A stretch of DNA of 64,000 nucleotides from Puniceicoccales bacterium (GTDB lineage Bacteria > Verrucomicrobiota > Verrucomicrobiia > Opitutales > UBA9783). Shown here piece by piece: positions 1-64,000 of the stretch. Positions within the stretch are counted from its first letter, which is position 1, and each line of letters opens with the position of its first letter. The stretch spans positions 4,716 to 68,715 of the forward strand of contig JAIRMU010000019.1 of assembly GCA_031258545.1 (NCBI GenBank), in the 5' to 3' direction. The position numbers were made by a program, and so were the translations under genes. The notes below the pieces were generated by a model. That model saw nothing but the letters and a program-made list of their open reading frames with translations, was not told where the DNA came from and made no database searches.

Positions 1-21
1 CTTCGCATCAAAAATAGAGCG

Positions 22-297
22 CTAAGAAGTTTTACGTTTTGGACCAAAGCTACGCTTGGGAGGATTGCCCGGATTGGATATATTTTGCTTCATGCGATAA
101 CAAATACGCGCTTTATTTAAATCGTAAGGACTCATCTCCATTTTTACGCGGTCACCCACACCAATTTTTATAAAATTTTTCCTTAATTTACCAGAAATAT
201 GCGCTAGGATTTCGTGACCGTTATCCAGTTTAACGCGAAATGTAGTCCCCGGCAATACTGTAACAACGGTACCTTCAACTTCTATTGATTCTTCCAT
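22..297 (-). CDS. infA: Translation initiation factor IF-1
   Basis: [54 protein letters not shown] is the IF-1 signature. Confidence 0.97.
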
Positions 298-451
298 GTA
301 TGCTTAGATAGTACATTTATTGCCTGAAATACTTCTCGAGGTCAAGTCTTCATTCTTTAAATATGATTCTTGCATTACAGCTTATCGCATAGAGCATTAA
401 AATGTAAACAACACATCACCGCTTGGCGATACTTATTACCTACATAAGCTT

Positions 452-1681
452 TTGAGGTTGCATTTTTATCCGCAAAGGCCAAAATGCTTTCCTTTAGAAT
501 TTGTGCATTCAACATCCCTACTGTTTTACCTATTACTTGTTATTTGTGCGTTAAACACGACCCACAACGCCGTATACAATCAATGCATTTTGTTTATTAA
601 TAACGACTTCCATGCTGAACCTTACAAATTAAAACTTACCCTAACCGTTTACTTCGCAGCTATTTTTTTGTGTCGCTGTTTCCTTGGCTTTTTTGCGGAC
701 AATTGCAGTGCTAAAAAATGTCTTCTAATCTCACTGTTGGTAGCCATTATGGGACATAGCTTGGCGGCTTGCTCAACGACGATAGATACGTTTATTGTGG
801 CACGTTTTCTGCAGGGTTTAGGATTAGGTGGTGGACAAGTGATGGGATTGGTGATTTTAGTGAAAAGCTTCAGCCACAAAGGGCGGGCAACCATTATCGC
901 TTCGGAACAAGTTTTTTTTTCTTTAGCCTCCGTTTTCTTGCCACTCATGGGTAACCTATTTTCTTCCAAAATTTCATGGCGTATGACCTTTGTGGCATAT
1001 CTTATTTTTACCCTTCTTGTCGTCGTTTATCTTTCATGGTTTCAGCCTAATCTGCAACCGCATATCCATGCATCCAATTTTACCTCCCCCAAAAGCGAGC
1101 ATACGGTCGCCCATTTTCAATTTTTTATGCCCACCCTCATGTCCTGTTTTTCCATATCAGGTTATATCTTATGGGGCAGCTATTTCAGTTTATTAGTTCA
1201 CCATTACGCCATCCCCCTCAGATACCTATTGATGTACCAACTCATTCCAATTATTCCTTACTTTGCGTGTTCATTACTGTTTAGAAATCTCACATCACGC
1301 GTATCCAAAAGTAAATTGTACGACAGAATTCTATGCTGTCAGATAAGTGCCTTTCTGGCCATCATCACCCTTCTATTTTGGAATAAAGCAAGCGGGAGTT
1401 TTAAAATTGCTCTCTTCGTTCCCATTCTATTGCATAACTTTGCGGGATCATTTTTCCGGCCTCTCATGCAGGAAAAAGCGCTCAATACGGTTGCCGAGCG
1501 CGAGATAGGCTTAGCAAGTTCCATCATTTCCATATGTCAAGTGGGTGTGAACGCCATATTTGCAATCATTTTGAACTGTACCCACGCATTGGTAAGTACG
1601 TTCGTAGGCATCCAATGTTTTATTGGAGGCTCCATTATTGCTTTTCTATGCTACGAGAAAGCACGTCACAAACATGTATAA
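452..1681 (+). CDS. MFS transporter, Bcr/CflA (DHA1)-like, divergent
   Basis: About 12 hydrophobic segments and FIVARFLQGLGLGG motif; TTG start uncertain. Confidence 0.75.
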   Translation: MRLHFYPQRPKCFPLEFVHSTSLLFYLLLVICALNTTHNAVYNQCILFINNDFHAEPYKLKLTLTVYFAAIFLCRCFLGFFADNCSAKKCLLISLLVAIMGHSLAACSTTIDTFIVARFLQGLGLGGGQVMGLVILVKSFSHKGRATIIASEQVFFSLASVFLPLMGNLFSSKISWRMTFVAYLIFTLLVVVYLSWFQPNLQPHIHASNFTSPKSEHTVAHFQFFMPTLMSCFSISGYILWGSYFSLLVHHYAIPLRYLLMYQLIPIIPYFACSLLFRNLTSRVSKSKLYDRILCCQISAFLAIITLLFWNKASGSFKIALFVPILLHNFAGSFFRPLMQEKALNTVAEREIGLASSIISICQVGVNAIFAIILNCTHALVSTFVGIQCFIGGSIIAFLCYEKARHKHV

Positions 1682-1848
1682 GTGTAACTTCCAATGCACG
1701 CAAAAGGCCCGCACTTCATTGTCCCCATTAAGCGTATAATTATTATTTACAACACTGGAAAATTTTTTCGCACAAAACGTAACCTCATTCACAACATTTC
1801 ATGCAGATTTTTGTGTCTTTTTGATACAGGGTGAAGAAACCCGGGCGA

Positions 1849-3480
1849 TCATTGCCCCTCCGTAGCCACTTTGTAGGCTTTCAGGTATTGTTCACGAAAT
1901 TTACACGTAAGTTCCGTAGACAGTTGAATCTCCTTCAACGGTCTTTTGGAATTTAATAAAGGCCGCAGCGTATCCAACATCCAATCGTACGAAATGGTAC
2001 TCAAATTTTCAAAAATAGCCAATGCTTTATCGGCGTCTTCCGTACGACCTGCACGCTTGGCATCAATGATCGCTTCCCAGGCTCTTGACAGTTCGGTGTA
2101 CGTATCCATAAAAAGCACTTTGGATAAAAATCGAATAGATTTAAATCCAGCAGCCGTCCATTCGGGATGATAATCGAAGTCATCTGAAGATTCGAACGGA
2201 TTTAAATCTGGCGTCAACATGTGAGGTTTTTTGGCATCCACATAAAAATCTTTACGAATGGGTGTCCGACTTAAGGGATACCATTGAGGGCCGTGCGGAG
2301 CACCCACTTTGAGTCCAATGAGATCTTGCCCTTCTTCGGAGACCACGTATTCGATAAAAGCGGAAGCCAATGCGGGATGAGGGGCGCCTCGGAACATGGA
2401 AATAGGATCCGGCGAAACCGCAGATCCACCCTTGGGCATAACAAAATCTACCCTATTGGAATGGCATTTCATGCGAAGAATATCCCTTTGCTGGCGTCCA
2501 TAAAAATCAACAATGACACCCACAGCGCAGTTTCCAATGGCGATATCCCAGATGGTAGATACGGAATTGTCGGTAAAATAACGAGAATTGGCCATGATTT
2601 TTTGGATCATCTTTAACCCGTGCATCCAGCCTTCGGTCAATACAAAATGCATTTGCTCCTTGGAGAGTTCTGCAGTTTTTGCATCCTCCAATCGCCGTTT
2701 AAGCAATCGCTGCATCTGCTGTTGAATCATCATTTCGAAGCACTTAACAACAATACTACTCTGGACGGGATCTACCATTGCAATTTGTTTAAAAAACCGA
2801 GGATCCGTCAAATCTACCCACTGTTTAGGGTGATGTGGCACATGTAAATCAAGGAGACGATCCACATTGTAGATAATTCCAAAGCTGGACAACGAAGAAC
2901 CGATCCACCGACCTTCTGTATCCCACAAACAATCTCCTGCCAATTTATGGGGAATCATCGCATCGCAAAACCATTCCGGGTGTTTTTTTACAACCCCTGA
3001 GTCTACCAATTGCCCCATATTCGCCTCATGACTATGCTCGATGATGCCTCCTCCAAAAATGACATCTACACCACAACCTACATTGGATGCCAAAAAAGCA
3101 GCCCGTGCCTCATTGGACGTATCCATCGAAGGATTTGAAAAACTGGCTTGGACCGACTGATTCCAAACTTTATGTAAAATGGTCTCCCAATACAAACGAA
3201 AAGCATTCACAAATACAGAATCCACATACCGAATCACTTCGCCCGTACTCCCCGGTATGCGCCAATCAATGCTGACGGTCCGTCCTGTTTTTTCTTTGTA
3301 CCACTTTTGAAAACCGGCTTCTGTTTCGCATCGAATGGCTTCGTTGTGCGGCGTTATGACAACGAGGACGTCATCGGTTTTCTTATCCAAAGTTTTGTGT
3401 GACTGCTTCAAGCCAATGGGAAGGCCTACTACCAGTGCAATGGCGCCAAAAATAACGGCAGACTTATTCATGGGAGGCAT
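1849..3480 (-). CDS. ABC transporter substrate-binding protein (Fe3+/polyamine/thiamine-type), N-terminal membrane anchor
   Basis: LVVITPHNEAIR, DVIFGGG, FGIIYN, P..W.DL.DP and PDPISMFRGAPHP..A.AFIEYV.S.EGQ motifs; follows an ABC ATPase. Confidence 0.8.
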   Translation of the reverse strand: MPPMNKSAVIFGAIALVVGLPIGLKQSHKTLDKKTDDVLVVITPHNEAIRCETEAGFQKWYKEKTGRTVSIDWRIPGSTGEVIRYVDSVFVNAFRLYWETILHKVWNQSVQASFSNPSMDTSNEARAAFLASNVGCGVDVIFGGGIIEHSHEANMGQLVDSGVVKKHPEWFCDAMIPHKLAGDCLWDTEGRWIGSSLSSFGIIYNVDRLLDLHVPHHPKQWVDLTDPRFFKQIAMVDPVQSSIVVKCFEMMIQQQMQRLLKRRLEDAKTAELSKEQMHFVLTEGWMHGLKMIQKIMANSRYFTDNSVSTIWDIAIGNCAVGVIVDFYGRQQRDILRMKCHSNRVDFVMPKGGSAVSPDPISMFRGAPHPALASAFIEYVVSEEGQDLIGLKVGAPHGPQWYPLSRTPIRKDFYVDAKKPHMLTPDLNPFESSDDFDYHPEWTAAGFKSIRFLSKVLFMDTYTELSRAWEAIIDAKRAGRTEDADKALAIFENLSTISYDWMLDTLRPLLNSKRPLKEIQLSTELTCKFREQYLKAYKVATEGQ

Positions 3481-3486
3481 TTAGAC

Positions 3487-4554
3487 TTATTTGGGTAAGA
3501 CAACCACATTTTCGGGCAGTACGTTGGCATACAGACCTTTTTGTAAATGGTGCTCAATGTGCTTTGGATTTAACTCCGAAATGCGCAGTGTGACTCCATT
3601 TTTTATAAAATCGTAGTGGGCAACTTCTCCGTAGTAAGTTGTACGACCAATCATTCCATCCGTTGAATTTTCTTCGGAAGCAAAAAACTTTAATCGGAAA
3701 GCCTCGGGACGTATGGATAAGACCACGCCTCCCGATGGTGGAGGTTCTCCATTTCCCTGCCAATAACCGCGGTAATCTCCAATCGCGGTTCGCACCAACA
3801 ATTCATTTCCCTGTTGATGCATAATGGTACCGGGAATAAAATTTGTTTCTCCAACAAAATGTGCTACAAACTGGTTTTGAGGCTTTCTGTACACTTCCAG
3901 AGGACTTCCAATTTGTTCAACATGCCCCTTTGAAAATATGGCAATGCGATCCGCGATCGACAGAGCCTCCGCCTGATCGTGGGTCACGTAAAGGGTTGTC
4001 AATTGAAATTCCTTGCAAATACGACGAATTTCTGCGCGCATTTCGGTACGTAACTTCGCATCCAAATTGGATAAAGGTTCATCCAGCAGCAAACATTTGG
4101 GACGAACGGCCAGGGCGCGTGCCAAAGCCACCCGCTGCTGTTGACCGCCCGAAAGTTCATTCGGTTTACGATGGGCAAAAGCCTCCATTTTAACCGAAAT
4201 AAGCGTCTCCTCAATCTTTTCTTCAATCTCTTTTTTGGGCAATTTTTTCTGCTGCAACCCAAAGGCGATATTTTGGGCCACCGTCATGTGAGGCCATAGG
4301 GCGTAGCTCTGAAATACCATGCCCGTTTCACGTTTGTGAGGTGGCACGTTGGAGACCTCTTTATCGCCAAAGAAAATTTTACCTTCATCCGGCATATAAA
4401 ATCCAGCCAACAAACGTAATAGTGTCGTTTTTCCACAACCACTGGGACCTAAAAGGAAAAAAAGCTCACCCGTATCCACATAGATATCAATTCCATCGAG
4501 CGCAATAACATTGCCAAATTTCTTTACAATACCTTCGACACGAATATCGATCAT
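3487..4554 (-). CDS. ABC transporter ATP-binding protein (FbpC/PotA family)
   Basis: Walker A GPSGCGKTT, signature LSGGQQQRVALARAL, Walker B LLLDEPLSNLD, YVTHDQ. Confidence 0.93.
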   Translation of the reverse strand: MIDIRVEGIVKKFGNVIALDGIDIYVDTGELFFLLGPSGCGKTTLLRLLAGFYMPDEGKIFFGDKEVSNVPPHKRETGMVFQSYALWPHMTVAQNIAFGLQQKKLPKKEIEEKIEETLISVKMEAFAHRKPNELSGGQQQRVALARALAVRPKCLLLDEPLSNLDAKLRTEMRAEIRRICKEFQLTTLYVTHDQAEALSIADRIAIFSKGHVEQIGSPLEVYRKPQNQFVAHFVGETNFIPGTIMHQQGNELLVRTAIGDYRGYWQGNGEPPPSGGVVLSIRPEAFRLKFFASEENSTDGMIGRTTYYGEVAHYDFIKNGVTLRISELNPKHIEHHLQKGLYANVLPENVVVLPK

Positions 4555-4738
4555 TTGGCATAAAAAGCTCGGTCACTTACTTTTCGAAGTCAAACCTATT
4601 TTTTATATTTACAAAACAGTAACCTATGCCGCAATAAAAATCATGCAAATGCCCATATAAATTTGAGAAGACCCGCAATTTCCCCATGGGTTTCATGACC
4701 TTATGAATCAAATTAATGGAAGATTCATACATTTGCAA

Positions 4739-5205
4739 TTACGCATGAGCTTCATTGAAACGATCGGCAATCTGTGCAACGTGATGTTCGATAACTTTTA
4801 TAATTTCGGCATAAATGTCGGATGCACCCTCATTGGCCCATTGCCGACTTAAGCGTTCTGCCAAAGGAATTATTTTACCTAAAAGTTCATCTAGCCGTTT
4901 TAGGATAAAATCCTTCCTAAATCCCGTAACGGCATGCAAATTCTCGAAGTACTTACGGCGGACATAACGGCAAAGGTAATTGCCCCAGGTAGCTTCATGG
5001 CCATTTTGTGCTTGGGTGCGAAAAGTGCATATAAGATCGTGTATATTAAATCATAAAATGGAGCTAACATTGCACATTTACCTTCATAAAGAATTGCAAA
5101 ATTTTTTGCGTGTGCGTCTCCATTACCAACTAGGAAGTTAAACATTAACATTTCCAAAAATTGTATCTTATCTGTCCCGGATACATCTTTTGAATATTTA
5201 CACCG
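4739..5205 (-). pseudogene. hipA: HipA toxin kinase C-terminal remnant, N-terminally deleted and frameshifted
   Basis: DKIQFLEMLMFNFLVGNGDAHAKNFAILY...LAPFYDL then KMAMKL; the HipA-like tail (GNYLCRYVRRKYFENLHAVTGFRKDFILKRLDELL...) continues in another frame after the G4 run at 4983-4986; upstream in-frame stop at 5305-5307. Confidence 0.8.
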
Positions 5206-5296
5206 AAATGGGTTGCATATTTTATCATCATGTTTGAAAATACCATATCTATAACTGCATATCTTACGTTTTGCTTTTTTCGAATTCCTACGCCCA

Positions 5297-5356
5297 TTTG
5301 CATTTTATCTCATTGGGTACACGGATTTTGCATTTTATTGCTTGCATTATATGCAA
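5297..5356. repeat. 12-bp direct repeat (TTTGCATTTTAT x2, 30-bp period) plus TTGCAT-N3-ATGCAA inverted repeat
   Basis: Copies at 5297-5308 and 5327-5338; inverted repeat at 5342-5356. Confidence 0.7.
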
Positions 5357-5425
5357 AAGGTCTTACAAGAACGCATGAAGCATTTTCTAGAAATTTAGTG
5401 AGGGGTTTTATACATTTTAGATTGC

Positions 5426-5454
5426 TTGTTGTAGGGTGCAGAAATTTTTAAAAT
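5426..5454 (+). promoter_or_regulatory. Putative sigma70 promoter of sulP
   Basis: TTGTTG-N17-TAAAAT, 5 nt before ATG 5460. Confidence 0.4.
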
Positions 5455-5459
5455 ATATA

Positions 5460-7307
5460 ATGAGGCAGTGGAAAAAAAATGGACTCAACGTATTACCCAT
5501 ACGCCAAGATTTTTCCAGATATAATCTTGAAAAATTACGTTGGGATGCCTTTGCAGGATTAAGCGTTACCCTAATTGTCTTTCCCCAAGCTATGGCATAC
5601 GCCTTACTCGCGGGATTACCCATTGAATACGGACTGTATGGTGCCACGGTGGCTACTTTTACGGCTGCCTTGTTTGCGGGTTCACGCTTCCTCAGTTTAG
5701 GTCCAACCAATGCGACAGCCGTACTCCTCGTCAATTCATTTACGGCGTTAGGGATATCCATAGAAAAAATACCTATCTTTCTACCTACACTTCTTGTACT
5801 CACAGGTAGTTTCTTAATTTTGAGCGCACTCTTTAACGTTGCAAACGTGGTACAGTACGTTTCACGCAGTGTAATTTCCGGATACGTAACTGCGGTTGTC
5901 ATCATAGTAATTGTCAACCAAATACACAATGTTTTTGGATTCGACCTAACGATGATCCAGGACAACGCTTGCATGTTCGTAGATACGTGCGTAGCCACCT
6001 GGCATGGATTATCAAGTATTGAAAGCTCTTCCGTATTTATCAGTTTAGTAACCTTGTACATCCATCAATTTATAAAAACAAAATTCCCCAAATCTCCCGT
6101 TGCATTCACCATCATTGCCCTAGCGTGCCTTACGTACATTTTGCAAAAGATAATGGCCATCAACGTTCAAGTTTTGACCCCCATCGATGTGAGTGCATGG
6201 CGCACATCGTGGACTGGTTTTAGTTTGGACAACTTAAATCTTATGGCGGACTCGGCACTAATACTAAGTTTTATGTGCCTTGTGGACAGCACCATTGTAT
6301 TGAAAACTTTATCATCGCGCATCGGCCAAAAGGCGAACGTTAACCAAATGGCTTTCGGCCTAGGCCTTGCCAATATTTTTTGCGGTCTTTTTTCAGGCAT
6401 GCCCGTTTCTGCATCTTTGGTACGATCGTCTACAAATTATGCCAGTGGTGCCAGAACTTCACTTGCAAGCCTATTCTGTGGCTGCTTTTGTCTCCTGTGC
6501 ATCGCTTGTTTGGGACCATTTTTTAATTACATCCCCAAGGCGGGTCTTGCAACGCTCATTATTATTTTAGCCTGTAGCCTTTTGGATAAACACACGCTAA
6601 AAGTAGTTATTACATCGACTCGATCCGATGCATGCGTGTTTTTTGTAACCCTTGTGGCCGCCTTCCTATTCCCTCTCAGTACGGCCATTTACATAGGGGT
6701 ATTCTTGTCCATTGCTCTGTTCTTAAAAAAAGCGACTGTGCCCGCATTCTTCGAATGTATCTACGACGAAAACAACGAGATGAGCGAAATTGACCCGCAT
6801 ACTTCCCTCTTCAAACAATTAGAAATTACAATCATACATATGGAAGGTAACTTATTTTTTGCTTCTTCAGAAATCTTTCGGGATCAAATGAGGATGATAA
6901 GCGAAAGATCTGCTTTAAAAATTATCATCCTTAAAATGCGCAACGTGATGCACATCGACGCAACTTGCATTCTCGCCTTGGAAGAATTGCTGTATTACAT
7001 GTACCTGAACAAACGTGTCTTGATTTTAAGTGAAGTTAACAAATACGTATTCAAAGCGCTTCAGCGTTCCAGGCTAACCGAATTCATAGGATTAGAAAAT
7101 ATTTTTACCGATAAACGCAGCCAATCCAATTTGTCAACAGCCCTGGCTTTAAAACACGCACAACACATTATAGGGGATAAAAATTTCTATGTCCGTGTTC
7201 TGGTGGTCAACAATAAAAAGAAACGCATTCAAACAACCGCAGAGATAGGTTCAGAACCGCAGCAAAAATCGTCGCCCCAAAGCGTTCAAGATGCCGACAA
7301 ACTGTAA
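5460..7307 (+). CDS. sulP: SulP family anion permease with C-terminal STAS domain
   Basis: DAFAGLSVTLIVFPQAMAYALLAGLPIEYGLY, GPTNA, and STAS LFFASSE motif; alternative GTG start at 5436. Confidence 0.92.
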   Translation: MRQWKKNGLNVLPIRQDFSRYNLEKLRWDAFAGLSVTLIVFPQAMAYALLAGLPIEYGLYGATVATFTAALFAGSRFLSLGPTNATAVLLVNSFTALGISIEKIPIFLPTLLVLTGSFLILSALFNVANVVQYVSRSVISGYVTAVVIIVIVNQIHNVFGFDLTMIQDNACMFVDTCVATWHGLSSIESSSVFISLVTLYIHQFIKTKFPKSPVAFTIIALACLTYILQKIMAINVQVLTPIDVSAWRTSWTGFSLDNLNLMADSALILSFMCLVDSTIVLKTLSSRIGQKANVNQMAFGLGLANIFCGLFSGMPVSASLVRSSTNYASGARTSLASLFCGCFCLLCIACLGPFFNYIPKAGLATLIIILACSLLDKHTLKVVITSTRSDACVFFVTLVAAFLFPLSTAIYIGVFLSIALFLKKATVPAFFECIYDENNEMSEIDPHTSLFKQLEITIIHMEGNLFFASSEIFRDQMRMISERSALKIIILKMRNVMHIDATCILALEELLYYMYLNKRVLILSEVNKYVFKALQRSRLTEFIGLENIFTDKRSQSNLSTALALKHAQHIIGDKNFYVRVLVVNNKKKRIQTTAEIGSEPQQKSSPQSVQDADKL

Positions 7308-7309
7308 AC

Positions 7310-8740
7310 ATGAAACGCAACTCTTTTTTGGAACAATACGGCCGATTGGTTCAAATATTTCAAAAAAAGGATTTGGCCAATGGGGTAGTGAATTTTTTAG
7401 ACACGCATGCACGTGAAACTCTATTTGTAGCCTGTTCGGGTGGTCCCGATTCCCTATGCCTCTTATATCTCATAAGATTACATTGGCCACAAAATTCCTG
7501 CATAATACTTCATTACAATCATAAAGTGCGTCAAGCTTCCGATGGGGAAGCAAATCACGTACGTTTGCTGGCCCAACAATTGGATTTGCCCATAGAAATC
7601 GGTGAACGGGATTTAAGTCAGTCGGCAAGGGATGAACAAGCGTTAAGAAATTTACGCTACAAGTACTTTGCACACGTGCTCAACCGATATCAGGGTCGAT
7701 GCTTAATCTTGGGCCACCATCAAGATGATTTGTTCGAAACGTTTCTCATGCGACTTGCGCGAGGAAGTACCCTAGAAGGGTTAATGGCTCCCAAACCTAT
7801 TCAGTATTTTTCGAATCATCAAATTCGATTGCGCCCCTTACTCACACTTTCCAAGGCTCAAATTGTGGAAGCGTGCAATGCATTTAATATCCTCCACATG
7901 ACCGATGAAACGAATACGAACACCCTGTATTTACGCAATCGTGTACGACAGTATTTGTTGCCTTGTATGGATCGTATTTTTGGGGCAAATCAGTGGCGTC
8001 CAGGGTTTAAAAAAACATGTGATCTCATTTTCGAACAGCAACAAGGCTTGGATACCATTTGCAACCTTTATCGGTTCAAGGAAAAACTAACCCAAGCATC
8101 CATTGAAAGCGCCTGGATTACGTCTATGCCACTTTACCTACAGCGGAAATTTATCACGGAATGGCTCATGTCTTGCGGCATCAAAAGGATCACATTTTCG
8201 ATGATTGAAAAAACACTGCATGCCTTAAAACATGGAATTGAACATTATTACCTGCCCCTCAATTCCCAATATCGCATTTGCATAAAAGATGGAAAAATAC
8301 AGTGTCAATCGTACTTACTTGCTCACGGCAATAAGCTGCACATGAACTTTCCCATTGTAGGTCACATTTATTTTCCCCATAAAGCTTGTTTAAGCGGATC
8401 TTTCAAAAATTTATCTACGGCCGATAAAGAAAAAATCTTTGCGGGATACTACGCGGATACACATTGTACATTTTTGGATGCTGAAAAATTAACACAAAAA
8501 TTGTATGTGCGATCTTGGCAACCGGGAGATCGCTATCGTCCCATCTATTTCGACCATGAAAAAAAAGTTAAAAATTTATTTGTAGAACGTAAAATAAGTC
8601 ATTCCACTAGACACCATGTGCCTATTATTTGCGATGATAACAACCAAATCATTTGGGTTCCAGGGTTACCACCGGCACACTATTTTAAGGTGGAACCGCA
8701 AACAAAATTATCTGTTTTTTTAACTTATAAAATTGGGTGA
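7310..8740 (+). CDS. tilS: tRNA(Ile)-lysidine synthetase
   Basis: VACSGGPDS PP-loop, LGHHQDD..ETFLMRLARGS, RPLL, DETN...YLRNRVR and TilS C-terminal domain. Confidence 0.95.
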   Translation: MKRNSFLEQYGRLVQIFQKKDLANGVVNFLDTHARETLFVACSGGPDSLCLLYLIRLHWPQNSCIILHYNHKVRQASDGEANHVRLLAQQLDLPIEIGERDLSQSARDEQALRNLRYKYFAHVLNRYQGRCLILGHHQDDLFETFLMRLARGSTLEGLMAPKPIQYFSNHQIRLRPLLTLSKAQIVEACNAFNILHMTDETNTNTLYLRNRVRQYLLPCMDRIFGANQWRPGFKKTCDLIFEQQQGLDTICNLYRFKEKLTQASIESAWITSMPLYLQRKFITEWLMSCGIKRITFSMIEKTLHALKHGIEHYYLPLNSQYRICIKDGKIQCQSYLLAHGNKLHMNFPIVGHIYFPHKACLSGSFKNLSTADKEKIFAGYYADTHCTFLDAEKLTQKLYVRSWQPGDRYRPIYFDHEKKVKNLFVERKISHSTRHHVPIICDDNNQIIWVPGLPPAHYFKVEPQTKLSVFLTYKIG

Positions 8741-8762
8741 AATAGTATAAAACTATATCAAA

Positions 8763-10808
8763 ATGAAAAAAAAGGTAAACAGCACTGATAAGAATAATCT
8801 TCAACAGAAATCGTTCAAGCCCAAAAGTTTTCTGGTATGGGGCATCATTTTGTTATTTTTGTTACTCTTAAATTCTCTGGCATTGACACCGGAAGGTAGA
8901 CTTAATCTCACCGTATCACAAGTATTAACGATGGCTCGGCAGCACCTCATCGAAAATGGTGAAATTCAGTCGGATGCCACCGGAGGCCATCAATGGTATA
9001 AAATGAAAGGTCGTTTGAAAAATGATGTTGAAAAAATTTACAGCATTTTACAGGACGACGCCACTAACATTTGGGCCAAACAAATGAAAGGCCAGGGAAC
9101 GCGCAACGCCGTTTCGCTGCCCCTTCATTTCGAAGCTACGGGACGTCTAACCGACGCTCGATTTAACGAGCTTTTGGACGGCAATTTAGGATTTCAATTT
9201 AAAGAACGTCCCGCAAGTACATTGTTATCTTCCATACTCATTAATGTCCTCCCTTTTTTGATTATTTTAGGTGTTTTGTATCTTTTATTCATGCGACAAG
9301 TTCGCATGGCGGGAAAAGGAGCCATGGGATTTGGACGTAGTCGGGCACGATTATTGCAGGAAGATAAGAAGAAAGTTACGTTCAAAGACGTGGCCGGGTG
9401 CGATGAAGCTAAAGAAGAGGTAAAAGAAATTGTCGACTTCCTCAAAAATCCAAAAAAATTCCAAGAAATTGGGGGACGTGTACCCAAAGGATGTTTAATG
9501 GTTGGAGCCCCGGGTACAGGTAAAACACTTTTGGCCAAAGCAATTGCCGGAGAAGCCGATGTACCTTTCTTCAGCATTAGCGGGTCCGATTTTGTGGAAA
9601 TGTTTGTGGGGGTTGGGGCATCACGCGTAAGAGATATGTTCGAACAGGGGAAAAAGAGTGCACCTTGCCTCATTTTCATCGACGAAATTGATGCCGTTGG
9701 ACGTCAACGCGGTGCTGGACTTGGTGGTGGCAATGATGAACGCGAGCAAACATTGAACGCACTGTTGGTGGAAATGGATGGATTTGAATCGCGAGAAGGG
9801 ATCATTTTGATGGCTGCCACCAATCGACCGGACGTTTTAGACAGTGCACTTTTGCGTCCCGGAAGATTTGATCGACAAATTGTTTTGGACCTACCGGATA
9901 TTCATGGTCGCGAGCAAATTCTTCAGGTGCACGCTAAAAAAATAAAGTTGAACCCATCGGTCGATTTGAAAGTAGTAGCCCGCAACACGTCTGGATATTC
10001 GGGTGCCGACCTCGAAAATCTTTTAAACGAAGGTGCGCTTTTGGCAGCTCGTCAATCTAAAAAAGCGGTAGAGCCCATTGATTTGGAAGAAGCGCGCGAT
10101 AAAATCTCTTTTGGCCGAGAGCGTAAAAAGTTGATGGATGATAAAGACAAGCGTATCACCGCTTACCACGAGGCAGGTCACGCCATCGTACAAGGCGTCA
10201 TTGATGATGGCTTGCTGCCCATACACAAAGTAACGATTGTTCCCCGAGGACAAAGTTTAGGGAGCACCATGATGTTACCTTCAAAAGACATTTTAAATTA
10301 CTCCAAGCAACAAGCGCTCAATCAAATTTGTTGTTCCATGGGAGGACGTATTGCGGAAGAACTTATTTTCAAAGAACAAACGAGTGGCGCTTCCGCCGAT
10401 ATTCGTTCCGCCACCAAATTAGCTCGCAAAATGGTTTGTGATTGGGGTATGAGCGATATGGGCCCTTTGGCTTTTGGCGACAATCAGGATCACATCTTTT
10501 TGGGACGTGAAATTGCACGTGAACAAAATTACAGCGAGCAAACCGCACAAACCATTGATGCCACCGTTGCAAAAATCGTACGCTCTCAATACGATCGAGC
10601 CGTTGAGATTTTAACGGGAAAACAAAATTGTCTGGAATCTTTGGCGCAAGCTTTGCTCCAGTATGAAACATTGGAAGGTAAATATGTATACGAAATATTG
10701 GAACACGGAGTCCTTGTTTCAGAAGTTGTGATGCCTGAGGCGGTTAAGGTAGAATCCGTACCTGACATATCCATCGTTCCTGCGTTGAAACCTGAAGGAG
10801 CCGTTTAA
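8763..10808 (+). CDS. ftsH: ATP-dependent zinc metalloprotease FtsH
   Basis: Two TM helices, [21 protein letters not shown] motif, HEAGH zinc motif. Confidence 0.98.
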
Positions 10809-10813
10809 CCATC

Positions 10814-11389
10814 GTGTCTTCCGTTCAAATACATGCATATGGCTCACCGACACTTCGCAAAAAAGCGGTGCCCATAAAACAATTCGACAAACGTCTCCAA
10901 GAACAAGTGGATCGCATGCTGCAAGCAATGTACATCGCAAACGGGATTGGACTTGCTGCCCCCCAAATGGGAGAAACACGGCAAGTCGTCGTCATCGATT
11001 TGCAAATGGAACCCAATAGCGAAACGGTTACTTTGGATGGAAAGCTTATTCCCCTACAATTGGTTCAGCCATTGGTGTTAATCAATCCCTCCTTCGATCC
11101 CTTAAATGATATTTTAATGCTAGGTGAGGAAGGCTGCCTTTCCATTCCCAATGTTCACGGACACGTCAACCGACACTTAAAAATTTTTGTAAAATACCAA
11201 GATATTGAGGGAACACCTCACGAACTTACCTGCGAACACTTGTTGGCACGTTGTATCCAACATGAAGTGGATCACCTAAATGGCATTTTATTTGTGGATC
11301 GAATCTCAAAAACGGAACGCAAAGAAAATGCAGCTATTTTAAAAGCGCTGAAAGCTCGTGGAAGTCCTGTCGAATACGAAACAACGTAA
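10814..11389 (+). CDS. def: Peptide deformylase
   Basis: GIGLAAPQ, EGCLS, QHEVDHLNG. Confidence 0.97.
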   Translation: MSSVQIHAYGSPTLRKKAVPIKQFDKRLQEQVDRMLQAMYIANGIGLAAPQMGETRQVVVIDLQMEPNSETVTLDGKLIPLQLVQPLVLINPSFDPLNDILMLGEEGCLSIPNVHGHVNRHLKIFVKYQDIEGTPHELTCEHLLARCIQHEVDHLNGILFVDRISKTERKENAAILKALKARGSPVEYETT

Positions 11390-11608
11390 TCCGACAATCT
11401 CAAATATGAGATTTAGCCCCGTGTTCCTTACCATGGCCCACAAATTTTATGTTAGATGCTTTGATAAACATATTACACCTACCATCAAATCTGTTTTTTA
11501 TAATAAGTGTGTGCCACAATTGCAAACTTACCCGAAATGGTGCCTGTTAAGTTTTGCATGTTTTTCGATTGGCTTTTAAAAAGATGGATGGTTGTATAGG
11601 ATCAAACA

Positions 11609-12184
11609 ATGGGTGCGATTGTCATCAGTTTTTCGGTAGGTTATTGCTTGGGAGCAATTCCATTTGGATTTTTAATTTCCAAAGCTTATGGCGTTCATAT
11701 TTTTCAAGTAGGCAGTGGCAATCCAGGTGCCACCAACGTGTTGAGAATTCTGGGCAAAAAAGTGGGCTACAGCGTATTTTTACTGGATGCTTGCAAGGGC
11801 TTCGTGGCCGTATTTTGCGGCACATTACTGAATATGCCCTACGTAACGCTTTTAGGTGCTTTATTAGGGCACAGTTTTTCTTTTTTTATCCACTTTAAAG
11901 GCGGCAAAGGGGTTGCCACACTCATTGGCGGTTTAGCATTTTTAATACCTATTCCATTGATACTGGGCTTGATTGTGTGGTTGAGTGTTTTCAAATTAAC
12001 CCACTACGTATCCCTAGCCTCCATCATCTTTGTGATCACTTTACCGTGTTTTAATTTTTTGTGCAATGAGGCGCCCGTACAACAAAAGCATACCTTACCC
12101 CTTATGGTATTTGCAGGTATTGTTGTGTGGTTGCATAGGACTAACTTGAAACGTCTTTGGCTAGGTAAAGAACACCGTTTTTAA
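11609..12184 (+). CDS. plsY: Glycerol-3-phosphate acyltransferase PlsY
   Basis: GAIPFG, GSGNPGATNVLR, DACKG, GH.FS.F..FKGGKGVAT, H..N.KRL..G.E. Confidence 0.95.
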   Translation: MGAIVISFSVGYCLGAIPFGFLISKAYGVHIFQVGSGNPGATNVLRILGKKVGYSVFLLDACKGFVAVFCGTLLNMPYVTLLGALLGHSFSFFIHFKGGKGVATLIGGLAFLIPIPLILGLIVWLSVFKLTHYVSLASIIFVITLPCFNFLCNEAPVQQKHTLPLMVFAGIVVWLHRTNLKRLWLGKEHRF

Positions 12185-12192
12185 CGACTATC

Positions 12193-12906
12193 ATGGCTCT
12201 CATTGTACAAAAATTTGGTGGTAGCGTATTAAACAGTGAACGGAAATTTGCAAAAATAGCGCATTCCATTGCGTATTTACATCGACAAGGGCATCAACTT
12301 GTGGTGGTTGTGTCTGCACTCAGAGGCATGACCGATCGTCTGCTACGTAAAGCCCAACGCATAGGTCCTCATATACCCAAAGGGCAAAGCTTGGATTTAC
12401 TTCTATCTCTCGGCGAACAACAGTCGTGTGCGTTCCTAGGTCTCGCGCTCAACGCTTGTGGTATACCGATAAACGTAAAAAGTGGAGCCCTCGTAGGCCT
12501 CCGAAGAACAAGAAAAAACCAATGGCAAGTGGATGTGGCAAATTATTTGAAGGCTCTCGAAAAAAATGTCGTGGTCGTCAGTGGTTTTCAGGCCTTGGAT
12601 GAACATAATAATTTAATCACTTTGGAACGTGGAGGGTCCGACTTAACTGCCCTTATTTTAACGCACGCCCTAAAGGCAGATCGTTGTCAGTTGATAAAAG
12701 ATGTTCCTGGTATCGCCACAGTAAATCCTCAATGGTCCACCCAAAAGAGGACTTTTCCCCCCAAACTAAGCTTGAATGATCTGCTCACAATTTCTAAAAA
12801 TGGTTCGCATATCGTTCAAGTACAGGCAATTCAATTTGCACAACAATATCACGTTAACTTTGAAGTCACCGATTTGCACAATCATGGCACGTACGTACAC
12901 GCCTAA
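12193..12906 (+). CDS. Aspartate kinase catalytic domain only (no ACT domains)
   Basis: MALIVQKFGGS, VVVVSA, LLSLGEQ.S, TL.RGGSD.TA, KADRC...DV.G; ends at 237 aa. Confidence 0.8.
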   Translation: MALIVQKFGGSVLNSERKFAKIAHSIAYLHRQGHQLVVVVSALRGMTDRLLRKAQRIGPHIPKGQSLDLLLSLGEQQSCAFLGLALNACGIPINVKSGALVGLRRTRKNQWQVDVANYLKALEKNVVVVSGFQALDEHNNLITLERGGSDLTALILTHALKADRCQLIKDVPGIATVNPQWSTQKRTFPPKLSLNDLLTISKNGSHIVQVQAIQFAQQYHVNFEVTDLHNHGTYVHA

Positions 12907-13033
12907 ATTGGCATTCTATCTAAAAATATTCCATCTAAAAAAATGCTAAAAAACACCCCTCTCTCCACCAACCATCTTCACATTTTACAGAGAAACAAAC
13001 ATGGCGAACACCAAAACATTCAAAACAAGTTTA

Positions 13034-13119
13034 TGGTGCTCGGGACGGGACTTGAACCCGTACGACCTTACGGTCAGAGGATTTTAAGTCCTCAGCGTCT
13101 ACCATTCCGCCACCCAAGC
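13034..13119 (-). tRNA. tRNA-Leu(UAA)
   Basis: Reverse complement folds as a cloverleaf: acceptor GCTTGGG/CCCGAGC, anticodon arm GAGGA-CTTAAAA-TCCTC, long variable arm, GGTTCAAGTCC T-arm, encoded CCA. Confidence 0.97.
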
Positions 13120-13239
13120 AACACAGTGAACAGAAAAATGAAAAAACACCTTATTTTCAACGTAAAAAAGCAACTATTTTGTAAGATTTTGATGCATTTA
13201 AAATATTGTCTTTCGTAAAATTTTATTTGTAATAAAAAA

Positions 13240-14655
13240 ATGTGTTTTCTATTGTACCTGGGTAGAGGTTTTACATTATGTGTAGGCATAGGTTGCTATT
13301 TTTCCATAGTCCCCGTATCCATAGGCTGGGTAGGATTAACAACATGTGTGTGTCTACGCTACTGTTTTGATCAAAAATTTAAGTCAACATTTCACAATTT
13401 TCACAAAAGAATATTTTTTTGGAAACCCGCATGTTGCATCGTTTTCGTGGCACTTTTGGGTATTACATATTCTAATGCCTCATTAGCGGTGAGCATTTAC
13501 GGATTTAGAAAATATGCCTATTTTCTATTATTCGTCTTCTTATTACCCTACTTTTACCACGATAAAAAATCTGCATCTCTATTATTAGGCAGCTTTTCCC
13601 TCGGCAGTTTGTTATGTTTTTTTTACAGCGTTTTGTTTCACAGATATAGGTTCTATATGAATCCAATTGCCGTAAGCTTATTTTTTGCCCTTGTGCTCCT
13701 TTGGACTCACTTGACTTTGTATCACACACCTAAACACCTAATCATTCGTATTGGTTTTATAGGAGTGCTGGGTTACCATCTACTTTATATCAATACGGAA
13801 AAAACAGGATTTGTTGTGTTTGTCATCGGATACAGCTTAATGATACTTGTTTTTCTAAAAAAATATTTTCTGCGCTCACTTTTATCCGCACTGCTGGTTG
13901 GCTCAGTTGCCGCTTGCGCTTACAAAAAACCCACTGTTTTATTAACACGTACTCAAAGATTCGCACACACACAGTATAACGCAATACTTACTTGGGTAAA
14001 ACCCTTACACAACTCTTATACACTACGCTGTTCAAGAGTAATCCAGTTATTTAAGCAAAAATTTATGGGGCATAAACCCTACCCTTTCAGACAATCTTTC
14101 GCCCATCATCTCCATAGGTATATGGAAATAAAACCCTTTAAGCAGCTTCCATCACTCTCACAATTAAATTACATGCACCTAGGCTGCTGGGGAATTTCAT
14201 TTGACGCCTCCAAACAATTTGACGCCTCCACTTCAGAACGCTTAGAAATGGCGCGACAATGCTTCACCTTAGTCAAGCAAAAACCACTCATAGGTCATGG
14301 GACCTGCGCTTTTGGACAATCACTGATACACCATAACTGGAATTACATCGGTGAAACAGTTGCTTTTGAACAACGTGCTCAACCCCATAACGAATGGTTA
14401 CATATTTACGTACAGTGGGGATTATTGGGAATGATTGCATTTACGTATTGGTTTGGTTACAGTTTTTATTATGGCTGGAAACACAGACATGAATTTTACG
14501 GCCAAGCACTCATTACTTTAAATGGCGCTTATCTCATTGCTGGCTGTTGTGATTCCGTATTTTTTGCAGCCAGTTATAGACTCGCATACATATTCCTGTT
14601 GTGTGCAATCGTGGCAAAACTCGCAGAAAAAGAGCCGAAAGAGGGTAAGGAGTAA
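13240..14655 (+). CDS. O-antigen ligase / O-oligosaccharyltransferase family (Wzy_C) membrane protein
   Basis: Multi-TM protein; S.SERLEMARQCFTLVKQKPLIGHG..AF and PHNEWLHIYVQWGLLG motifs. Confidence 0.8.
   Translation: MCFLLYLGRGFTLCVGIGCYFSIVPVSIGWVGLTTCVCLRYCFDQKFKSTFHNFHKRIFFWKPACCIVFVALLGITYSNASLAVSIYGFRKYAYFLLFVFLLPYFYHDKKSASLLLGSFSLGSLLCFFYSVLFHRYRFYMNPIAVSLFFALVLLWTHLTLYHTPKHLIIRIGFIGVLGYHLLYINTEKTGFVVFVIGYSLMILVFLKKYFLRSLLSALLVGSVAACAYKKPTVLLTRTQRFAHTQYNAILTWVKPLHNSYTLRCSRVIQLFKQKFMGHKPYPFRQSFAHHLHRYMEIKPFKQLPSLSQLNYMHLGCWGISFDASKQFDASTSERLEMARQCFTLVKQKPLIGHGTCAFGQSLIHHNWNYIGETVAFEQRAQPHNEWLHIYVQWGLLGMIAFTYWFGYSFYYGWKHRHEFYGQALITLNGAYLIAGCCDSVFFAASYRLAYIFLLCAIVAKLAEKEPKEGKE
14199..14230 (+). 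repeat. In-frame 18-nt-period tandem duplication
   Basis: ATTTGACGCCTCCA at 14199-14212 and 14217-14230 (FDASKQ-FDASTS). Confidence 0.85.
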
Positions 14656-14853
14656 AGAGAATTTCTAAGACCTCCGAGAACAGATTACTAGATGATATAT
14701 GTTTGTTTGGCTATTTGCAAAATAGTACCATATTTCTCAAAAAATGTTTCCTTGTGTATCTTCCGATCTTGCAAATTATTTTTATGTTTTCATAGTATTT
14801 TTTTCAACAGTGAATATTCATAGAATAAACCATCTTCGAAAAAGTCAAATGTC

Positions 14854-15618
14854 ATGAAACTTTTCAGGGCCGTTATTGAGTACTTCTTCAGCTGTGTAAT
14901 TGCGTTTTTTTGTTTGCCAGCAATCTTGGGTTTTGCGCTATTAATCTATTTGTATGATCGACAAAATCCGTTTTACATATCGTTGCGTGTTGGGAAAAAC
15001 GGCAAAGTATTTAAAATGGTCAAGCTGCGAACAATGTCTCCGGCTAAAACTGAAGATGAAAACGAAACTACGTTAGAGCGTCTTAATAAGATAGCTTCTC
15101 CAAATGATGATGAGCGTATCACCTCTATAGGGAGATTGGTGCGACGCATTAAAATTGATGAATTTGCTCAAATCATAAATGTACTTAAAGGAGATATAAA
15201 ACTGGTTGGCCCGAGACCGCAATTGCCAATAGAAGTATCGCGTTATACAAACCTGGAAAAGAATATTTTAAATGTAAAACCTGGAATTACAGATATATCT
15301 TCTATTGTTTTTGCCGATCAAGGTGATATTTTAAAGAACATAGAAAACCCATACTTGCTTTACGCGCAAATTGAATTGCCTTGGAAATCACGTTTGGCAC
15401 TGTTATATGTACAACATGCGTCGTTTTGGCTAGATATACGATTAATATTTTATACTTTTACAAATATGTTTGCAAGACGATGGACGTTAAGACGTCTGTC
15501 TCACATCGTTGAAAAGTGGCCATCAGATGTTAAAGACTTACCAAAAATTGTGGGTCGATCAATACCCTTATACCCTTATCCAGTCCCAGGTTCTAGCGAT
15601 ATTATTACAAAGTTGTAA
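14854..15618 (+). CDS. Small phosphoglycosyl transferase (bacterial sugar transferase, PglC/WcaJ C-terminal type)
   Basis: RVGKNGKVFKMVKLRTM, D.RIT.IGR..R..KIDE..Q..NVLKGD..LVGPRP, VKPGIT. Confidence 0.9.
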   Translation: MKLFRAVIEYFFSCVIAFFCLPAILGFALLIYLYDRQNPFYISLRVGKNGKVFKMVKLRTMSPAKTEDENETTLERLNKIASPNDDERITSIGRLVRRIKIDEFAQIINVLKGDIKLVGPRPQLPIEVSRYTNLEKNILNVKPGITDISSIVFADQGDILKNIENPYLLYAQIELPWKSRLALLYVQHASFWLDIRLIFYTFTNMFARRWTLRRLSHIVEKWPSDVKDLPKIVGRSIPLYPYPVPGSSDIITKL

Positions 15619-15721
15619 CTTTTAAGTATGTTACGAGATCCATGATAAATATAGGGGCAATGTTTTTTATTAAAATCAAATTAAATCTTCCTTTTTTTTT
15701 GCAATATTATATAAAAAATTC

Positions 15722-16615
15722 ATGCATTTATGTTTAGGGTGTGTAGCTTTGGGTGGCTATGATTACGGTGCACTAGATGAAAAAACTTGCCTAGATACTG
15801 TGTATGCGGCTCTAGATAATAATATTACCCATTTTGATACAGCTAATATTTATGGATTAGGCAGATCCGAAGAAATACTTGGGTTAGCCCTACAAAATAG
15901 AAATGAAATAATTATAACAACCAAATTCGGAGTTTGTTGGGATCACAACCAAAAAACAACTTATAAAGATATTTCATCTAAGGGGATTCGTTGTGCTTTA
16001 GAAGGCAGCTTGAAACGCTTAAAACGTGACACAATTGACCAATATCTTATTCATTGGCATGATGGAAAAACAAACTTGTCAGAAGTAGTAGAGACTTTGG
16101 ATAAATTAAAGGATGAAGGCAAAATAAAAGCCTATGGATGTTCTAATTTTAAGGAAGAGCACATGTCCCCTTTCGTAAATAAATTTTCAATTATACAAAT
16201 GCCATATAATATGATCCAAAAAGAGACAGAACCTATTTTGCGTTTTTGCGCAAAAAATAATTATGAAACGATGGCATACAACATATTGGAGAGAGGTTTA
16301 TTGACTGGGAAATATGATTTACGTACTGTGAAATTTCTTGGAACAGATACACGGCAACATTCTTTTTTCTTTGATAAAAACAAAGAAAGATTTTTTAAAA
16401 CAGGATTGGATACATTACGTCTCTTGGCAAAAGATAAAAAGGTTACGATGGCCAATTTGGCAATTGCCTATGTAACACACAAGTCTTTTATTTCGTGTCT
16501 TGTTGTTGGCGCGAAAAGTAGAGAGCAGGTTCTCGAAAATACTAAAGCGTTACAAATACGTTTAACAAAAGAAGAGTGTTTGCTATTGGATAACGCATTT
16601 AATAATACGTTTTAA
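15722..16615 (+). CDS. Aldo/keto reductase
   Basis: LCLGC, FDTANIYG.G.SEE.LG, TKFG, SLKRLK.D.ID.Y..HW, GKIKAYGCSN, Q.PYN. Confidence 0.92.
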   Translation: MHLCLGCVALGGYDYGALDEKTCLDTVYAALDNNITHFDTANIYGLGRSEEILGLALQNRNEIIITTKFGVCWDHNQKTTYKDISSKGIRCALEGSLKRLKRDTIDQYLIHWHDGKTNLSEVVETLDKLKDEGKIKAYGCSNFKEEHMSPFVNKFSIIQMPYNMIQKETEPILRFCAKNNYETMAYNILERGLLTGKYDLRTVKFLGTDTRQHSFFFDKNKERFFKTGLDTLRLLAKDKKVTMANLAIAYVTHKSFISCLVVGAKSREQVLENTKALQIRLTKEECLLLDNAFNNTF

Positions 16616-17030
16616 CCTTTAATTTAAGTATGCTTATAACTATAAAATGCTAATTTTTTAAAAATTAAGTATTCACTTAAAGATCAACAAATAATATCCA
16701 CAACGCATGTTAACATTTGCAAAATAGAGCAACATTGCTTGCAGAACACCTCTTTGTGCGTTTAATGACGATCCCCATAAATGGAGTGTATCCTTGCAGG
16801 TTCTGACTTTTTAAGAGTTTACTTTTTGCACCTTAGAGGCTTTGTATAGGCAGAAGACGCTGGGGGTTTTTAACACAAAGGTCAACGCAAGGGCAAATGT
16901 GTGTATGCGATAAAGCTCATGTTGGTTTTTAATTTCACATGCTTTCGGGTTTTTAAATTCCAACTGCCGTTTCCATCGTTTGTATTTGGCAAAAAGTAAA
17001 TTTTCGGACCTGGGGTAACTTTTTCAAACG

Positions 17031-18365
17031 TCACCTTTTCTTCAATGTAAGTGCGAAAAATATGCCTCCCAAGATAGATGTTACGACGAATGAAATGTAG
17101 GCGGCACTCCAACCCCAATACTTGGCAATCGTGGGAATACCAATACCTACACATCCACCGGCCAAATAACCTACCGTGCCCGTTAAGCCTGCAGCGGCGG
17201 CAGCGGCTTTTTTGGAACCAAATTCGGCTCCCGATAATCCACCCAACGTTTGAGGTCCATAAATTAAAAATCCGGTAACAGCCCAAAACATTGTATCCAC
17301 AAATGGACTTGCCATCCATGCATTCCACAAAGGATCTTGCACAACACTGGTAAGAATCCAATAAATTCCAATGACAACACCCAATAAAATCATCATGTAA
17401 GCACCGCAAACGCCTCTTCGACTCGGCATGTATTTGTCCGTAAACCAACCCACAAATAAACCGCCCAACAATCCCCCTGCCTCTAAAACGGCCACCTTGC
17501 AACCGGCTACCATAACACCACTTTGTTGAGTTTGTGCAATGATGGTGGGCCCCCAACAAAAGTATCCCATTCTGACAAAATAAACAAAAAAGTTAGCAAC
17601 GCAAACAATCCACAAACGGTAATTAAATAAAATATGCTCTTTAAAAACGGTAAAAAAACTCTCACGCACGTCCGATGGAGGAGCATCCTCTTCAACTTGC
17701 AAACCTTCATAAACTTCTACAGGTGGCAATCCCAGAGATTCGGGTGTATCTCTTAAACGATCCCACAACCAAATTGCGATGGCAAAGCAAATGACGGACG
17801 GAACAATAAAAAGATAACGCCAGGAATAACATTCCAACAACCAAGCACCGCCCAATAAAATGCAGATGCTGCCTATTTGATGCGAAGCGTTTACAATCCC
17901 CCATCGCATGCCCAATTCACGTGGCCCAAACCACTGGGTTAGAGTTCTGGCGACAGAGGGCCAGCCCATCGATTGGAAACAAGCGCTTATGGCCAACATC
18001 AAACCGAACCAAAATGCCGAATGACAGCACCCTGCAATCAAACTGACAAATGCAGCACACGCCAAACCAACAGGCATAAAGTAACGGGCGTTGGAACGGT
18101 CACAAATAGCTCCGCTTACAAATTTAAAAATACCATAAATAATGGAAAAAACAGAAAATCCCCAACCCACCGCCTCGGCGCTAAAAGGGAATTTTGGAGA
18201 CGTTTTGGCCATGGAAAAATTCTGCCTTACGAGGTAAAAAGAAGCGTATCCTACGATGAGGCCATACGTAAGCCTACGACGCCAATATGCATATTCCCGA
18301 CTCACTCCATCTGCCATTTTATAATTATTTTCGGTTGCTTCGTAAGGACGTACACTTTGCGACAT
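17031..18365 (-). CDS. Organophosphate:Pi antiporter (MFS, GlpT/UhpT/UhpC family)
   Basis: GYASFYLVRQN, YGIFKFVSGAICDRSNARYF, FQSMGW, WGIVNASH.IG, RDTPESLGLPP.E, LIYGPQ.L.G. Confidence 0.9.
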   Translation of the reverse strand: MSQSVRPYEATENNYKMADGVSREYAYWRRRLTYGLIVGYASFYLVRQNFSMAKTSPKFPFSAEAVGWGFSVFSIIYGIFKFVSGAICDRSNARYFMPVGLACAAFVSLIAGCCHSAFWFGLMLAISACFQSMGWPSVARTLTQWFGPRELGMRWGIVNASHQIGSICILLGGAWLLECYSWRYLFIVPSVICFAIAIWLWDRLRDTPESLGLPPVEVYEGLQVEEDAPPSDVRESFFTVFKEHILFNYRLWIVCVANFFVYFVRMGYFCWGPTIIAQTQQSGVMVAGCKVAVLEAGGLLGGLFVGWFTDKYMPSRRGVCGAYMMILLGVVIGIYWILTSVVQDPLWNAWMASPFVDTMFWAVTGFLIYGPQTLGGLSGAEFGSKKAAAAAAGLTGTVGYLAGGCVGIGIPTIAKYWGWSAAYISFVVTSILGGIFFALTLKKR

Positions 18366-18416
18366 TAAAAATCCCTTTGTTTTTATTAGCGTTCTTAAAT
18401 CCTATAATCAAAAAAA

Positions 18417-18446
18417 ATCATAGTTTACACAAAAAACTCTTTGCAA
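18417..18446 (-). promoter_or_regulatory. Putative sigma70 promoter of the sugar-phosphate transporter
   Basis: TTGCAA-N18-TATGAT on the minus strand. Confidence 0.45.
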
Positions 18447-18481
18447 ATCTTTTTATTGAAAATGTGATCTCTGCACATGGT

Positions 18482-19738
18482 TCATGTTTTTGATGCCTTG
18501 TGTCGCTTTTTTCGAGCAAATTTAGCATTATAACAACAGGCCCCCGGCATTTTTTTAGTTTTCTTTGATTTTTCTCCTTCAGACACTTTAATAGGTTCAA
18601 AATCGGGCCAAAAAACTTTCGCCGATGTCACCGGAATTTCCTTTTGAATACATTTTTCAATGTGCCTTAGCAGGGATTTTTCTCCGGAATCGCAAAATGA
18701 AAAAGCACATCCTCTATTGCCGGCACGCCCCGTTCGCCCAATACGATGCACGTAACCATGCGGCTCTTCGGGCAAGTCGTAATTAATCACGTGCGTGATA
18801 TCCGCCACATCGATACCGCGTGAGGCCACATCGGTGGCCACCAGGACACGTATGGTTCCCAATTTGAATTTATTTAACGCTTTTTCACGCTCCCGTTGCG
18901 ATTTATCTCCATGGATGGCGGATGAAGCCACCTCGCCTCTCTTTAGTCCTTGGCAAACTCGATCGGCGGCAAACTTTGTGCGCGTGAAAACCAACACACG
19001 TCTGCAGGCATCGTGTTTTAAAATATTGCGCAGTAGTTCTTGCTTTTGCGATTTCTGCACAAAAAATAAGCTCTGCTCAACATTTTTAGAAGCCGTTGCA
19101 GGAGGTGTGATGTCTATACGTACGGGATGATTTAAAAATTGATCCGACAGATACTCTATTGATTGTGGTAAAGTGGCCGAAAATAACAAAGTTTGTCGGC
19201 ATTTGGGCAATTGCTTAACAATACGTTCTATATCCGGTAAAAATCCCATATCCAGCATGCGATCCGCTTCATCTAACACGCAACATTGAACATATTTTAG
19301 GGAAAAACAGTTTTGTTGCAAAAGATCTAAAAAACGGCCCGGCGTAGCCACCAAAACGTCAACCCCTTGATGCAACATGTGTATTTGAGGTTTTTCGTTA
19401 ATGCCACCAAAAATAACGCCGTACCTTAATTTTAAATATTTCCCATAATCTTTTAGTTTTTTATGGATTTGCGCGGCCAATTCTCTCGTGGGAGTTAAAA
19501 TAATCGACCTTGGCAAATGCCAACTTTTCGCAATACGATCTTCGCTTAAACGATGCAATAAAGGTAAGACGAACGCAGCCGTTTTACCGGTTCCCGTTTG
19601 TGCGATACCTAGAAAATCGCTCCCGGCTAATACATGTGGTATGGCTTGTTGCTGTATCGGTGTGGGTGTCGTGTAAGATTGTTCCGACAATGCTTTTAAA
19701 ATAGATGTATTAAGATTTAAATCTGCAAAATGACTCAT
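18482..19738 (-). CDS. DEAD-box RNA helicase (RhlE-like)
   Basis: Q motif TPTPIQ, AQTGTGKT, PTRELA, DEADRMLDMGF, SAT, ATDVASRGID, HRIGRTGRAG. Confidence 0.95.
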   Translation of the reverse strand: MSHFADLNLNTSILKALSEQSYTTPTPIQQQAIPHVLAGSDFLGIAQTGTGKTAAFVLPLLHRLSEDRIAKSWHLPRSIILTPTRELAAQIHKKLKDYGKYLKLRYGVIFGGINEKPQIHMLHQGVDVLVATPGRFLDLLQQNCFSLKYVQCCVLDEADRMLDMGFLPDIERIVKQLPKCRQTLLFSATLPQSIEYLSDQFLNHPVRIDITPPATASKNVEQSLFFVQKSQKQELLRNILKHDACRRVLVFTRTKFAADRVCQGLKRGEVASSAIHGDKSQREREKALNKFKLGTIRVLVATDVASRGIDVADITHVINYDLPEEPHGYVHRIGRTGRAGNRGCAFSFCDSGEKSLLRHIEKCIQKEIPVTSAKVFWPDFEPIKVSEGEKSKKTKKMPGACCYNAKFARKKRHKASKT

Positions 19739-19774
19739 ATGGACGAATAAAAGTTGAACCCTGACTTTAAATGC

Positions 19775-20938
19775 TCACTCTGTCAAGTCCATTTCTATTG
19801 AGGGAATGAGATAAGGTGTTTTAAAAGGTGTTTGCTGGCGGTGGATACGCCATAAAAGTGTTGAAACATCACTGTAGGCACTGGAACGACTTTTTTTCCA
19901 TGGTTTTTTTACGCAATCCCAATGCCAAATATGCACATCGTTTCTGCAAAGTGCTTGCATATGCTTATTAAAACGCATTATATCTTTCTGCGATTTTAAA
20001 GGAACACGAGGGTCAGTGAACTCATCATCTCTAATGAGTCCCCTATAAATTTTTTGACGGTAGTCGTCTTCTGTTGGTATTTCCGGCCAAGGCGCAAAAA
20101 TTTTACATTGCAATACAGGATCAGGAGTTGCATTATACCGTGGGCTAAAAAAATATACACAGTTTTGTTGCTTCAGCCAATCATCCAATACAACCTCCTC
20201 TTGTGGATTTGTTCCTTCTCTATGTTTTCTTTCCAAAAACAATACTAGAAATTCATTGCATCCTTGAAAAACAAAACGCTCCACCAACCTCTCAATCTTC
20301 CAAAAGACGACACCTCCGCTTATGCGAGCAAATTCATCTTCCTGATCTGTAGCAGGTGGATTAAAATATTGTGCGTTCACCCAACCTACACCTCCGTGCC
20401 TTGGAAAGTATAAATTTGCACCAATGATTTCCTGATTAACACGCTCACATTTATCAAATAAAGGGGCCAAGCTTTTTACAACGATAAGATCGGAATCCAG
20501 CCATAAAAAACTGTTAACATTTTGTACATTTTCCGGCAACAATCCCGAATACCAGATATCCGGAAATAATAGGCGAAAATTAACCAATCGACTCCATCCA
20601 TCGCTTTTAATCTGGTCTGCAAAGTCCATTAAATCTATCTGTTGACCCTCTATCGTTGGCATTGATTTCCATTTGGGGTCCTGTAAATCTACCAGAGTAA
20701 TCGTACATCGTTCGTTGGACATCGTTTGCAGCTTATCAGCATTTTCACGGGACACACCATCCGTAAAAATAACAATTTGACGAGCACTATACGAATCGCT
20801 ACTTTTTATAGATTGCACAGCTACAGCCGTTGCCACAACATACTTATCATCGGTTGCCAATACATAATTTTGGACCGCAGCAGGCAAAGTCGTCCACCGT
20901 CCACATAATATAACACCTAATAAAAATGGAATTTTCAT
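19775..20938 (-). CDS. Glycosyltransferase family 8-like protein with signal-peptide-like N-terminus
   Basis: YVLATDDKYVVATAVAVQSI, WSRLVNFRLLFPD, DxD in WLDSDLIV, QEEVVL, YNA, and HW..KKPW. Confidence 0.72.
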   Translation of the reverse strand: MKIPFLLGVILCGRWTTLPAAVQNYVLATDDKYVVATAVAVQSIKSSDSYSARQIVIFTDGVSRENADKLQTMSNERCTITLVDLQDPKWKSMPTIEGQQIDLMDFADQIKSDGWSRLVNFRLLFPDIWYSGLLPENVQNVNSFLWLDSDLIVVKSLAPLFDKCERVNQEIIGANLYFPRHGGVGWVNAQYFNPPATDQEDEFARISGGVVFWKIERLVERFVFQGCNEFLVLFLERKHREGTNPQEEVVLDDWLKQQNCVYFFSPRYNATPDPVLQCKIFAPWPEIPTEDDYRQKIYRGLIRDDEFTDPRVPLKSQKDIMRFNKHMQALCRNDVHIWHWDCVKKPWKKSRSSAYSDVSTLLWRIHRQQTPFKTPYLIPSIEMDLTE

Positions 20939-21171
20939 GCTTCCTTACCAAAACTACTTTACACATAACATGTGAAAGTTCTGTTGCCGCACCCTATGCG
21001 AATAATAAAACATTGGATTCAATTCCATCATAGCCAAGTAATTTTTAAACACTATACATCCATAAATCAAACAAATATGTTTGAAATTTTGCATAATAAG
21101 TACTTAAATGATCTAGTTTTTATGTTTTGCGCATTTCATGTGAGATTCAGTCATGACCTCCCAATATACCT

Positions 21172-21450
21172 ATGAATAACTCAACGGATCCTCAACAGAA
21201 GCAAGCAGGGCGGTCCTCAGATAGAACCTCTACTGAACATACAAAACAGGGCATAAACACGCAGGATTTTGAATGTCAACTCTCCGAAAACACGCAAACC
21301 ATCACGGCGACCCTACCGCCCCCCAAAACCACATCTGATATTAGACCCGAGAAAGTCAAAATGGCTCAAAAATTAATTCAAAATCCACATTATCCCACAT
21401 CCCAACATCTGGACAAAGTTGCAGACGCTTTGCTGAACGAGATAGAATAA
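21172..21450 (+). CDS. Small protein with FlgM-like (anti-sigma) C-terminus
   Basis: Low-complexity N-terminus then DIRPEKVKMAQKLIQNPHYP...LDKVADALL, resembling the FlgM C-terminal helices. Confidence 0.5.
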   Translation: MNNSTDPQQKQAGRSSDRTSTEHTKQGINTQDFECQLSENTQTITATLPPPKTTSDIRPEKVKMAQKLIQNPHYPTSQHLDKVADALLNEIE

Positions 21451-21604
21451 TCGCCGACAAACCTATACGCACAACTGTACTGCCTAAGTTTTATTTGTTC
21501 AAAAACAGTTGACCAATATCTCCATGCAAATATCGATGAAAGGGCAATAATAGTTGCAAAAAAAGTTAGACATACCCATACGCCCAATATAGAAAAACAC
21601 TTTC

Positions 21605-23020
21605 ATGAAGATTTATTTAATGGGAATCTGTGGTACTGCCATGGCCCACGTAGCCTTGTTGCTTAAAGAATTAGGGCATTCAATTGTAGGCAGCGATACA
21701 CAATGCTTTGATCCCATTGCCAGTCTACTTGCAAAAAATCAGATAGAAACTCATGTAGGATTTGATGTGCAGCGATTACAAACATTAAAACCCGATTGCA
21801 TCATTGTGGGGAATGTCATCTCTCGCGGAAATCCAGAAATTGAATATCTGCTCAACAAACCCATTTGTCCCCTCTACTCTTTTCCACAGTTTTTAGAACA
21901 ATACATTATTCCGCGGCGTCCAACTTTTGTGGTAACGGGAACTCACGGCAAAACTACCACAACCACCCTATTAACCTACCTACTAAAGCAGTTTTGCAAT
22001 CCAGGTTGCCTGATTGGAGGATTACCCAATAATTTTGAACATGGAGCCTCTTTAGGCGACGAAAAAGCTCCATTCGTTTTGGAAGGTGACGAATACGATA
22101 CGGCATTTTTTGACAAAAAAAGTAAATTTTTTCACTATTGGCCGCATACGCTCATCATCAACAACATCGCATTTGACCACGCGGACATTTTTGACGATCT
22201 CAAGTCCATTCAGCGTACATTTTACCAATTGACACGTATGGTACCGTCACAGGGGCACATCGTTATGAATGGCGACGACCCCAATGTGAGGGCATTGCTT
22301 CCATGCGATTGGACGCATACGCATCGCGTAGGATTCGAAAATCAAAATGACTGGCAAATTAAAAATTTTACAACAACCTCCCATGGGAGTCAGTTCGACT
22401 TATACAAATTAGAGCAATGCGTTTTTGCCAATATTTGCCTCCCTTTATTGGGTCGATTTAACGCGCACAATGCCGCCTTGGCAATCGTTGCCTGCTACGT
22501 CAATCAATACAGCTCCATCGACGTGCAACGCCTCACACTTTTTGCGGGTGTTCGCCGGCGCCAATCCGTGCTCTTCGAGTCCGAACAATTGACAATACTG
22601 GAAGATTTCGCACACCACCCCACCGCCATACAATTCATGCTGGAAACACTCAAAGCACATTACCCACATCACCACTTGATTGCCTGCTTTGAACCCGCCT
22701 GTAACACCAGCGCATCCACGTGGTTTTCGCAACAATCTTACCCAACTTTTTATCGCGCCGACGAAGTTTGGCTTGCCCCACGAAAAACAAACATTTACTG
22801 CGACAAGTTTGTTCAACCTTTAATCCCCATGGATTCTTCTCAAGTCAGACAAACGCTGCAACAGAACAGGATTAAAGTAAACACATTCGATTCACTCGAT
22901 GAACTTATTGCCTGCATTGAAGGATTGACGCCCGAAGTACCCACACTTTTATGTTGCTTTTCAAATGGCCGATTATCCGCTTTATTGGCCGACATACAAC
23001 GAAAAAAGCAAAAGCATTAA
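21605..23020 (+). CDS. mpl: UDP-MurNAc:L-Ala-gamma-D-Glu-mDAP ligase (murein peptide ligase)
   Basis: GICGTAM, VTGTHGKTTT, EGDEYDTAFFDK.SKF.HY.P, DHADIF, DFAHHPTAI. Confidence 0.88.
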   Translation: MKIYLMGICGTAMAHVALLLKELGHSIVGSDTQCFDPIASLLAKNQIETHVGFDVQRLQTLKPDCIIVGNVISRGNPEIEYLLNKPICPLYSFPQFLEQYIIPRRPTFVVTGTHGKTTTTTLLTYLLKQFCNPGCLIGGLPNNFEHGASLGDEKAPFVLEGDEYDTAFFDKKSKFFHYWPHTLIINNIAFDHADIFDDLKSIQRTFYQLTRMVPSQGHIVMNGDDPNVRALLPCDWTHTHRVGFENQNDWQIKNFTTTSHGSQFDLYKLEQCVFANICLPLLGRFNAHNAALAIVACYVNQYSSIDVQRLTLFAGVRRRQSVLFESEQLTILEDFAHHPTAIQFMLETLKAHYPHHHLIACFEPACNTSASTWFSQQSYPTFYRADEVWLAPRKTNIYCDKFVQPLIPMDSSQVRQTLQQNRIKVNTFDSLDELIACIEGLTPEVPTLLCCFSNGRLSALLADIQRKKQKH

Positions 23021-23031
23021 CCTTCATCGTC

Positions 23032-23967
23032 ATGGATAACGACACTTCACAGTCAACGGAATTGTATAATTCTGGAGAATCGTTTTTCCGAGAACTATTT
23101 GTAAAATGTGGCGAAGATCCCAACCGACAAGGACTCCTAAAAACACCCCACAGAGTCATCCAAAGTTTTCTCGAATTGACACAAGGGTACCGTCAATCGG
23201 CACAAGAAATTCTTAACGATGCATTGTTTGATTGCGATAACGATGCCCCCGTCTACATTCAAAAAATTCCATTTTATTCCCTCTGTGAACATCATTTATT
23301 ACCTTTTTTCGGGCACTGCGATATTACCTACTTACCCAACAAAAAAGTCATCGGTTTGTCGAAAATACATCGTATTATAGACATGTTTGCCAGAAGACTT
23401 CAAATCCAAGAACGTCTCACGTACCAAGTCGCCAATACATTGTTCGAACTTACGCAAGCGCAAGGGGTACGTGTCGAAATGCAAGCAGAACATCTATGCA
23501 TATCCATGCGCGGAACGCACAAAATAAATTCTACTACTTTTACGTCCAGCTGTTGTGGACAACCTTGCCCTACACGCAATCCAACAAACACGGACTTATG
23601 GCCTACAATGGTACTCCAATTTCACACCAAAGATTTTCCCATTTCACTCGGATGTTTTCCCAAAGAATTTCAGGAGTTTACACCCGTACAAATTCAAGTC
23701 GAGGTAAAATTTCTAACACCACCGCAAGGATGCAAAAGTGACCGCATCGAAGATACCATTTGTTACGATCACTTATCTCAGTTACTATATGCGTGCTGCT
23801 TCAAAAAACACTTTAACCTCATCGAACATTGCGGCTATGAAGCCTACAGCACTTTAAAAAAATTCTTCAAACTCAAAAGCATATCTCACCTCCTACGCTT
23901 AAAGTTAACAAAAAAGTTAGTGCACGAAGACCTGCAGCAGAGCGCTTTTCAGATAGGCGACTTTTAA
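23032..23967 (+). CDS. folE: GTP cyclohydrolase I fused to dihydroneopterin aldolase (FolE-FolB)
   Basis: GEDPNRQGLLKTP.RV, SLCEHHLLPF.G, GLSK, RRLQIQERLT, EHLC..MRG; then a ~120-aa FolB-like domain (LGC..KE, DTICYD, NLIEH, C-terminal K); ATG 23032 follows the mpl stop. Confidence 0.85.
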   Translation: MDNDTSQSTELYNSGESFFRELFVKCGEDPNRQGLLKTPHRVIQSFLELTQGYRQSAQEILNDALFDCDNDAPVYIQKIPFYSLCEHHLLPFFGHCDITYLPNKKVIGLSKIHRIIDMFARRLQIQERLTYQVANTLFELTQAQGVRVEMQAEHLCISMRGTHKINSTTFTSSCCGQPCPTRNPTNTDLWPTMVLQFHTKDFPISLGCFPKEFQEFTPVQIQVEVKFLTPPQGCKSDRIEDTICYDHLSQLLYACCFKKHFNLIEHCGYEAYSTLKKFFKLKSISHLLRLKLTKKLVHEDLQQSAFQIGDF

Positions 23968-23973
23968 AATACC

Positions 23974-24060
23974 TGGTGGTGGGGGAGCGATTCGAACGCT
24001 CGAAAGGGAACCCCTGACAGATTTACAGTCTGCATCCTTTAGCCACTTGGATACCCCACC
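23974..24060 (-). tRNA. tRNA-Tyr(GUA)
   Basis: Acceptor GGTGGGG/CCCCACC, anticodon arm GCAGA-CTGTAAA-TCTGT, long variable arm, GAGCG-TTCGAAT-CGCTC, encoded CCA. Confidence 0.97.
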
Positions 24061-24071
24061 TCGGCGTAAAT

Positions 24072-24099
24072 ACGGTAGCTTCTTTTTTTGTTTTGCCAA
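24072..24099 (-). promoter_or_regulatory. Putative tRNA-Tyr promoter
   Basis: TTGGCA-N16-TACCGT, 11 nt before the tRNA 5' end. Confidence 0.4.
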
Positions 24100-24399
24100 G
24101 TGTTTTTTTCCAAAAATCTTGTCCACACCTTAGGTAAATACTTTGAAGATTAACATTTTCATGCCGAACAGAAATCCTTCTTTTGTACATAAAATTTTAC
24201 ATGTGCCACACAATATGTAGTTCGAACAACAACATCCATCTACATTTTTAAAATAGGAAACATCTGAAAAGCAGACGTGCGTTTAAACTAATCGTCATGA
24301 AATTGCATAAACATAATGCCGTGTATATTTATCCGTACGCAAGCATTACAAAAAATAAAAGCTTGAAAAAATTACCTGAGACTTATACAGGTATAACCC

Positions 24400-25044
24400 A
24401 TGTATACTTGTCATCATGTTTCTACGTTGGTTGGTCAAAAAGCCCCTCTTTTCACTGCAAACGCGGTTATTAACGGTAATCAGATTGTTGAAAAATTTTC
24501 TCTGGAAAAGTATCTGGGGAATCAATACATCGTACTGTTCTTTTATCCAAAAGATTTCACCTTTGTATGTCCTACCGAGCTACATGCCTTTCAAGAGTCT
24601 TTAAAAGAGTTCGAAAATCGATCAACGCAGGTCATTGCCTGTTCTACCGACAGTGAATTCAGTCACTGGGCATGGTTACAAATGCCCAAAAAAGAAGGCG
24701 GTATTCAAGGTGTCACTTACCCCATTGTTGCCGATGTTAACAAAACGATTACCAACGATTACGGCATTCTTGCGGGGACCTATTATTACGATGAACAAGA
24801 TCATTTGCAAGTCGAAGGCACATTGGTTGCCTATAGAGGTTTATTTCTCATCGATAAACAAGGTATCATCCAACACCAGGTGGTTAATAATATGCCCCTG
24901 GGCCGTTCCGTGCAGGAAACTTTACGCATGGTAGATGCGCTACAACATTTTGAGACGTATGGAGAGGTGTGTCCCATCAACTGGCATAAGGGGAAAACTG
25001 GCATGCAGCCAACGCATAAAGGGGTAAAGGACTTTTTTAAATAA
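24400..25044 (+). CDS. ahpC: Typical 2-Cys peroxiredoxin (AhpC/TSA)
   Basis: FYPKDFTFVCPTE, RGLFLID, GRSV.ETLR, GEVCP.NW. Confidence 0.95.
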   Translation: MYTCHHVSTLVGQKAPLFTANAVINGNQIVEKFSLEKYLGNQYIVLFFYPKDFTFVCPTELHAFQESLKEFENRSTQVIACSTDSEFSHWAWLQMPKKEGGIQGVTYPIVADVNKTITNDYGILAGTYYYDEQDHLQVEGTLVAYRGLFLIDKQGIIQHQVVNNMPLGRSVQETLRMVDALQHFETYGEVCPINWHKGKTGMQPTHKGVKDFFK

Positions 25045-25067
25045 AACGTGCCCCCGCGTTATTTTTT
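25045..25067 (+). terminator. Possible weak intrinsic terminator after ahpC
   Basis: AACGTG-CCCC-CGCGTT stem (one G-U pair) followed by ATTTTTT. Confidence 0.3.
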
Positions 25068-25380
25068 ACATTCAAGCATCTATAGTTTTCCGTACTTCGA
25101 AGCCTAAAAACGATGGCCATGCCGTTTAACCATGTACATGTCCAGGCAAGCGTGTATGGATGTCGGTAAGGGTATGTTTTTTGTTTACATATAATCTATT
25201 GTCGACCTTTTATGGACTTTGTTAATAAGATATTTCCATGGTAGATGTAGATTGGGGGGACTCATGGAGCCTTTGGGCATTTCACGAGAAGTTTGTGTAA
25301 AGTAAAACGGGTGGCGAAAAAATTTATTTAAAAAAATAGCTTTTCAAGAGGCGCAAAATACTGTTACAATCATAAAGGTT

Positions 25381-26577
25381 ATGAACGGTGTAAAACTGAT
25401 AAAAGATGTGGCGGTTGAAGGTAAGCGGGTATTTGTGCGCGTTGATTTCAACGTTCCTTTGGACGCGCAAGGAAATGTATCGGACGAAACGCGCATCGTG
25501 GCGGCTTTGCCGACAATTCAGTTTTTGTTAGAACGCGGCGCAAAGGTTATTTTGGCAAGCCATTTGGGACGCCCCAAAGGCCAAGTCGTAGCCAAGTACA
25601 GCTTGAGACCCGTAGCCCAAACGTTGGCAACAAAACTCAATCAACCGATTTTATTTCTAGAAGATTGTATCGGAGCTGTTGTGGAAGAAGCCGTTCAAGC
25701 AATGGCCGAAAACTCAATTGTTCTGTTGGAAAATTTACGCTTCCACACGGAAGAGGAAGCCAACGATCTCGAATTCTCTAAATCTTTAGCACGCTTGGCG
25801 GATGTTTACGTGAACGACGCTTTTGGAACAGCGCATCGCGCGCACGCTTCCACCGTCGGTATGGTTGCATTTGTACCCCAAAAAGCCGTTGGTTTTCTCA
25901 TTGAGAAGGAATTGCAGTATTTGGAGCAGAAAGTGGGGCATCCCGATCGGCCATTTTGTGTTATTTTGGGTGGCGCTAAAGTAAGCGATAAAATCCATGT
26001 GATCGATGCTTTGCTTAATAAGGCCGATCGTATACTGATTGGCGGAGCCATGGCCTACACATTCGCTCTGGCGCAGGGACAAACGGTGGGAAGTAGTTTG
26101 GTGGAACGCGACAAGGTTGAATTGGCGTTGCAGCTTTTGCAAAAAGCCAAAAGCAATGAGGTTGCATTGTGTTTGCCGGTGGATACGGTTGCCACCGATA
26201 AAATGGATAGAGAACGTCGCACCTTGGGGACACTTAAAACATTTCACGGCTCCATAGATGAAGGCTGGGAGGGGGTCGACATAGGCCCCAAAACGACGGA
26301 AATTTATACAAAATTTATTCACGAAGCCAAAACAATTTTGTGGAATGGCCCCCTGGGCGTATTTGAGATAGAAGCTTCCGCTGCAGGAAGCATCAAAATT
26401 GCCCAAGCGATGGCCGCTTCTACGGGTACTACGATCGTGGGCGGAGGCGACTGCGTCAAAGCGATTCACCAAAGTGGATGTGCCCAACAAATATCGTTTT
26501 TAAGTACCGGTGGAGGCGCCAGTCTTAAACTGCTGGAAGGTAAGGCATTGCCAGGATTAGAGGCCCTAAAACAATAG
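25381..26577 (+). CDS. pgk: Phosphoglycerate kinase
   Basis: RVDFNVP, SHLGRPKG, LLENLRF, DAFGTAHRAHAS, GGAKVSDK, WNGPLGVFE, STGGGASL. Confidence 0.98.
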   Translation: MNGVKLIKDVAVEGKRVFVRVDFNVPLDAQGNVSDETRIVAALPTIQFLLERGAKVILASHLGRPKGQVVAKYSLRPVAQTLATKLNQPILFLEDCIGAVVEEAVQAMAENSIVLLENLRFHTEEEANDLEFSKSLARLADVYVNDAFGTAHRAHASTVGMVAFVPQKAVGFLIEKELQYLEQKVGHPDRPFCVILGGAKVSDKIHVIDALLNKADRILIGGAMAYTFALAQGQTVGSSLVERDKVELALQLLQKAKSNEVALCLPVDTVATDKMDRERRTLGTLKTFHGSIDEGWEGVDIGPKTTEIYTKFIHEAKTILWNGPLGVFEIEASAAGSIKIAQAMAASTGTTIVGGGDCVKAIHQSGCAQQISFLSTGGGASLKLLEGKALPGLEALKQ

Positions 26578-26603
26578 GTAAATTTTATTTAAAGGAGAAA
26601 AAT

Positions 26604-27371
26604 ATGCGTCGTTATTTAATTGCAGGTAACTGGAAAATGAACAAAACAGCGAGAGAGACACAGTCTTTCTTCGAAGAATTGTCATCCTATTTAACGCTTC
26701 CCACCCGAAGCGAAATCCTCATTTGCCCACCTTTTACATCGATTCCCGAAGCCTATCGTCATTTGAAAGGATCCATCTCCTTGGGAGCCCAAAATGTTCA
26801 CGCCAAAGCGTCAGGTGCTTTTACGGGAGAAATTTCTCTATCCATGTTGGCCGAATGGAGCGTCACATACGTTATCCTAGGGCACAGCGAACGACGGACG
26901 TTGTTTGGCGAAACGGATGCGTACATCCATGAAAAGATAAACACTGTCCTCCAAGGCCATCTAAAACCTATTCTGTGCGTTGGAGAAACGTTGGAAGAAA
27001 GGCAATCGAAACAAGGTGCCTTTGCGGTAATTGAAAGAGAATTAACAAACGGCTTGAAAGACATTTCTGCCGAAGATATGCGTGCCGTCACCATCGCCTA
27101 CGAACCCATTTGGGCCATTGGTACGGGGGAAACGGCAACCCCGGAAATTGCACAAGAGATGCACCATTCCATAAGGCAATGGTTGAATGCGCATTACAAT
27201 GCGGCCGTTGCGGAACAGGTTCGTTTACTATACGGCGGTTCTCTAAAACCAAGCAACGCGAGGGAATTATTATCAAAGCAAGACATCGATGGGGGCCTCA
27301 TCGGAGGGGCTGCACTGGAGGCAAAATCACTTGCAGAACTCGTTCGCATTGCCGAAGAACTTTCGCATTAG
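26604..27371 (+). CDS. tpiA: Triosephosphate isomerase
   Basis: AGNWKMNK, GAFTGE.S, GHSERR, AYEPIWAIGTG, YGGS, DGGLIGGA; AAAGGAG SD. Confidence 0.98.
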   Translation: MRRYLIAGNWKMNKTARETQSFFEELSSYLTLPTRSEILICPPFTSIPEAYRHLKGSISLGAQNVHAKASGAFTGEISLSMLAEWSVTYVILGHSERRTLFGETDAYIHEKINTVLQGHLKPILCVGETLEERQSKQGAFAVIERELTNGLKDISAEDMRAVTIAYEPIWAIGTGETATPEIAQEMHHSIRQWLNAHYNAAVAEQVRLLYGGSLKPSNARELLSKQDIDGGLIGGAALEAKSLAELVRIAEELSH

Positions 27372-27580
27372 ACCCTGGCTAACCGTTTAATAGTACCGCT
27401 TACAAGCTAAGTACACGGTACCTCAATAAATCTAGGAACTTGTCGCAAACATCAGGCGCAAGTGACTTTATAGGAACATGTTCATTCATTTTACCTTAGA
27501 CCGGTAAAGAAAAGAACCATGCGGCTTTGGTAGCAGAGGTAATGCGCATTTTCAAAAACACCCAATTTACAATTATTCAC

Positions 27581-28069
27581 TCATCGCTGACCCGCACGTT
27601 GATCCAAACTGAATAAGGCTGCAGGGCGATCTTCCACAAATTTTAATTGATCTATAATCGTTTGGACATCGTTCTCTTCTTCAACTTGTTCTTTAATAAA
27701 ATAATGCAAAAATTCCTGGGTCGCATAGTCCTTTTCTTCCACCGATAAAGCGTACAAACGGTGAATATTTTGCGTATTATCCAATTCAGCTTGGTAAGCT
27801 TTTTCAAAGGCTTGTAAAGGTGTTGTCACCGCACAATCGGGCTTGATCAAATCGTACAAACAAACTTTACCCTGACGTTCATTGATGAAGTGATAAAATT
27901 TCATCGCATGCGTAAGCTCTTCTTCGTATTGTTTACGCATCCAATGCCCAAATCCCGTAAATACGGTTGCATCTAACGCGGCAGCCAAGCCTAAATAAAT
28001 GTACGCCGCATCAAATTCGTGATGCATCTGCAAATTCAATCCCTCTTCTATTTTTTGACTTAATTTCAT
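27581..28069 (-). CDS. ftnA: Non-heme ferritin
   Basis: Q..HE..A.Y.Y, QY.EE..HA.KF, DYAT..FL.YF..EQVEEE. Confidence 0.92.
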   Translation of the reverse strand: MKLSQKIEEGLNLQMHHEFDAAYIYLGLAAALDATVFTGFGHWMRKQYEEELTHAMKFYHFINERQGKVCLYDLIKPDCAVTTPLQAFEKAYQAELDNTQNIHRLYALSVEEKDYATQEFLHYFIKEQVEEENDVQTIIDQLKFVEDRPAALFSLDQRAGQR

Positions 28070-28226
28070 ATCATTTTTCCCATCATTTATTGTTTCCCAC
28101 AGTCAACACTTCCTATGAAACACCCACCTTGTGGATGTCGAAAACATAATAAAACTTCGGCACTCACCGATGTTTTTTACCTTAAATCTTTAATTTTAAA
28201 AAAGGAAACTTTTTTACAAAAATTTT

Positions 28227-28255
28227 TTGACCTCACAGGGGAAGTTGGGCAAAAT
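28227..28255 (+). promoter_or_regulatory. Putative sigma70 promoter of fabV, placed for a leaderless transcript
   Basis: TTGACC-N17-CAAAAT-N7-ATG(28263). Confidence 0.55.
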
Positions 28256-28262
28256 GCCTTTC

Positions 28263-29456
28263 ATGATTATAAAACCGAAAGTTCGTGGGTTTATATGCAT
28301 TACGGCACATCCGGACGGATGCGTGTCGCACATTCAAGAGCAAGTTGATTATGTACGCGCACAAAAACCGTTTAAAAATGCCCCTCGACGTGTCCTTGTG
28401 ATAGGCGCTTCAACGGGCTATGGGTTGGCTAGCCGAATCGTTGCGGCCATCGGCGGACATGCAGATACTTTCGGTATTTTTTACGAACGTCCCGGGGAAG
28501 ATAATAAAACTGCCTCAGCCGGATGGTACAATTCGGTAGCTTTTGAAAAAGTGGCGCAAGCCTACGGCGTAAAAGCTTTTTCCATGAATGGGGATGCTTT
28601 TTCCAAAGATTTTAAAAATAAAGCCGTCAAAGCACTGAAAGAAAAGATGGGACCCGTCGATTGCATTATTTACAGCTTGGCGGCTCCCCAAAGGGTAGAC
28701 GTCACCGGAGATGTTTACAAATCTGTTCTAAAACCTGTTGGCCGAAAATTTTCCGGAAAAACGGTTAATACCGACAAATCCGCAGTATTTGAAACCACCC
28801 TTGAGCCTGCTACGGAAGATGAAATATTTCACACAAAGAAAGTTATGGGGGGTGAAGATTGGGAAGCATGGGTCCGTTTGCTGGAGCAGGAAAAATTACT
28901 GGCAAACGGCGTGACAGCCCTGGCTTACTCTTATGTAGGCCCTGAAATCACGTGGCCCATTTACAGAGATGGGACCATTGGACGTGCCAAAGACCATCTG
29001 GCCCAAACGGCAGAAACGTTAAATCGATTTTTACACCAGCAGCTGCAGGGCCGTGCACTTATTTCGGTTAACAAAGCAGTTGTTACGCAGGCGAGTTCTG
29101 CAATCCCCGTAGTCCCTCTGTACATTTCAATTTTATTTAAGATAATGAAAGCAAAAGGATTGCATGAAGACTGTATTCAACAAATGTATCGCTTGTTTGC
29201 TGCGTTATTTGACAACCCGTCATTTAAAAAAGAGAGTGAAACTTGTATTCGGTTAGACAACTTGGAATTGCTGCCCGAGGTACAATCGGAAGTAAACGCG
29301 ATTTGGCAAAAAATTAGTTCTAACAATTTGCTGGAGTTGAGTGATTTTCGCGAATATCAAGAAAACTTTTTGAAACTTTTTGGGTTTGGATTCAAGGAGG
29401 TTGATTACGAACGAGATGTTGATCCAAAACGTACGTTTTTAAACTTAGTGGACTGA
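28263..29456 (+). CDS. fabV: Enoyl-ACP reductase FabV (trans-2-enoyl-CoA reductase family)
   Basis: MIIKPKVRGFICITAHP.GC, GASTGYGLASRI, TASAGWYN, YSLAAP.R, VMGGEDWE.W, SSAIP, KGLHEDCI.Q. Confidence 0.95.
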   Translation: MIIKPKVRGFICITAHPDGCVSHIQEQVDYVRAQKPFKNAPRRVLVIGASTGYGLASRIVAAIGGHADTFGIFYERPGEDNKTASAGWYNSVAFEKVAQAYGVKAFSMNGDAFSKDFKNKAVKALKEKMGPVDCIIYSLAAPQRVDVTGDVYKSVLKPVGRKFSGKTVNTDKSAVFETTLEPATEDEIFHTKKVMGGEDWEAWVRLLEQEKLLANGVTALAYSYVGPEITWPIYRDGTIGRAKDHLAQTAETLNRFLHQQLQGRALISVNKAVVTQASSAIPVVPLYISILFKIMKAKGLHEDCIQQMYRLFAALFDNPSFKKESETCIRLDNLELLPEVQSEVNAIWQKISSNNLLELSDFREYQENFLKLFGFGFKEVDYERDVDPKRTFLNLVD

Positions 29457-29460
29457 TTGC

Positions 29461-30318
29461 ATGCAGGACAACGTTTGCAAAGAACTAAAAAATTTGCTAA
29501 ACATTCAAGTAACCTTTTACGAAAAGAGTGCGTTTCCGTTAGATGCAAGTGTTTTGAAAAAATTTCTACAGACAGCTCGCAGTGCTGCTGGGGTGGAACC
29601 TGTCTGCGCGACAAGCCAAACCATTGCAATACCGCAAACGCCTCCATTGACGCAGGAAGATTTAATACCCACATCGGAACAATTAATTGTACCTCCGGGC
29701 ACCAAACAAGAGCGTTGGCAATGGCTAAAAAACCGTGTTCTAACATGCCCCACCTGTCTATCACACGTGCATCCGGGCAAACAGATTGTATTCGGAAGTG
29801 GCAATTTAGATGCAGATATATTCTTTTGCGGTGAGGCGCCGGGAGCTGACGAAGAAGAGCAAGGGGAAGTTTTTGTCGGACGAGCCGGGCAATTATTGAC
29901 AAAAATTATTGAGGCAATGGGCCTCCACCGTTCCCATGTGTACATTGGCAACATCATGAATTGGCGTCCCGAAACTCCCAATAGGATTGGGAATCGTCCA
30001 CCCACGCAGGCAGAAATGGAATTTTGCTTACCTTATCTCAAAAGCCAAGTAGACATTGTGCAACCCAGAGTAATCGTTGCTTTGGGAGCCACCGCGGTAA
30101 GCGGTTTATTGGGCCATGATGCTTCAAGACGCATGCGTGACTGTCGAGGTCAATGGTTTTCCTTTCACCAAATTCCACTGCTGGTCACTTACCATCCCTC
30201 TTACCTGTTGCGTAATGCCACCAAAGAAGCTAAAAGAACCGTCTGGGAAGACATATTACGTGTCATGGAATTTCTCAATATGCCCATTTCCGATAAACAA
30301 AAACGCTATTTTCTGTAA
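29461..30318 (+). CDS. Uracil-DNA glycosylase family 4
   Basis: C..C, VFGSGN, GEAPG..E...G..FVGRAG.LL, NR.P...E...C.PYL, YHPSYLLR. Confidence 0.92.
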   Translation: MQDNVCKELKNLLNIQVTFYEKSAFPLDASVLKKFLQTARSAAGVEPVCATSQTIAIPQTPPLTQEDLIPTSEQLIVPPGTKQERWQWLKNRVLTCPTCLSHVHPGKQIVFGSGNLDADIFFCGEAPGADEEEQGEVFVGRAGQLLTKIIEAMGLHRSHVYIGNIMNWRPETPNRIGNRPPTQAEMEFCLPYLKSQVDIVQPRVIVALGATAVSGLLGHDASRRMRDCRGQWFSFHQIPLLVTYHPSYLLRNATKEAKRTVWEDILRVMEFLNMPISDKQKRYFL

Positions 30319-30509
30319 ACAAATTTCCCACATACAACACGTGCGCACGTTGGTTATGTTTGCGGTTTAAAAGTCATACCCTTGCGCATTGTATTTAATA
30401 CAACATCCCCTCTGGAATACGCAGGTAAAACATTTTATATCGCCACATTTTTTGCCTCCATTGCGATCCCGTTGTAATCCTCGTTTTATCGGACGATCAT
30501 TGCAGGACA

Positions 30510-30674
30510 CTAAACAAGGAACAGAAAACAAAACTGGAGTGCGATGAGTATACCCAATAAAAAGTAAGTTCCGTACACAAATCCGTTGCGAACGCGTTGA
30601 ACCCGTGGAGGTTTCTGCGATTTTTGCACTTTATCAAAAGCAAAACAATGCGTAATATCTTTTGGATTCCCCAT
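30510..30674 (-). CDS. Small putative single-pass membrane protein (54 aa)
   Basis: MGNPKDITHCFAFD...basic stretch...C-terminal hydrophobic helix FLLGILIALQFCFLFLV; start uncertain (ORF extends to 30746). Confidence 0.4.
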   Translation of the reverse strand: MGNPKDITHCFAFDKVQKSQKPPRVQRVRNGFVYGTYFLLGILIALQFCFLFLV

Positions 30675-30868
30675 GATCTTAATAAATAACAGATTGTAAT
30701 TATCTAACAAATAAATAATTCCATTTTTACACATACGTGCGTGCAACAGTAACGAAAAAATTAAGGTATGCCAAAGCTGTTCTTGGGAAAAAGACGCAGC
30801 ATAGGAATTTAAACAAGAAAACTTTGCCGGTTAAAAATTTCTACCCACCAAAAACAAAGGCTTTGGTT

Positions 30869-33403
30869 TCACATTTCAGAAGAGATCAACAAGGTATGGG
30901 AGAGATCGGGCTGTAAATACGCTTTGGATCGCTCAAAAAATTCTTCCAACGATATATTATCGATAGCTTTTTCATAATTTAACCAGGCGTCTTGAGGTAA
31001 ATCAAACAATGCATTGATGCCGGCATAAAATGCCTTTTTGGCGATGGTTTGCAAACGAGTTTGCTGACTCACTTTAAGATGCGCTCGGCATAGATTGAAT
31101 TCTTCAGAAGATACCTGGTGATTTAGAACACGTTGCGTCGCTTTGAACATTTCTGCTTCAACCGTTTTCAAATGGGATGCTTGAGTACTCGCAAATAAAC
31201 ATAACATACCGCGACTTAATCCCGTTAAACGCGTGGCCCCAACCGTATAGGCCAAACCTAATTTCTCTCTTACTTCGATGACAAATTGGCTCGATAAACC
31301 ATTGAATAATTCTTCCAAATAATCGGCCACATAGTAGTCTTTTGAACATATGCCCGCCATTGGGTAAGCCTGGAAAACCATCGATTGCTCTTTGTCCAAT
31401 CGGCATACACGGTACCCGTCGGAAGTGAAAAAAATTTCATCGGACACCTTTTCGAAACCATTTTTAGAAATTCCACGACCTATAGGCTCCAATAACCTCA
31501 TTAATTCATCCGTAGGTAGCGGACTAACCGCCGATATAACACAATTGGAGCCAACAAAAATTTTTCTAAAATAATGCCAACAGTGCTCTAATTGCAGTGC
31601 TTTTACATTGTCATCAATACCATACTGACCTATGGCGTAGGGATGTTGCCCAAAAAATTGATGACGCATCTTTTTAAATCCCACATAAAATACGTCATCC
31701 ATCATCTCCCGAATGGAAGCCAATTGGGAAGCTTTTTCAATCTCGAATGTTTCCTCTTTAAACCGAGGTATACGCAGCGCTTCTCCCAATAACTGACATC
31801 CCATAGCCGTGTTTTGGGGCAAAGATTCAAACGCCAATCCTATGTGATTAATCCCCGTAAAACTATTAAACTGGCCTCCTATTGCGTCAACGGCTTCCGC
31901 AATTTCACATGCCGTACGATTTTCGGTATCCTTCATCAGTAGAGAAGCTACCAAATGCGAAATACCCCTTTGATGCACGGGTTCATACAAAGCACCCCCA
32001 AAACCGAGTACCTGTATGTGCGTTTTTGGAAAAGACGGATTATGCTGCATTACCAAACGGACTCCGTTGGATAATGTTGTCGATTCCACAGGATGCGTAC
32101 GTACCTCCGTAGATTTTTTTAAAAACCCTCTTTCCAGTGCTTTTGGCTCCAAAGATGCTTTGGTACAAGTTGCAGACTGCAAATATTTGCCCACAATCGC
32201 TTTTATGCTTTTCGCATCCAATTGTTTCAATTGTTTCAAATAGTGTCTCGAGTACTGCAAATCTCCCAAGCAAGTGTCGGCCCATCCTAGATGATGTGCC
32301 TGCCCCGACACCGTTTTTCGAGCATCTATTTCCGATATAATTGCTTGGTTCAGCGCCTTCTGCACATGCTTTGTTTTAATGCCTGCTTCTGCCATGCACT
32401 GCAAATTCTTCGATAAAAATTCCTCCACGCAAGCACGTTTCTCTCCGTCGCACACGTATTGTATCCAAAATAGCCCTTGATCAGCCATCCAAGTGGATAC
32501 ATCGATGGAATAAACGTATCTTAACTCTTCTCGCAACTTTTGATGCAAAAGTGAGCTGTCACCGCAACCCAATACATTGGATAAAACTTGCAACTTGGCC
32601 CCATCTTTGTGCCCCAGTCCTGGAATTTTAAATGCCAATGCTCCACGCACCAATTGATAATTGCCATAAAAACGCTCTACCCTTTCCGCCATTTGGAAGG
32701 GTTCTCGAGTGATCAAAACCGGTTGCAAACTTCTTGGCAAACATGCGGAAAAATAATGATTCACCTTTTCTTGAATCCACTCAAACGACAAATTACCCAC
32801 AATGACCAACGTTATGTTATTGACGGGATAGCGCTTGCGCCAGTATTCCATTAAATCTTCCCGCGTCAGTTGTTCAAAAATACTCTTAATGCCAATGATG
32901 GGGTATCGATACGGATGCTTACGAAACGCGTTTTCAAACACTACTTGATTGAGTCGATCATCCGGATCATCATTGCACATGCCGATCTCACGCAAAATTA
33001 CCTTCTTTTCCTTAAGCATTTCTTCCGATGGAAATGTGGGATGCAGCAGCATATCGCTTAAAATATCCAATCCCAATTCCATAGATTCCGATGAACCATC
33101 GTAAGTATAAACGGTCCTGTCAAATGATGTATAAGCATTGAGGCTGGCTCCCGAGGCTTGAGCTTCCGAAAAAATAGCCGCATACGTACGCCGCTCAGTT
33201 CCCTTAAAAACCATGTGTTCCACAAAATGAGAAATACCCGCACCTAAATATTTGTCTTCGTGAATGCTACCCGTCTTTACCCACGCTTGAATTGCAACCA
33301 AGCCGGTATGCTCAACGGGTAAAAAAATGACCTTGAGACCATTGGAAAGTGTAAAACAATAGGGCTGATAGGTTAAAAATTCTTCAAATAAACACATATC
33401 CAA
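30869..33403 (-). CDS. M16 family zinc peptidase (two-lobed, PqqL-like)
   Basis: TLSNGL, GS..E, GISHFVEHMVFKGT (HxxEH), NAYTS.D.T.Y, and a second degenerate M16 unit. Confidence 0.92.
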   Translation of the reverse strand: MDMCLFEEFLTYQPYCFTLSNGLKVIFLPVEHTGLVAIQAWVKTGSIHEDKYLGAGISHFVEHMVFKGTERRTYAAIFSEAQASGASLNAYTSFDRTVYTYDGSSESMELGLDILSDMLLHPTFPSEEMLKEKKVILREIGMCNDDPDDRLNQVVFENAFRKHPYRYPIIGIKSIFEQLTREDLMEYWRKRYPVNNITLVIVGNLSFEWIQEKVNHYFSACLPRSLQPVLITREPFQMAERVERFYGNYQLVRGALAFKIPGLGHKDGAKLQVLSNVLGCGDSSLLHQKLREELRYVYSIDVSTWMADQGLFWIQYVCDGEKRACVEEFLSKNLQCMAEAGIKTKHVQKALNQAIISEIDARKTVSGQAHHLGWADTCLGDLQYSRHYLKQLKQLDAKSIKAIVGKYLQSATCTKASLEPKALERGFLKKSTEVRTHPVESTTLSNGVRLVMQHNPSFPKTHIQVLGFGGALYEPVHQRGISHLVASLLMKDTENRTACEIAEAVDAIGGQFNSFTGINHIGLAFESLPQNTAMGCQLLGEALRIPRFKEETFEIEKASQLASIREMMDDVFYVGFKKMRHQFFGQHPYAIGQYGIDDNVKALQLEHCWHYFRKIFVGSNCVISAVSPLPTDELMRLLEPIGRGISKNGFEKVSDEIFFTSDGYRVCRLDKEQSMVFQAYPMAGICSKDYYVADYLEELFNGLSSQFVIEVREKLGLAYTVGATRLTGLSRGMLCLFASTQASHLKTVEAEMFKATQRVLNHQVSSEEFNLCRAHLKVSQQTRLQTIAKKAFYAGINALFDLPQDAWLNYEKAIDNISLEEFFERSKAYLQPDLSHTLLISSEM

Positions 33404-33464
33404 CTTATTTCATTGTCTCAGAAAAAGCCAGTACTGTAAAGTTGAAAAACCTCCTTTTATAATT

Positions 33465-33500
33465 CAAAAAATAAACCCTACGAGAATACGTAGGGTTTAT
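33465..33500 (-). terminator. Intrinsic terminator downstream of the zinc-knuckle gene
   Basis: Perfect 12-bp stem ATAAACCCTACG-N6-CGTAGGGTTTAT (33471-33500) followed by a T run on the minus strand. Confidence 0.8.
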
Positions 33501-33527
33501 AAATTTTGTAAACTTTAGTTACGTATT

Positions 33528-33932
33528 TTAGCAACCGAACATATGATCTTCTGAATGATCGGGATGATTCGGGCAGTCCGGCCTGTGATTTCCTCCTGAC
33601 TGACCACAATGGGGACATCTATAGCCAGGATTATTCGGGCAATGCGGTATATGTTCTCTTCCGAATTCTGTGTCCATCATGGGACAATAGGGACACTTAT
33701 AGTTAGGATCATTCTGGCAATCCGGCCTATGAGCGCCTCCTGACAGTTCACAATGAGGACACTTATAGTTAGGGCAATCCGGCTTATGATCGTCTGATGT
33801 AGAAGCAAAACAATAGGGACAAGGACGATCGAGATTATTCGGGCAAACACCTGCATCATGCCCTTCTTGACCACAATACGAACACATTACGGCCATTCCC
33901 GGCAGTGTTGTCATTAATTTAAATGCAATCAA
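33528..33932 (-). CDS. Cys/His-rich protein with five CCHC zinc-knuckle-like repeats
   Basis: CSYCGQEGHDAGVC (C-x2-C-x4-H-x4-C) plus four CP[YH]C-x6-10-H-x3-C units; has its own promoter and terminator; true start uncertain (see findings). Confidence 0.75.
   Translation of the reverse strand: MIAFKLMTTLPGMAVMCSYCGQEGHDAGVCPNNLDRPCPYCFASTSDDHKPDCPNYKCPHCELSGGAHRPDCQNDPNYKCPYCPMMDTEFGREHIPHCPNNPGYRCPHCGQSGGNHRPDCPNHPDHSEDHMFGC
33691..33773. repeat. Exact 17-nt direct repeat within the zinc-knuckle gene
   Basis: GGACACTTATAGTTAGG at 33691-33707 and 33757-33773 (66-nt period; encodes PNYKCP). Confidence 0.85.
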
Positions 33933-34032
33933 ATATATATTTTTTCATGTGGCTCGTTTTGTTACTTCTTTAATATTGGCAAGCTTTTTGTTAATCCTTT
34001 TTAATAAATTACTTCCACCAAACCTCAGTTTA

Positions 34033-34061
34033 ATGATAAGCTAAATGTTTGTTAAGTGCAA
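34033..34061 (-). promoter_or_regulatory. Putative sigma70 promoter of the zinc-knuckle gene
   Basis: TTGCAC-N17-TATCAT on the minus strand. Confidence 0.55.
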
Positions 34062-34226
34062 GCTATTTTTCTTCTGTTACGATACTTATTTCTACCACCT
34101 ATTGAATATCTTTAATCACCTCTCCAGGTGTTGTATGGTTCTCCTACTTCACACAGCAATCTGTACGAAACCCTCGTTGGACGCACCATAAACTTAGGGG
34201 GAAACCTTTTTACCCACTCTATTTCA

Positions 34227-35684
34227 TCATTGAGATAAGAGCTCTCTCAAAAGGCGATCCACTTCATTGATCGGAACTTTTCCTTGCGTACGCTTTACGA
34301 CTTGCCCCTTTAATACGTTCAAAGCCTTTTCTTTTCCGGAACGAAACTCTTCGGCAGGTTTTGGGAAAGCGTCTATAATTTCCCCACACAGCATTTTCAA
34401 AGCATCCACGTCTACCGCAATTTCTAACCCTTTATCTTTCACAATCTTTTGGGGATCTTCGCCCGTCTTAAACATAGCCCCGAATACCTCTTTTGCGCTC
34501 TGTTTAGATATTACATTCGAATCCACCAATTCCACCAATGCGGCAACTTGACGAGGATCCATTTTCAAATTTTTCCAGGCTTGATGCATATCTTCCGTGG
34601 CAAGCTCCCTCAATAAATCGTTTGCAATCCAATTGGCAATACCCAGAGGATTTTTAGCATAAAAACTCAAAGCGGATTCAAAAAAATCGCTCAATCTTTT
34701 ATCGGGGCAAATGACGGAAGTCACCGTATAGGGCAATGGCAATGTCCGTAAGTAACGTTCCTGTTTGTCGAATGGCAACTCTGGCAAAATCTTTTTCTGA
34801 GCTTGAACATCTGCTTCCGATAAACAAATTGGACATAAATCTGGATCCGTAAAATAACGGTAATCATGGGCATCCTCTTTGGATCGCATGACAAAACTCT
34901 CGGATTTATCGGCATCCCAACGTCGCGTTTCCTGCACAATGGCTTTACCACATTCAATGGCCTGCAATTGTCGATTGACTTCATGTCGAACGCCGTTGCA
35001 CACACCTGAAATCGAATTCAAATTCTTCAACTCAACTTTGGTCCCCAAGCGGGTTGTTCCCTGAGGCCTTACACTAATGTTTGCATCGCACCGCAACTGC
35101 CCTTTTTCCATATCGCAATCGGAAGCATCCACGTACTGCAAATGCATAACTAAAGATTTTAAATAGGCAAAAACCTCTTCCGGAGAGTGCATATCGGGCT
35201 CGGATACAATTTCGATGAGCGGCGTACCCGCACGGTTGTAATCGATCCAAGATACTTGTCCCAAATGGGTGAGTTTACCCACATCTTCCTCCAAATGAAT
35301 TCGATTTAACGCAACTTTGCGATGTTTCCCCTGAATGTTTCTGGCGGGTCCTTCAAGCTCAATTTCGACATGTCCACCGCGACATAGCGGTTGATCGAAT
35401 TGGGAAATTTGATAATTTTTAGGGGCATCCGGATAAAAATAATTTTTACGATCCCACTTGCATTGACGTGCGATCTCGCAGCCAAATATCAATCCCACTT
35501 GCACCGTCTTTAAAACGGCCGCCCTATTGAGTACGGGCAAAGAACCCGGCAATCCCAAAACAATTTCATCCACCAAGGTATTCGGTTCGACACCATAACG
35601 ATAAGGTACTCGCGTAAACAACTTCGACTGCGTCTTTAGTTGCGCATGAACTTCTAACCCAATAACAGCCTCGTATTGCGTCAT
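34227..35684 (-). CDS. gatB: Asp/Glu-tRNA amidotransferase subunit B
   Basis: YEAVIGLEVHAQL, RKNYFYPD.PKNYQISQ, HLEEDVGK, DYNRAGTPLIEIVSEPD, YRYF.DPDL. Confidence 0.98.
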   Translation of the reverse strand: MTQYEAVIGLEVHAQLKTQSKLFTRVPYRYGVEPNTLVDEIVLGLPGSLPVLNRAAVLKTVQVGLIFGCEIARQCKWDRKNYFYPDAPKNYQISQFDQPLCRGGHVEIELEGPARNIQGKHRKVALNRIHLEEDVGKLTHLGQVSWIDYNRAGTPLIEIVSEPDMHSPEEVFAYLKSLVMHLQYVDASDCDMEKGQLRCDANISVRPQGTTRLGTKVELKNLNSISGVCNGVRHEVNRQLQAIECGKAIVQETRRWDADKSESFVMRSKEDAHDYRYFTDPDLCPICLSEADVQAQKKILPELPFDKQERYLRTLPLPYTVTSVICPDKRLSDFFESALSFYAKNPLGIANWIANDLLRELATEDMHQAWKNLKMDPRQVAALVELVDSNVISKQSAKEVFGAMFKTGEDPQKIVKDKGLEIAVDVDALKMLCGEIIDAFPKPAEEFRSGKEKALNVLKGQVVKRTQGKVPINEVDRLLRELLSQ

Positions 35685-35697
35685 ATATTAAAACAGA

Positions 35698-37164
35698 TCA
35701 AAGATTCGGAATTTTAAGATTAAAAGGATGATGTTTTTCAAATGCGTACGCCATCGACAGTAGGGTTGTCTCTTCCCACGGTTTTCCAATGAGTTGGCAT
35801 CCTATGGGCAACCCATTGTTGGTAAAGCCACACGGAAAAGAAATTGCAGGTAATCCGGCCAAATTAACGGAAATGGTATAAATATCGCTCAAGTACATTG
35901 CCAATGGATTACTCGTCTTTTCTCCTTTTTTAAAAGCCGGAACGGGTGAAGTGGGTGTCACTAGGGCGTCCACTTCTGCAAACGCACGCATAAAATCATT
36001 GTAAATAAGCCGTCTTACCTTTTGAGCTTTGCCGTAAAACGCATCGTAGTAACCACTGCTGAGGACGTAGGTTCCCAATAAAATGCGACGCTTGACCTCT
36101 TCACCAAACCCTTCACTCCTGGACTGATCGTAAACTTCATCAATATCCTTTGCACGTGGACTACGGTAAGTGTAACGAATGCCATCGTAACGAGCCAAAT
36201 TGGAAGATGCTTCAGCGGTAGCGATGATGTAGTAAATGGGAATTGCATACTCCAGGGAGGTCAAATGAATCGGTTTTACAACGTATCCTTGCGTTTCATA
36301 AAAATGAATTGCCTTTTCCACCGAAGATTTTACCTCCGAAGCCAATCCTTCTCCAAAATACTCTTCCGGAACTCCCAATGTCCACTTTTTCCCTTCATTG
36401 GACTGCACGGCGGCCAAGTAATCCGGAATATGCACGCGTGCACACGTCGAATCTTTGGGATCGGCTCCCGCTAAAACTTGCAAAAGCGCCGCGACACCCC
36501 GTGTGGTACGCGCCAACGGACCTGCTTGATCCAATGAGCTTGCATAGGCAACCATTCCGTAACGGCTGATGCGCCCGTAAGAAGGCTTCAATCCCACAAT
36601 ACCGCATAAAGAAGCCGGTTGACGGACAGATCCTCCCGTATCCGTACCCAACGCCAATGGAACTTCGCCCGCAACAACGGCAGCCGCACTTCCAGAACTA
36701 CTACCACCGGGGATTTTATCCAAATCCCACGGATTACTCGTTACTTGAAAGGCAGAATTCTCGGAAGAAGAGCCCATGGCAAATTCATCCATATTAAGCC
36801 TTCCCCACAAAACAGCTCCGGCATCCTTTAATTTTTTCACCACGGTCGCATCGTACGGACTCACAAAATGTTCCAACATGCGACTTCCACAGGTCAAGCG
36901 TTGACCTTTTTCGGCAAAAATATCCTTAAGTCCCACCGGTACACCGTCCAACCTACCGAGACTTTGCCCTCTAGAACGACGTGCATCGGATGCTTCCGCT
37001 TCCGTAAGCGTCTTTTTTTCGTCAAAACTTAAAAATGCTTTTACGAATTTATCCACCGCATGCGTTCGCCCAATAAAAGCCTTCGTCAGCTCAACGGATG
37101 AGAATTGTTTTTTCTCCAATCCCTCACTCAATTGTTCAAGTGTCCCAAAAATAAGATTTTCCAT
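35698..37164 (-). CDS. gatA: Asp/Glu-tRNA amidotransferase subunit A
   Basis: N.DEFAMGSSSENS, PGGSSSGSAAAV, LGTDTGGS.RQPA, ASSNLARYDG. Confidence 0.98.
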   Translation of the reverse strand: MENLIFGTLEQLSEGLEKKQFSSVELTKAFIGRTHAVDKFVKAFLSFDEKKTLTEAEASDARRSRGQSLGRLDGVPVGLKDIFAEKGQRLTCGSRMLEHFVSPYDATVVKKLKDAGAVLWGRLNMDEFAMGSSSENSAFQVTSNPWDLDKIPGGSSSGSAAAVVAGEVPLALGTDTGGSVRQPASLCGIVGLKPSYGRISRYGMVAYASSLDQAGPLARTTRGVAALLQVLAGADPKDSTCARVHIPDYLAAVQSNEGKKWTLGVPEEYFGEGLASEVKSSVEKAIHFYETQGYVVKPIHLTSLEYAIPIYYIIATAEASSNLARYDGIRYTYRSPRAKDIDEVYDQSRSEGFGEEVKRRILLGTYVLSSGYYDAFYGKAQKVRRLIYNDFMRAFAEVDALVTPTSPVPAFKKGEKTSNPLAMYLSDIYTISVNLAGLPAISFPCGFTNNGLPIGCQLIGKPWEETTLLSMAYAFEKHHPFNLKIPNL

Positions 37165-37165
37165 G

Positions 37166-37456
37166 CTACAGAACCCGCGGTACTACGATTTGCCCCTCTT
37201 TCATTTCTGGAGCGTTGGGAGATAAAAAATCAACGCCGTCTTCACAATGTTCTGGAACATCTTCGGCCCAGAAATTATCCTCGTGAGAAAAGGAATGCAC
37301 CATGGGTTCTAAATTTTCCACATCCGCTTCGCATACCTTCGAACAGTATCCAACAATGTTTTGCAGTTGATTTGAAAATATTTCACGTTCACGCTCATCA
37401 AACTCAATCCGAGCCAATTTAGCCAAATGATCAATATCAACCTCCGAATGTATCAT
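37166..37456 (-). CDS. gatC: Asp/Glu-tRNA amidotransferase subunit C
   Basis: IDHLAKLARIE, NAPE...GQIVVPRVL; ATGA overlap with the pheT stop. Confidence 0.9.
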   Translation of the reverse strand: MIHSEVDIDHLAKLARIEFDEREREIFSNQLQNIVGYCSKVCEADVENLEPMVHSFSHEDNFWAEDVPEHCEDGVDFLSPNAPEMKEGQIVVPRVL

Positions 37457-39873
37457 ACGACTTGTTTCCTTATTTGATAGGTGCAATCTTCTTCCAAACG
37501 AGCCTGTAATTTTTCAAAAACATCGTTTACCTGCTCATCCGTTAGAGTTCCCACATTGGAATCAAATGCGAGTGAAAATGCGAGACTTTTTTTCTCACCA
37601 TTTACCGCATCGCAGAAAACATCGAAAATACTTACGCATTTCAATTGCATCGGAGCTTGCATAATTTTGCGAACCGAATTTTCAATATTTTGACGCACCG
37701 TCTCGGCCAACGTACCCGTGTCCACCAACAAAGCCAAATCTTTACGTACGGCAGGGTATTCCGAGTAAACCTGAAAACTTTTGTGATCTTTTATGTTCAG
37801 TTTGTCGGGTATCCAACAACACTCTCCTGCCAAAACAACCGATTCTTTAAACCACCGACGTGTAAAATTCAAATTCACGTATCCAAAATTGGCTTCAAAA
37901 CCGAGCCCTTCCCACGCCCCCACACTTCCGGCATAGTCTTTCTGCCATAAGGCCTCCACTTGTTTTGTGGCCCTTTGTACCATGTGCGTGCCTCCACAGG
38001 CCACCATCATCGAACGTACCAATGCCTGTGCATCGTAAAAATCAAATGGCGGTATCTCTTTCCATCGTTTAACCTCGGCCGGACACACCACAAACGCGCT
38101 TGCAAACAACTCGCACAATTGACCATCCTTCTGAATTCGAAATATGCGTCCCGATTCGAATAAACGTTCCACATCGTTACCATGGTGCCTATTGTCGCAC
38201 AACGTATGCAACAGTCCTGGAATGAGAGAAGAACGTAAACATGCATGTTCCGCACTTAACGGATTGAACACCTGCAATGCCTTTAATGCTTCTGCCGACA
38301 TTAAATTTTCATACAAAGAAGCCGGCTGTAAACTATCCGTGTAGCATTCCAAAAATCCGTGTGCGGATAAAAGTTGTGCGTGCTTCTTTTTTAGAAGATG
38401 TACACTCGAAGTATTCAGGCAACATGCAGGTCCTTCAGGTATTTTAGAAGGTATCGAGTCAGTACCAAACAAACGTAGAAACTCTTCAATTAAATCCACC
38501 ACCTGCGAAACATCAGCCCGGTGGGCAGGGATTGTTACCTCCCAATGTTCATCTCCGCAAGGCACAACTTCAAATCCTAATTTTTTTAAGGTATCGACAA
38601 AGAATTTCGAATCTACGTGAAAACCCAACAATTTTTCCACTTGAGGGAATTCAAATTTCACTTTACGCAGCGGAACCGTATCGGAGCCCGCAAATACGCA
38701 CTGCTCGCATACAATATTATCATCCATGGATAACAATAATTGGACGGCTCGGCACAAAGCCTCTCGCGCATGCGTTTTATCCACGTGACGTTCAAAACGG
38801 TAGGCACTATCCGAACCCAGGTCCAACTTTCTAGAGGACATACGTATACTATCCGCTTGAAAATGGGCACTTTCCAAAAAAACAGTCATTGTGGTTGCTT
38901 TAATTTCACTCTCTTTCCCTCCCATAATACCTGCAATCGCTAACGGCTTATCGCGGTCCGCAATAAGCAAAGTACCTTCCGGCAAAGACCTCGTAATCCC
39001 ATCCAACGTTCTCATACATTCGCCCACACGTGCACCCCGTACGCAAATACGATCCCCATGGATAAGATCCCAATCAAAAGCGTGCAACGGTTGACCTCTC
39101 TCCAAAAGTACAAAATTGGTCACATCCACCACGTTATTGACGGAACGTAACCCCACCGATTGCAACGCATTTTTCAACCAATCCGGACTAGGACCTACGT
39201 GTACGTTTTTCAACAGGCAACCCGCATAATAATCGCACGCATCCGAATTGAGTTCCACCGATATACTTTTAACCGGAGGTAAATCCAACAAACATTCGGG
39301 GTAAATAACAGGTAAATCCAATGCAGCACTTAATTCTCTCGCTATACCCAAATAACTCAAACAATCCCCACGATTGGAGGTAATGGATAGATCGATAACC
39401 GTATCGCTTTGATCCGCAAAAAGCTTTGCCAAAGGCTCTCCAACGTTTGTATTTAATTCATTGAGAATGTACAAACCCGCACTCTCTTTACCCAACCCCA
39501 ATTCGTTGGCACTGCACATCATGCCGCATGATTCAATACCCCGTATGCGTGTCTTTTGCAAAATGGTTTCTCCCAATTGTGCACCCGGCAACGCGACGGG
39601 AACCACATCGCCTTCTTTAAAATTCGTCGCTCCACAAACGATTTGCAACAAACCATCTCGCCCAACATCTACTTCGCAAACGCTTAATCGATCGGCATTA
39701 GGGTGTTTTTCTTTTTTTAGAACGCGACCCACTACCAAATCACCCTTGCCGCAATATCCAATCGTCTCAATATTTTCTACTTCGAAACCCAAACGGGTCA
39801 AAATCTCGCACAATTCTATTGGAGACTGTTTGAAATGGATATACCGTTTTAGGGTGTTTAAAGCGACTTTCAT
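37453..39873 (-). CDS. pheT: Phenylalanine-tRNA ligase beta subunit
   Basis: HPNADRLSVC.VD, IVCGA.N, S.GMMCS..ELG, T.NRGDCLS..G.ARE, NNVVDVTNFV..E.GQPLHAFD, C-terminal FDX-ACB domain. Confidence 0.97.
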   Translation of the reverse strand: MKVALNTLKRYIHFKQSPIELCEILTRLGFEVENIETIGYCGKGDLVVGRVLKKEKHPNADRLSVCEVDVGRDGLLQIVCGATNFKEGDVVPVALPGAQLGETILQKTRIRGIESCGMMCSANELGLGKESAGLYILNELNTNVGEPLAKLFADQSDTVIDLSITSNRGDCLSYLGIARELSAALDLPVIYPECLLDLPPVKSISVELNSDACDYYAGCLLKNVHVGPSPDWLKNALQSVGLRSVNNVVDVTNFVLLERGQPLHAFDWDLIHGDRICVRGARVGECMRTLDGITRSLPEGTLLIADRDKPLAIAGIMGGKESEIKATTMTVFLESAHFQADSIRMSSRKLDLGSDSAYRFERHVDKTHAREALCRAVQLLLSMDDNIVCEQCVFAGSDTVPLRKVKFEFPQVEKLLGFHVDSKFFVDTLKKLGFEVVPCGDEHWEVTIPAHRADVSQVVDLIEEFLRLFGTDSIPSKIPEGPACCLNTSSVHLLKKKHAQLLSAHGFLECYTDSLQPASLYENLMSAEALKALQVFNPLSAEHACLRSSLIPGLLHTLCDNRHHGNDVERLFESGRIFRIQKDGQLCELFASAFVVCPAEVKRWKEIPPFDFYDAQALVRSMMVACGGTHMVQRATKQVEALWQKDYAGSVGAWEGLGFEANFGYVNLNFTRRWFKESVVLAGECCWIPDKLNIKDHKSFQVYSEYPAVRKDLALLVDTGTLAETVRQNIENSVRKIMQAPMQLKCVSIFDVFCDAVNGEKKSLAFSLAFDSNVGTLTDEQVNDVFEKLQARLEEDCTYQIRKQVV

Positions 39874-39946
39874 GCCTCGAAAGTAAAATCCTTAAGGGCA
39901 ACTTTGTCAACATGAATTCAGATCATAAATTGCCCGAAAGTTTTCT

Positions 39947-40459
39947 TTACCAACGAATACGAACGCACCCATGTTGGCCGGCTAAACGCTCCTTTACCTT
40001 GTAATCTCTTTGGCCACTACCTCCATCTCCCAGCTGACCTAACATGTCAACATGTTGGCCGGTACAATGACTCGCACAAGCTCTTGTTGCCGGTACGCCC
40101 ATCGCCCCTCCACCGCAATTAATTTCCAAAGAATGAATATGGACCGTCGTTGCCTCACCTGCAGTTAACTCCGAGGCTTGCCCAACATAAATGGAAACAA
40201 TACCTCCACTTTGTACGCCCTCGATTTTCTCCGTCCTAAAAACACCCGAACCTCCACCGTTTCCACTGACGTTGAAATCAGCCAAATGCTGTACATCGAG
40301 ATAGATTCTCATGTTTTGCTGCGATTTTGTCCTCGCATCCATCGTTGATATCCAACTGTTTTCATTTATCCGATCAGCCCCATGCTCCACAACGTTATGA
40401 GAAAAAGAAACACCATATGTATAAACATAGCTCTTATCCCTTTCATCATTGTATATCAT
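39947..40459 (-). CDS. C-terminal part of a split glycine-rich-domain protein
   Basis: GNGGGSG..R......G..VSIYVG and GDGGSG...GQHGCVRIRW; lies in the -1 frame relative to the upstream ORF. Confidence 0.55.
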   Translation of the reverse strand: MIYNDERDKSYVYTYGVSFSHNVVEHGADRINENSWISTMDARTKSQQNMRIYLDVQHLADFNVSGNGGGSGVFRTEKIEGVQSGGIVSIYVGQASELTAGEATTVHIHSLEINCGGGAMGVPATRACASHCTGQHVDMLGQLGDGGSGQRDYKVKERLAGQHGCVRIRW

Positions 40460-40461
40460 AT

Positions 40462-41853
40462 TTAAAAAAAATCTCTTGTTTCTTTATCTTTAAGTTCTAC
40501 GCATTGATTAAATCGAGGTAGGGTATGAGGGTTATCAGTTCTATAAATTAAATGTGCATTGCTGGTCGCAGGATACTTACTCATACGGCCGGTAACATTG
40601 GTGACGCGCGCCGGACCTGTCACACGTATGTGCGTTTTACTCCATATCCATCCTCTCCACGAATGGTATTCTAGGTTAAGATCACTCGTCTGCTCCACCG
40701 GGGCACCCCAATCTCGGTAAGACAAAGCGGGACTACCGCTTCCGCCCGCACCGATCGCTTCAATCGTAATGGTATGTACGCCTTCCGGAATCATCCAAAA
40801 ATGCTTCCCGGGTTGATCAAAAACGATCTGCCCATGATTTTGTTCGGCAACCATATCGGTTACCTCACCCACATCCTCATCCATTGAAATTTTAAGATCT
40901 TCCAACAAATGATCGTATTCTTCACTGTATTTGTGCAATTTCTCTAGTTCGCACGCAACATTTCGCTCGCGCATGGAAACGTACAACCAAAGCGTAAAAA
41001 AAGAATCTACATCGATGCAAAAATGCCTGTCTTTGCAATTACACCAAGTGACATGGGGAGAAAACAAATTTAAATAAGGTTCGCAGGCAGGGTCCAAATG
41101 CTGCATTAATTTTACAACGTTACTCGCCACATTATCAAATTCTGATAACCGTCTAAAGGCATCCCACGCCGCATGACTTATTTTAAGTTTGTCCGAAAAC
41201 CTGCAAGGAACGAGGATAAAAGTGGAAGGTTTACAGGTTAAAGGAGAAGACCACGTATCGGTTGGATGCAAAGATAAATCACCGCACTTATCCACGAGTA
41301 AATCGTTAAAAAAATGTGTCGTATAACTCAAAATATTTTGGAAATCGGCTGTAGACAATACTGAAAGCGCTTCCATTAAATGCTGTCGATGCCCCCGTAT
41401 CGGTTCAATAAAATACCGATTCCAAATATCGTGCACTTTTTGGACATCTTTTTGCGCAATATCCAATGGAAGACCCACTAAACAATCCTCGTTATCCTGA
41501 TAGGCATAGTGTTGTAGCACGCAGTCCGGTTGCTTCATGAGATGCGGTAACGTGTGCTGAAAATAGGGATATCCCCACACATAATTGCCAATACTACCAC
41601 ACACCCAATAACTCCCAAACTGGATGGCAAATGGAGGAACGGATTTATATTTTCGGTACAAATTTAAAACATGCGGCAATTCTTCTGCAGAAAAAGATTT
41701 CCTACAAAAAATTTCTGCAGGAATATACAAACAACCTTTATCTTTTTGATTATTTGAATCTTTTAAAACAAAAGTCGGACAATGGGGAAATGCAAACAGC
41801 ATTTCGGTAGCCAAACACAAAGCTACAGTAAAATATTTACTGTATTTGAACAT
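40462..41853 (-). CDS. Orphan protein with signal-peptide-like N-terminus; N-terminal part of a split glycine-rich-domain protein
   Basis: MFKYSKYFTVALCLATEMLFA leader; FDQPGKHFWMIPEGVHTITIEAIGAGGSG near the C-terminus; stop falls within a T8 run. Confidence 0.6.
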   Translation of the reverse strand: MFKYSKYFTVALCLATEMLFAFPHCPTFVLKDSNNQKDKGCLYIPAEIFCRKSFSAEELPHVLNLYRKYKSVPPFAIQFGSYWVCGSIGNYVWGYPYFQHTLPHLMKQPDCVLQHYAYQDNEDCLVGLPLDIAQKDVQKVHDIWNRYFIEPIRGHRQHLMEALSVLSTADFQNILSYTTHFFNDLLVDKCGDLSLHPTDTWSSPLTCKPSTFILVPCRFSDKLKISHAAWDAFRRLSEFDNVASNVVKLMQHLDPACEPYLNLFSPHVTWCNCKDRHFCIDVDSFFTLWLYVSMRERNVACELEKLHKYSEEYDHLLEDLKISMDEDVGEVTDMVAEQNHGQIVFDQPGKHFWMIPEGVHTITIEAIGAGGSGSPALSYRDWGAPVEQTSDLNLEYHSWRGWIWSKTHIRVTGPARVTNVTGRMSKYPATSNAHLIYRTDNPHTLPRFNQCVELKDKETRDFF

Positions 41854-41989
41854 GCAGAATCATCTTCTTTTAATAAAAAACTTTTTGTCAACTCCTAAAG
41901 TGATTAAAAAATAGCCTTGTACACGCACTTATTTACCGCATATATGGTAACTATGTTATTTTAATAATCAAATACAGGTAAATTAGCAT

Positions 41990-42955
41990 TTATTTTAATT
42001 CTCGACGATAAGCGTCGTGCAACCTAAATAGTCCAACACAATTTCTGTTTTCGTCAAAAACCGGCAATACACTCAATTGGCGAGGCCGGTCTTCCATCAA
42101 ACGCACCGCATCTCCCAGACTCAAAGAAGTTACAACGGTAATGGGGCATGTTTGCATGATATCTTTGGCAAGTATTTGCTCTATATCTTGACAGGCTTGC
42201 AAGCATCGACGAACATCTCCATCGGTAATTAATCCCAACAATCGTTTACCCTCGTCCAAAACAAATGCCGCCCCCAAAGGCTTTTCCGTCATCTCAATGA
42301 CAACACAACGTAAAGAAGTTTTTTTGGAAACACAAGCCACCTTCGACAGGGGACAAGTAAATTCTCCGACGGTCTTGCACAAATTTTTCCCCAACTGGCC
42401 ACCGGGATGAAACTTAAAAAAGTCACTCCTTTGGAATCCCCTTGCTTCCATCAGCGCGCAAGCCAAGGCATCTCCCAAAGCCAGGGCAACCGTTGTACTC
42501 GACGTAGGTACGAATCCCAATGGGTCTGCTTCACGCACGATGGAGGCATCCAAAATAAAATCTGCCTGCCTGGCCAAAGGTGAAACGAGGTTACCCACCA
42601 AAGCAATGATGGGCGAGTTAAATTGTTTTAAAATGGGGATTAAACGCAATACCTCTTCCGTACTCCCACTGCGCGACAACAAAATACTTGGGTCTCCCTC
42701 CGAATAAATGCCAAAATCCCCATGCATGGCCTCCGCCGGATGTAAAAATACAGCGCGTGTTCCCGTACTATTGAACGTCGAAACCAATTTTTGGGCAATA
42801 TACCCTGACTTCCCGATACCCGCAAATACAACTTTCCCCGGATGATTCAAAATAACGGAGACAACTTTTGCAAAAGATACCTCATCAAAACGCTCATACA
42901 TCCTTGAAAGGCTAGCAATTTCTTCGGCTAAAACTTTCTTACCAACGCAATGCAT
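41990..42955 (-). CDS. kdsD: Arabinose-5-phosphate isomerase (KpsF/GutQ, SIS + CBS domains)
   Basis: GIGKSG.IA.K, FLHPAEAMHGD.G, S.SGST.E, PTSSTT..LALGDALA, F..FHPGG.LG, CBS pair. Confidence 0.93.
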   Translation of the reverse strand: MHCVGKKVLAEEIASLSRMYERFDEVSFAKVVSVILNHPGKVVFAGIGKSGYIAQKLVSTFNSTGTRAVFLHPAEAMHGDFGIYSEGDPSILLSRSGSTEEVLRLIPILKQFNSPIIALVGNLVSPLARQADFILDASIVREADPLGFVPTSSTTVALALGDALACALMEARGFQRSDFFKFHPGGQLGKNLCKTVGEFTCPLSKVACVSKKTSLRCVVIEMTEKPLGAAFVLDEGKRLLGLITDGDVRRCLQACQDIEQILAKDIMQTCPITVVTSLSLGDAVRLMEDRPRQLSVLPVFDENRNCVGLFRLHDAYRRELK

Positions 42956-42962
42956 ACAAGAC

Positions 42963-43190
42963 CTAAAAACTTAACGACGTATTTTTTGTGGAACACTTAC
43001 GACAACATTGCTCTTCACAATTATCCACATTAAAATATATTTCGCCACAGTGCCTACAATAAAAAACGTGGCGCAATTTTAATGACGCATAGCCCTTGAG
43101 AACACGTCTTTCAAACCTTGTCTGCCAAACGACAAATAAAATAATCGTCGCACAATAGAAAAGGCTTACATAGTACTCCAAAGATCTCAT
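42963..43190 (-). CDS. Small membrane-anchored zinc-ribbon protein
   Basis: N-terminal hydrophobic helix, then FYCRHCGEIY...CCRKCSTKN (CxxC...CxxC). Confidence 0.6.
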   Translation of the reverse strand: MRSLEYYVSLFYCATIILFVVWQTRFERRVLKGYASLKLRHVFYCRHCGEIYFNVDNCEEQCCRKCSTKNTSLSF

Positions 43191-43263
43191 TTAATAAAAA
43201 TTTTTCTCTTCAAAAAGCCCCCCATCAAAATGCTTAACGTTTTTTGCCGGCAAATTTTTAAAT

Positions 43264-43752
43264 TCATTGACCTGCAGGATTTGTAGCTTCAGAAACATTT
43301 ACCGTTTCGTTAGCTTCAGCGGCAGATTTCAACTTTTTAGGTACACATTTCCTGCGACGTTTTTCGCTCGCCTGATGCGATACGTATTCAATAAGACCCA
43401 TGGGCGCCCCATCGCCTACGCGAGGTACCAACTTATAAATACGTGTATACCCACCTTCGCGATCCAAAAATTGTTGCACATCCTCCGCAAATAATTTACG
43501 AACGGCTATCCTACTGCGCACACGTGCAAGCACCAAACGACGAAAATGCAATTTTTCTTCCACGCTCTCCGCCTTCGAGGCTTTTTTTGCCAAGGTAATC
43601 ACCTTCTCGGCAAATGGACGCAAGGCTTTTGCCTTCACCAAGGTTGTTTTAATTCTTCCGTACGTAAATAATTGAGTTGCCAAATTCGCAATCAAAGATA
43701 CACGATGCTCCTTCTTTACCCCCAACTCAAAGCGATGTTTTGTGTGACGCAT
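43264..43752 (-). CDS. rplQ: 50S ribosomal protein L17
   Basis: MRH...LG...HR..L..NL, I.TT..KAK.LR, R.GGYTRI.K. Confidence 0.96.
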   Translation of the reverse strand: MRHTKHRFELGVKKEHRVSLIANLATQLFTYGRIKTTLVKAKALRPFAEKVITLAKKASKAESVEEKLHFRRLVLARVRSRIAVRKLFAEDVQQFLDREGGYTRIYKLVPRVGDGAPMGLIEYVSHQASEKRRRKCVPKKLKSAAEANETVNVSEATNPAGQ

Positions 43753-43765
43753 GATTTAACACTTT

Positions 43766-44770
43766 TCAAATAATAGTTGAAGTTGTATCGAGCAAACGTT
43801 CATCAATCTTCATGCCTAAAGACAGCCCCAATTGCTCCAGTTTTGCCTTAATTTCATTCAAAGATTTTTTACCAAAATTTCGATACTTTAACATTTCCGC
43901 TTCCGTCTTACGCGCCAACTCACCCACCGTCAAAATATTTGCGTTGTTTAAGCAATTCGCAGCACGTACGGAAAGTTCAATCTCATTGACACTCATATTT
44001 AATAACTTGCGCAAACGATTTTGTTCCTCACTTGCTTCCTTTTTCTTATCTTCAAATTCAAATTCCTGCGTCGTAAAGCGATCGAACAATTTTAAATGAT
44101 GCAAGAGAATAACCGTTGCTTCCTTTAAAGCGTCTTCCGGAGTAATGCGACCATCCGTTGTAATCTCCAAATACAGCTTATCAAAATCGGTCATCTTTCC
44201 GACACGAGTACTTTCAACATTATACTTCACCAAACTAACCGGGCTAAACAAGCAATCAATTGGAATAATACCAATCGGTTGGTTTTCTTCTTTATTATCA
44301 TCCGCAAGACGATATCCACGGCCTATAACGACTTTCAATTCAGCCTGAAACCGCTGTTCCTTGCTCAACGTACAAATGACCTGTTCCGGATTGACAACCT
44401 CAATACCAGGCGCCAATTGAATATCTCCAGCAACCACTTCACCTCTACGGGTAACATCGATGCGCAATACAACGGACTCACGTTGCGTACTTTTAAGAAG
44501 AATCTTTTTTAAGTTTAGTACGATTTCTGTGATATCTTCAATAATCCCCTCACAGCTTTGAAATTCGTGATTAATGCCCTCTATTTTAACGGCAGCAATT
44601 GCGGCACTTTCAATGGAACTCAATAGAACTCGACGTAGCGCATTGCCTACCGTATGTCCAAAACCTTTTTCAAAAGGATCGGCAACGAAACAAGCAAACG
44701 TGGGAGTTGCCGTTTCTTCTACCCTTATCAATCGGCTGGGTAATTCAAATTTTCCTAATCGTTTAGCCAT
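43766..44770 (-). CDS. rpoA: RNA polymerase alpha subunit
   Basis: PFEKGFGHTVGNALRRVLLSS, LELSVRAANCL-like motif (IELSVRAANCL), RNFGKKSL.EI. Confidence 0.98.
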   Translation of the reverse strand: MAKRLGKFELPSRLIRVEETATPTFACFVADPFEKGFGHTVGNALRRVLLSSIESAAIAAVKIEGINHEFQSCEGIIEDITEIVLNLKKILLKSTQRESVVLRIDVTRRGEVVAGDIQLAPGIEVVNPEQVICTLSKEQRFQAELKVVIGRGYRLADDNKEENQPIGIIPIDCLFSPVSLVKYNVESTRVGKMTDFDKLYLEITTDGRITPEDALKEATVILLHHLKLFDRFTTQEFEFEDKKKEASEEQNRLRKLLNMSVNEIELSVRAANCLNNANILTVGELARKTEAEMLKYRNFGKKSLNEIKAKLEQLGLSLGMKIDERLLDTTSTII

Positions 44771-44787
44771 GAATTTATTAGTTAAGA

Positions 44788-45393
44788 TTAACGACTGTAA
44801 TACTCTACAATCAATTGTTCATTAATTTCAGGAAGCATCTCTTCTCGCGTGGGATATCGGTTGACAACACCATTGAAGGTGTCTGGCTGTACTGACAGCC
44901 ATGCGGGACAATTACGATAATGGGTGTCCCCTAAAGCACGCGTTGCCAATTGCCGCGAAGAAACTTTTTCACCCATTGCCACCATATCCCCCGGACTGCA
45001 AACAAAGCTGGCGATATCCACCTTGCGTCCGTTGACGCACACATGTCCATGCCCTACCAATTGCCTTGCCGCCCGTCTTGTTTTGGCAAACCCTAACAAA
45101 TAGATTACATTATCTAAGCGACATTCGAGCAAACGTAAAAACGCTTCTCCCGTAATGCCCCGCATGTGCTTGGCTTTCAAAAAAGTCAAATGGAATTGTT
45201 TTTCGGATAAACCAAACATAAAACGTAATTTTTGTTTCTCGTTGAGTCCCAGAGAATAATCGTTAACACGTCTCTTCAAACGAGCACCATGCATACCCGG
45301 CAAATAAGGCTTCTTTTCATATGCCTTATTCAACGGGAACACAGCCATCTTAAAGCGACGATTAATCCGGGTCGTAGGTCCAATATAACGCAT
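44788..45393 (-). CDS. rpsD: 30S ribosomal protein S4
   Basis: Y...L.EKQK, LECRLDNV, ARQLVGHGH..VNG.KVDIAS, IVEYYSR. Confidence 0.97.
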   Translation of the reverse strand: MRYIGPTTRINRRFKMAVFPLNKAYEKKPYLPGMHGARLKRRVNDYSLGLNEKQKLRFMFGLSEKQFHLTFLKAKHMRGITGEAFLRLLECRLDNVIYLLGFAKTRRAARQLVGHGHVCVNGRKVDIASFVCSPGDMVAMGEKVSSRQLATRALGDTHYRNCPAWLSVQPDTFNGVVNRYPTREEMLPEINEQLIVEYYSR

Positions 45394-45411
45394 CTTAAAA
45401 ATCTTTAAATG

Positions 45412-45927
45412 TTAAACTCTTCGTCTCTTCGGAGGACGACACCCATTATGAGGAACAGGGGTAACATCCCTAATGCTCAAAACAGTTAATCCCAACGTTT
45501 GCAATGTTCTAATTGCAGAATCACGTCCCATACCGGGGCCTTTAACTTCAATCACAACTTCCCTTAATCCATGTCCCATGGCAATTTTAGCAGCTTCCGT
45601 GGTTACCACCTGCGCCGCGTAAGCCGTCGATTTCCGAGATCCTTTGAAATTACAACGTCCGGCACTTGACCAAGCCAACACATTCCCATGCGTATCAGAA
45701 AATGAAACTTTTGTGTTGTTAAAAGAAGCCAGAATATGACAAACCCCCACCGTAATATTCTTGCTCCCCTTGGCACGCTTAATCTTCAAACCATCTTCTA
45801 ATCCTTCCTGGACCAACAGAGAACTTGCACTTTCTTTTTCAACGACACCTTTTGTATCCTTATCGGCAACCGCAACAGACTCTACCTCTACTTTTTTTTC
45901 AGTTTTTAAATTTTCATCCATAAACAT
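45412..45927 (-). CDS. rpsK: 30S ribosomal protein S11 (with N-terminal extension)
   Basis: [44 protein letters not shown]. Confidence 0.97.
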
Positions 45928-45942
45928 TTTTTGTTCACAATG

Positions 45943-46317
45943 TTACTTTTTCGTGACCACGCCCACCGTTTTTCGAGCCCCTTTACGCGTACGTGCATTC
46001 GTTTGCGTACGCTGACCACGTACGGGTAAACCTCTCAAATGACGTAACCCACGATAGCACCGAATCGCCTGCAAACGTTTAATGTTTCCAATAATTTCCC
46101 GACGCAAATCACCTTCAATCTTATAACCCGAATGCGTGATTGCTTCGGTAATTTTATTGAGTTCTTCTTCATTTAAATCACGTGCTCGCTTATCCGGATC
46201 TAACTTGGTTGTCTTAACGACTTCCAATGCACGCGTCAATCCAATACCGTAAACATAACGCAACGCATAAGCCAATTTTTTATTTCCTGGTATTTCAACT
46301 CCGAGTAAACGAGGCAT
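45943..46317 (-). CDS. rpsM: 30S ribosomal protein S13
   Basis: [33 protein letters not shown]. Confidence 0.98.
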
Positions 46318-46368
46318 AATAATCTACTTTTATTCTATAACTTTTGTTGTGATGTTAAAAGGAATGCG

Positions 46369-47145
46369 TTAATTTTTTAGACTTGTCAATATTTCTGGTA
46401 AATCTTTTGTAATTAACACCGTATGTTCAAAATGCGCACAATAATTGCCATCTTGCGTGACAATCGTCCACCCATCCGATAAAGTTTTTATTGCCGGAGA
46501 TCCCAACGTTAACATGGGTTCAATGGCAATAACCATGCCGGCATGCAACAAAGGTCCACTGTGGGGCGCTCCAAAGTTAGGGATTTGAGGTTCTTCGTGC
46601 ATTTCTCGGCCCACGCCATGCCCCACCAATTCACGTACGACACCCAAGTGATTTTTTTCGGCAAAAGATTGAATAGCCCACGAAATGTCTCCCACCCTAT
46701 TACCTTCACGCGCTTGCTCTATGCCTTTTTGAAGAGCCTGTTCCGTCACCGTGAGTAAGTTTTTGACCGGTTCCACCAATTCCCCTAATCCGACGGTACA
46801 CGTATTATCCCCAACAAATCCATTGTAATTGAGCGCCACATCCAAACTTACGATATCGCCCTCCTTCAAAATCTTTCCCTTATTGCCAATCCCATGCACC
46901 AATTGTTCATTGACCGAAACGCACATGTAGGCGGGAAATTCATTTCCTTTGCGGCCATAACCATAAGTCGAGCTTACGGCACCACTTTCTTCCATAAATT
47001 TTTTGGCAATTTGATCCAAGTCGTACGTGCTTACTCCCGGCTCAACCGCTCTTTTTACTTGATCAAGCACCCAAGCTGCACAGGCTCCCGCTTCTCGTAT
47101 TCTAGTAATTTCTTGATCCGTCCTTGCAATCATTTTTAATTTCAC
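46369..47145 (-). CDS. map: Methionine aminopeptidase type I
   Basis: C.SVNE..VHGI, GDIVSLDV, GDNT.T, GHGVG..MHEEP, IAIEPM, AHFEHT. Confidence 0.97.
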   Translation of the reverse strand: MKLKMIARTDQEITRIREAGACAAWVLDQVKRAVEPGVSTYDLDQIAKKFMEESGAVSSTYGYGRKGNEFPAYMCVSVNEQLVHGIGNKGKILKEGDIVSLDVALNYNGFVGDNTCTVGLGELVEPVKNLLTVTEQALQKGIEQAREGNRVGDISWAIQSFAEKNHLGVVRELVGHGVGREMHEEPQIPNFGAPHSGPLLHAGMVIAIEPMLTLGSPAIKTLSDGWTIVTQDGNYCAHFEHTVLITKDLPEILTSLKN

Positions 47146-47162
47146 TTACCCCGGCACCTGCA

Positions 47163-48677
47163 TTACAATAACGTCGTATTTAGAATCCACGCCAACAATC
47201 CCATAATAAACAAAACAAGCACCGATATCCACAGTAATCGCAAACTTCTGTCTTCCGTATCGGCCAATCTTTGCATTTGAGACATGAACGTAAAACGTCC
47301 TTTCATTTTACCTTTTGCCAAAAATCCATCATAATTTCTCTGCAGCAGATAAGTTTCCAGCTGCTTGATCGTATCCAATAAAACACCCACCGTAATGAGC
47401 GTTCCCGTACCCCCAAAAAATAAAGCTACTTTGTAGGGGATTTTGTATAAAAAATACAGCAAATCCGGAAATAAAGCTATGACCGTCAGAAATATTGCAC
47501 CCGCCAAGGTCAATCGGGTCATCACAAAATCTAAAAATTGAGCCGTTCCATCGCCGGGTCGCACACCGGGGATATATCCACCATTCTTTTTTAAATCATC
47601 CGCCACTTGCAGCGGTTTGAACATAATGGAAACCCAAAAATAACTAAACCCCAATATTAACAAACCGTAGACCGTATAATACAATCCGGAACCCTGCATA
47701 AGAATCATGGACCATTTTTGAAATACACTGACATCGAATGCAGCTCCCAAATAAGCTAACAATTGTTGGGGGAACATGATGAGAGCACTGGCAAAGATTA
47801 CTGGCATTACACCCGCATAATTTACTTTTAGGGGTAAAAAAGAACTCTGTCCTCCATACATTTTGCGACCCACAACCCGCTTTGCATACTGCACAACAAT
47901 CTTTCGCTGAGCTTGCGTCACCGCAATCATCGCAGCCACCACCGTAAACAGTAATACAATCATGAGTACCCCCTGGAGAAGGCCAAAACGCGTTCCATCT
48001 TCCAGTCCCAAAGGTTTTGTAAACAAACTGCCAAATAAATACACACTTTGGGGTAACCCCGATAATATGCCCACCGTAATCAATAGAGAAATGCCATTAC
48101 CCACACCCCGTTGTGTAATTTGCTCACCCAGCCATGTCAAAATTAGCGTTCCCGTCGTCAGCAACAACGTCGATACAAGCAAAAATGAAAAACCACCGTA
48201 TAGGGCAATGGGACCATAGGTGTTCACATCAAATCCCGGGAATAATTTGTCCGGATAATTGGTAAACGCCATCATCAGCAACCATCCCTGAATAAAACAA
48301 ATGATTAAGGTGAGATACCTGGTATACTGCATGAGCCGCTGACGGCCAAATTCCCCCTCCTGCTGTAATTTTGCCAGAGAAGGCAGCATGGCACCTAACA
48401 GCTGGAATATAATCGATGCACTGATGTAAGGCATAATCCCAAGACCGAAAATTGCACCTTTTAAAAAAGCTCCACCCGTAAATAAGTTGTACAATCCTAC
48501 CAATTGCCCTCCCCCTAACATTTTTTGATTTTCAAAAAAGGATTTTAAAGTTGTGGGATCAATGCCGGGCAATGGAATATTGCAACCTATTCTCGCCACA
48601 AAAAGTAAAGACAAGGTAAACACTATCCGCTGCCTTAATTCGGGAATTTTTAAACAATTTAAAAAAGCGGCAATCAT
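47163..48677 (-). CDS. secY: Preprotein translocase subunit SecY
   Basis: LGIMPYISASII, WLGEQIT.RG.GNG.SL.I, LPLKVN.AGV.P.IFAS, G.YIPGVRPG. Confidence 0.98.
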   Translation of the reverse strand: MIAAFLNCLKIPELRQRIVFTLSLLFVARIGCNIPLPGIDPTTLKSFFENQKMLGGGQLVGLYNLFTGGAFLKGAIFGLGIMPYISASIIFQLLGAMLPSLAKLQQEGEFGRQRLMQYTRYLTLIICFIQGWLLMMAFTNYPDKLFPGFDVNTYGPIALYGGFSFLLVSTLLLTTGTLILTWLGEQITQRGVGNGISLLITVGILSGLPQSVYLFGSLFTKPLGLEDGTRFGLLQGVLMIVLLFTVVAAMIAVTQAQRKIVVQYAKRVVGRKMYGGQSSFLPLKVNYAGVMPVIFASALIMFPQQLLAYLGAAFDVSVFQKWSMILMQGSGLYYTVYGLLILGFSYFWVSIMFKPLQVADDLKKNGGYIPGVRPGDGTAQFLDFVMTRLTLAGAIFLTVIALFPDLLYFLYKIPYKVALFFGGTGTLITVGVLLDTIKQLETYLLQRNYDGFLAKGKMKGRFTFMSQMQRLADTEDRSLRLLWISVLVLFIMGLLAWILNTTLL

Positions 48678-48686
48678 AATTCCAAA

Positions 48687-49133
48687 TTACATCGCTATAA
48701 ACTGACCACCCGCAGCTTCCAGTTTAGATTTAGCACCGGCGGTAATTTTATCTATTTTTACGGAAAATGCACGTGTAACTTCACCCGTCCCCAACAATTT
48801 TATAGGCATCGATTGGGTGCTGATCAATCCTGCACGCAATAAAACATTGCCATCCACAATACCCGAAAAATCTTGGGCCAATTTTTCTTCCAAATCCCCC
48901 AAAGAAATCAATTGATGGTGCGCTTTAAACTTTGCATTATTAAAGCCTCTCTTGGGAAAACGACGATAAAGCGGAATACCTGAAAAATTAGTGGGCGTAG
49001 AATATCCAGAACGGGCATTGCCTCCCTTATTTCCACGGGAAGAAGTCTTCCCATGGCCACTTCCACGGCCACAGCCCAAACGTTTTACCTTTTTTGAACG
49101 ATCCGCGGTTTTTGGCAATTCACTCAATTTCAT
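48687..49133 (-). CDS. rplO: 50S ribosomal protein L15
   Basis: RLG.G.GSG.GKTS.RG.KG..ARSG, P.YRR.PKRGF; start set at ATG 49133. Confidence 0.96.
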   Translation of the reverse strand: MKLSELPKTADRSKKVKRLGCGRGSGHGKTSSRGNKGGNARSGYSTPTNFSGIPLYRRFPKRGFNNAKFKAHHQLISLGDLEEKLAQDFSGIVDGNVLLRAGLISTQSMPIKLLGTGEVTRAFSVKIDKITAGAKSKLEAAGGQFIAM

Positions 49134-49155
49134 CCCTAAAATTCCTCCAATCGGT

Positions 49156-49722
49156 TTACACGCTTCCTCGGTCCACATCTGCACTTTTCAGAGCCATCAC
49201 CTGCTCCCTTGTGCGTAACTTCAATAGGGCATCCAATGTTGCACGTACCATAGCGAGGTGATTATTGGACCCCAATGACTTGGATAAAACATCCTTCACA
49301 CCGATTACTTCCAATACGGCTCGAACACCTCCTCCGGCAATAACACCGGTACCCGGACAAGCAGGTTTCAAAATAACATGCCCACCATCCGCGCACCCCG
49401 TGGTCACATGTGGAATCGTAGTATTGAGTAAAGAAACTTGAAAAATATTCTTCTTGGCGTTTCCACTTGCCTTACGAATAGCATCCGACACTTCTTTAGA
49501 TTTACCTTGCCCAATACCTATTAATCCATTTTTGTTCCCGGCCACAACCAAAACTCCAAAACTAAAACGACGACCTCCCTTGACAACTTTGGCACAACGA
49601 TTAATCTGAACCACCTTCTCATTCCACCCTTGAATGGGTTCCGAGACAAGCAATTTAGATTGATTTCCTAAGTTTTCAAATTCTCGCGTAAATTTACCTT
49701 CTTCTTTGACCTTCGTAACCAT
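49156..49722 (-). CDS. rpsE: 30S ribosomal protein S5
   Basis: INRCAKVVKGGRRFSF, G.GKS.EV..AI.KA, PA..GTGVIAGG. Confidence 0.97.
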   Translation of the reverse strand: MVTKVKEEGKFTREFENLGNQSKLLVSEPIQGWNEKVVQINRCAKVVKGGRRFSFGVLVVAGNKNGLIGIGQGKSKEVSDAIRKASGNAKKNIFQVSLLNTTIPHVTTGCADGGHVILKPACPGTGVIAGGGVRAVLEVIGVKDVLSKSLGSNNHLAMVRATLDALLKLRTREQVMALKSADVDRGSV

Positions 49723-49731
49723 AAATACTTT

Positions 49732-50094
49732 TTAAAAATGAATATCCTGCGATCTGACAGCCTCCGCAAAGGCCTTTACACAACCATGATACGAGCGGCC
49801 GGAACGATCAAAAACAACCGACCCAATGCCCTTTGTTTTCAAATGAGCTCCAAAAGCTTTTCCAAAAGCCTCTGAACCCGAATAATTGGGCTTCAAATTT
49901 TGTCCCTTCAAATCCTTTGACAAAGAAGATAAGGCTTCGAGCGTTTTTCCAACCGTATCATCGATACATTGCGCATACATATGTTTATTGGAAAGACGTA
50001 AAGCCAAACGGGGGCGCTCCGAAGTACCCTTTACCTTTGAACGAATTCTGAAACGCCGATTTTTTTCCAAACGTTGCTTTTCAAACAATTTCAT
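49732..50094 (-). CDS. rplR: 50S ribosomal protein L18
   Basis: RPRL....SNKH.YAQ.IDD, VVFDR.G..YHG.VKA.AE. Confidence 0.96.
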   Translation of the reverse strand: MKLFEKQRLEKNRRFRIRSKVKGTSERPRLALRLSNKHMYAQCIDDTVGKTLEALSSLSKDLKGQNLKPNYSGSEAFGKAFGAHLKTKGIGSVVFDRSGRSYHGCVKAFAEAVRSQDIHF

Positions 50095-50102
50095 ACCCTT
50101 AA

Positions 50103-50639
50103 CTAAGCCTTTTTCTTACCTTCCTTATGACGAACAAATTCACCCGCAATGCGTACCCCTTTACCTTTATAAGGTTCAACCGGATAATAATATTTAATAT
50201 GCGCGGCTACTTGCCCAACCAAGTGTTTATCGGCACCTTCCACATGCACCTTCGTACCATCTTTAACTTGAATCGCAATACCTTCGGGAATCTTGTACTT
50301 AATGGCATGCGAAAAACCTAAAGCTAAATCCAATGTATTGCCATTTAAGGTGGCTTTAAACCCTACACCTTGTATTTCCAAATCTTTAGAAAACACCTCC
50401 TGTACACCGCGCACCATGTTTGCCAATATGGAACGCGCCGTGCCGTGCATGGCCTGCGACAATCGGTCGGATCCCAGAGGCATAACGGTTAACGTATTGG
50501 AATCCTGCTGAACTTTAACGCAGGAAGCAAATGTTTTTTTCAAAACACCTTTAGGCCCTGTCACCGTAACCTCCGAACCCACAACATTTACCTTAACCTT
50601 GTCTCCCAAAACAATGGGCAGCTTCCCTTTCCTACTCAT
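50103..50639 (-). CDS. rplF: 50S ribosomal protein L6
   Basis: MSR.GK.PI, V.GPKG.L, G.GF.A, LGFSH, PYKGKG. Confidence 0.97.
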   Translation of the reverse strand: MSRKGKLPIVLGDKVKVNVVGSEVTVTGPKGVLKKTFASCVKVQQDSNTLTVMPLGSDRLSQAMHGTARSILANMVRGVQEVFSKDLEIQGVGFKATLNGNTLDLALGFSHAIKYKIPEGIAIQVKDGTKVHVEGADKHLVGQVAAHIKYYYPVEPYKGKGVRIAGEFVRHKEGKKKA

Positions 50640-50641
50640 AC

Positions 50642-51031
50642 TCACCACACTTTACAAATTAACTCACCACCCACACACATTTGTTTAGCTTGTTTCCCAC
50701 TTAAAATACCTCTCGACGTAGACAAAATACATATGCCTAACCCACTTAACACACTTGGAATCTTATCTTTCCTTACATACCAACGTGCACCTGGCTTACT
50801 ACAACGTTTTAAAACACTTAAAACCGAAACCCCTTTCACATACTTCAATTGAATTTCCAAGTCTTTTAGCCCATTTTCGTTACAGATCTCATTTACATTT
50901 GCAATATAACCTTCTTGTTTTAAAAGCAAAGCTATCTCTTTACGCATATTTGAAAATTGTGTTTTACATGCCGATTTCTGCGCACGAACCGCATTACGAA
51001 TTATTGTTAAAAAATCACCTATCGTATCCAT
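50642..51031 (-). CDS. rpsH: 30S ribosomal protein S8
   Basis: D.IGDFLT.IRNA, SKPG.R.Y, G.GI.ILSTS.G, GGE..C.VW. Confidence 0.97.
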   Translation of the reverse strand: MDTIGDFLTIIRNAVRAQKSACKTQFSNMRKEIALLLKQEGYIANVNEICNENGLKDLEIQLKYVKGVSVLSVLKRCSKPGARWYVRKDKIPSVLSGLGICILSTSRGILSGKQAKQMCVGGELICKVW

Positions 51032-51035
51032 ATCG

Positions 51036-51341
51036 TTACCAAGAAGCTTTTGTTACACCCGGCAGTAAGCCTTTCAAAGCAAATTCGCGCAAGGTTAAAC
51101 GCGAAACACCAAATTTCCCAAAATATCCACGCGCACGCCCGGTAATTGAACAGCGATTTCGCACACGCACGGGGGAAGAATTTCTTGGCAACAAAGCCAA
51201 TTCACGCTGGGTCTTAAAAAATGCATCATCCGAAACCTCTAAATTCAACAATTTAGACTTCAATGCACGACGTCTTTCCCCGTGCTTTTCAACCAAATGC
51301 ATACGCTTCTTATTCCGCTCTACAGAAGATGTTTTCGCCAT
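51036..51341 (-). CDS. rpsN: 30S ribosomal protein S14 (long, zinc-independent type)
   Basis: [28 protein letters not shown]. Confidence 0.97.
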
Positions 51342-51349
51342 AAAATTCC

Positions 51350-51910
51350 CTATTTTCTAAATACTACGCCCAGTCCCTTCAATAAACTTAAACCTTCTTT
51401 ATCAGAACGCGCAGTGGTTACGATGGCAATATCCATTCCAATGTTTTGACGATTGCTGGATTCCACCTTAATTTCTGGAAAAATAGTATGATCTACTATG
51501 CCCACATTTAAATTACCTCGACGGTCCATTTTTTTGGATACACCTCTAAAATCTCGAATCACCGGAAAAGCAATGTTAATTAAACGATATAGAAAATCGT
51601 ACATGCGATTTCCCCGCAAGGTTACTTTGACGCCGGTAGGCACCCCTTGTCGCAGTTTAAAATTTGAAATACTTTTTTTGGCCTTTGTAATCAAAGGTTT
51701 CTGCCCGGCGATCAAGCCTACCTCTTTAACCAATTGTTCCACATGCGCCTTATCGGCATCCGCATTAATTCTAGAATTTAAAACAACTTTTTCAACCTTT
51801 GGTACAACGTGAATATTGCCGTAACCAAATTGTTTCTTCAGATTTGGAACCACCTGCTTAAAATAATAATCCTTCAATACAGGTCCCGTCTTCATTTGAT
51901 TGCTTCCCAT
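51350..51910 (-). CDS. rplE: 50S ribosomal protein L5
   Basis: VPK.EKVV.N, GQKP..TKAKKSI.NFKLR.G, VTLRG..MY.F, P..RDFRG. Confidence 0.97.
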
Positions 51911-51929
51911 TTAAAATATCCTTTACCCA

Positions 51930-52202
51930 TCACTGCAATGAACGCGCCGACCGTTTTTGAGCCCTTTTTTCTGATTCCACCAAGGCCATAACGTTGGAAT
52001 AATGAATCGGCATTTCTTTTTCCACAATACTACCCGTAGCATTCTCCTGCGTCTTTTTCAAATGCTTTTTGTGTAAATTGACACCTTCCACAAGCACCTT
52101 CTGGGTTTCGCGAAAAACTTTTAAAATCTTCCCCTTTTTTCCCTTGTGGGCCCCCGCAATGATTACAACATCACTCCCTTTTTTCAAAAAATATTTCATC
52201 AT
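51930..52202 (-). CDS. rplX: 50S ribosomal protein L24
   Basis: KKG..V..IAG..KGK.G, V.VEGVN..KKH, E.PIH.SNV. Confidence 0.96.
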
Positions 52203-52564
52203 ATCACCTCCGGAGCCAACGAAATAATCTTCATAAAATTCTTTTGTCGCAATTCGCGAGCGATGGGACCAAATACACGCGTACCCTTCGGATTGTCGTT
52301 ACCATCAATAATAATGCAAGCATTCGTATCAAATCGCAAAAAACTTCCATCTTTGCGGGCAATGGGATGTTTTGTTCTAACAATCACAGCGCGAACAACA
52401 CTTCCCTTTTTTACATTGGCCTCTGGAGTGCTTTCTTTAACGGCCGCAATAATCACATCACCCACTTTGGCAATACGTTTATTCTGACCCAAGCGACGGA
52501 TCATGGCCACATACTTTGCTCCCGTATTATCGGCAACCTCCAATCGACTATTCATCTGCAACAT
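52199..52564 (-). CDS. rplN: 50S ribosomal protein L14
   Basis: [19 protein letters not shown]....FD.NA.III, P.GTR.FGP.ARELR. Confidence 0.97.
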
Positions 52565-52581
52565 AATCCACCCCTTTACGC

Positions 52582-52845
52582 TTAAATTTTCTCCAATACA
52601 CGAACGACGCGCCAACGCTTCATGTGACTCAGGGGACGCGTGGACATAATCTCCACCTTATCTCCCACATTACAAACATTATCGGCATCGTGGACATGCA
52701 ATACCGTCTTACGTTTTATCTCTTTGCGATAAAGACTATGGGGCCGCTTATAAAAGAAAACGACCTTAATCGATTTATCACCCGAACGGCTTGTAACGTT
52801 CCCTATCAAAATTTTACGCTGTTTTCTCTCCACCAAACGATTCAT
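52582..52845 (-). CDS. rpsQ: 30S ribosomal protein S17
   Basis: RK...G.V.S...DK, H..Y.K, HD..N....GD.V.I..TRPLS..KRWR. Confidence 0.96.
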
Positions 52846-52854
52846 CTATGTTTC

Positions 52855-53046
52855 CTATATTTTAACCTGTCGAGACAACGCCATTTTCATACGCGCTATG
52901 TCTTTACGTAAGCCGCGCATTACCGAGGGACTTTTAAGCTGTCCTAATCCTTTTTTCATCCGCAATTCAAAATATTGTTGCGAAAATTCAGCAATTCGTT
53001 CGCGCATTTCTCCCGGTGTTAACTTTAAAATATCCTTAGTTTTCAT
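52855..53046 (-). CDS. rpmC: 50S ribosomal protein L29
   Basis: F.LR...G.GQL..P...R..RKDIAR; canonical position between rplP and rpsQ. Confidence 0.94.
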   Translation of the reverse strand: MKTKDILKLTPGEMRERIAEFSQQYFELRMKKGLGQLKSPSVMRGLRKDIARMKMALSRQVKI

Positions 53047-53059
53047 TATAAAATTTCAC

Positions 53060-53491
53060 TCAAAAACGCTGCATTAAAGCTTCTCGGCTTAAAAAACGAC
53101 AACGGAGGCCCAATTTCCTATCCGCCAAACTCATGGCTTCCCTGGCCATGGCGAACGAAATACCTGCCAATTCAAACAAAATGGCACCCGGTTTTGCCAC
53201 GGCTACCCAATATTCTACATTCCCTTTCCCTTTACCCATGCGTGTTTCGGCAGGCTTTTGGGTGATTGGTTTTTGAGGAAATACACGCATCCACATTTTC
53301 CCTTTTCTTTTTAAGTGGCGGTTGATTGCAACACGCGCAGCTTCCAACTGTGCGGCCGTAATTTGCCCTCGCTCCACAACTTGAATACCAAAATCTCCAA
53401 AAGCTAACGTGTCACCCCCCTTCGCATTACCGTACACACGTCCCTTCTGAACTTTACGATATTTTGTCTTAGCTGGAAGTAAAATCGCCAT
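53060..53491 (-). CDS. rplP: 50S ribosomal protein L16
   Basis: P.KTKYRK.QKGR, Q.EAARVA, KP.ETRMGKGKG..E.W. Confidence 0.97.
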   Translation of the reverse strand: MAILLPAKTKYRKVQKGRVYGNAKGGDTLAFGDFGIQVVERGQITAAQLEAARVAINRHLKRKGKMWMRVFPQKPITQKPAETRMGKGKGNVEYWVAVAKPGAILFELAGISFAMAREAMSLADRKLGLRCRFLSREALMQRF

Positions 53492-53504
53492 ATAAAACCC
53501 TATT

Positions 53505-54128
53505 TTAATTATTACTGTGACAGATCCAACATTTTACACCAATGGTGCCGTAAACGGTTTGAGCTTCGTTAAAACCGTAATCCACATCGGCACGTAATGT
53601 ATGCAAAGGTACACTCCCCGCTCGCTGCGATTCCGTTCTTGCAATTTCAGCCCCACCTAAACGACCAGAACATTGCACACGAATGCCTTTGGCCCCCATA
53701 CTCATTGCCAATTGAATGGCTTTTTTCATGGCGCGTCTAAATGAAACTCTTTTCTCCAATTGCAGGGCAACATTTTCTGCCACCAATTGGGCTATCAAAT
53801 CAGGATTTTTAAGATCTTGCACATCCAATAAGACATCCTTGCACACTAATTTTTGTAGCTGATCCTTAATTTTTTCAAGTTCCTGACCCTTCCTGCCAAT
53901 AATAACCCCTGGACGACCACTTAGGACTGTAATTCGGATGCGAGAACCCGCACGCTCTAATAAAATATCCTGCACGGAAGCATAACGTAACTTTTTGTGT
54001 AAAAATTCACGAATCTTATAATCTTCGGCAATCCACAAAGCATAACGACTTCCAGCGGCATACCAACGCGAACGCCAATCTCTACGCACCGAAAGTCGAA
54101 AACCGATAGGATTTACTTTTTGTCCCAT
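53505..54128 (-). CDS. rpsC: 30S ribosomal protein S3
   Basis: MGQKVNP.GFRL, RPG..IG.KG, GRLGGAEIAR.E, G.VPLHTLRAD.DY. Confidence 0.98.
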   Translation of the reverse strand: MGQKVNPIGFRLSVRRDWRSRWYAAGSRYALWIAEDYKIREFLHKKLRYASVQDILLERAGSRIRITVLSGRPGVIIGRKGQELEKIKDQLQKLVCKDVLLDVQDLKNPDLIAQLVAENVALQLEKRVSFRRAMKKAIQLAMSMGAKGIRVQCSGRLGGAEIARTESQRAGSVPLHTLRADVDYGFNEAQTVYGTIGVKCWICHSNN

Positions 54129-54131
54129 AAT

Positions 54132-54491
54132 TTACTTCTTATCATCCTTTTCAATCTTATCCTTGGAGGTCAACACAATTCTAATGTGACTTGTCCGTTT
54201 TCGAATGGGATGTGCTGACCCCCGGGCGACCGCCTGAAACCTTTTAATAGCTGGCCCTTCATTCACAATGGCTTCCGATAAAGTCAACTGATCTATCGAC
54301 AAATTAAAATTATTTTCAGCATTTGCCACAGCACTTTTTAAAGTTTTAAACATCAAGCGAGCTGATTTTCTAGGAATCCACTTCAAACTTTGCAAAGCAC
54401 CGTCCGCAGGCATGCCTACCAAATTTCTCGCCAAAGCACGCACTTTCAGCGGAGAAATTCGCACATATTTTGTTACCGCTTGAATTTTCAT
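54132..54491 (-). CDS. rplV: 50S ribosomal protein L22
   Basis: [24 protein letters not shown]....ARG.A..I.KRTSHI. Confidence 0.97.
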
Positions 54492-54763
54492 AAGGCCTTC
54501 TGCGTATGAGGATTATGCGATTTAAAAGTCCGTGTCGGTGCAAATTCACCCAATTTATGCCCCACCATATTTTCCGTAACGTAAACCGGGAAAAAACTTT
54601 TCCCATTATGTACATTAAAATTTAAACCCACAAACTCGGGTGTAATGGTGGACCGACGGGACCAAGTTTGAATAGGCTTTTTGTTTCCAGATTTTTGAGA
54701 TAAATCCACCTTATCCATCAATTTTGGATCCACAAAAAAACCTTTCTTTAGCGAACGTGCCAT
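54488..54763 (-). CDS. rpsS: 30S ribosomal protein S19
   Basis: [34 protein letters not shown]. Confidence 0.98.
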
Positions 54764-54770
54764 AATTCCT

Positions 54771-55613
54771 TTATCCTCTTTTTAATTTTTTTCCACTACG
54801 ACGGATTAAAATATATTTGTTGGTAACATTTTTACGTTTCCTCGTTATGTAACCTTTTGCAAGTTGTCCCCATGGTGACACCGGATGATTCCCTCCGCCC
54901 GTCTGGCCACCTCCCATGGGATGATCTACGGGATTCATGGCCACACCTCGAACGCTTGGCCGACGCCCCTTCCAACGTTTACGACCCGCCTTCCCAAGAA
55001 TTACATTCTGATGATCAACATTGCCAACCCTACCAATCGTAGCCCGACAACGCGCATCCACCAAGCGGATTTCACCGCTGGGCATTTTTAAAGAAGCGCA
55101 TCCATCCTCAAGACTTACCAATTCCAATCCAACACCTGCTCCACGAGCCAATTGAGCCCCTTTGCCCGGAACCAATTCAACCGCATGCACCTTCATGGCC
55201 AATGGAATACACGACAACGGAAAATTCATTCCAATGCGGTAATTGGACACGGGTTTATCCAAACTCACCACAGAATCACCGATCGCCAAGCCTTCGGGTG
55301 CTAAAATATAACGCTTTTCTCCGTCAACGTACTTCAAAAGTGCCAAATGTGCAGAACGATTTGGATCATATTCTATGGATTCTACGGTTGCGGCAACATT
55401 ATATTTATCCCTTTTAAAATCAACCAAACGATACAAACGTTTATGCCCACCTCCACGATGACGACACGTAATGCGTCCATAACAATTACGCCCACGATTG
55501 TACTGAAAACCTACCGTCAAACTGGGTTCGGGCTCTTTTTTAGACGTCCATGACTTATTTTTTACCAAAAATCGTTGTCCCGGCGTTAAAGGAGTACTTT
55601 TTATCAATATCAT
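54771..55613 (-). CDS. rplB: 50S ribosomal protein L2
   Basis: [44 protein letters not shown]. Confidence 0.98.
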
Positions 55614-55626
55614 ACCAATTTTACCT

Positions 55627-55929
55627 TTACATCATATCAATCTTATAGCCCTTTGCCAAGATAACCATCGCTTTTTTCATACCTCCCACATAACCGGGAC
55701 GAGCACGCCGCATGCGACTACGTTTTACTTTAGCTTTCCTATTTAAAATTCGAACCTCCTTGACCTTCACTTTGAACGCATTCTCTACCGCCGCTTTTAC
55801 TTCCAAACGGTTTGCCTCTCGAGCAACTTCAAACGTATAACAGGCATCCTTCGAAGTTAACAAGCTTGCTTTCTCCGTTACTCTGCTCTCTTTTATCACT
55901 TTACAAGGCTCTATCATAGTAACTTTCAT
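55627..55929 (-). CDS. rplW: 50S ribosomal protein L23
   Basis: VTEKA, YTF.V...AN..E.K.AVE..F.VKV..V, KKA.V.L; start at ATG 55929 or 55917. Confidence 0.94.
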   Translation of the reverse strand: MKVTMIEPCKVIKESRVTEKASLLTSKDACYTFEVAREANRLEVKAAVENAFKVKVKEVRILNRKAKVKRSRMRRARPGYVGGMKKAMVILAKGYKIDMM

Positions 55930-55936
55930 GTTCCCA

Positions 55937-56560
55937 TCAACCAATTCGATCCAAAAATGAGAGTAATGCCCGCTCGGTAACCAATATGTTGGTATAGCGG
56001 CACAAATCCAACGCATTCAAAGAGGACGTGTCAACCGTATACACACGATCTAAATTACGCGCCGATAGCAAAACATTTTTTTCGAATTCGTTATCCACCA
56101 ACAAAATTTTGCCTTTAACCATCCAATTATGCAACCACTGTACCATTAAAGAAGTTTTAGGGCAATCAAACGGTCTCAAACACTCCAAAATCGACAACTT
56201 ACCTTCGGAAACCGTATCAAACAAAGCGCGTCGCAAAGCCAATTTTTTTTCTTTTTTATTGATGGAAACCGAAAAATCGCGCGGTTTTGGACCAAAAACA
56301 ACACCACCTCCTCGCCAAATTGGACTTCTTTTTTCACCTTGACGCGCCATGCCGGTCCCCTTTTGCCGATAAGGCTTTTTACCCGATCCTTGCACATCGC
56401 CTCGCGTTTTTGTACACGCGTTCCCTTGCCGCAAATTGGATTGATAAGCCAATATAACATCTTTCAATGTTTGGAGACCACGGTCCTCTTCAAATGTAGG
56501 AATATTATACTCCCGTTCTTCTCGAAAAACACCATCAACACCGTAAAAATTAACCTTCAT
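55937..56560 (-). CDS. rplD: 50S ribosomal protein L4
   Basis: RQG...TK.R.DV.GSGKKP.RQKGTG.AR.G..RSP.WRGGG..FGP.PR. Confidence 0.97.
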   Translation of the reverse strand: MKVNFYGVDGVFREEREYNIPTFEEDRGLQTLKDVILAYQSNLRQGNACTKTRGDVQGSGKKPYRQKGTGMARQGEKRSPIWRGGGVVFGPKPRDFSVSINKKEKKLALRRALFDTVSEGKLSILECLRPFDCPKTSLMVQWLHNWMVKGKILLVDNEFEKNVLLSARNLDRVYTVDTSSLNALDLCRYTNILVTERALLSFLDRIG

Positions 56561-56571
56561 ACGCTTCTTCC

Positions 56572-57204
56572 TTACGCTTTCTTGGCTTGCCTGATCATGA
56601 CGAAGCTCCCCTTAACGCCAGGAATACTTCCCTTTACCAAGATTAAACCCTTTTCCGGAACCGTTTTAACAATCACTAAATTTTGTACAGTCGTACGTAC
56701 GGCCCCCATATGCCCCGGCATTTTTTGATTTTTGGTAATGTGCCCCATACGACGAAAATGCCCAAATCCTCCACCACGCCTATGCGACATAGAACCGTGC
56801 GAAGCACGTCCTCCCGCAAACTCATAACGCTTTACGACTCCCTGAAACCCTTTGCCTTTCGATTGGGCAATAACGTCAACCATCTGGCCTTCCCGAAAAA
56901 GATCAACCGTCAATTTCTGTCCCAACGAAAAATTGCCCACATCTTCCGTGGTAAATTCCCTAAAGGAAGCCAATTTATCCTGCACCCCAGCTTTTCCCAA
57001 ATGACCCATAATGGACTTACTCACATGATTTTTTTCTTGATAGGCAAATTGTACCGCCTCGTATCCATCCTTTTCTTTCGTTTTAATCTGAGTAATCGTA
57101 CAGGGTTCCGCCAAAATGACCGTAACAGGCAACAGGCAACTGTTTTTATCAAACAACTGTGTCATACCTATTTTTTTCCCCACAATTAATAATCTATCTT
57201 GCAT
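56572..57204 (-). CDS. rplC: 50S ribosomal protein L3
   Basis: GKK.GMTQ.F, DGYEAVQ, SKGKGFQG.VKR..F.GG..SHG, M.GHMG. Confidence 0.97.
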   Translation of the reverse strand: MQDRLLIVGKKIGMTQLFDKNSCLLPVTVILAEPCTITQIKTKEKDGYEAVQFAYQEKNHVSKSIMGHLGKAGVQDKLASFREFTTEDVGNFSLGQKLTVDLFREGQMVDVIAQSKGKGFQGVVKRYEFAGGRASHGSMSHRRGGGFGHFRRMGHITKNQKMPGHMGAVRTTVQNLVIVKTVPEKGLILVKGSIPGVKGSFVMIRQAKKA

Positions 57205-57295
57205 AACATTAAACGGCCAATCATCGTCTTCTCATAACATACCTACATTCGACACAAAATAAATACACCTTCTCTGTCAACGCTATTTAAAAAAA

Positions 57296-57604
57296 TTAAA
57301 GATGAATTGCAATCTCTATGCCCGCAGGCAGGTTCAACTTCTTCAAATCGTCCACCGTTTGTGGCGTAGGATCTATAATTATAATCAGGCGACTGTGGGT
57401 ACGTAGTTCAAATTGATCCATAGATTTTTTATCGACGTGCGGCGAACGATTCACCGAAAATCGTTCAATTTTAATAGGCATTGGAATAGGTCCACAAATT
57501 CTGGAACCCGACCTCTTAACCGTATCAACAATTTCAAACGTAGACTGATCGACCATACGATAATCAAATCCTTTTAACTTTATTCTAATTTTTTGCCCAG
57601 CCAT
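57296..57604 (-). CDS. rpsJ: 30S ribosomal protein S10
   Basis: KIRIKLK.FD...[24 protein letters not shown]. Confidence 0.98.
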
Positions 57605-57651
57605 CTGAATTCTTTCTTTATTTTTTTGCGAACATTTTATCAAACATCCTA

Positions 57652-59802
57652 TTACGACCTCGCCGGTGCGCGCGACACGGTTTCAACAATTTTAGCCAGT
57701 AAACTTGCGGGTACTTGTTCAAAATGTGAAGGTTCCATCGAATAAGAAGCACGCCCCTTCGTCAGAGAGCGCACATCCGTTGCATAACCAAACATCATTT
57801 CCAAAGGAACAAAAGCCATAATAACACCCGCAGTTCCCTTAGTTTCCATACCCTGTATTTGTCCACGACGACGGTTTAAATCTCCCATAACATCACCTTG
57901 ATACTCTTCGGGTGTTGTCACTTCAACTTTCATGATGGGTTCCAAAAGAATTGGATTTGCCTTCTTCATGGCATCCTTGAAGGCAAAAATTCCAGCCATT
58001 TTGAATGCCAACTCCGAAGAATCCACTTCGTGAAAACTACCGTCCACAATACGCACTCTAAAATCCACAACAGGATACCCTGCCACAACCCCATTTTGAG
58101 CACCTTCCATAAGGCCATCTTGCGTAGGTTTTATAAATTCACGAGGAATAACACCTCCGACAATCTCATTGACAACTTCAATGCCTTTGCCTTTTTCGAG
58201 CGGCTCAAGTTTAATGACAACGTGCCCGTATTGTCCACGACCTCCACTCTGACGAATAAACTTGCCTTCGCCTTCTGCGGATTGAACAATGGTTTCACGG
58301 TAAGCAATCTGGGGACGACCCGCATCCGCCTCTACCTTAAATTCACGAAACAATCGATCTCTAATAATTTCCAAATGCAGCTCACCCATCCCAGAAATCA
58401 ACGTCTGTCCCGTTTCCGTGTTGCTGCTGACCCTAAACGTAGGATCTTCCTCAGCCAAACGTTGCAAGCCCATGGATAGACGTTCCTGATCCGATTTGGT
58501 TTTAGGTTCAATGGACATGCTGATAACGGGCTCCGGAAATGTTGGGGGCTCCAATTGAACGTTTAAATCTTTATCGCACAAGGTATCTCCCGTCACAACT
58601 TCCCGGGGACCAATTAAAGCACAAATGTCACCCGAAAAAGCTTCCTCTATATCTGCCCGTTCGTTGGCTTTCATAACCACCAATCGACTGATTCTCTCCT
58701 GCTTGCGCGTACGTGGATTATATAAAACCATACCTTTACGAATCACCCCAGCATACACACGATAAAAAATCAATTTGCCCACGTAGGGATCCGTCATCAA
58801 CTTGAACACTAACCCCACAGGCTTACTGCGATCGTCCGGCAAAATTTCCACCTTCTCTTCATCCCGATCTCCTTGTGTAGGGGGTAAATCCAAAGGATTG
58901 GGCAAGTAATCTACGATCGCATCTAACAACATTTGAACACCTTTATTTTTAAAGGCACTTCCCGGAATAACACCCAGAAACTTCATCGACAAAGTGGCCC
59001 TACGTACGGCCCCTTTAAGCACATCGACGGATAAAACTTCTCCATCGAGGTATTTGACCGCCAAATCATCATCGCAATCCGCCAAAGTTTCTATCAATTG
59101 TTCTCGATACCGATGCGCCGATGCGACGTATTCGTCGGGAATGGCAACGCTCTCGTAACGCATTCCATTGGGATCTTGCTCATCGTAAACGTAAGCCTTT
59201 TCTTCAATCAAATCAATAAGTCCACGAAAATTGTCCTCCTGGCCGATGTTCAAAAACAGTGGATGCGCGTTCCCTCCCAATTTTTCACGAATATCTTTAA
59301 CGGCATTTAGAAAGTTTGCACCCGTACGATCCATCTTATTGACAAAAGCCAAACGAGGCACATGATACTTGTCCATTTGCCGCCAAACCGTTTCGGATTG
59401 AGGCTGCACTCCGGCAACCGCACAAAACACTCCCACGGCACCATCCAATACGCGCAGAGAACGTTCCACCTCCGCCGTAAAATCGACATGGCCCGGCGTA
59501 TCAATAATGTTGATGCGATGAGGAATCCCTTCAAAAAGGCCCTTTTTATTCGTCCAATCGCAACTAATAGCCGCTGCCGTAATGGTAATACCTCGTTCCC
59601 GCTCCTGCTCCATCCAATCGGTTACGGTTTCACCTTCGTGAACTTCCCCAACCTTATGCACCACACCCGTATAAAACAGAATGCGCTCCGTCGTTGTGGT
59701 TTTACCGGCATCAATGTGGGCGGCAATACCAATATTACGCAAGTACTCCAATGGATTCTTACGTTGGGGAGAATTCGCGTCGGAAAGATCTTCTTTGCGC
59801 AT
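57652..59802 (-). CDS. fusA: Elongation factor G
   Basis: [69 protein letters not shown]. Confidence 0.99.
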
Positions 59803-59823
59803 GATTTAACTCTACTTACCTCA

Positions 59824-60297
59824 TTAAGACCAACGCAAATGCGCAAATGCACGATTTGCTTGGGCCATACGGTGGACTTCTTCCTTTTTCTTAACAACTT
59901 CCCCCGAATTGTTATACGCCTCTATAATTTCACCTGCCAACGTTTCCACCATAGCTCCCTTACGCTTATTCGCAGTTTGAACCAACCAGCGAAAAGCCAA
60001 GCTTACCTGACGCTCGTATCCAACTTCCACCGGAACTTGATAAGTAGCCCCGCCGACACGGCGACTTTTAACTTCCAACTTTGGACGTATATTTTCAAGT
60101 GCAGCCAACAGAAAATCCATGGGGTCCCCTTTGCCCAAATTTTCACTCACGCGCTCGATGGCACCATATACGATACGCCTTGCCAAAGATTTTTTACCGG
60201 AACGCATAACGCGATTCGTCAATTGTTCAACCAATGTACTTTTATAGCGAGGATCTTCCTTTAATTTTCTATGTACTGCTCTTCTACGACGTGCCAT
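59824..60297 (-). CDS. rpsG: 30S ribosomal protein S7
   Basis: M..GKKSLA, P.LEVKSRRVGGATYQVP.EV, HRMA.ANRAFAH. Confidence 0.98.
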   Translation of the reverse strand: MARRRRAVHRKLKEDPRYKSTLVEQLTNRVMRSGKKSLARRIVYGAIERVSENLGKGDPMDFLLAALENIRPKLEVKSRRVGGATYQVPVEVGYERQVSLAFRWLVQTANKRKGAMVETLAGEIIEAYNNSGEVVKKKEEVHRMAQANRAFAHLRWS

Positions 60298-60308
60298 AAT
60301 TTAAAAAC

Positions 60309-60695
60309 TTACTTCTTTTTACTTTCCTTAGGCCGTTGAACACCATATTTTGAACGACTACGATGGCGTTTTTCAACTCCCTGCGCATCCAATGTACCAC
60401 GAACAACATGGTATCGCACTCCTGGTAAATCGGGAACACGACCGCCACGCACCAATACCACACTGTGTTCCTGCAAATTGTGCCCCTCATCGGGTATGTA
60501 GGCAATAATTTCCACACCGTTTGTTAAACGGACTTTTGTCACTTTACGAACGGCAGAATTAGGTTTCTTCGGCGTACGCGTCATCACTTGTACGCAAACC
60601 CCACGCTTAAATGGATTTTTCCCCAATGCAGGCGCTTTCGACTTTGCATAAACCTTTGTTCTCGGCTTTAAAATTAACTGATTAATCGTAGGCAT
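60309..60695 (-). CDS. rpsL: 30S ribosomal protein S12
   Basis: [41 protein letters not shown]. Confidence 0.99.
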
Positions 60696-60790
60696 CTTAT
60701 TTTAATTCACAAAAAAGTTAGCGTTAGCATCCCATACGTTGCAAGCCTTTTTTGATAAAAAAGCAGTCAAAAAGTTGTTCATTGTATGAA

Positions 60791-63700
60791 TTACTCATCT
60801 CCTTTGCATTCGGATTCACCGGTTGATTCGCACAAAGACCGAATAGTCATGCGACGATATTTCGCCATACCTGTACCCGCAGGAATTAAATTACCCATGA
60901 TAACATTCTCCTTAAATCCTTTCAACGTATCCATCTTTCCCAAAGTAGCCGCTTCGGTTAACACACGTGTCGTTTCTTGGAATGAAGCTGCCGAAATAAA
61001 ACTATCCGTTTCCAGGGAAGCTTTCGTAATACCCAACAGGATAGGCTCGCCTTCCGCAGGTTTACCACCCGCAGTCAAAACTTTTTCGTTAGCATTTAAA
61101 AAGTCTGCCCGATCCACCTGTTCTCCCCAGAAATAATCGGTATCACCCGGATCCGTCACGCGTACTTTACTCAACATACGTGCAATGATAACCTCCAAAT
61201 GTTTATCATCAATAAACACACCCTGCAAACGATAAACTTTTTGAATTTCCGTCAACAAATACTCTTGCAAAGCGTGTACTCCTAAAACCGTCAAAATTTC
61301 ATGCGGATCCGCGGCACCTTCCGTCAAGCACTGACCTTTTTTTACTAAATCTCCCGGGTAAACGATTAATTGCTTGCCATGTGGAATTAAATGCTCCTCA
61401 TTTTCTTCCGTCTCTGGATTTGTTATCAACAAGCGCTTTTTACCACGGACCATCCCGGAAGCCACCGACACAATGCCTTCAATTTTGGCTATTTCTGACG
61501 CATCTTTGGGCCTTCGTGCTTCAAATAATTCAGCCACGCGGGGCAATCCTCCCGTAATATCTTGGGTCCGAGATGCCGAACGTGGGGTTTTCGCCAGCAA
61601 CGCTCCGGGATATATCTCATCACCCACATTAACAATGATTTGAGCACCTACTGGAATGGCATACGTAGCCAACACTTTATGGGCATCCTTCTTATCCATA
61701 ATTTCAATGGAAGGATTCAAATCTTCTTGGTGTTCAATAACAACGCTGGTTATTTGACTGCTGGAATCGTCCACGGCACGGCGGATCGTAATTCCAGACA
61801 TCATATCTTTAAAACGGACAATGCCTCCCTTTTCGGACAAAATCGGGATGTTATGCGGATCCCACATGGTCAAAACACTGCCACTTTCAATAAAATCACC
61901 GTCGGCAACCGTCAAAAGCGAACCTGCAAAGATGTGAATCGTTTCAACTTCACGACCTTCATCATCCACAATGCAGACGGTCCCCGTCTTGTTTAAAACA
62001 ATCGTTGCATTGTCGGCCGTCTTCACGGTGCGTAATCCACTATATTTAACGCGTCCCGAATGCCTTACGCGACTTTCCGGAGACTTTAACACTTGGCTTG
62101 CAACACCCCCCACGTGGAAAGTACGCATCGTTAATTGCGTGCCCGGTTCTCCAATCGATTGGGCGGCGATGATCCCTACCGAAGTTCCCTCCTCAACCAA
62201 ACGATGCGTCGATGGATCCAAGCCGTAAGCTTTAGCGGGAATACAATCTTTATGCATGTGGGTCAACGGAGATAAGACCTTTACGCGCACTATCCCCATT
62301 TCTTCCACTTGTTCGGCCATTTTTTTCGTAATTATTTCACCGCGACGAATGATGACCTCTTCTGGATTGATTGGATTTACCACGTTTTCACAAGAACAGC
62401 GACCCACAATCCGTTCCGACAACTTAACAATTTCTTCATCACCTTCGTAGATAGCCTGCTTCCACACACCTTTATTGTAATCCAAATTGTCGGTATCCGG
62501 CACAATCACGCAATCCATCGCAACGTCGCACAATTTACGCGTTAGATAACCCGCATCCGCCGTCTTTAGGGCGGTATCGGCCATACCTTTACGCGCACCA
62601 TGCGTTGAAATAAAATATTCAAGGACGTTCAATCCTTCTCGAAAAGACGACAAAATGGGCTGCTCGATAATTTCACCGGACGGTTTAGCCATCAAACCAC
62701 GCGCTCCACATAATTGACGTACTTGTTGACGATTACCACGTGCCCCCGAGTCCATCATCATGTATACCGAGTTCACCTCCCCATCGCGCATATCTTCGAG
62801 ACCTTTAAACGCCATTTTAGCAATTTCATCCGTCGCATGCGTCCAAATATCTATCACCTTATTGCACCGTTCGCCATTGGTAATGATACCTTTTTTAAAT
62901 TGAGATTCAACTTCCTTGATCTTTTTACGACTTTTTTCAATAATCATTGGCTTTTCTCTCGGCACAACCATATCTCCAATGCTTATGGAAGCGCCTATCT
63001 TTGTGGCCATTAAAAAACCCATTTGTTTCAAAGAATCCAACACATGTACAGCTTCCAAACGATCCACCAAATTGTAAGACAACGCAATCAACTCGGATAA
63101 TTTATTCTTACCCACAGGCTCATTGATAAAACCCATGTTCGTAGGCCAAATGGTGTTAAAGACGGCCCGACCAATCGTCGTGCGAATGAATTTGACATCT
63201 TTGTGACCAAACTGCGTCTGCTTACCGTAATCCGGATTTGGCATGTCCACCCAATCGTGCAACGTTAATATACTTTCGGCTTGCGCCATCAATGCTTCCT
63301 GAATACCGGATACAACGGGAACACGAACCATTTTTGAAGGTTTTTCCGTTAAATTTAACGTCAAATAATAAATCCCCAACACAATATCCTGTGAAGGTGT
63401 TAAAACAGGCTTACCACTCGAAGGAGCAAACATGTTATTCGTCGAAAGCATCAATAAACGTGCTTCCATAATCGCCTCCGTCGACAAAGGCACGTGCACG
63501 GCCATTTGATCTCCATCAAAATCGGCATTAAATGCAGAACACACCAAGGGATGCAAACGAATGGCATCGCCTTCGATCAATACGGGTTCAAAAGCTTGTA
63601 TGGATAATCGATGCAACGAGGGTGCACGATTGAGCAACACCGGATGTCCTTTGGTAACTTCAGCCAAAATATCCCACACTTCCGGCGCTTTATTTTCAAT

Positions 63701-64000
63701 TAATTTACGCGCCGAGCGCACCGTATGTGCAAACCCTAGTTCCTTCAAACGACGAATGATGAACGGCTCAAATAAAATTAAAGCCATCTTTTTTGGCAAA
63801 CCGCATTGGTGTAACTTCAGATCAGGGCCAATGACAATCACCGAGCGACCGCTGTAATCAACACGCTTCCCCAACAAGTTTTGCCGAAATCGACCCTGCT
63901 TACCTTTAAGCATGTCGCTCAACGACTTGAGAGGTCGATTTCCCGAACCCGTTACGGGACGTGCACCGTGGCAACCATTATCGAAAAGTGCGTCTACGGC
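60791..64000 (-). CDS. rpoC: RNA polymerase beta' subunit, partial (N-terminus outside the window)
   Basis: [29 protein letters not shown] catalytic motif, [16 protein letters not shown]; the frame stays open to base 64000 (AVDALFDNG...). Confidence 0.99.

Follow-up and report, generated by a model that had tools for sequence, protein, structure and literature searches.

The window analysed here, a stretch of 64,000 nucleotides of contig JAIRMU010000019.1 from a Puniceicoccales bacterium (assembly GCA_031258545.1), carries a small gene of knuckle-like cysteine and histidine motifs between gatB (34227-35684) and a gene for a double M16 peptidase (30869-33403), the two neighbours that had also been named in an initial annotation made from the DNA letters. 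The long ORF of this gene (33528..33932, minus strand; stop codon at 33528-33530) starts with TTG and encodes 134 amino acids, in which five CCHC units stand between the remnant of a signal peptide and a His-rich tail. In the version predicted by the gene caller (P0001), translation begins at the ATG at 33914 on the same strand, giving 128 amino acids. The product reads LIAFKLMTTLPGMAVM, followed by the five units and the tail PNHPDHSEDHMFGC, and contains 16 Cys, 11 His, and 18 Pro residues.

The remnant LIAFKLMTTLPGMA (33891..33932, minus strand) corresponds to the h/c region of a signal peptide, with a signal-peptidase I site predicted heuristically after G-M-A. Knuckle 1 (CSYCGQEGHDAGVC, 33843..33884, minus strand) has the spacing C-x2-C-x4-H-x4-C and is the best conserved unit of the family. 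It is followed on the minus strand by knuckle 2 (CPYCFASTSDDHKPDC, 33774..33821; C-x2-C-x7-H-x3-C), knuckle 3 (CPHCELSGGAHRPDC, 33717..33761; x6/x3), knuckle 4 (CPYCPMMDTEFGREHIPHC, 33639..33695; x10/x3), and knuckle 5 (CPHCGQSGGNHRPDC, 33573..33617; x6/x3). The design of the knuckles is a CPxC(G) rubredoxin-type turn first and an H-x-P-x-C-P turn last. The five CCHC units had been recognized initially, and their spacings of x4/x4, x7/x3, x6/x3, x10/x3, and x6/x3 are all exact. The final 12 residues of the C-terminal tail (33531..33572, minus strand) are found only in the window copy, and the relatives end directly after DCPN.

The window protein consists almost entirely of tandem CCHC units that were born of internal duplication. 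The array DNA is composed of diverged direct repeats with periods of 57-78 nt, among them the previously noted exact 17-nt repeat with a 66-nt period, which was located on the plus strand (GGACACTTATAGTTAGG, 33691-33707 and 33757-33773). Tandem Repeats Finder reported no array in this region because the repeat copies are too diverged and contain indels. When the mature sequence was shuffled 20,000 times with its composition preserved, no unit arose in 15,978 cases, one in 3,835, two in 184, and three in 3. Three units were thus the maximum in any shuffle compared to five in the window protein, indicating that the CCHC arrangement is no by-product of composition. An AlphaFold2 model, calculated without metal from a 4-sequence alignment, reached a pLDDT of 44 and a pTM of 0.20 and is uninformative.

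Start region of the window copy

The ORF had initially been assigned to 33528-33948. Its stop was confirmed, but the start at 33948 is out of frame, and the span comprises 421 nt, which is not a multiple of 3. ATG 33948 is located 16 nt upstream of the long ORF (TTG 33932) in a different frame and opens the short ORF MKKYIFDCI-stop, an out-of-frame remnant of the ancestral start (33919..33948, minus strand). When aligned with five homologous loci, the window is found to lack 2 bp after ATGAAAAAATA (about 33937). These five loci read ATGAAAAAATATCT(A/T)T... in a single frame and encode (M)KKYL(Y/C)L(I/A/V)AF(K/T)LMATL(P/S)(G/V)(M/L)A(V/M)(V/I/T)C. In the window, the deletion severs the conserved N-terminus (MKKYLYLIAFKLMATLPxMA) from the knuckle array, resulting in the loss of its first six or so residues, and an ATG located further upstream that is used in relatives is ACG. 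A programmed +1 frameshift rescuing the start was considered and rejected, as there is no known slippery or stall context. If a product is made, translation would start at TTG 33932 or, via re-initiation, at ATG 33914, which is located 4 nt past the stop of the short upstream ORF. Such a product would be without a working export signal, and the window copy would be either retargeted to the cytoplasm or starting to decay.

Transcription signals

The initially annotated intrinsic terminator was found at 33471..33500 on the minus strand and consists of a 12-bp stem, a 6-nt loop, and a T-run. In three aligned relatives, the stem is invariant and the loop variable. Upstream of the gene, a conserved region (33949..34061, minus strand) contains the sequence TTGCAC-17-TATCAT (34033-34061) and, at 34001-34006, a TATTAA/TATAAA box. 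A block of about 60 nt in this region, upstream of the start, has hardly changed between the relatives and the paralog cassettes described below. A promoter-like motif proposed for 34033-34061 was not confirmed: TTGCAC-17-TATCAT matches at 8/12, lies under the scan threshold, and is only partly conserved. The promoter scan itself picked TTAACA-17-TAAACT with 9/12, and the five promoter-like matches in the region are not clearly above the shuffle expectation of 2.8 +/- 1.5.

No terminator was detected between gatB and the knuckle gene, so that a transcription unit of its own, as proposed initially, is not established; the knuckle gene may be the last gene of a pheT-gatCAB transcript. The M16 gene has its own conserved promoter-like sequence, TTTACA-17-(TG)GACAAT, past the terminator. 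A sub-threshold match to His_leader, caused by the His codons together with the terminator, was the only one in Rfam. An attenuator was rejected because the ORF has 134 codons under purifying selection.

Distribution and evolution of the family

Among 5.8 billion protein clusters, the family comprises six members, namely the window protein, P0002, P0003, P0004, P0007, and P0009. P0002 is annotated as a hypothetical protein of a Puniceicoccales MAG, and P0009 is a fragment of 37 amino acids. The genes for P0002-P0004 are embedded in the order pheT-gatC-gatA-gatB-[gene]-M16 peptidase, followed by genes for UDG, a FabV-type enoyl reductase, and ferritin. The gene for P0007 follows gatB directly, and its 1.6-kb contig stops short of the next gene. 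In each of the four loci with sequence beyond the knuckle gene, the next gene encodes an M16 peptidase. In the nearest outgroup locus (L001), the knuckle gene is absent and unrelated genes follow gatB. Searched with the family alignment, neither the JGI metagenome contigs nor the viral contigs of IMG/VR yielded further loci. The gatB product assigns the window to class Opitutia of the Verrucomicrobiota, near the Puniceicoccales. It has its best match among species-representative genomes at 71% (UBA1183), and matches to termite-gut and other Puniceicoccales MAGs are at 51-58%. On the basis of these sequence collections, the family is shown to be restricted to one genus-level clade of Puniceicoccales.

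Compared with three syntenic genomes, the window knuckle protein is 48-52% identical, whereas identity is 92-94% for GatB and about 90% for the M16 peptidase. Nei-Gojobori dN amounts to 0.23-0.35 for the knuckle gene and to 0.02-0.05 for the gatB and M16 genes, a difference of about 10-fold, and the dN/dS ratios are 0.26-0.39 and 0.05-0.10, respectively. Apart from the N-terminus and knuckle 1, the invariant columns of the family consist almost exclusively of Cys, His, and Pro. The clearly subunitary dN/dS, together with this near-exclusive invariance of Cys, His, and Pro, indicates coding constraint on the ligand framework. The tenfold higher dN and the differences in unit number, in turn, indicate rapid turnover; in P0004, one unit is lost and another one is degenerate. 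Apparent dS in units 2-5 is inflated (1-2 compared to about 0.45), probably as a result of aligning repeats that lack strict orthology. The alignments thus show purifying selection acting on the Cys/His/Pro framework, with fast change elsewhere and with units gained and lost. Conserved synteny in four related loci and the dN/dS values support the initial view that this is a real, coding gene.

The genome encoding P0002 harbors two extra cassettes between an unknown 632-aa gene and pheT. In the first, an ORF of 477 aa encodes a basic product (pI about 8.2) with at least 21 CCHC units. Both ancestral start ATGs of this paralog are ATA, and the frame opens at MAEVC, the end of the former signal peptide. 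The second cassette encodes P0009 with two knuckles; it is frameshifted and has retained the upstream block and the terminator. Both cassettes are flanked by duplicated pieces of the 3' end of the 632-aa gene and of the 5' end of the M16 gene, indicating that they arose by segmental duplication. The 2.2-kb segment holding the extra cassettes is missing from the window, and a T-run in the window homolog of the 632-aa gene (39947-41853) is short of 1 nt, which splits this gene. All housekeeping genes tested in the window are intact (ribosomal proteins, EF-G, Mur ligase, FolE/FolB, PGK, TIM, PheT, and M16), which makes a generally error-ridden assembly unlikely. The lesions in the window look biological rather than like a sign of poor assembly, with sequencing error being possible.

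N-terminal signal and predicted export

The N-termini of the homologs follow the pattern M..KKYLYLIAFKLMATLP(G/V)(M/L)A, continued after the putative cleavage site by V.C. They have an early Lys-Lys forming a positive n-region, a hydrophobic core, a Pro at about position -5, and small residues at -3 and -1. By inspection, such Sec-type features are present in P0002-P0004, P0007, and P0009, with a Lys located within the h-region of most members. This Lys in the hydrophobic stretch is replaced by Thr in P0007. An intact N-terminal signal sequence is present in five out of seven copies. From these features and the established rules for Sec signals, the protein of the relatives is predicted to be exported over the inner membrane and cleaved after x-M/L-A. 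The initial proposal of an exported protein gains support from the conserved putative Sec-type signal of the homologs but does not extend to the window copy, in which the signal is broken by the 2-bp deletion. The window copy and the 477-aa basic paralog in the sister genome have both lost the signal and kept a long open frame, so that a cytoplasmic role is possible. A bacterial lipoprotein was rejected on motif grounds, as the lipobox [LVI][ASTVI][GAS]C is absent: the first Cys is preceded by A-V-(V/I/M), with G, A, and S never found at position -1.

Comparison with known knuckle families

Knuckle 1 had initially been described as a canonical retroviral-type knuckle. This holds for its spacing and for its glycines (CxxCGxxGH), which are those of the zf-CCHC proteins nucleocapsid, CNBP, and Lin28, but not for membership in PF00098 (zf-CCHC): the isolated knuckle scores 13.3 bits, compared to a curated gathering threshold of 20.8 bits. 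The knuckles of the homologs score 10.4-13.8 bits, and the last knuckle of P0007 reaches 20.4 bits. The comparison with zf-CCHC, proposed as a check in the initial annotation, leaves the window protein under the curated threshold; with the whole protein, there was no zf-CCHC match at E<=10, and no Pfam family was above its cut-off. PF14392 scores 9.5-15.8 bits for the family with a cut-off of 27. The window protein has no significant match in NCBIfam (one sub-threshold CxxC family), none to phrog_7051 in PHROGs (only phrog_9083 at E=0.0097), and only chance-level matches in a PDB sequence search (a C2H2 consensus finger at E=0.14 and RNase A). Tandem arrays are typical of zf-CCHC proteins, and such proteins are retrieved by the profile of the window family. 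In contrast to them, the window protein is bacterial and acidic instead of basic, and its relatives carry a predicted signal peptide. In addition, the zf-CCHC ligand spacing C-x2-C-x4-H-x4-C is found in knuckle 1 only, and units 2-5 are spaced x6-10 / x3.

A profile search of 1.84 billion representatives yielded 48 matches of four kinds. The first kind comprises eukaryote-type zinc-knuckle proteins that are found via knuckle 1; of these, P0005 passes PF00098 and PF13696. The second kind comprises long proteins with phage-type homing-endonuclease/Mom-like N-termini and C-terminal C-x2-C-x6-H-x3-C arrays (phrog_7051), the third is the 718-aa bacterial protein P0010 with an acidic array, and the fourth is P0022, in which acidic CxxCGxxGHDDDxCP units accompany a clear signal peptide. 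The phage-type proteins (P0006, P0012, P0013, P0018, and others) share the C-x2-C-x6-H-x3-C spacing and have a near-identical local motif, CPHCGTPAGGKHKKDCPNF compared to CPHCGQSGGNHRPDCPNH in the window (hhalign 97.5%). They differ from the window family in the lack of a signal peptide, in the strongly basic charge of their arrays (+1.9 per unit), and in the fusion of these arrays to nuclease-like domains. The similarity of the window protein to P0013 is visible by hhalign only, and a tblastn search with P0013 against GenBank phages found nothing. The basic arrays of these endonuclease-like proteins, which presumably bind DNA, are the closest profile match for units 2-5, an observation that counts against an exported metal-binding protein.

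P0022 led to a family of secreted knuckle proteins in Clostridia (P0022, P0051, P0052, and P0056) in which acidic knuckle arrays passing zf-CCHC_4 and zf-CCHC_6 are combined with an N-terminal domain and a signal peptide. Furthermore, P0066 combines an RsgI_N anti-sigma domain with a transmembrane helix and carries three acidic knuckles at its C-terminus. In RsgI proteins, the C-terminal part is located outside the membrane (PMC10328401, PMC6852018), so that acidic CCHC knuckles do occur outside the cytoplasm in bacteria. Like the window family, for which the signal peptide is predicted, these arrays are bacterial, acidic, and tandem, and they follow a signal peptide or lie on the outer side of a transmembrane helix. 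Their motif CxxCGxxGHDxxxCP(N/Q) is fitted by knuckle 1 of the window protein and of P0002-P0004 (hhalign 91.5%). Unlike the window family, the Clostridia proteins belong to another phylum, have an extra N-terminal domain, poly-Asp tails, and solely x4/x4 units, and pass the Pfam cut-offs that the window family fails.

The charge of the units differs among these groups. The mature window protein has a pI of 5.7 with 16 Asp and Glu compared to 8 Lys and Arg; the mature pI is 5.3-6.1 in the four closest members, in which Lys plus Arg go down to one, and P0007 is near-neutral with 7.2. The mean net charge per unit is -0.9 in the window family, -1.8 in P0010, and -4.4 in the Clostridia secreted proteins, compared to +0.9 in the eukaryote-type matches and +1.9 in the endonuclease-associated arrays. 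The acidic mature proteins with -0.9 per unit provide the main argument against RNA binding. Similarities to other knuckle arrays should be read as indicating the same kind of unit and not as proven common descent, because homology rests on short, cysteine-biased motifs.

Like bacterial metallothioneins of the SmtA/BmtA type and other Cys/His proteins that buffer metals, the window protein is small and Cys/His-rich, evolves fast beyond its ligands, and is plausibly a multi-metal binder. It has no match to the metallothionein families in Pfam and NCBIfam. Furthermore, it is modular with one site per unit in contrast to a metal-thiolate cluster, and its family is predicted to be exported, whereas SmtA is cytoplasmic.

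Possible function and alternative explanations

The best explanation, tentative and of slightly less than even probability, is that the family represents an exported, acidic, modular Cys3His protein that probably binds one Zn or other soft metal ion per unit, is weakly constrained beyond its ligands, and is being retargeted or decaying in the window. Each unit would chelate one Zn2+ or another thiophilic metal via its Cys3His ligands. Outside the cytoplasm, the array would function in metal binding or buffering or as a partner-binding string of beads rather than in nucleic-acid binding. Cys-based Zn sites are unusual in an oxidizing periplasm, which counts against an exported metal-binding protein. 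Regarding the initial suggestion of an exported host-RNA-binding or metal-binding effector, the metal-binding half is the better supported one, and RNA binding is disfavored by the acidic character of the proteins (pI 5.3-6.1); evidence for a host or for a secretion system beyond Sec was not found.

A cytoplasmic binder of single-stranded nucleic acids like CNBP, Lin28, or nucleocapsid, with or without delivery into a host, is rather unlikely. Such a function would agree with the C-x2-C-x4-H-x4-C spacing of knuckle 1 with G in the usual positions, with the eukaryotic zf-CCHC proteins retrieved by the family profile, with the hhalign match of units 2-5 to phage-type homing-endonuclease-like arrays, and with the missing signal peptide in the window copy and in the 477-aa basic paralog. 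It conflicts with the PF00098 score of 13.3 compared to 20.8 bits and the lack of a match for the whole protein, with a unit charge of -0.9 compared to +0.9 to +1.9 in nucleic-acid-type arrays, and with the intact N-terminal signal in five of the seven copies; moreover, neither host association nor an effector secretion system was seen. Alternatively, the window gene could be a recently inactivated pseudogene of a dispensable accessory family that yields no functional product, an unlikely explanation that nevertheless deserves consideration. The 2-bp deletion removed the start and the n-region, the upstream ATG is ACG, and lesions are also found elsewhere in the family, with P0009 being frameshifted and the ATGs of the large paralog changed to ATA. 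In addition, the neighboring accessory gene (39947-41853) is split while housekeeping genes are intact. Against inactivation, the frame of 134 codons is open with all 20 ligand residues intact, and dN/dS on the window branch is no higher than among the other copies. An in-frame TTG and an in-frame ATG follow just downstream, the latter 4 nt past the short-ORF stop and thus allowing re-initiation, and the lesion itself could be a sequencing error.

The N-terminus, which evolves at background rate, and a mature part that is about 50% identical with conserved Cys positions would also fit a secreted disulfide-rich mini-protein of the bacteriocin or toxin type, in which a hypervariable mature part is built on a fixed cysteine framework. 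This is improbable, as the units consist of three Cys and a conserved His in the classic CPxCG ... H-x3-C arrangement of metal knuckles, some members have odd Cys totals, and no immunity or export genes are located nearby. The M16 gene immediately downstream in all four loci reaching past the knuckle gene, and the M16 5' end fragment that the duplicated cassettes took along, raise the question of a ribosomally made peptide (RiPP) precursor with a leader and a Cys-rich core processed by the adjacent peptidase. The probability of this is very low: within 6 kb, none of the loci encodes a radical-SAM, MNIO, cyclodehydratase (YcaO), or lanthionine (LanM) enzyme, a strong terminator and a separate conserved promoter-like region lie between the gene and the M16 gene, and no intact M16 gene comes after the paralogs. 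Finally, a small multihaem c-type cytochrome with CxxCH sites has next to no probability. CxxCH does occur in some homologs, with four instances in P0003, two in P0002, and a single one in each of P0004 and P0007, and the N-terminus resembles a signal peptide, but His after CxxC is not conserved, in contrast to the invariant distal H-x3-C. CxxCH is entirely missing from the window protein, where CxxC is followed by G, F, E, P, and G, and for this copy a cytochrome is effectively refuted on motif grounds.

Wider context

In textbooks, CCHC knuckles appear as intracellular binders of nucleic acids in eukaryotes and retroelements. A stand-alone, signal-bearing, acidic, and fast-diversifying array in Verrucomicrobia is undescribed in Pfam, NCBIfam, PHROGs, and the searched literature, and no direct precedent was found in the literature on Puniceicoccales symbionts and extracellular bacterial zinc knuckles. 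If the exported metal-binding explanation is true, the bacterial signal-bearing acidic array and the Clostridia examples would extend the CCHC fold to the cell exterior and would suggest a new type of extracellular module for binding or sensing metals. If the window gene is merely a decaying orphan, little follows.

A broader proposal, which is speculative and on balance doubtful, is that these proteins belong to a so far unrecognized class of zinc-knuckle modules that anaerobic or host-associated bacteria place outside the cytoplasm, shared with the Clostridia proteins and the RsgI-type sensor. Such modules could function in metal sensing or capture or in the binding of cationic partners on host, prey, or phage surfaces, and would diversify by unit shuffling, by copy number (5 to more than 20 units), and by lesions switching the start on and off. 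The combination of fast evolution, unit turnover, and start-site lesions is a possible marker of an arms race or a contingency locus in these poorly known Verrucomicrobia.

Flanking elements of the knuckle gene

The gene encoding the five-knuckle protein is preceded by a conserved block at window positions 33949-34010, which contains the direct repeat AAAAAGATTAACA and could be a regulatory leader. At the related locus L088, this repeat is present as a single copy and the approximately 30 nt in between are absent. On the other side of the gene, a promoter-like motif (TTTACA-17-TG-GACAAT) and a mini-ORF of two codons (ATG AAA TAA) are located on the minus strand between the terminator of the knuckle gene and the start of the M16 peptidase gene (window approximately 33404-33445), and both elements are kept in all three syntenic loci. 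On the minus strand at window 33468-33570, the Rfam family His_leader gave a match of 27.5 bits (E=0.036), below the gathering cut-off of 49. The His-rich 3' end of the ORF and the terminator together give rise to this match, which was judged to be due to chance.

Knuckle cassettes in the sister genome

In the sister genome, the contig L086, which encodes the homolog P0002, harbors a paralogous two-knuckle cassette encoding the 37-aa fragment P0009 (L086 4992-5178). Knuckle 1 of P0009 is interrupted by a 1-nt frameshift, and the cassette has kept both the upstream block and the terminator of the main locus. It is bordered by duplicated fragments of the 3' end of a gene for a 632-aa protein and of the 5' end of the M16 gene, and this arrangement of sequences indicates that the cassette arose by segmental duplication. 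The N-terminus of this uncharacterised 632-aa protein is signal-like and its C-terminus is rich in Gly, and its gene adjoins the extra knuckle cassettes in the sister genome. In the window, the homolog of the 632-aa protein (39947-41853, minus strand) is split: a T-run near 40460 has lost 1 nt, which leaves pieces of 463 and 170 aa.

The same contig contains a 477-aa ORF with at least 21 CCHC units (L086 3222-4655), the product of which is basic (pI ~8.2). The frame opens at MAEVC because both ancestral signal-peptide ATGs have mutated to ATA. This ORF had no matches in Pfam and was not among the matches of the protein searches.

Similar arrays in other proteins

Outside the window, basic C-x2-C-x6-H-x3-C units occur in P0006, P0012, P0013, P0017, P0018, P0025, and others. 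These proteins are large, have homing-endonuclease/Mom-like N-terminal regions, and carry arrays of up to ~20 such units. These arrays correspond to phrog_7051, a family without assigned function; Pfam contains no family for these proteins, and a tblastn search of GenBank phages with P0013 as query gave no match. Very acidic CxxCGxxGHDDDxCPN arrays with poly-Asp tails, also outside the window, are found in the clostridial proteins P0022, P0051, P0052, P0056, and P0066, which comprise an uncharacterised family of secreted proteins and one RsgI_N anti-sigma factor, implying that zinc knuckles are present outside the cytoplasm.

Follow-up and report, generated by a model that had tools for sequence, protein, structure and literature searches.

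In homopolymer-frameshift pseudogenes of reduced or host-associated genomes, contraction of an A/T run by a single base splits a gene whose orthologues in sister lineages are intact, and accessory neighbours erode while housekeeping genes persist. An A/T homopolymer exactly at the frameshift is also seen in slippage-rescued genes in Buchnera and Blochmannia and of Citrobacter rodentium tssM (PMC4256274). Programmed –1 frameshifting of the dnaX/IS-element type uses an X XXY YYZ heptamer followed by an overlapping –1 frame that encodes a C-terminal extension, with a stimulatory hairpin or pseudoknot a few nt downstream or a Shine-Dalgarno-like element upstream, and conservation of the site. Described transcriptional-slippage rescues take place at A/T homopolymers of about 9-10 nt or more, and the endosymbiont cases reportedly involve longer poly(A) tracts.

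A 64,000-nt stretch of Puniceicoccales DNA (hereinafter the window) contains a gene that shares features with all three. We favour, with moderate confidence, a recently arisen loss-of-function allele (T9 shortened to T8), or early-stage pseudogene, within an accessory locus that is eroding. The loss of one base from an A/T run, intact sister orthologues and eroding accessory neighbours beside intact housekeeping genes place it with the homopolymer-frameshift pseudogenes. Unlike those, it shows neither a second lesion nor measurable relaxation and could count as no more than a very young pseudogene.

The split gene and its orthologues

The upstream ORF (463 aa; 40462-41853, minus strand; 100% identical to P0002) ends AGA GAT TTT TTT TAA, and the downstream ORF (170 aa; 39947-40459, minus strand) lies in the –1 frame relative to it. 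The site of the 1-nt deficit is a T8 run on the coding strand (40464-40471, minus strand; A8 on the plus strand), which runs into the premature, frameshift-created TAA of the upstream ORF (40462-40464, minus strand); the ATG of the downstream ORF (40457-40459, minus strand) follows 2 nt 3′ of that stop. Since the –1 frame has its own TAA at 40484-40486 (minus strand), any productive shift is confined to the 22 nt from 40462 to 40483. At the run the zero frame reads GA-U UUU UUU-UAA, so that a U UUU UUU heptamer of the X XXY YYZ form abuts the stop. Either a –1 shift or a ninth T would give ...RDFFLNMIYNDER..., a protein of 463+2+170 = 635 aa, and the junction peptide expected in the full-length fusion is DFFLNMIYNDER. 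The ORF ends, T8 position, –1 frame, permissive interval, peptide motifs and arithmetic of the fusion had all been given in the original prediction and were confirmed in the sequence.

Intact single-ORF orthologues of 632, 635 and 642 aa occur in related Puniceicoccales MAGs. They are 80-86% identical to the fusion, colinear with both window ORFs and placed in the same context (rplQ-kpsF-[gene]-pheT-gatCAB), and one further partial orthologue crosses the junction in one frame. Alignment of the window DNA with the orthologues requires a single 1-nt gap, located at the T run; in 6/6 orthologous sequences the junction reads TTTTGTRT(T/A), with no T run, in a single frame and with no shift needed. 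Because the orthologues are single ORFs, and not the two separate genes that the original prediction had named as evidence against itself, these comparisons indicate that the two window ORFs are one orthologous gene that has recently lost one T. The downstream ATG was already an internal codon before the break, for the Met of ...LNM..., and is kept in all orthologues. As in a frameshift pseudogene, the orthologues are intact single ORFs and the lesion falls inside a conserved domain.

The T8 run by itself is statistically unremarkable: A/T runs of at least 8 nt give 12 matches (10 runs) in the window, compared with ~40 expected from dinucleotide shuffles; other T8/A8 runs lie at 13617-13624, 45892-45899 and 56243-56250. 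The part that exceeds chance is the homology to colinear single-ORF orthologues. A promoter and terminator scan around the split gene gave nothing better than shuffles.

A 1-nt homopolymer miscount is the commonest assembly indel, and the downstream ORF gives every sign of being intact and under constraint, as it would if the real genome carried T9 and an intact 635-aa gene and T8 were a sequencing or assembly error. However, a Logan contig of SRR14710907 matches the window at 100% identity along 7392 nt and also has T8. Two different assemblers give T8 (MEGAHIT-style k119 MAG contigs and the Logan contig), and its repetition in an independent assembly makes an assembler artefact, the second outcome named in advance as fatal, unlikely. 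An 8-nt run is also well inside short-read accuracy, and several other A/T runs of at least 8 nt in the window (8-9 T/A) lie in frame within intact genes. A Pfam scan of ten further window ORFs revealed no frameshift (9/10 matched a family), and none was seen in ~18 neighbouring housekeeping genes, which gave single full-length tblastn matches in 5/5 related loci. Two sister MAGs carry indels in the same gene that are not homopolymer miscounts: locus L007 has lost 2 nt in the GAGGSG codons and L008 has lost 1 nt near codon 397, each an independent frameshift outside any repeat, with both truncated proteins also listed from Logan assemblies. The intact flanking housekeeping genes argue that these indels are not random sequencing noise, and we consider an error at T8 quite improbable.

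The glycine-rich domain and its two parts

The upstream ORF comprises an N-terminal hydrophobic helix, a Cys-rich N-terminal region and the first part of a glycine-rich domain (residues ~340-463; 40462-40836, minus strand). The helix is probably a signal peptide or anchor, and the protein would then be exported. The Cys-rich region (residues ~1-337) is clade-specific; in a profile search these 337 residues had no relatives outside the clade, and AF2 gave them no confident fold. The downstream ORF supplies the rest of the glycine-rich domain with the second high-confidence half of its core (GNGGGSG ... GDGGSG ... GCVRIRW). Only this core (residues 340-395 and 512-632) is confidently modelled by AF2; it is divided by a poorly modelled insert of ~115 residues, and the break falls within this low-confidence insert. 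Residues 340-632 of P0001 align colinearly with residues 145-431 of P0004, a distant single-chain relative (E = 4e-21). Both the alignment and the AF2 core bear out the earlier suggestion that the ORFs carry complementary halves of one glycine-rich domain; residues 340-632 behave as one domain, so truncation takes away half its core.

Like the Gly_rich_2 proteins (PF21722), the window protein carries F..PG...W.vPeGV..i.ie.iGaGGsG as its start motif, GxGGxG motifs further on and a G.V.I.W/Y strand at the C-terminus. In the Pfam comparison proposed with the original prediction, the fusion reaches 17.1 bits (E = 0.0058), below the gathering threshold of 24.3 bits, and the separate ORFs have no Pfam or NCBIfam match. 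Intact and partial orthologues (P0001, P0024, P0027 and P0003) likewise stay under 24.3 at 12.9-19.1 bits, whereas the profile-search relatives P0004, P0011, P0013 and P0022 pass it (25.6-32.4 bits), linking the clade to Gly_rich_2 through intermediate member sequences. Unlike Gly_rich_2 proteins, those of the clade are sub-threshold, carry the insert in the core and have an N-terminal region without outside relatives. A search of the Gly_rich_2 literature returned nothing directly usable.

Fold comparison also places the domain among known glycine-rich domain proteins and agrees with its proposed phage-fibre type. BFVD gave 49 matches with E <= 1e-3, the best (1.1e-7) being a glycine-rich domain-containing protein and many being mycobacteriophage minor tail proteins; among PDB folds, 7ypx_A (E = 7e-3) and 9d93_Pa were both matched with a probability of 0.99. 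The closest known proteins are phage minor tail or fibre proteins (cyanophage Pam3 fiber, 7ypx) and giant-virus collagen-like proteins, and the ALK/LTK glycine-rich domain is more distant. Unlike the phage proteins, the window gene is chromosomal and lies among housekeeping genes, and the neighbours that were called or scanned included no other recognisable phage-like gene. Kinship to type IV pilins was considered and rejected: a PDB sequence search with a mixed alignment (A2) returned only pilins because distant relatives in that alignment carry prepilin N-termini, and the window protein contains no prepilin motif.

The position of the break allows for a functional fission, in which the pieces are translated separately, by termination-reinitiation at UAA-AU-AUG, as two proteins or a non-covalent complex. 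The stop and the conserved ATG are 2 nt apart, the A/U-rich leader has a weak Shine-Dalgarno match typical for window genes, the break lies between the two core halves and the downstream part shows no relaxation. Against this, the domain core is built from both halves, and the hydrophobic export helix is present only on the upstream piece, so that the halves would reach different compartments. Among orthologues and distant relatives that have both halves, none is broken at this position, and in L007 and L008 the lesion is inside the first core half or immediately follows it, so that reinitiation there would cost strands of the core. Fission is accordingly very doubtful.

Slippage and recoding at the T8 run

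The original prediction had offered a –1 frameshift yielding two isoforms, and this part of it found no support. An evolved programmed –1 ribosomal frameshift, with a fixed ratio of 463-aa and 635-aa products, would be served by the perfect zero-frame heptamer at the stop and by the narrow 22-nt interval, and the overlapping –1 frame does encode a C-terminal extension, as in dnaX and IS elements. Unlike in that type, neither hairpin or pseudoknot, nor clear internal Shine-Dalgarno sequence, nor conservation is seen, and the short product ends mid-domain as a truncated domain, not a functional isoform. Folding of the 136 nt from the site gave z = –0.85, with 34/200 shuffles folding at least as well, and the first predicted helix begins ~14 nt past the heptamer. 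In the 20 nt upstream no clear Shine-Dalgarno-like stimulator was seen by eye; an AAGAGA there is a weak anti-SD match (–3.1 kcal/mol). The slippery site and the two-frame layout are missing from all orthologous sequences, the T run being unique to this lineage, and the L007 and L008 lesions are non-slippery. Programmed frameshifting is thus extremely improbable, while the other parts of the prediction (one gene, a 1-nt deficit in the T run, a shared domain) stand.

A related possibility is that T8/T9 acts as a simple-sequence contingency switch in the population, or that slippage of RNA polymerase or –1 slippage of the ribosome at U8 keeps the gene selected. The lesion does lie within an A/T homopolymer, with the slippery heptamer beside the stop, and, as in slippage-rescued genes, a transcript longer by 1 nt would restore the full protein. 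The downstream part has neither relaxed nor acquired a second lesion, and the protein probably belongs to the exported or surface-exposed class, whose members are often phase-variable; the recurrent loss-of-function alleles in the clade would fit fluctuating selection. Insertions of single bases into transcripts cluster at A/T runs, and their rate climbs exponentially as the run lengthens, as measured for runs of up to 9 nt (E. coli) and 11 nt (Buchnera; PMC5574713), so that some slippage, though probably little, is expected at an 8-nt run.

Compared with slippage-rescued genes, however, the window tract is only 8 nt, short for efficient slippage; it is present in 0/6 orthologous sequences, and the relatives are not frameshifted at this position. 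The absence of a stimulatory structure at T8 argues against slippage rescue, and the two other broken alleles, at non-repeat sites, cannot switch back. No T9 allele of the window species, of which one assembly lineage was found, is present in a collection of 15 billion proteins, and the Logan contig is unbroken across the T8 site. A metagenome contig collection had no match to protein P0001 or to a DNA pattern with variable T-run length and yielded no further alleles of the species. Switching or rescue by slippage is therefore rather unlikely. We also regard as unlikely the narrower proposal of a newborn contingency locus, in which an exported glycine-rich protein of termite-gut Puniceicoccales symbionts is under recurrent on/off selection, loss-of-function alleles arise time and again in an otherwise constrained reading frame, and the lesion in the T8/T9 tract is reversible through replication slippage or leaky through slippage of RNA polymerase or the ribosome.

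Age of the break and erosion of the locus

No further stops or indels are present in the downstream 170 codons. Terminal-branch nonsynonymous:synonymous changes are 21:16 in the downstream part compared with 24:20 for the same region in intact lineages, the excess of lineage-unique amino-acid changes in this part is not significant (Fisher p = 0.27), and pairwise NG86 detects no relaxed selection on the downstream piece. The absence of a second lesion and of relaxation, which holds also for the two other broken lineages, suggests that the break is recent; the results are compatible only with a young lesion, with an estimated age below about 0.13 substitutions per site.

The neighbourhood points in the same direction as the favoured loss-of-function reading. 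Frameshifts in the glycine-rich gene occur in 3/6 lineages, all independently. Upstream, the window gene is separated from kpsF by a spacer of only 136 nt (41854-41989), whereas in relatives the spacer spans 0.74-1.0 kb and holds a divergently oriented FkbM-type methyltransferase gene (PF05050), which is intact in 2/6 lineages; three relatives have it in eroded form, and the window lacks it. These comparisons indicate that the kpsF-pheT accessory locus is eroding across a clade of termite-gut-type Puniceicoccales MAGs, and we read the split on this basis as a loss-of-function allele at an early stage.

The intact gene encodes a ~635-aa protein comprising the hydrophobic helix (probably an export signal), the clade-specific region and a C-terminal phage fibre/minor-tail-type glycine-rich domain. 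Mutation of a TTT GTR TTA junction (F-V-L) to TTT TTT TTA may have created a T9 run, which replication slippage could then have contracted to T8. Translation would now end at residue 463, inside the glycine-rich domain, leaving an exported product without the second core half, while the former internal ATG might serve to translate the 170-aa remainder, which would lack an export signal. The perfect slippery heptamer at the stop and the ATG 2 nt away make some expression of both parts mechanistically possible, and a small full-length leak through RNA-polymerase or ribosome slippage at U8 would be an unselected by-product. That three of six lineages each carry one lesion, apparently young, is a little surprising for plain decay; such a pattern would be equally compatible with a downstream part that is still in use or with on/off switching that recurs.

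In annotation, the two 'hypothetical proteins' of 463 and 170 aa are best joined into a single gene marked as frameshifted, not counted as a recoding signal, and the case illustrates that chance creation and later contraction of a homopolymer can leave a textbook-looking slippery heptamer beside a stop. Should T8/T9 heterogeneity prove true, the site would be a contingency tract at birth. The kpsF-pheT locus, with its glycine-rich and FkbM-type methyltransferase genes lost piecemeal and independently, would offer a small view of ongoing genome reduction.

The junction of the two ORFs and its origin

On the reverse strand of the window, a 463-aa upstream ORF (40462..41853) ends AGA GAT TTT TTT TAA, and a 170-aa downstream ORF (39947..40459) begins in the –1 frame with an ATG 2 nt past that stop. 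The window sequence places the reverse-strand T8 run (A8 on the + strand) at 40464-40471 and a TAA closing the –1 frame upstream at 40484-40486, so a productive shift is possible only in 40462-40483; one added T or a –1 shift at T8 gives ...KETRDFFLNMIYNDER..., a 635-aa protein. All that the original prediction had stated about both ORFs, the T8 run and the shift window proved correct on re-reading the sequence. Runs of at least 8 A/T are about three-fold depleted across the whole window relative to dinucleotide-preserving shuffles (12 matches, forming 10 runs, versus ~40 expected), and several sit in frame inside intact ORFs. The T8 run by itself is unremarkable.

That the two ORFs are one split gene is borne out by homologues, which encode a single gene in the same genomic context and therefore are not consistently two genes. 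A search with the fused sequence against 5.8 billion protein clusters matched only the clade's own proteins. P0001, from a 'Puniceicoccales bacterium' MAG, is a single ORF of 632 aa (85% identity, 100% coverage); P0003 (394 aa, partial) crosses the junction in one frame; P0002 corresponds to the 463-aa product of the window itself. Further copies came from the genome collection and from cluster look-ups: intact ones at related loci L006 (635 aa) and L005 (642 aa), and two broken ones at L007 and L008. Every copy lies in the context rpsD-rpoA-rplQ-(75-aa ORF)-kpsF-[methyltransferase]-[glycine-rich gene]-pheT-gatC-gatA-gatB. The 75-aa ORF between rplQ and kpsF (42963-43190, reverse strand) is hydrophobic in its N-terminal half and has a CxxC...CxxC pattern towards its C-terminus. 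Its conservation (84-89% across the five related loci) makes it probable that this ORF encodes a genuine small membrane protein with a zinc ribbon.

In the DNA alignment, the window differs from its orthologues by a single 1-nt gap, exactly within the T run. The window reads GAT TTT TTT T-AA ATA TG, and the orthologous junctions read AAT TTT GTA TTA AAC ATG (L004), AAT TTT GTG TTA AAT ATG (L006), AAT TTT GTG TTA AAC ATG (L008), GAT TTT GTG TAC AAC ATG (L005), GAT TTT GTG TTA AGT ATG (L007) and GAT TTT GTG TTC AAT ATG (L003). Judged from these junctions, the homopolymer is new in the window's lineage. The start ATG of the downstream ORF is an old internal Met codon common to all orthologues. 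The simplest path would run from a synonymous GTR to GTT change, through GTT to TTT (Val to Phe), which would create an in-frame T9, to a slippage contraction from T9 to T8.

An assembly error at T8 is improbable. A Logan contig, independently assembled from read run SRR14710907, shows 100% identity with the window across 7392 nt that include the T8 run; contigs of related MAGs bear MEGAHIT-style k119 names. About 18 housekeeping genes on the flanks are each recovered by tblastn in every one of the five related loci as one full-length match in one frame, and a Pfam scan of ten other window ORFs resembling possible splits found nine to be ordinary complete genes, including Mur ligase, a folE-folB fusion, FabV, UDG, AhpC, PGK, an MFS transporter and PlsY; the tenth (16882..17559, reverse strand) has no Pfam match and overlaps the MFS gene. 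Since these genes are intact, random indel error does not explain the pattern. The Mur-ligase gene (21605-23020, forward strand) overlaps by 70 nt, in a different frame, the folE-folB gene (22951-23967, forward strand), which encodes a GTP cyclohydrolase I-dihydroneopterin aldolase fusion and whose true start may lie further downstream than 22951; with complete Pfam domain sets in both, this pair was ruled out as a split gene.

The interrupted domain

The protein's N-terminus, MFKYSKYFTVALCLATEMLFAFP..., is almost invariant across the clade, and residues 5-21, modelled as a helix, would form a signal peptide or membrane anchor. Residues 1-337 are Cys-rich; a profile search run exhaustively against 1.8 billion representatives found relatives of this region only within the clade, and AF2 gave it no confident fold (pLDDT <50). 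Residues 340-632 form one domain, modelled as two confident halves (340-395 and 512-632, pLDDT ~90) with a poorly modelled insert between them, and are colinear with residues 145-431 of P0004, a distant single-chain relative (31% identity, E = 4e-21). Both results uphold the proposal that the two ORFs carry two halves of one glycine-rich domain. The break at residue 463 falls inside the insert, between the core halves, so the 463-aa product lacks half of the domain core.

Foldseek returned 49 matches at E <= 1e-3 (best 1.1e-7), to phage and giant-virus glycine-rich-domain proteins and mycobacteriophage minor tail proteins. In the PDB, the fold matches cyanophage Pam3 fibre 7ypx and the Bxb1 tail tip (each with probability 0.99) and, weakly, the ALK glycine-rich domain. 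Against Pfam Gly_rich_2, the clade's proteins reach 12.9-19.1 bits, short of the 24.3-bit threshold that distant relatives exceed. Several distant relatives (P0005, P0010, P0013 and P0020) carry, at the N-terminus, a prepilin-type methylation motif with a helical region behind it, and in those bacteria the glycine-rich domain may be presented by type IV pilin-like or pseudopilin proteins. The window's clade instead has an N-terminal region of its own, and the window's protein lacks the motif; type IV pilin matches of a PDB sequence search with a mixed alignment came from the prepilin-bearing relatives' rows and were set aside.

Recoding, slippage and reinitiation

The zero-frame U UUU UUU adjoining UAA matches the slippery-site pattern perfectly in formal terms. 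The 136 nt from this site, however, are no more stably folded than shuffled sequence (z = -0.85), and their first helix lies ~14 nt downstream; the upstream AAGAGA is a weak anti-SD match; and the site is missing from every orthologous sequence. Evolved programmed frameshifting is thus very improbable. Of the split-gene claim, three points stand: there is a single gene, it is one nucleotide short at T8, and the two ORFs carry the halves of a glycine-rich domain; programmed frameshifting into two isoforms is unsupported.

Transcript insertions cluster in A/T runs, and their frequency increases exponentially as runs lengthen (PMC5574713). Some of the mRNA from T8 is therefore expected to carry U9 and to yield full-length protein, as an unselected by-product. 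In endosymbiont cases, efficient slippage rescue involves longer tracts.

Across the whole window, Shine-Dalgarno complementarity is weak or missing at most gene starts, and their leaders are A/U-rich; the downstream ORF, with an A/U-rich leader too, is typical in this respect, which makes reinitiation at UAA-AU-AUG plausible. The 170-aa product would nevertheless lack an export signal; this speaks against a split protein that works and leaves functional fission into two working proteins quite improbable.

Selection and parallel damage at the kpsF-pheT locus

Pairwise Nei-Gojobori dN/dS, window pairs included, is 0.12-0.16 before the break and 0.12-0.30 after it. In the window, lineage-unique amino-acid changes fall at 16 of the 461 upstream positions and 16 of the 169 downstream ones; the resulting ratio of 2.7, versus 1.1-1.95 in other lineages, is a non-significant excess (Fisher p = 0.27). 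Terminal-branch N:S counts for the window are 21:30 before the lesion and 21:16 after it, versus 24:20 for the same downstream region in three intact lineages pooled. After their own lesions, L007 (29:34; 36:42 for the corresponding region in the pooled intact lineages) and L008 (9:9) thus show no relaxation of selection either. If the downstream part is neutral, the lesion is younger than ~0.13 substitutions per site (95% bound), because no new stop arose there; with the window's terminal-branch dS at ~0.25-0.37, estimated from pairwise values, this bound is compatible with a recent event on that branch. The selection data fit a recent lesion, and both a dead gene and one still used would match them.

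L007 (isolate Ncb351_bin56) has a 2-nt deletion within GAGGSG codons at ~11101-11116 (GCAGGCGG to GC--GCGG; product 389 aa), and L008 (JGI 3300042596) a 1-nt deletion at ~11183-11196, ~codon 397 (TATCATTC to TACC-TTC; products 416 + 224 aa). Both truncated proteins are also on record from Logan assemblies, and each deletion leaves an open, apparently constrained downstream frame. Three lineages with exactly one lesion each and no sign of relaxed constraint are slightly odd, and this keeps a recurrent on/off scenario open. Both deletions nonetheless lie outside repeats, so slippage rescue is impossible for either, and with the slippery site confined to the window, reversible or leaky expression at a T8/T9 tract is unlikely, without being negligible.

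The divergently oriented neighbour, an FkbM-type methyltransferase gene (PF05050) that may have a functional connection with the glycine-rich protein, is intact in L006 (278 aa; interval 9022-10001) and L008 (278 aa; interval 9011-10001), broken in L005 (176 aa; interval 5730-6704) and L007 (192 aa; interval 9005-10001), partly deleted in L004 (interval 9258-10001) and absent from the window, where a 136-nt spacer (41854-41989) remains. Its decay is independent in each lineage.

A fast-evolving 134-aa ORF between gatB and the M16 peptidase gene (33528-33932, reverse strand), with no Pfam match, is ~50% identical to its orthologues versus ~90% for its neighbours. In L004, tblastn finds at least six segments with 31-69% identity to this ORF (12044-14030), which lie in a ~2.3-kb insertion between the glycine-rich gene and pheT that the other loci do not have. 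Because a second copy of the glycine-rich gene's last 19 codons follows the array (13672-13728; 79% identity, E = 1e-6), the L004 insertion seems to have duplicated the 3' end of that gene.

The MAGs carry the label 'Puniceicoccales bacterium' only; termite-gut Verrucomicrobia of the 'Nucleococcus cluster' are gut-protist endosymbionts with genomes of ~1 Mb (PMC8204192). Given the lesions in the glycine-rich gene and the varied states of the methyltransferase gene, the kpsF-pheT accessory locus is eroding independently in several lineages, and the best explanation of the split gene, which we consider probable, is a frameshift of recent origin that abolished the gene's function, within an accessory locus decaying across the clade.
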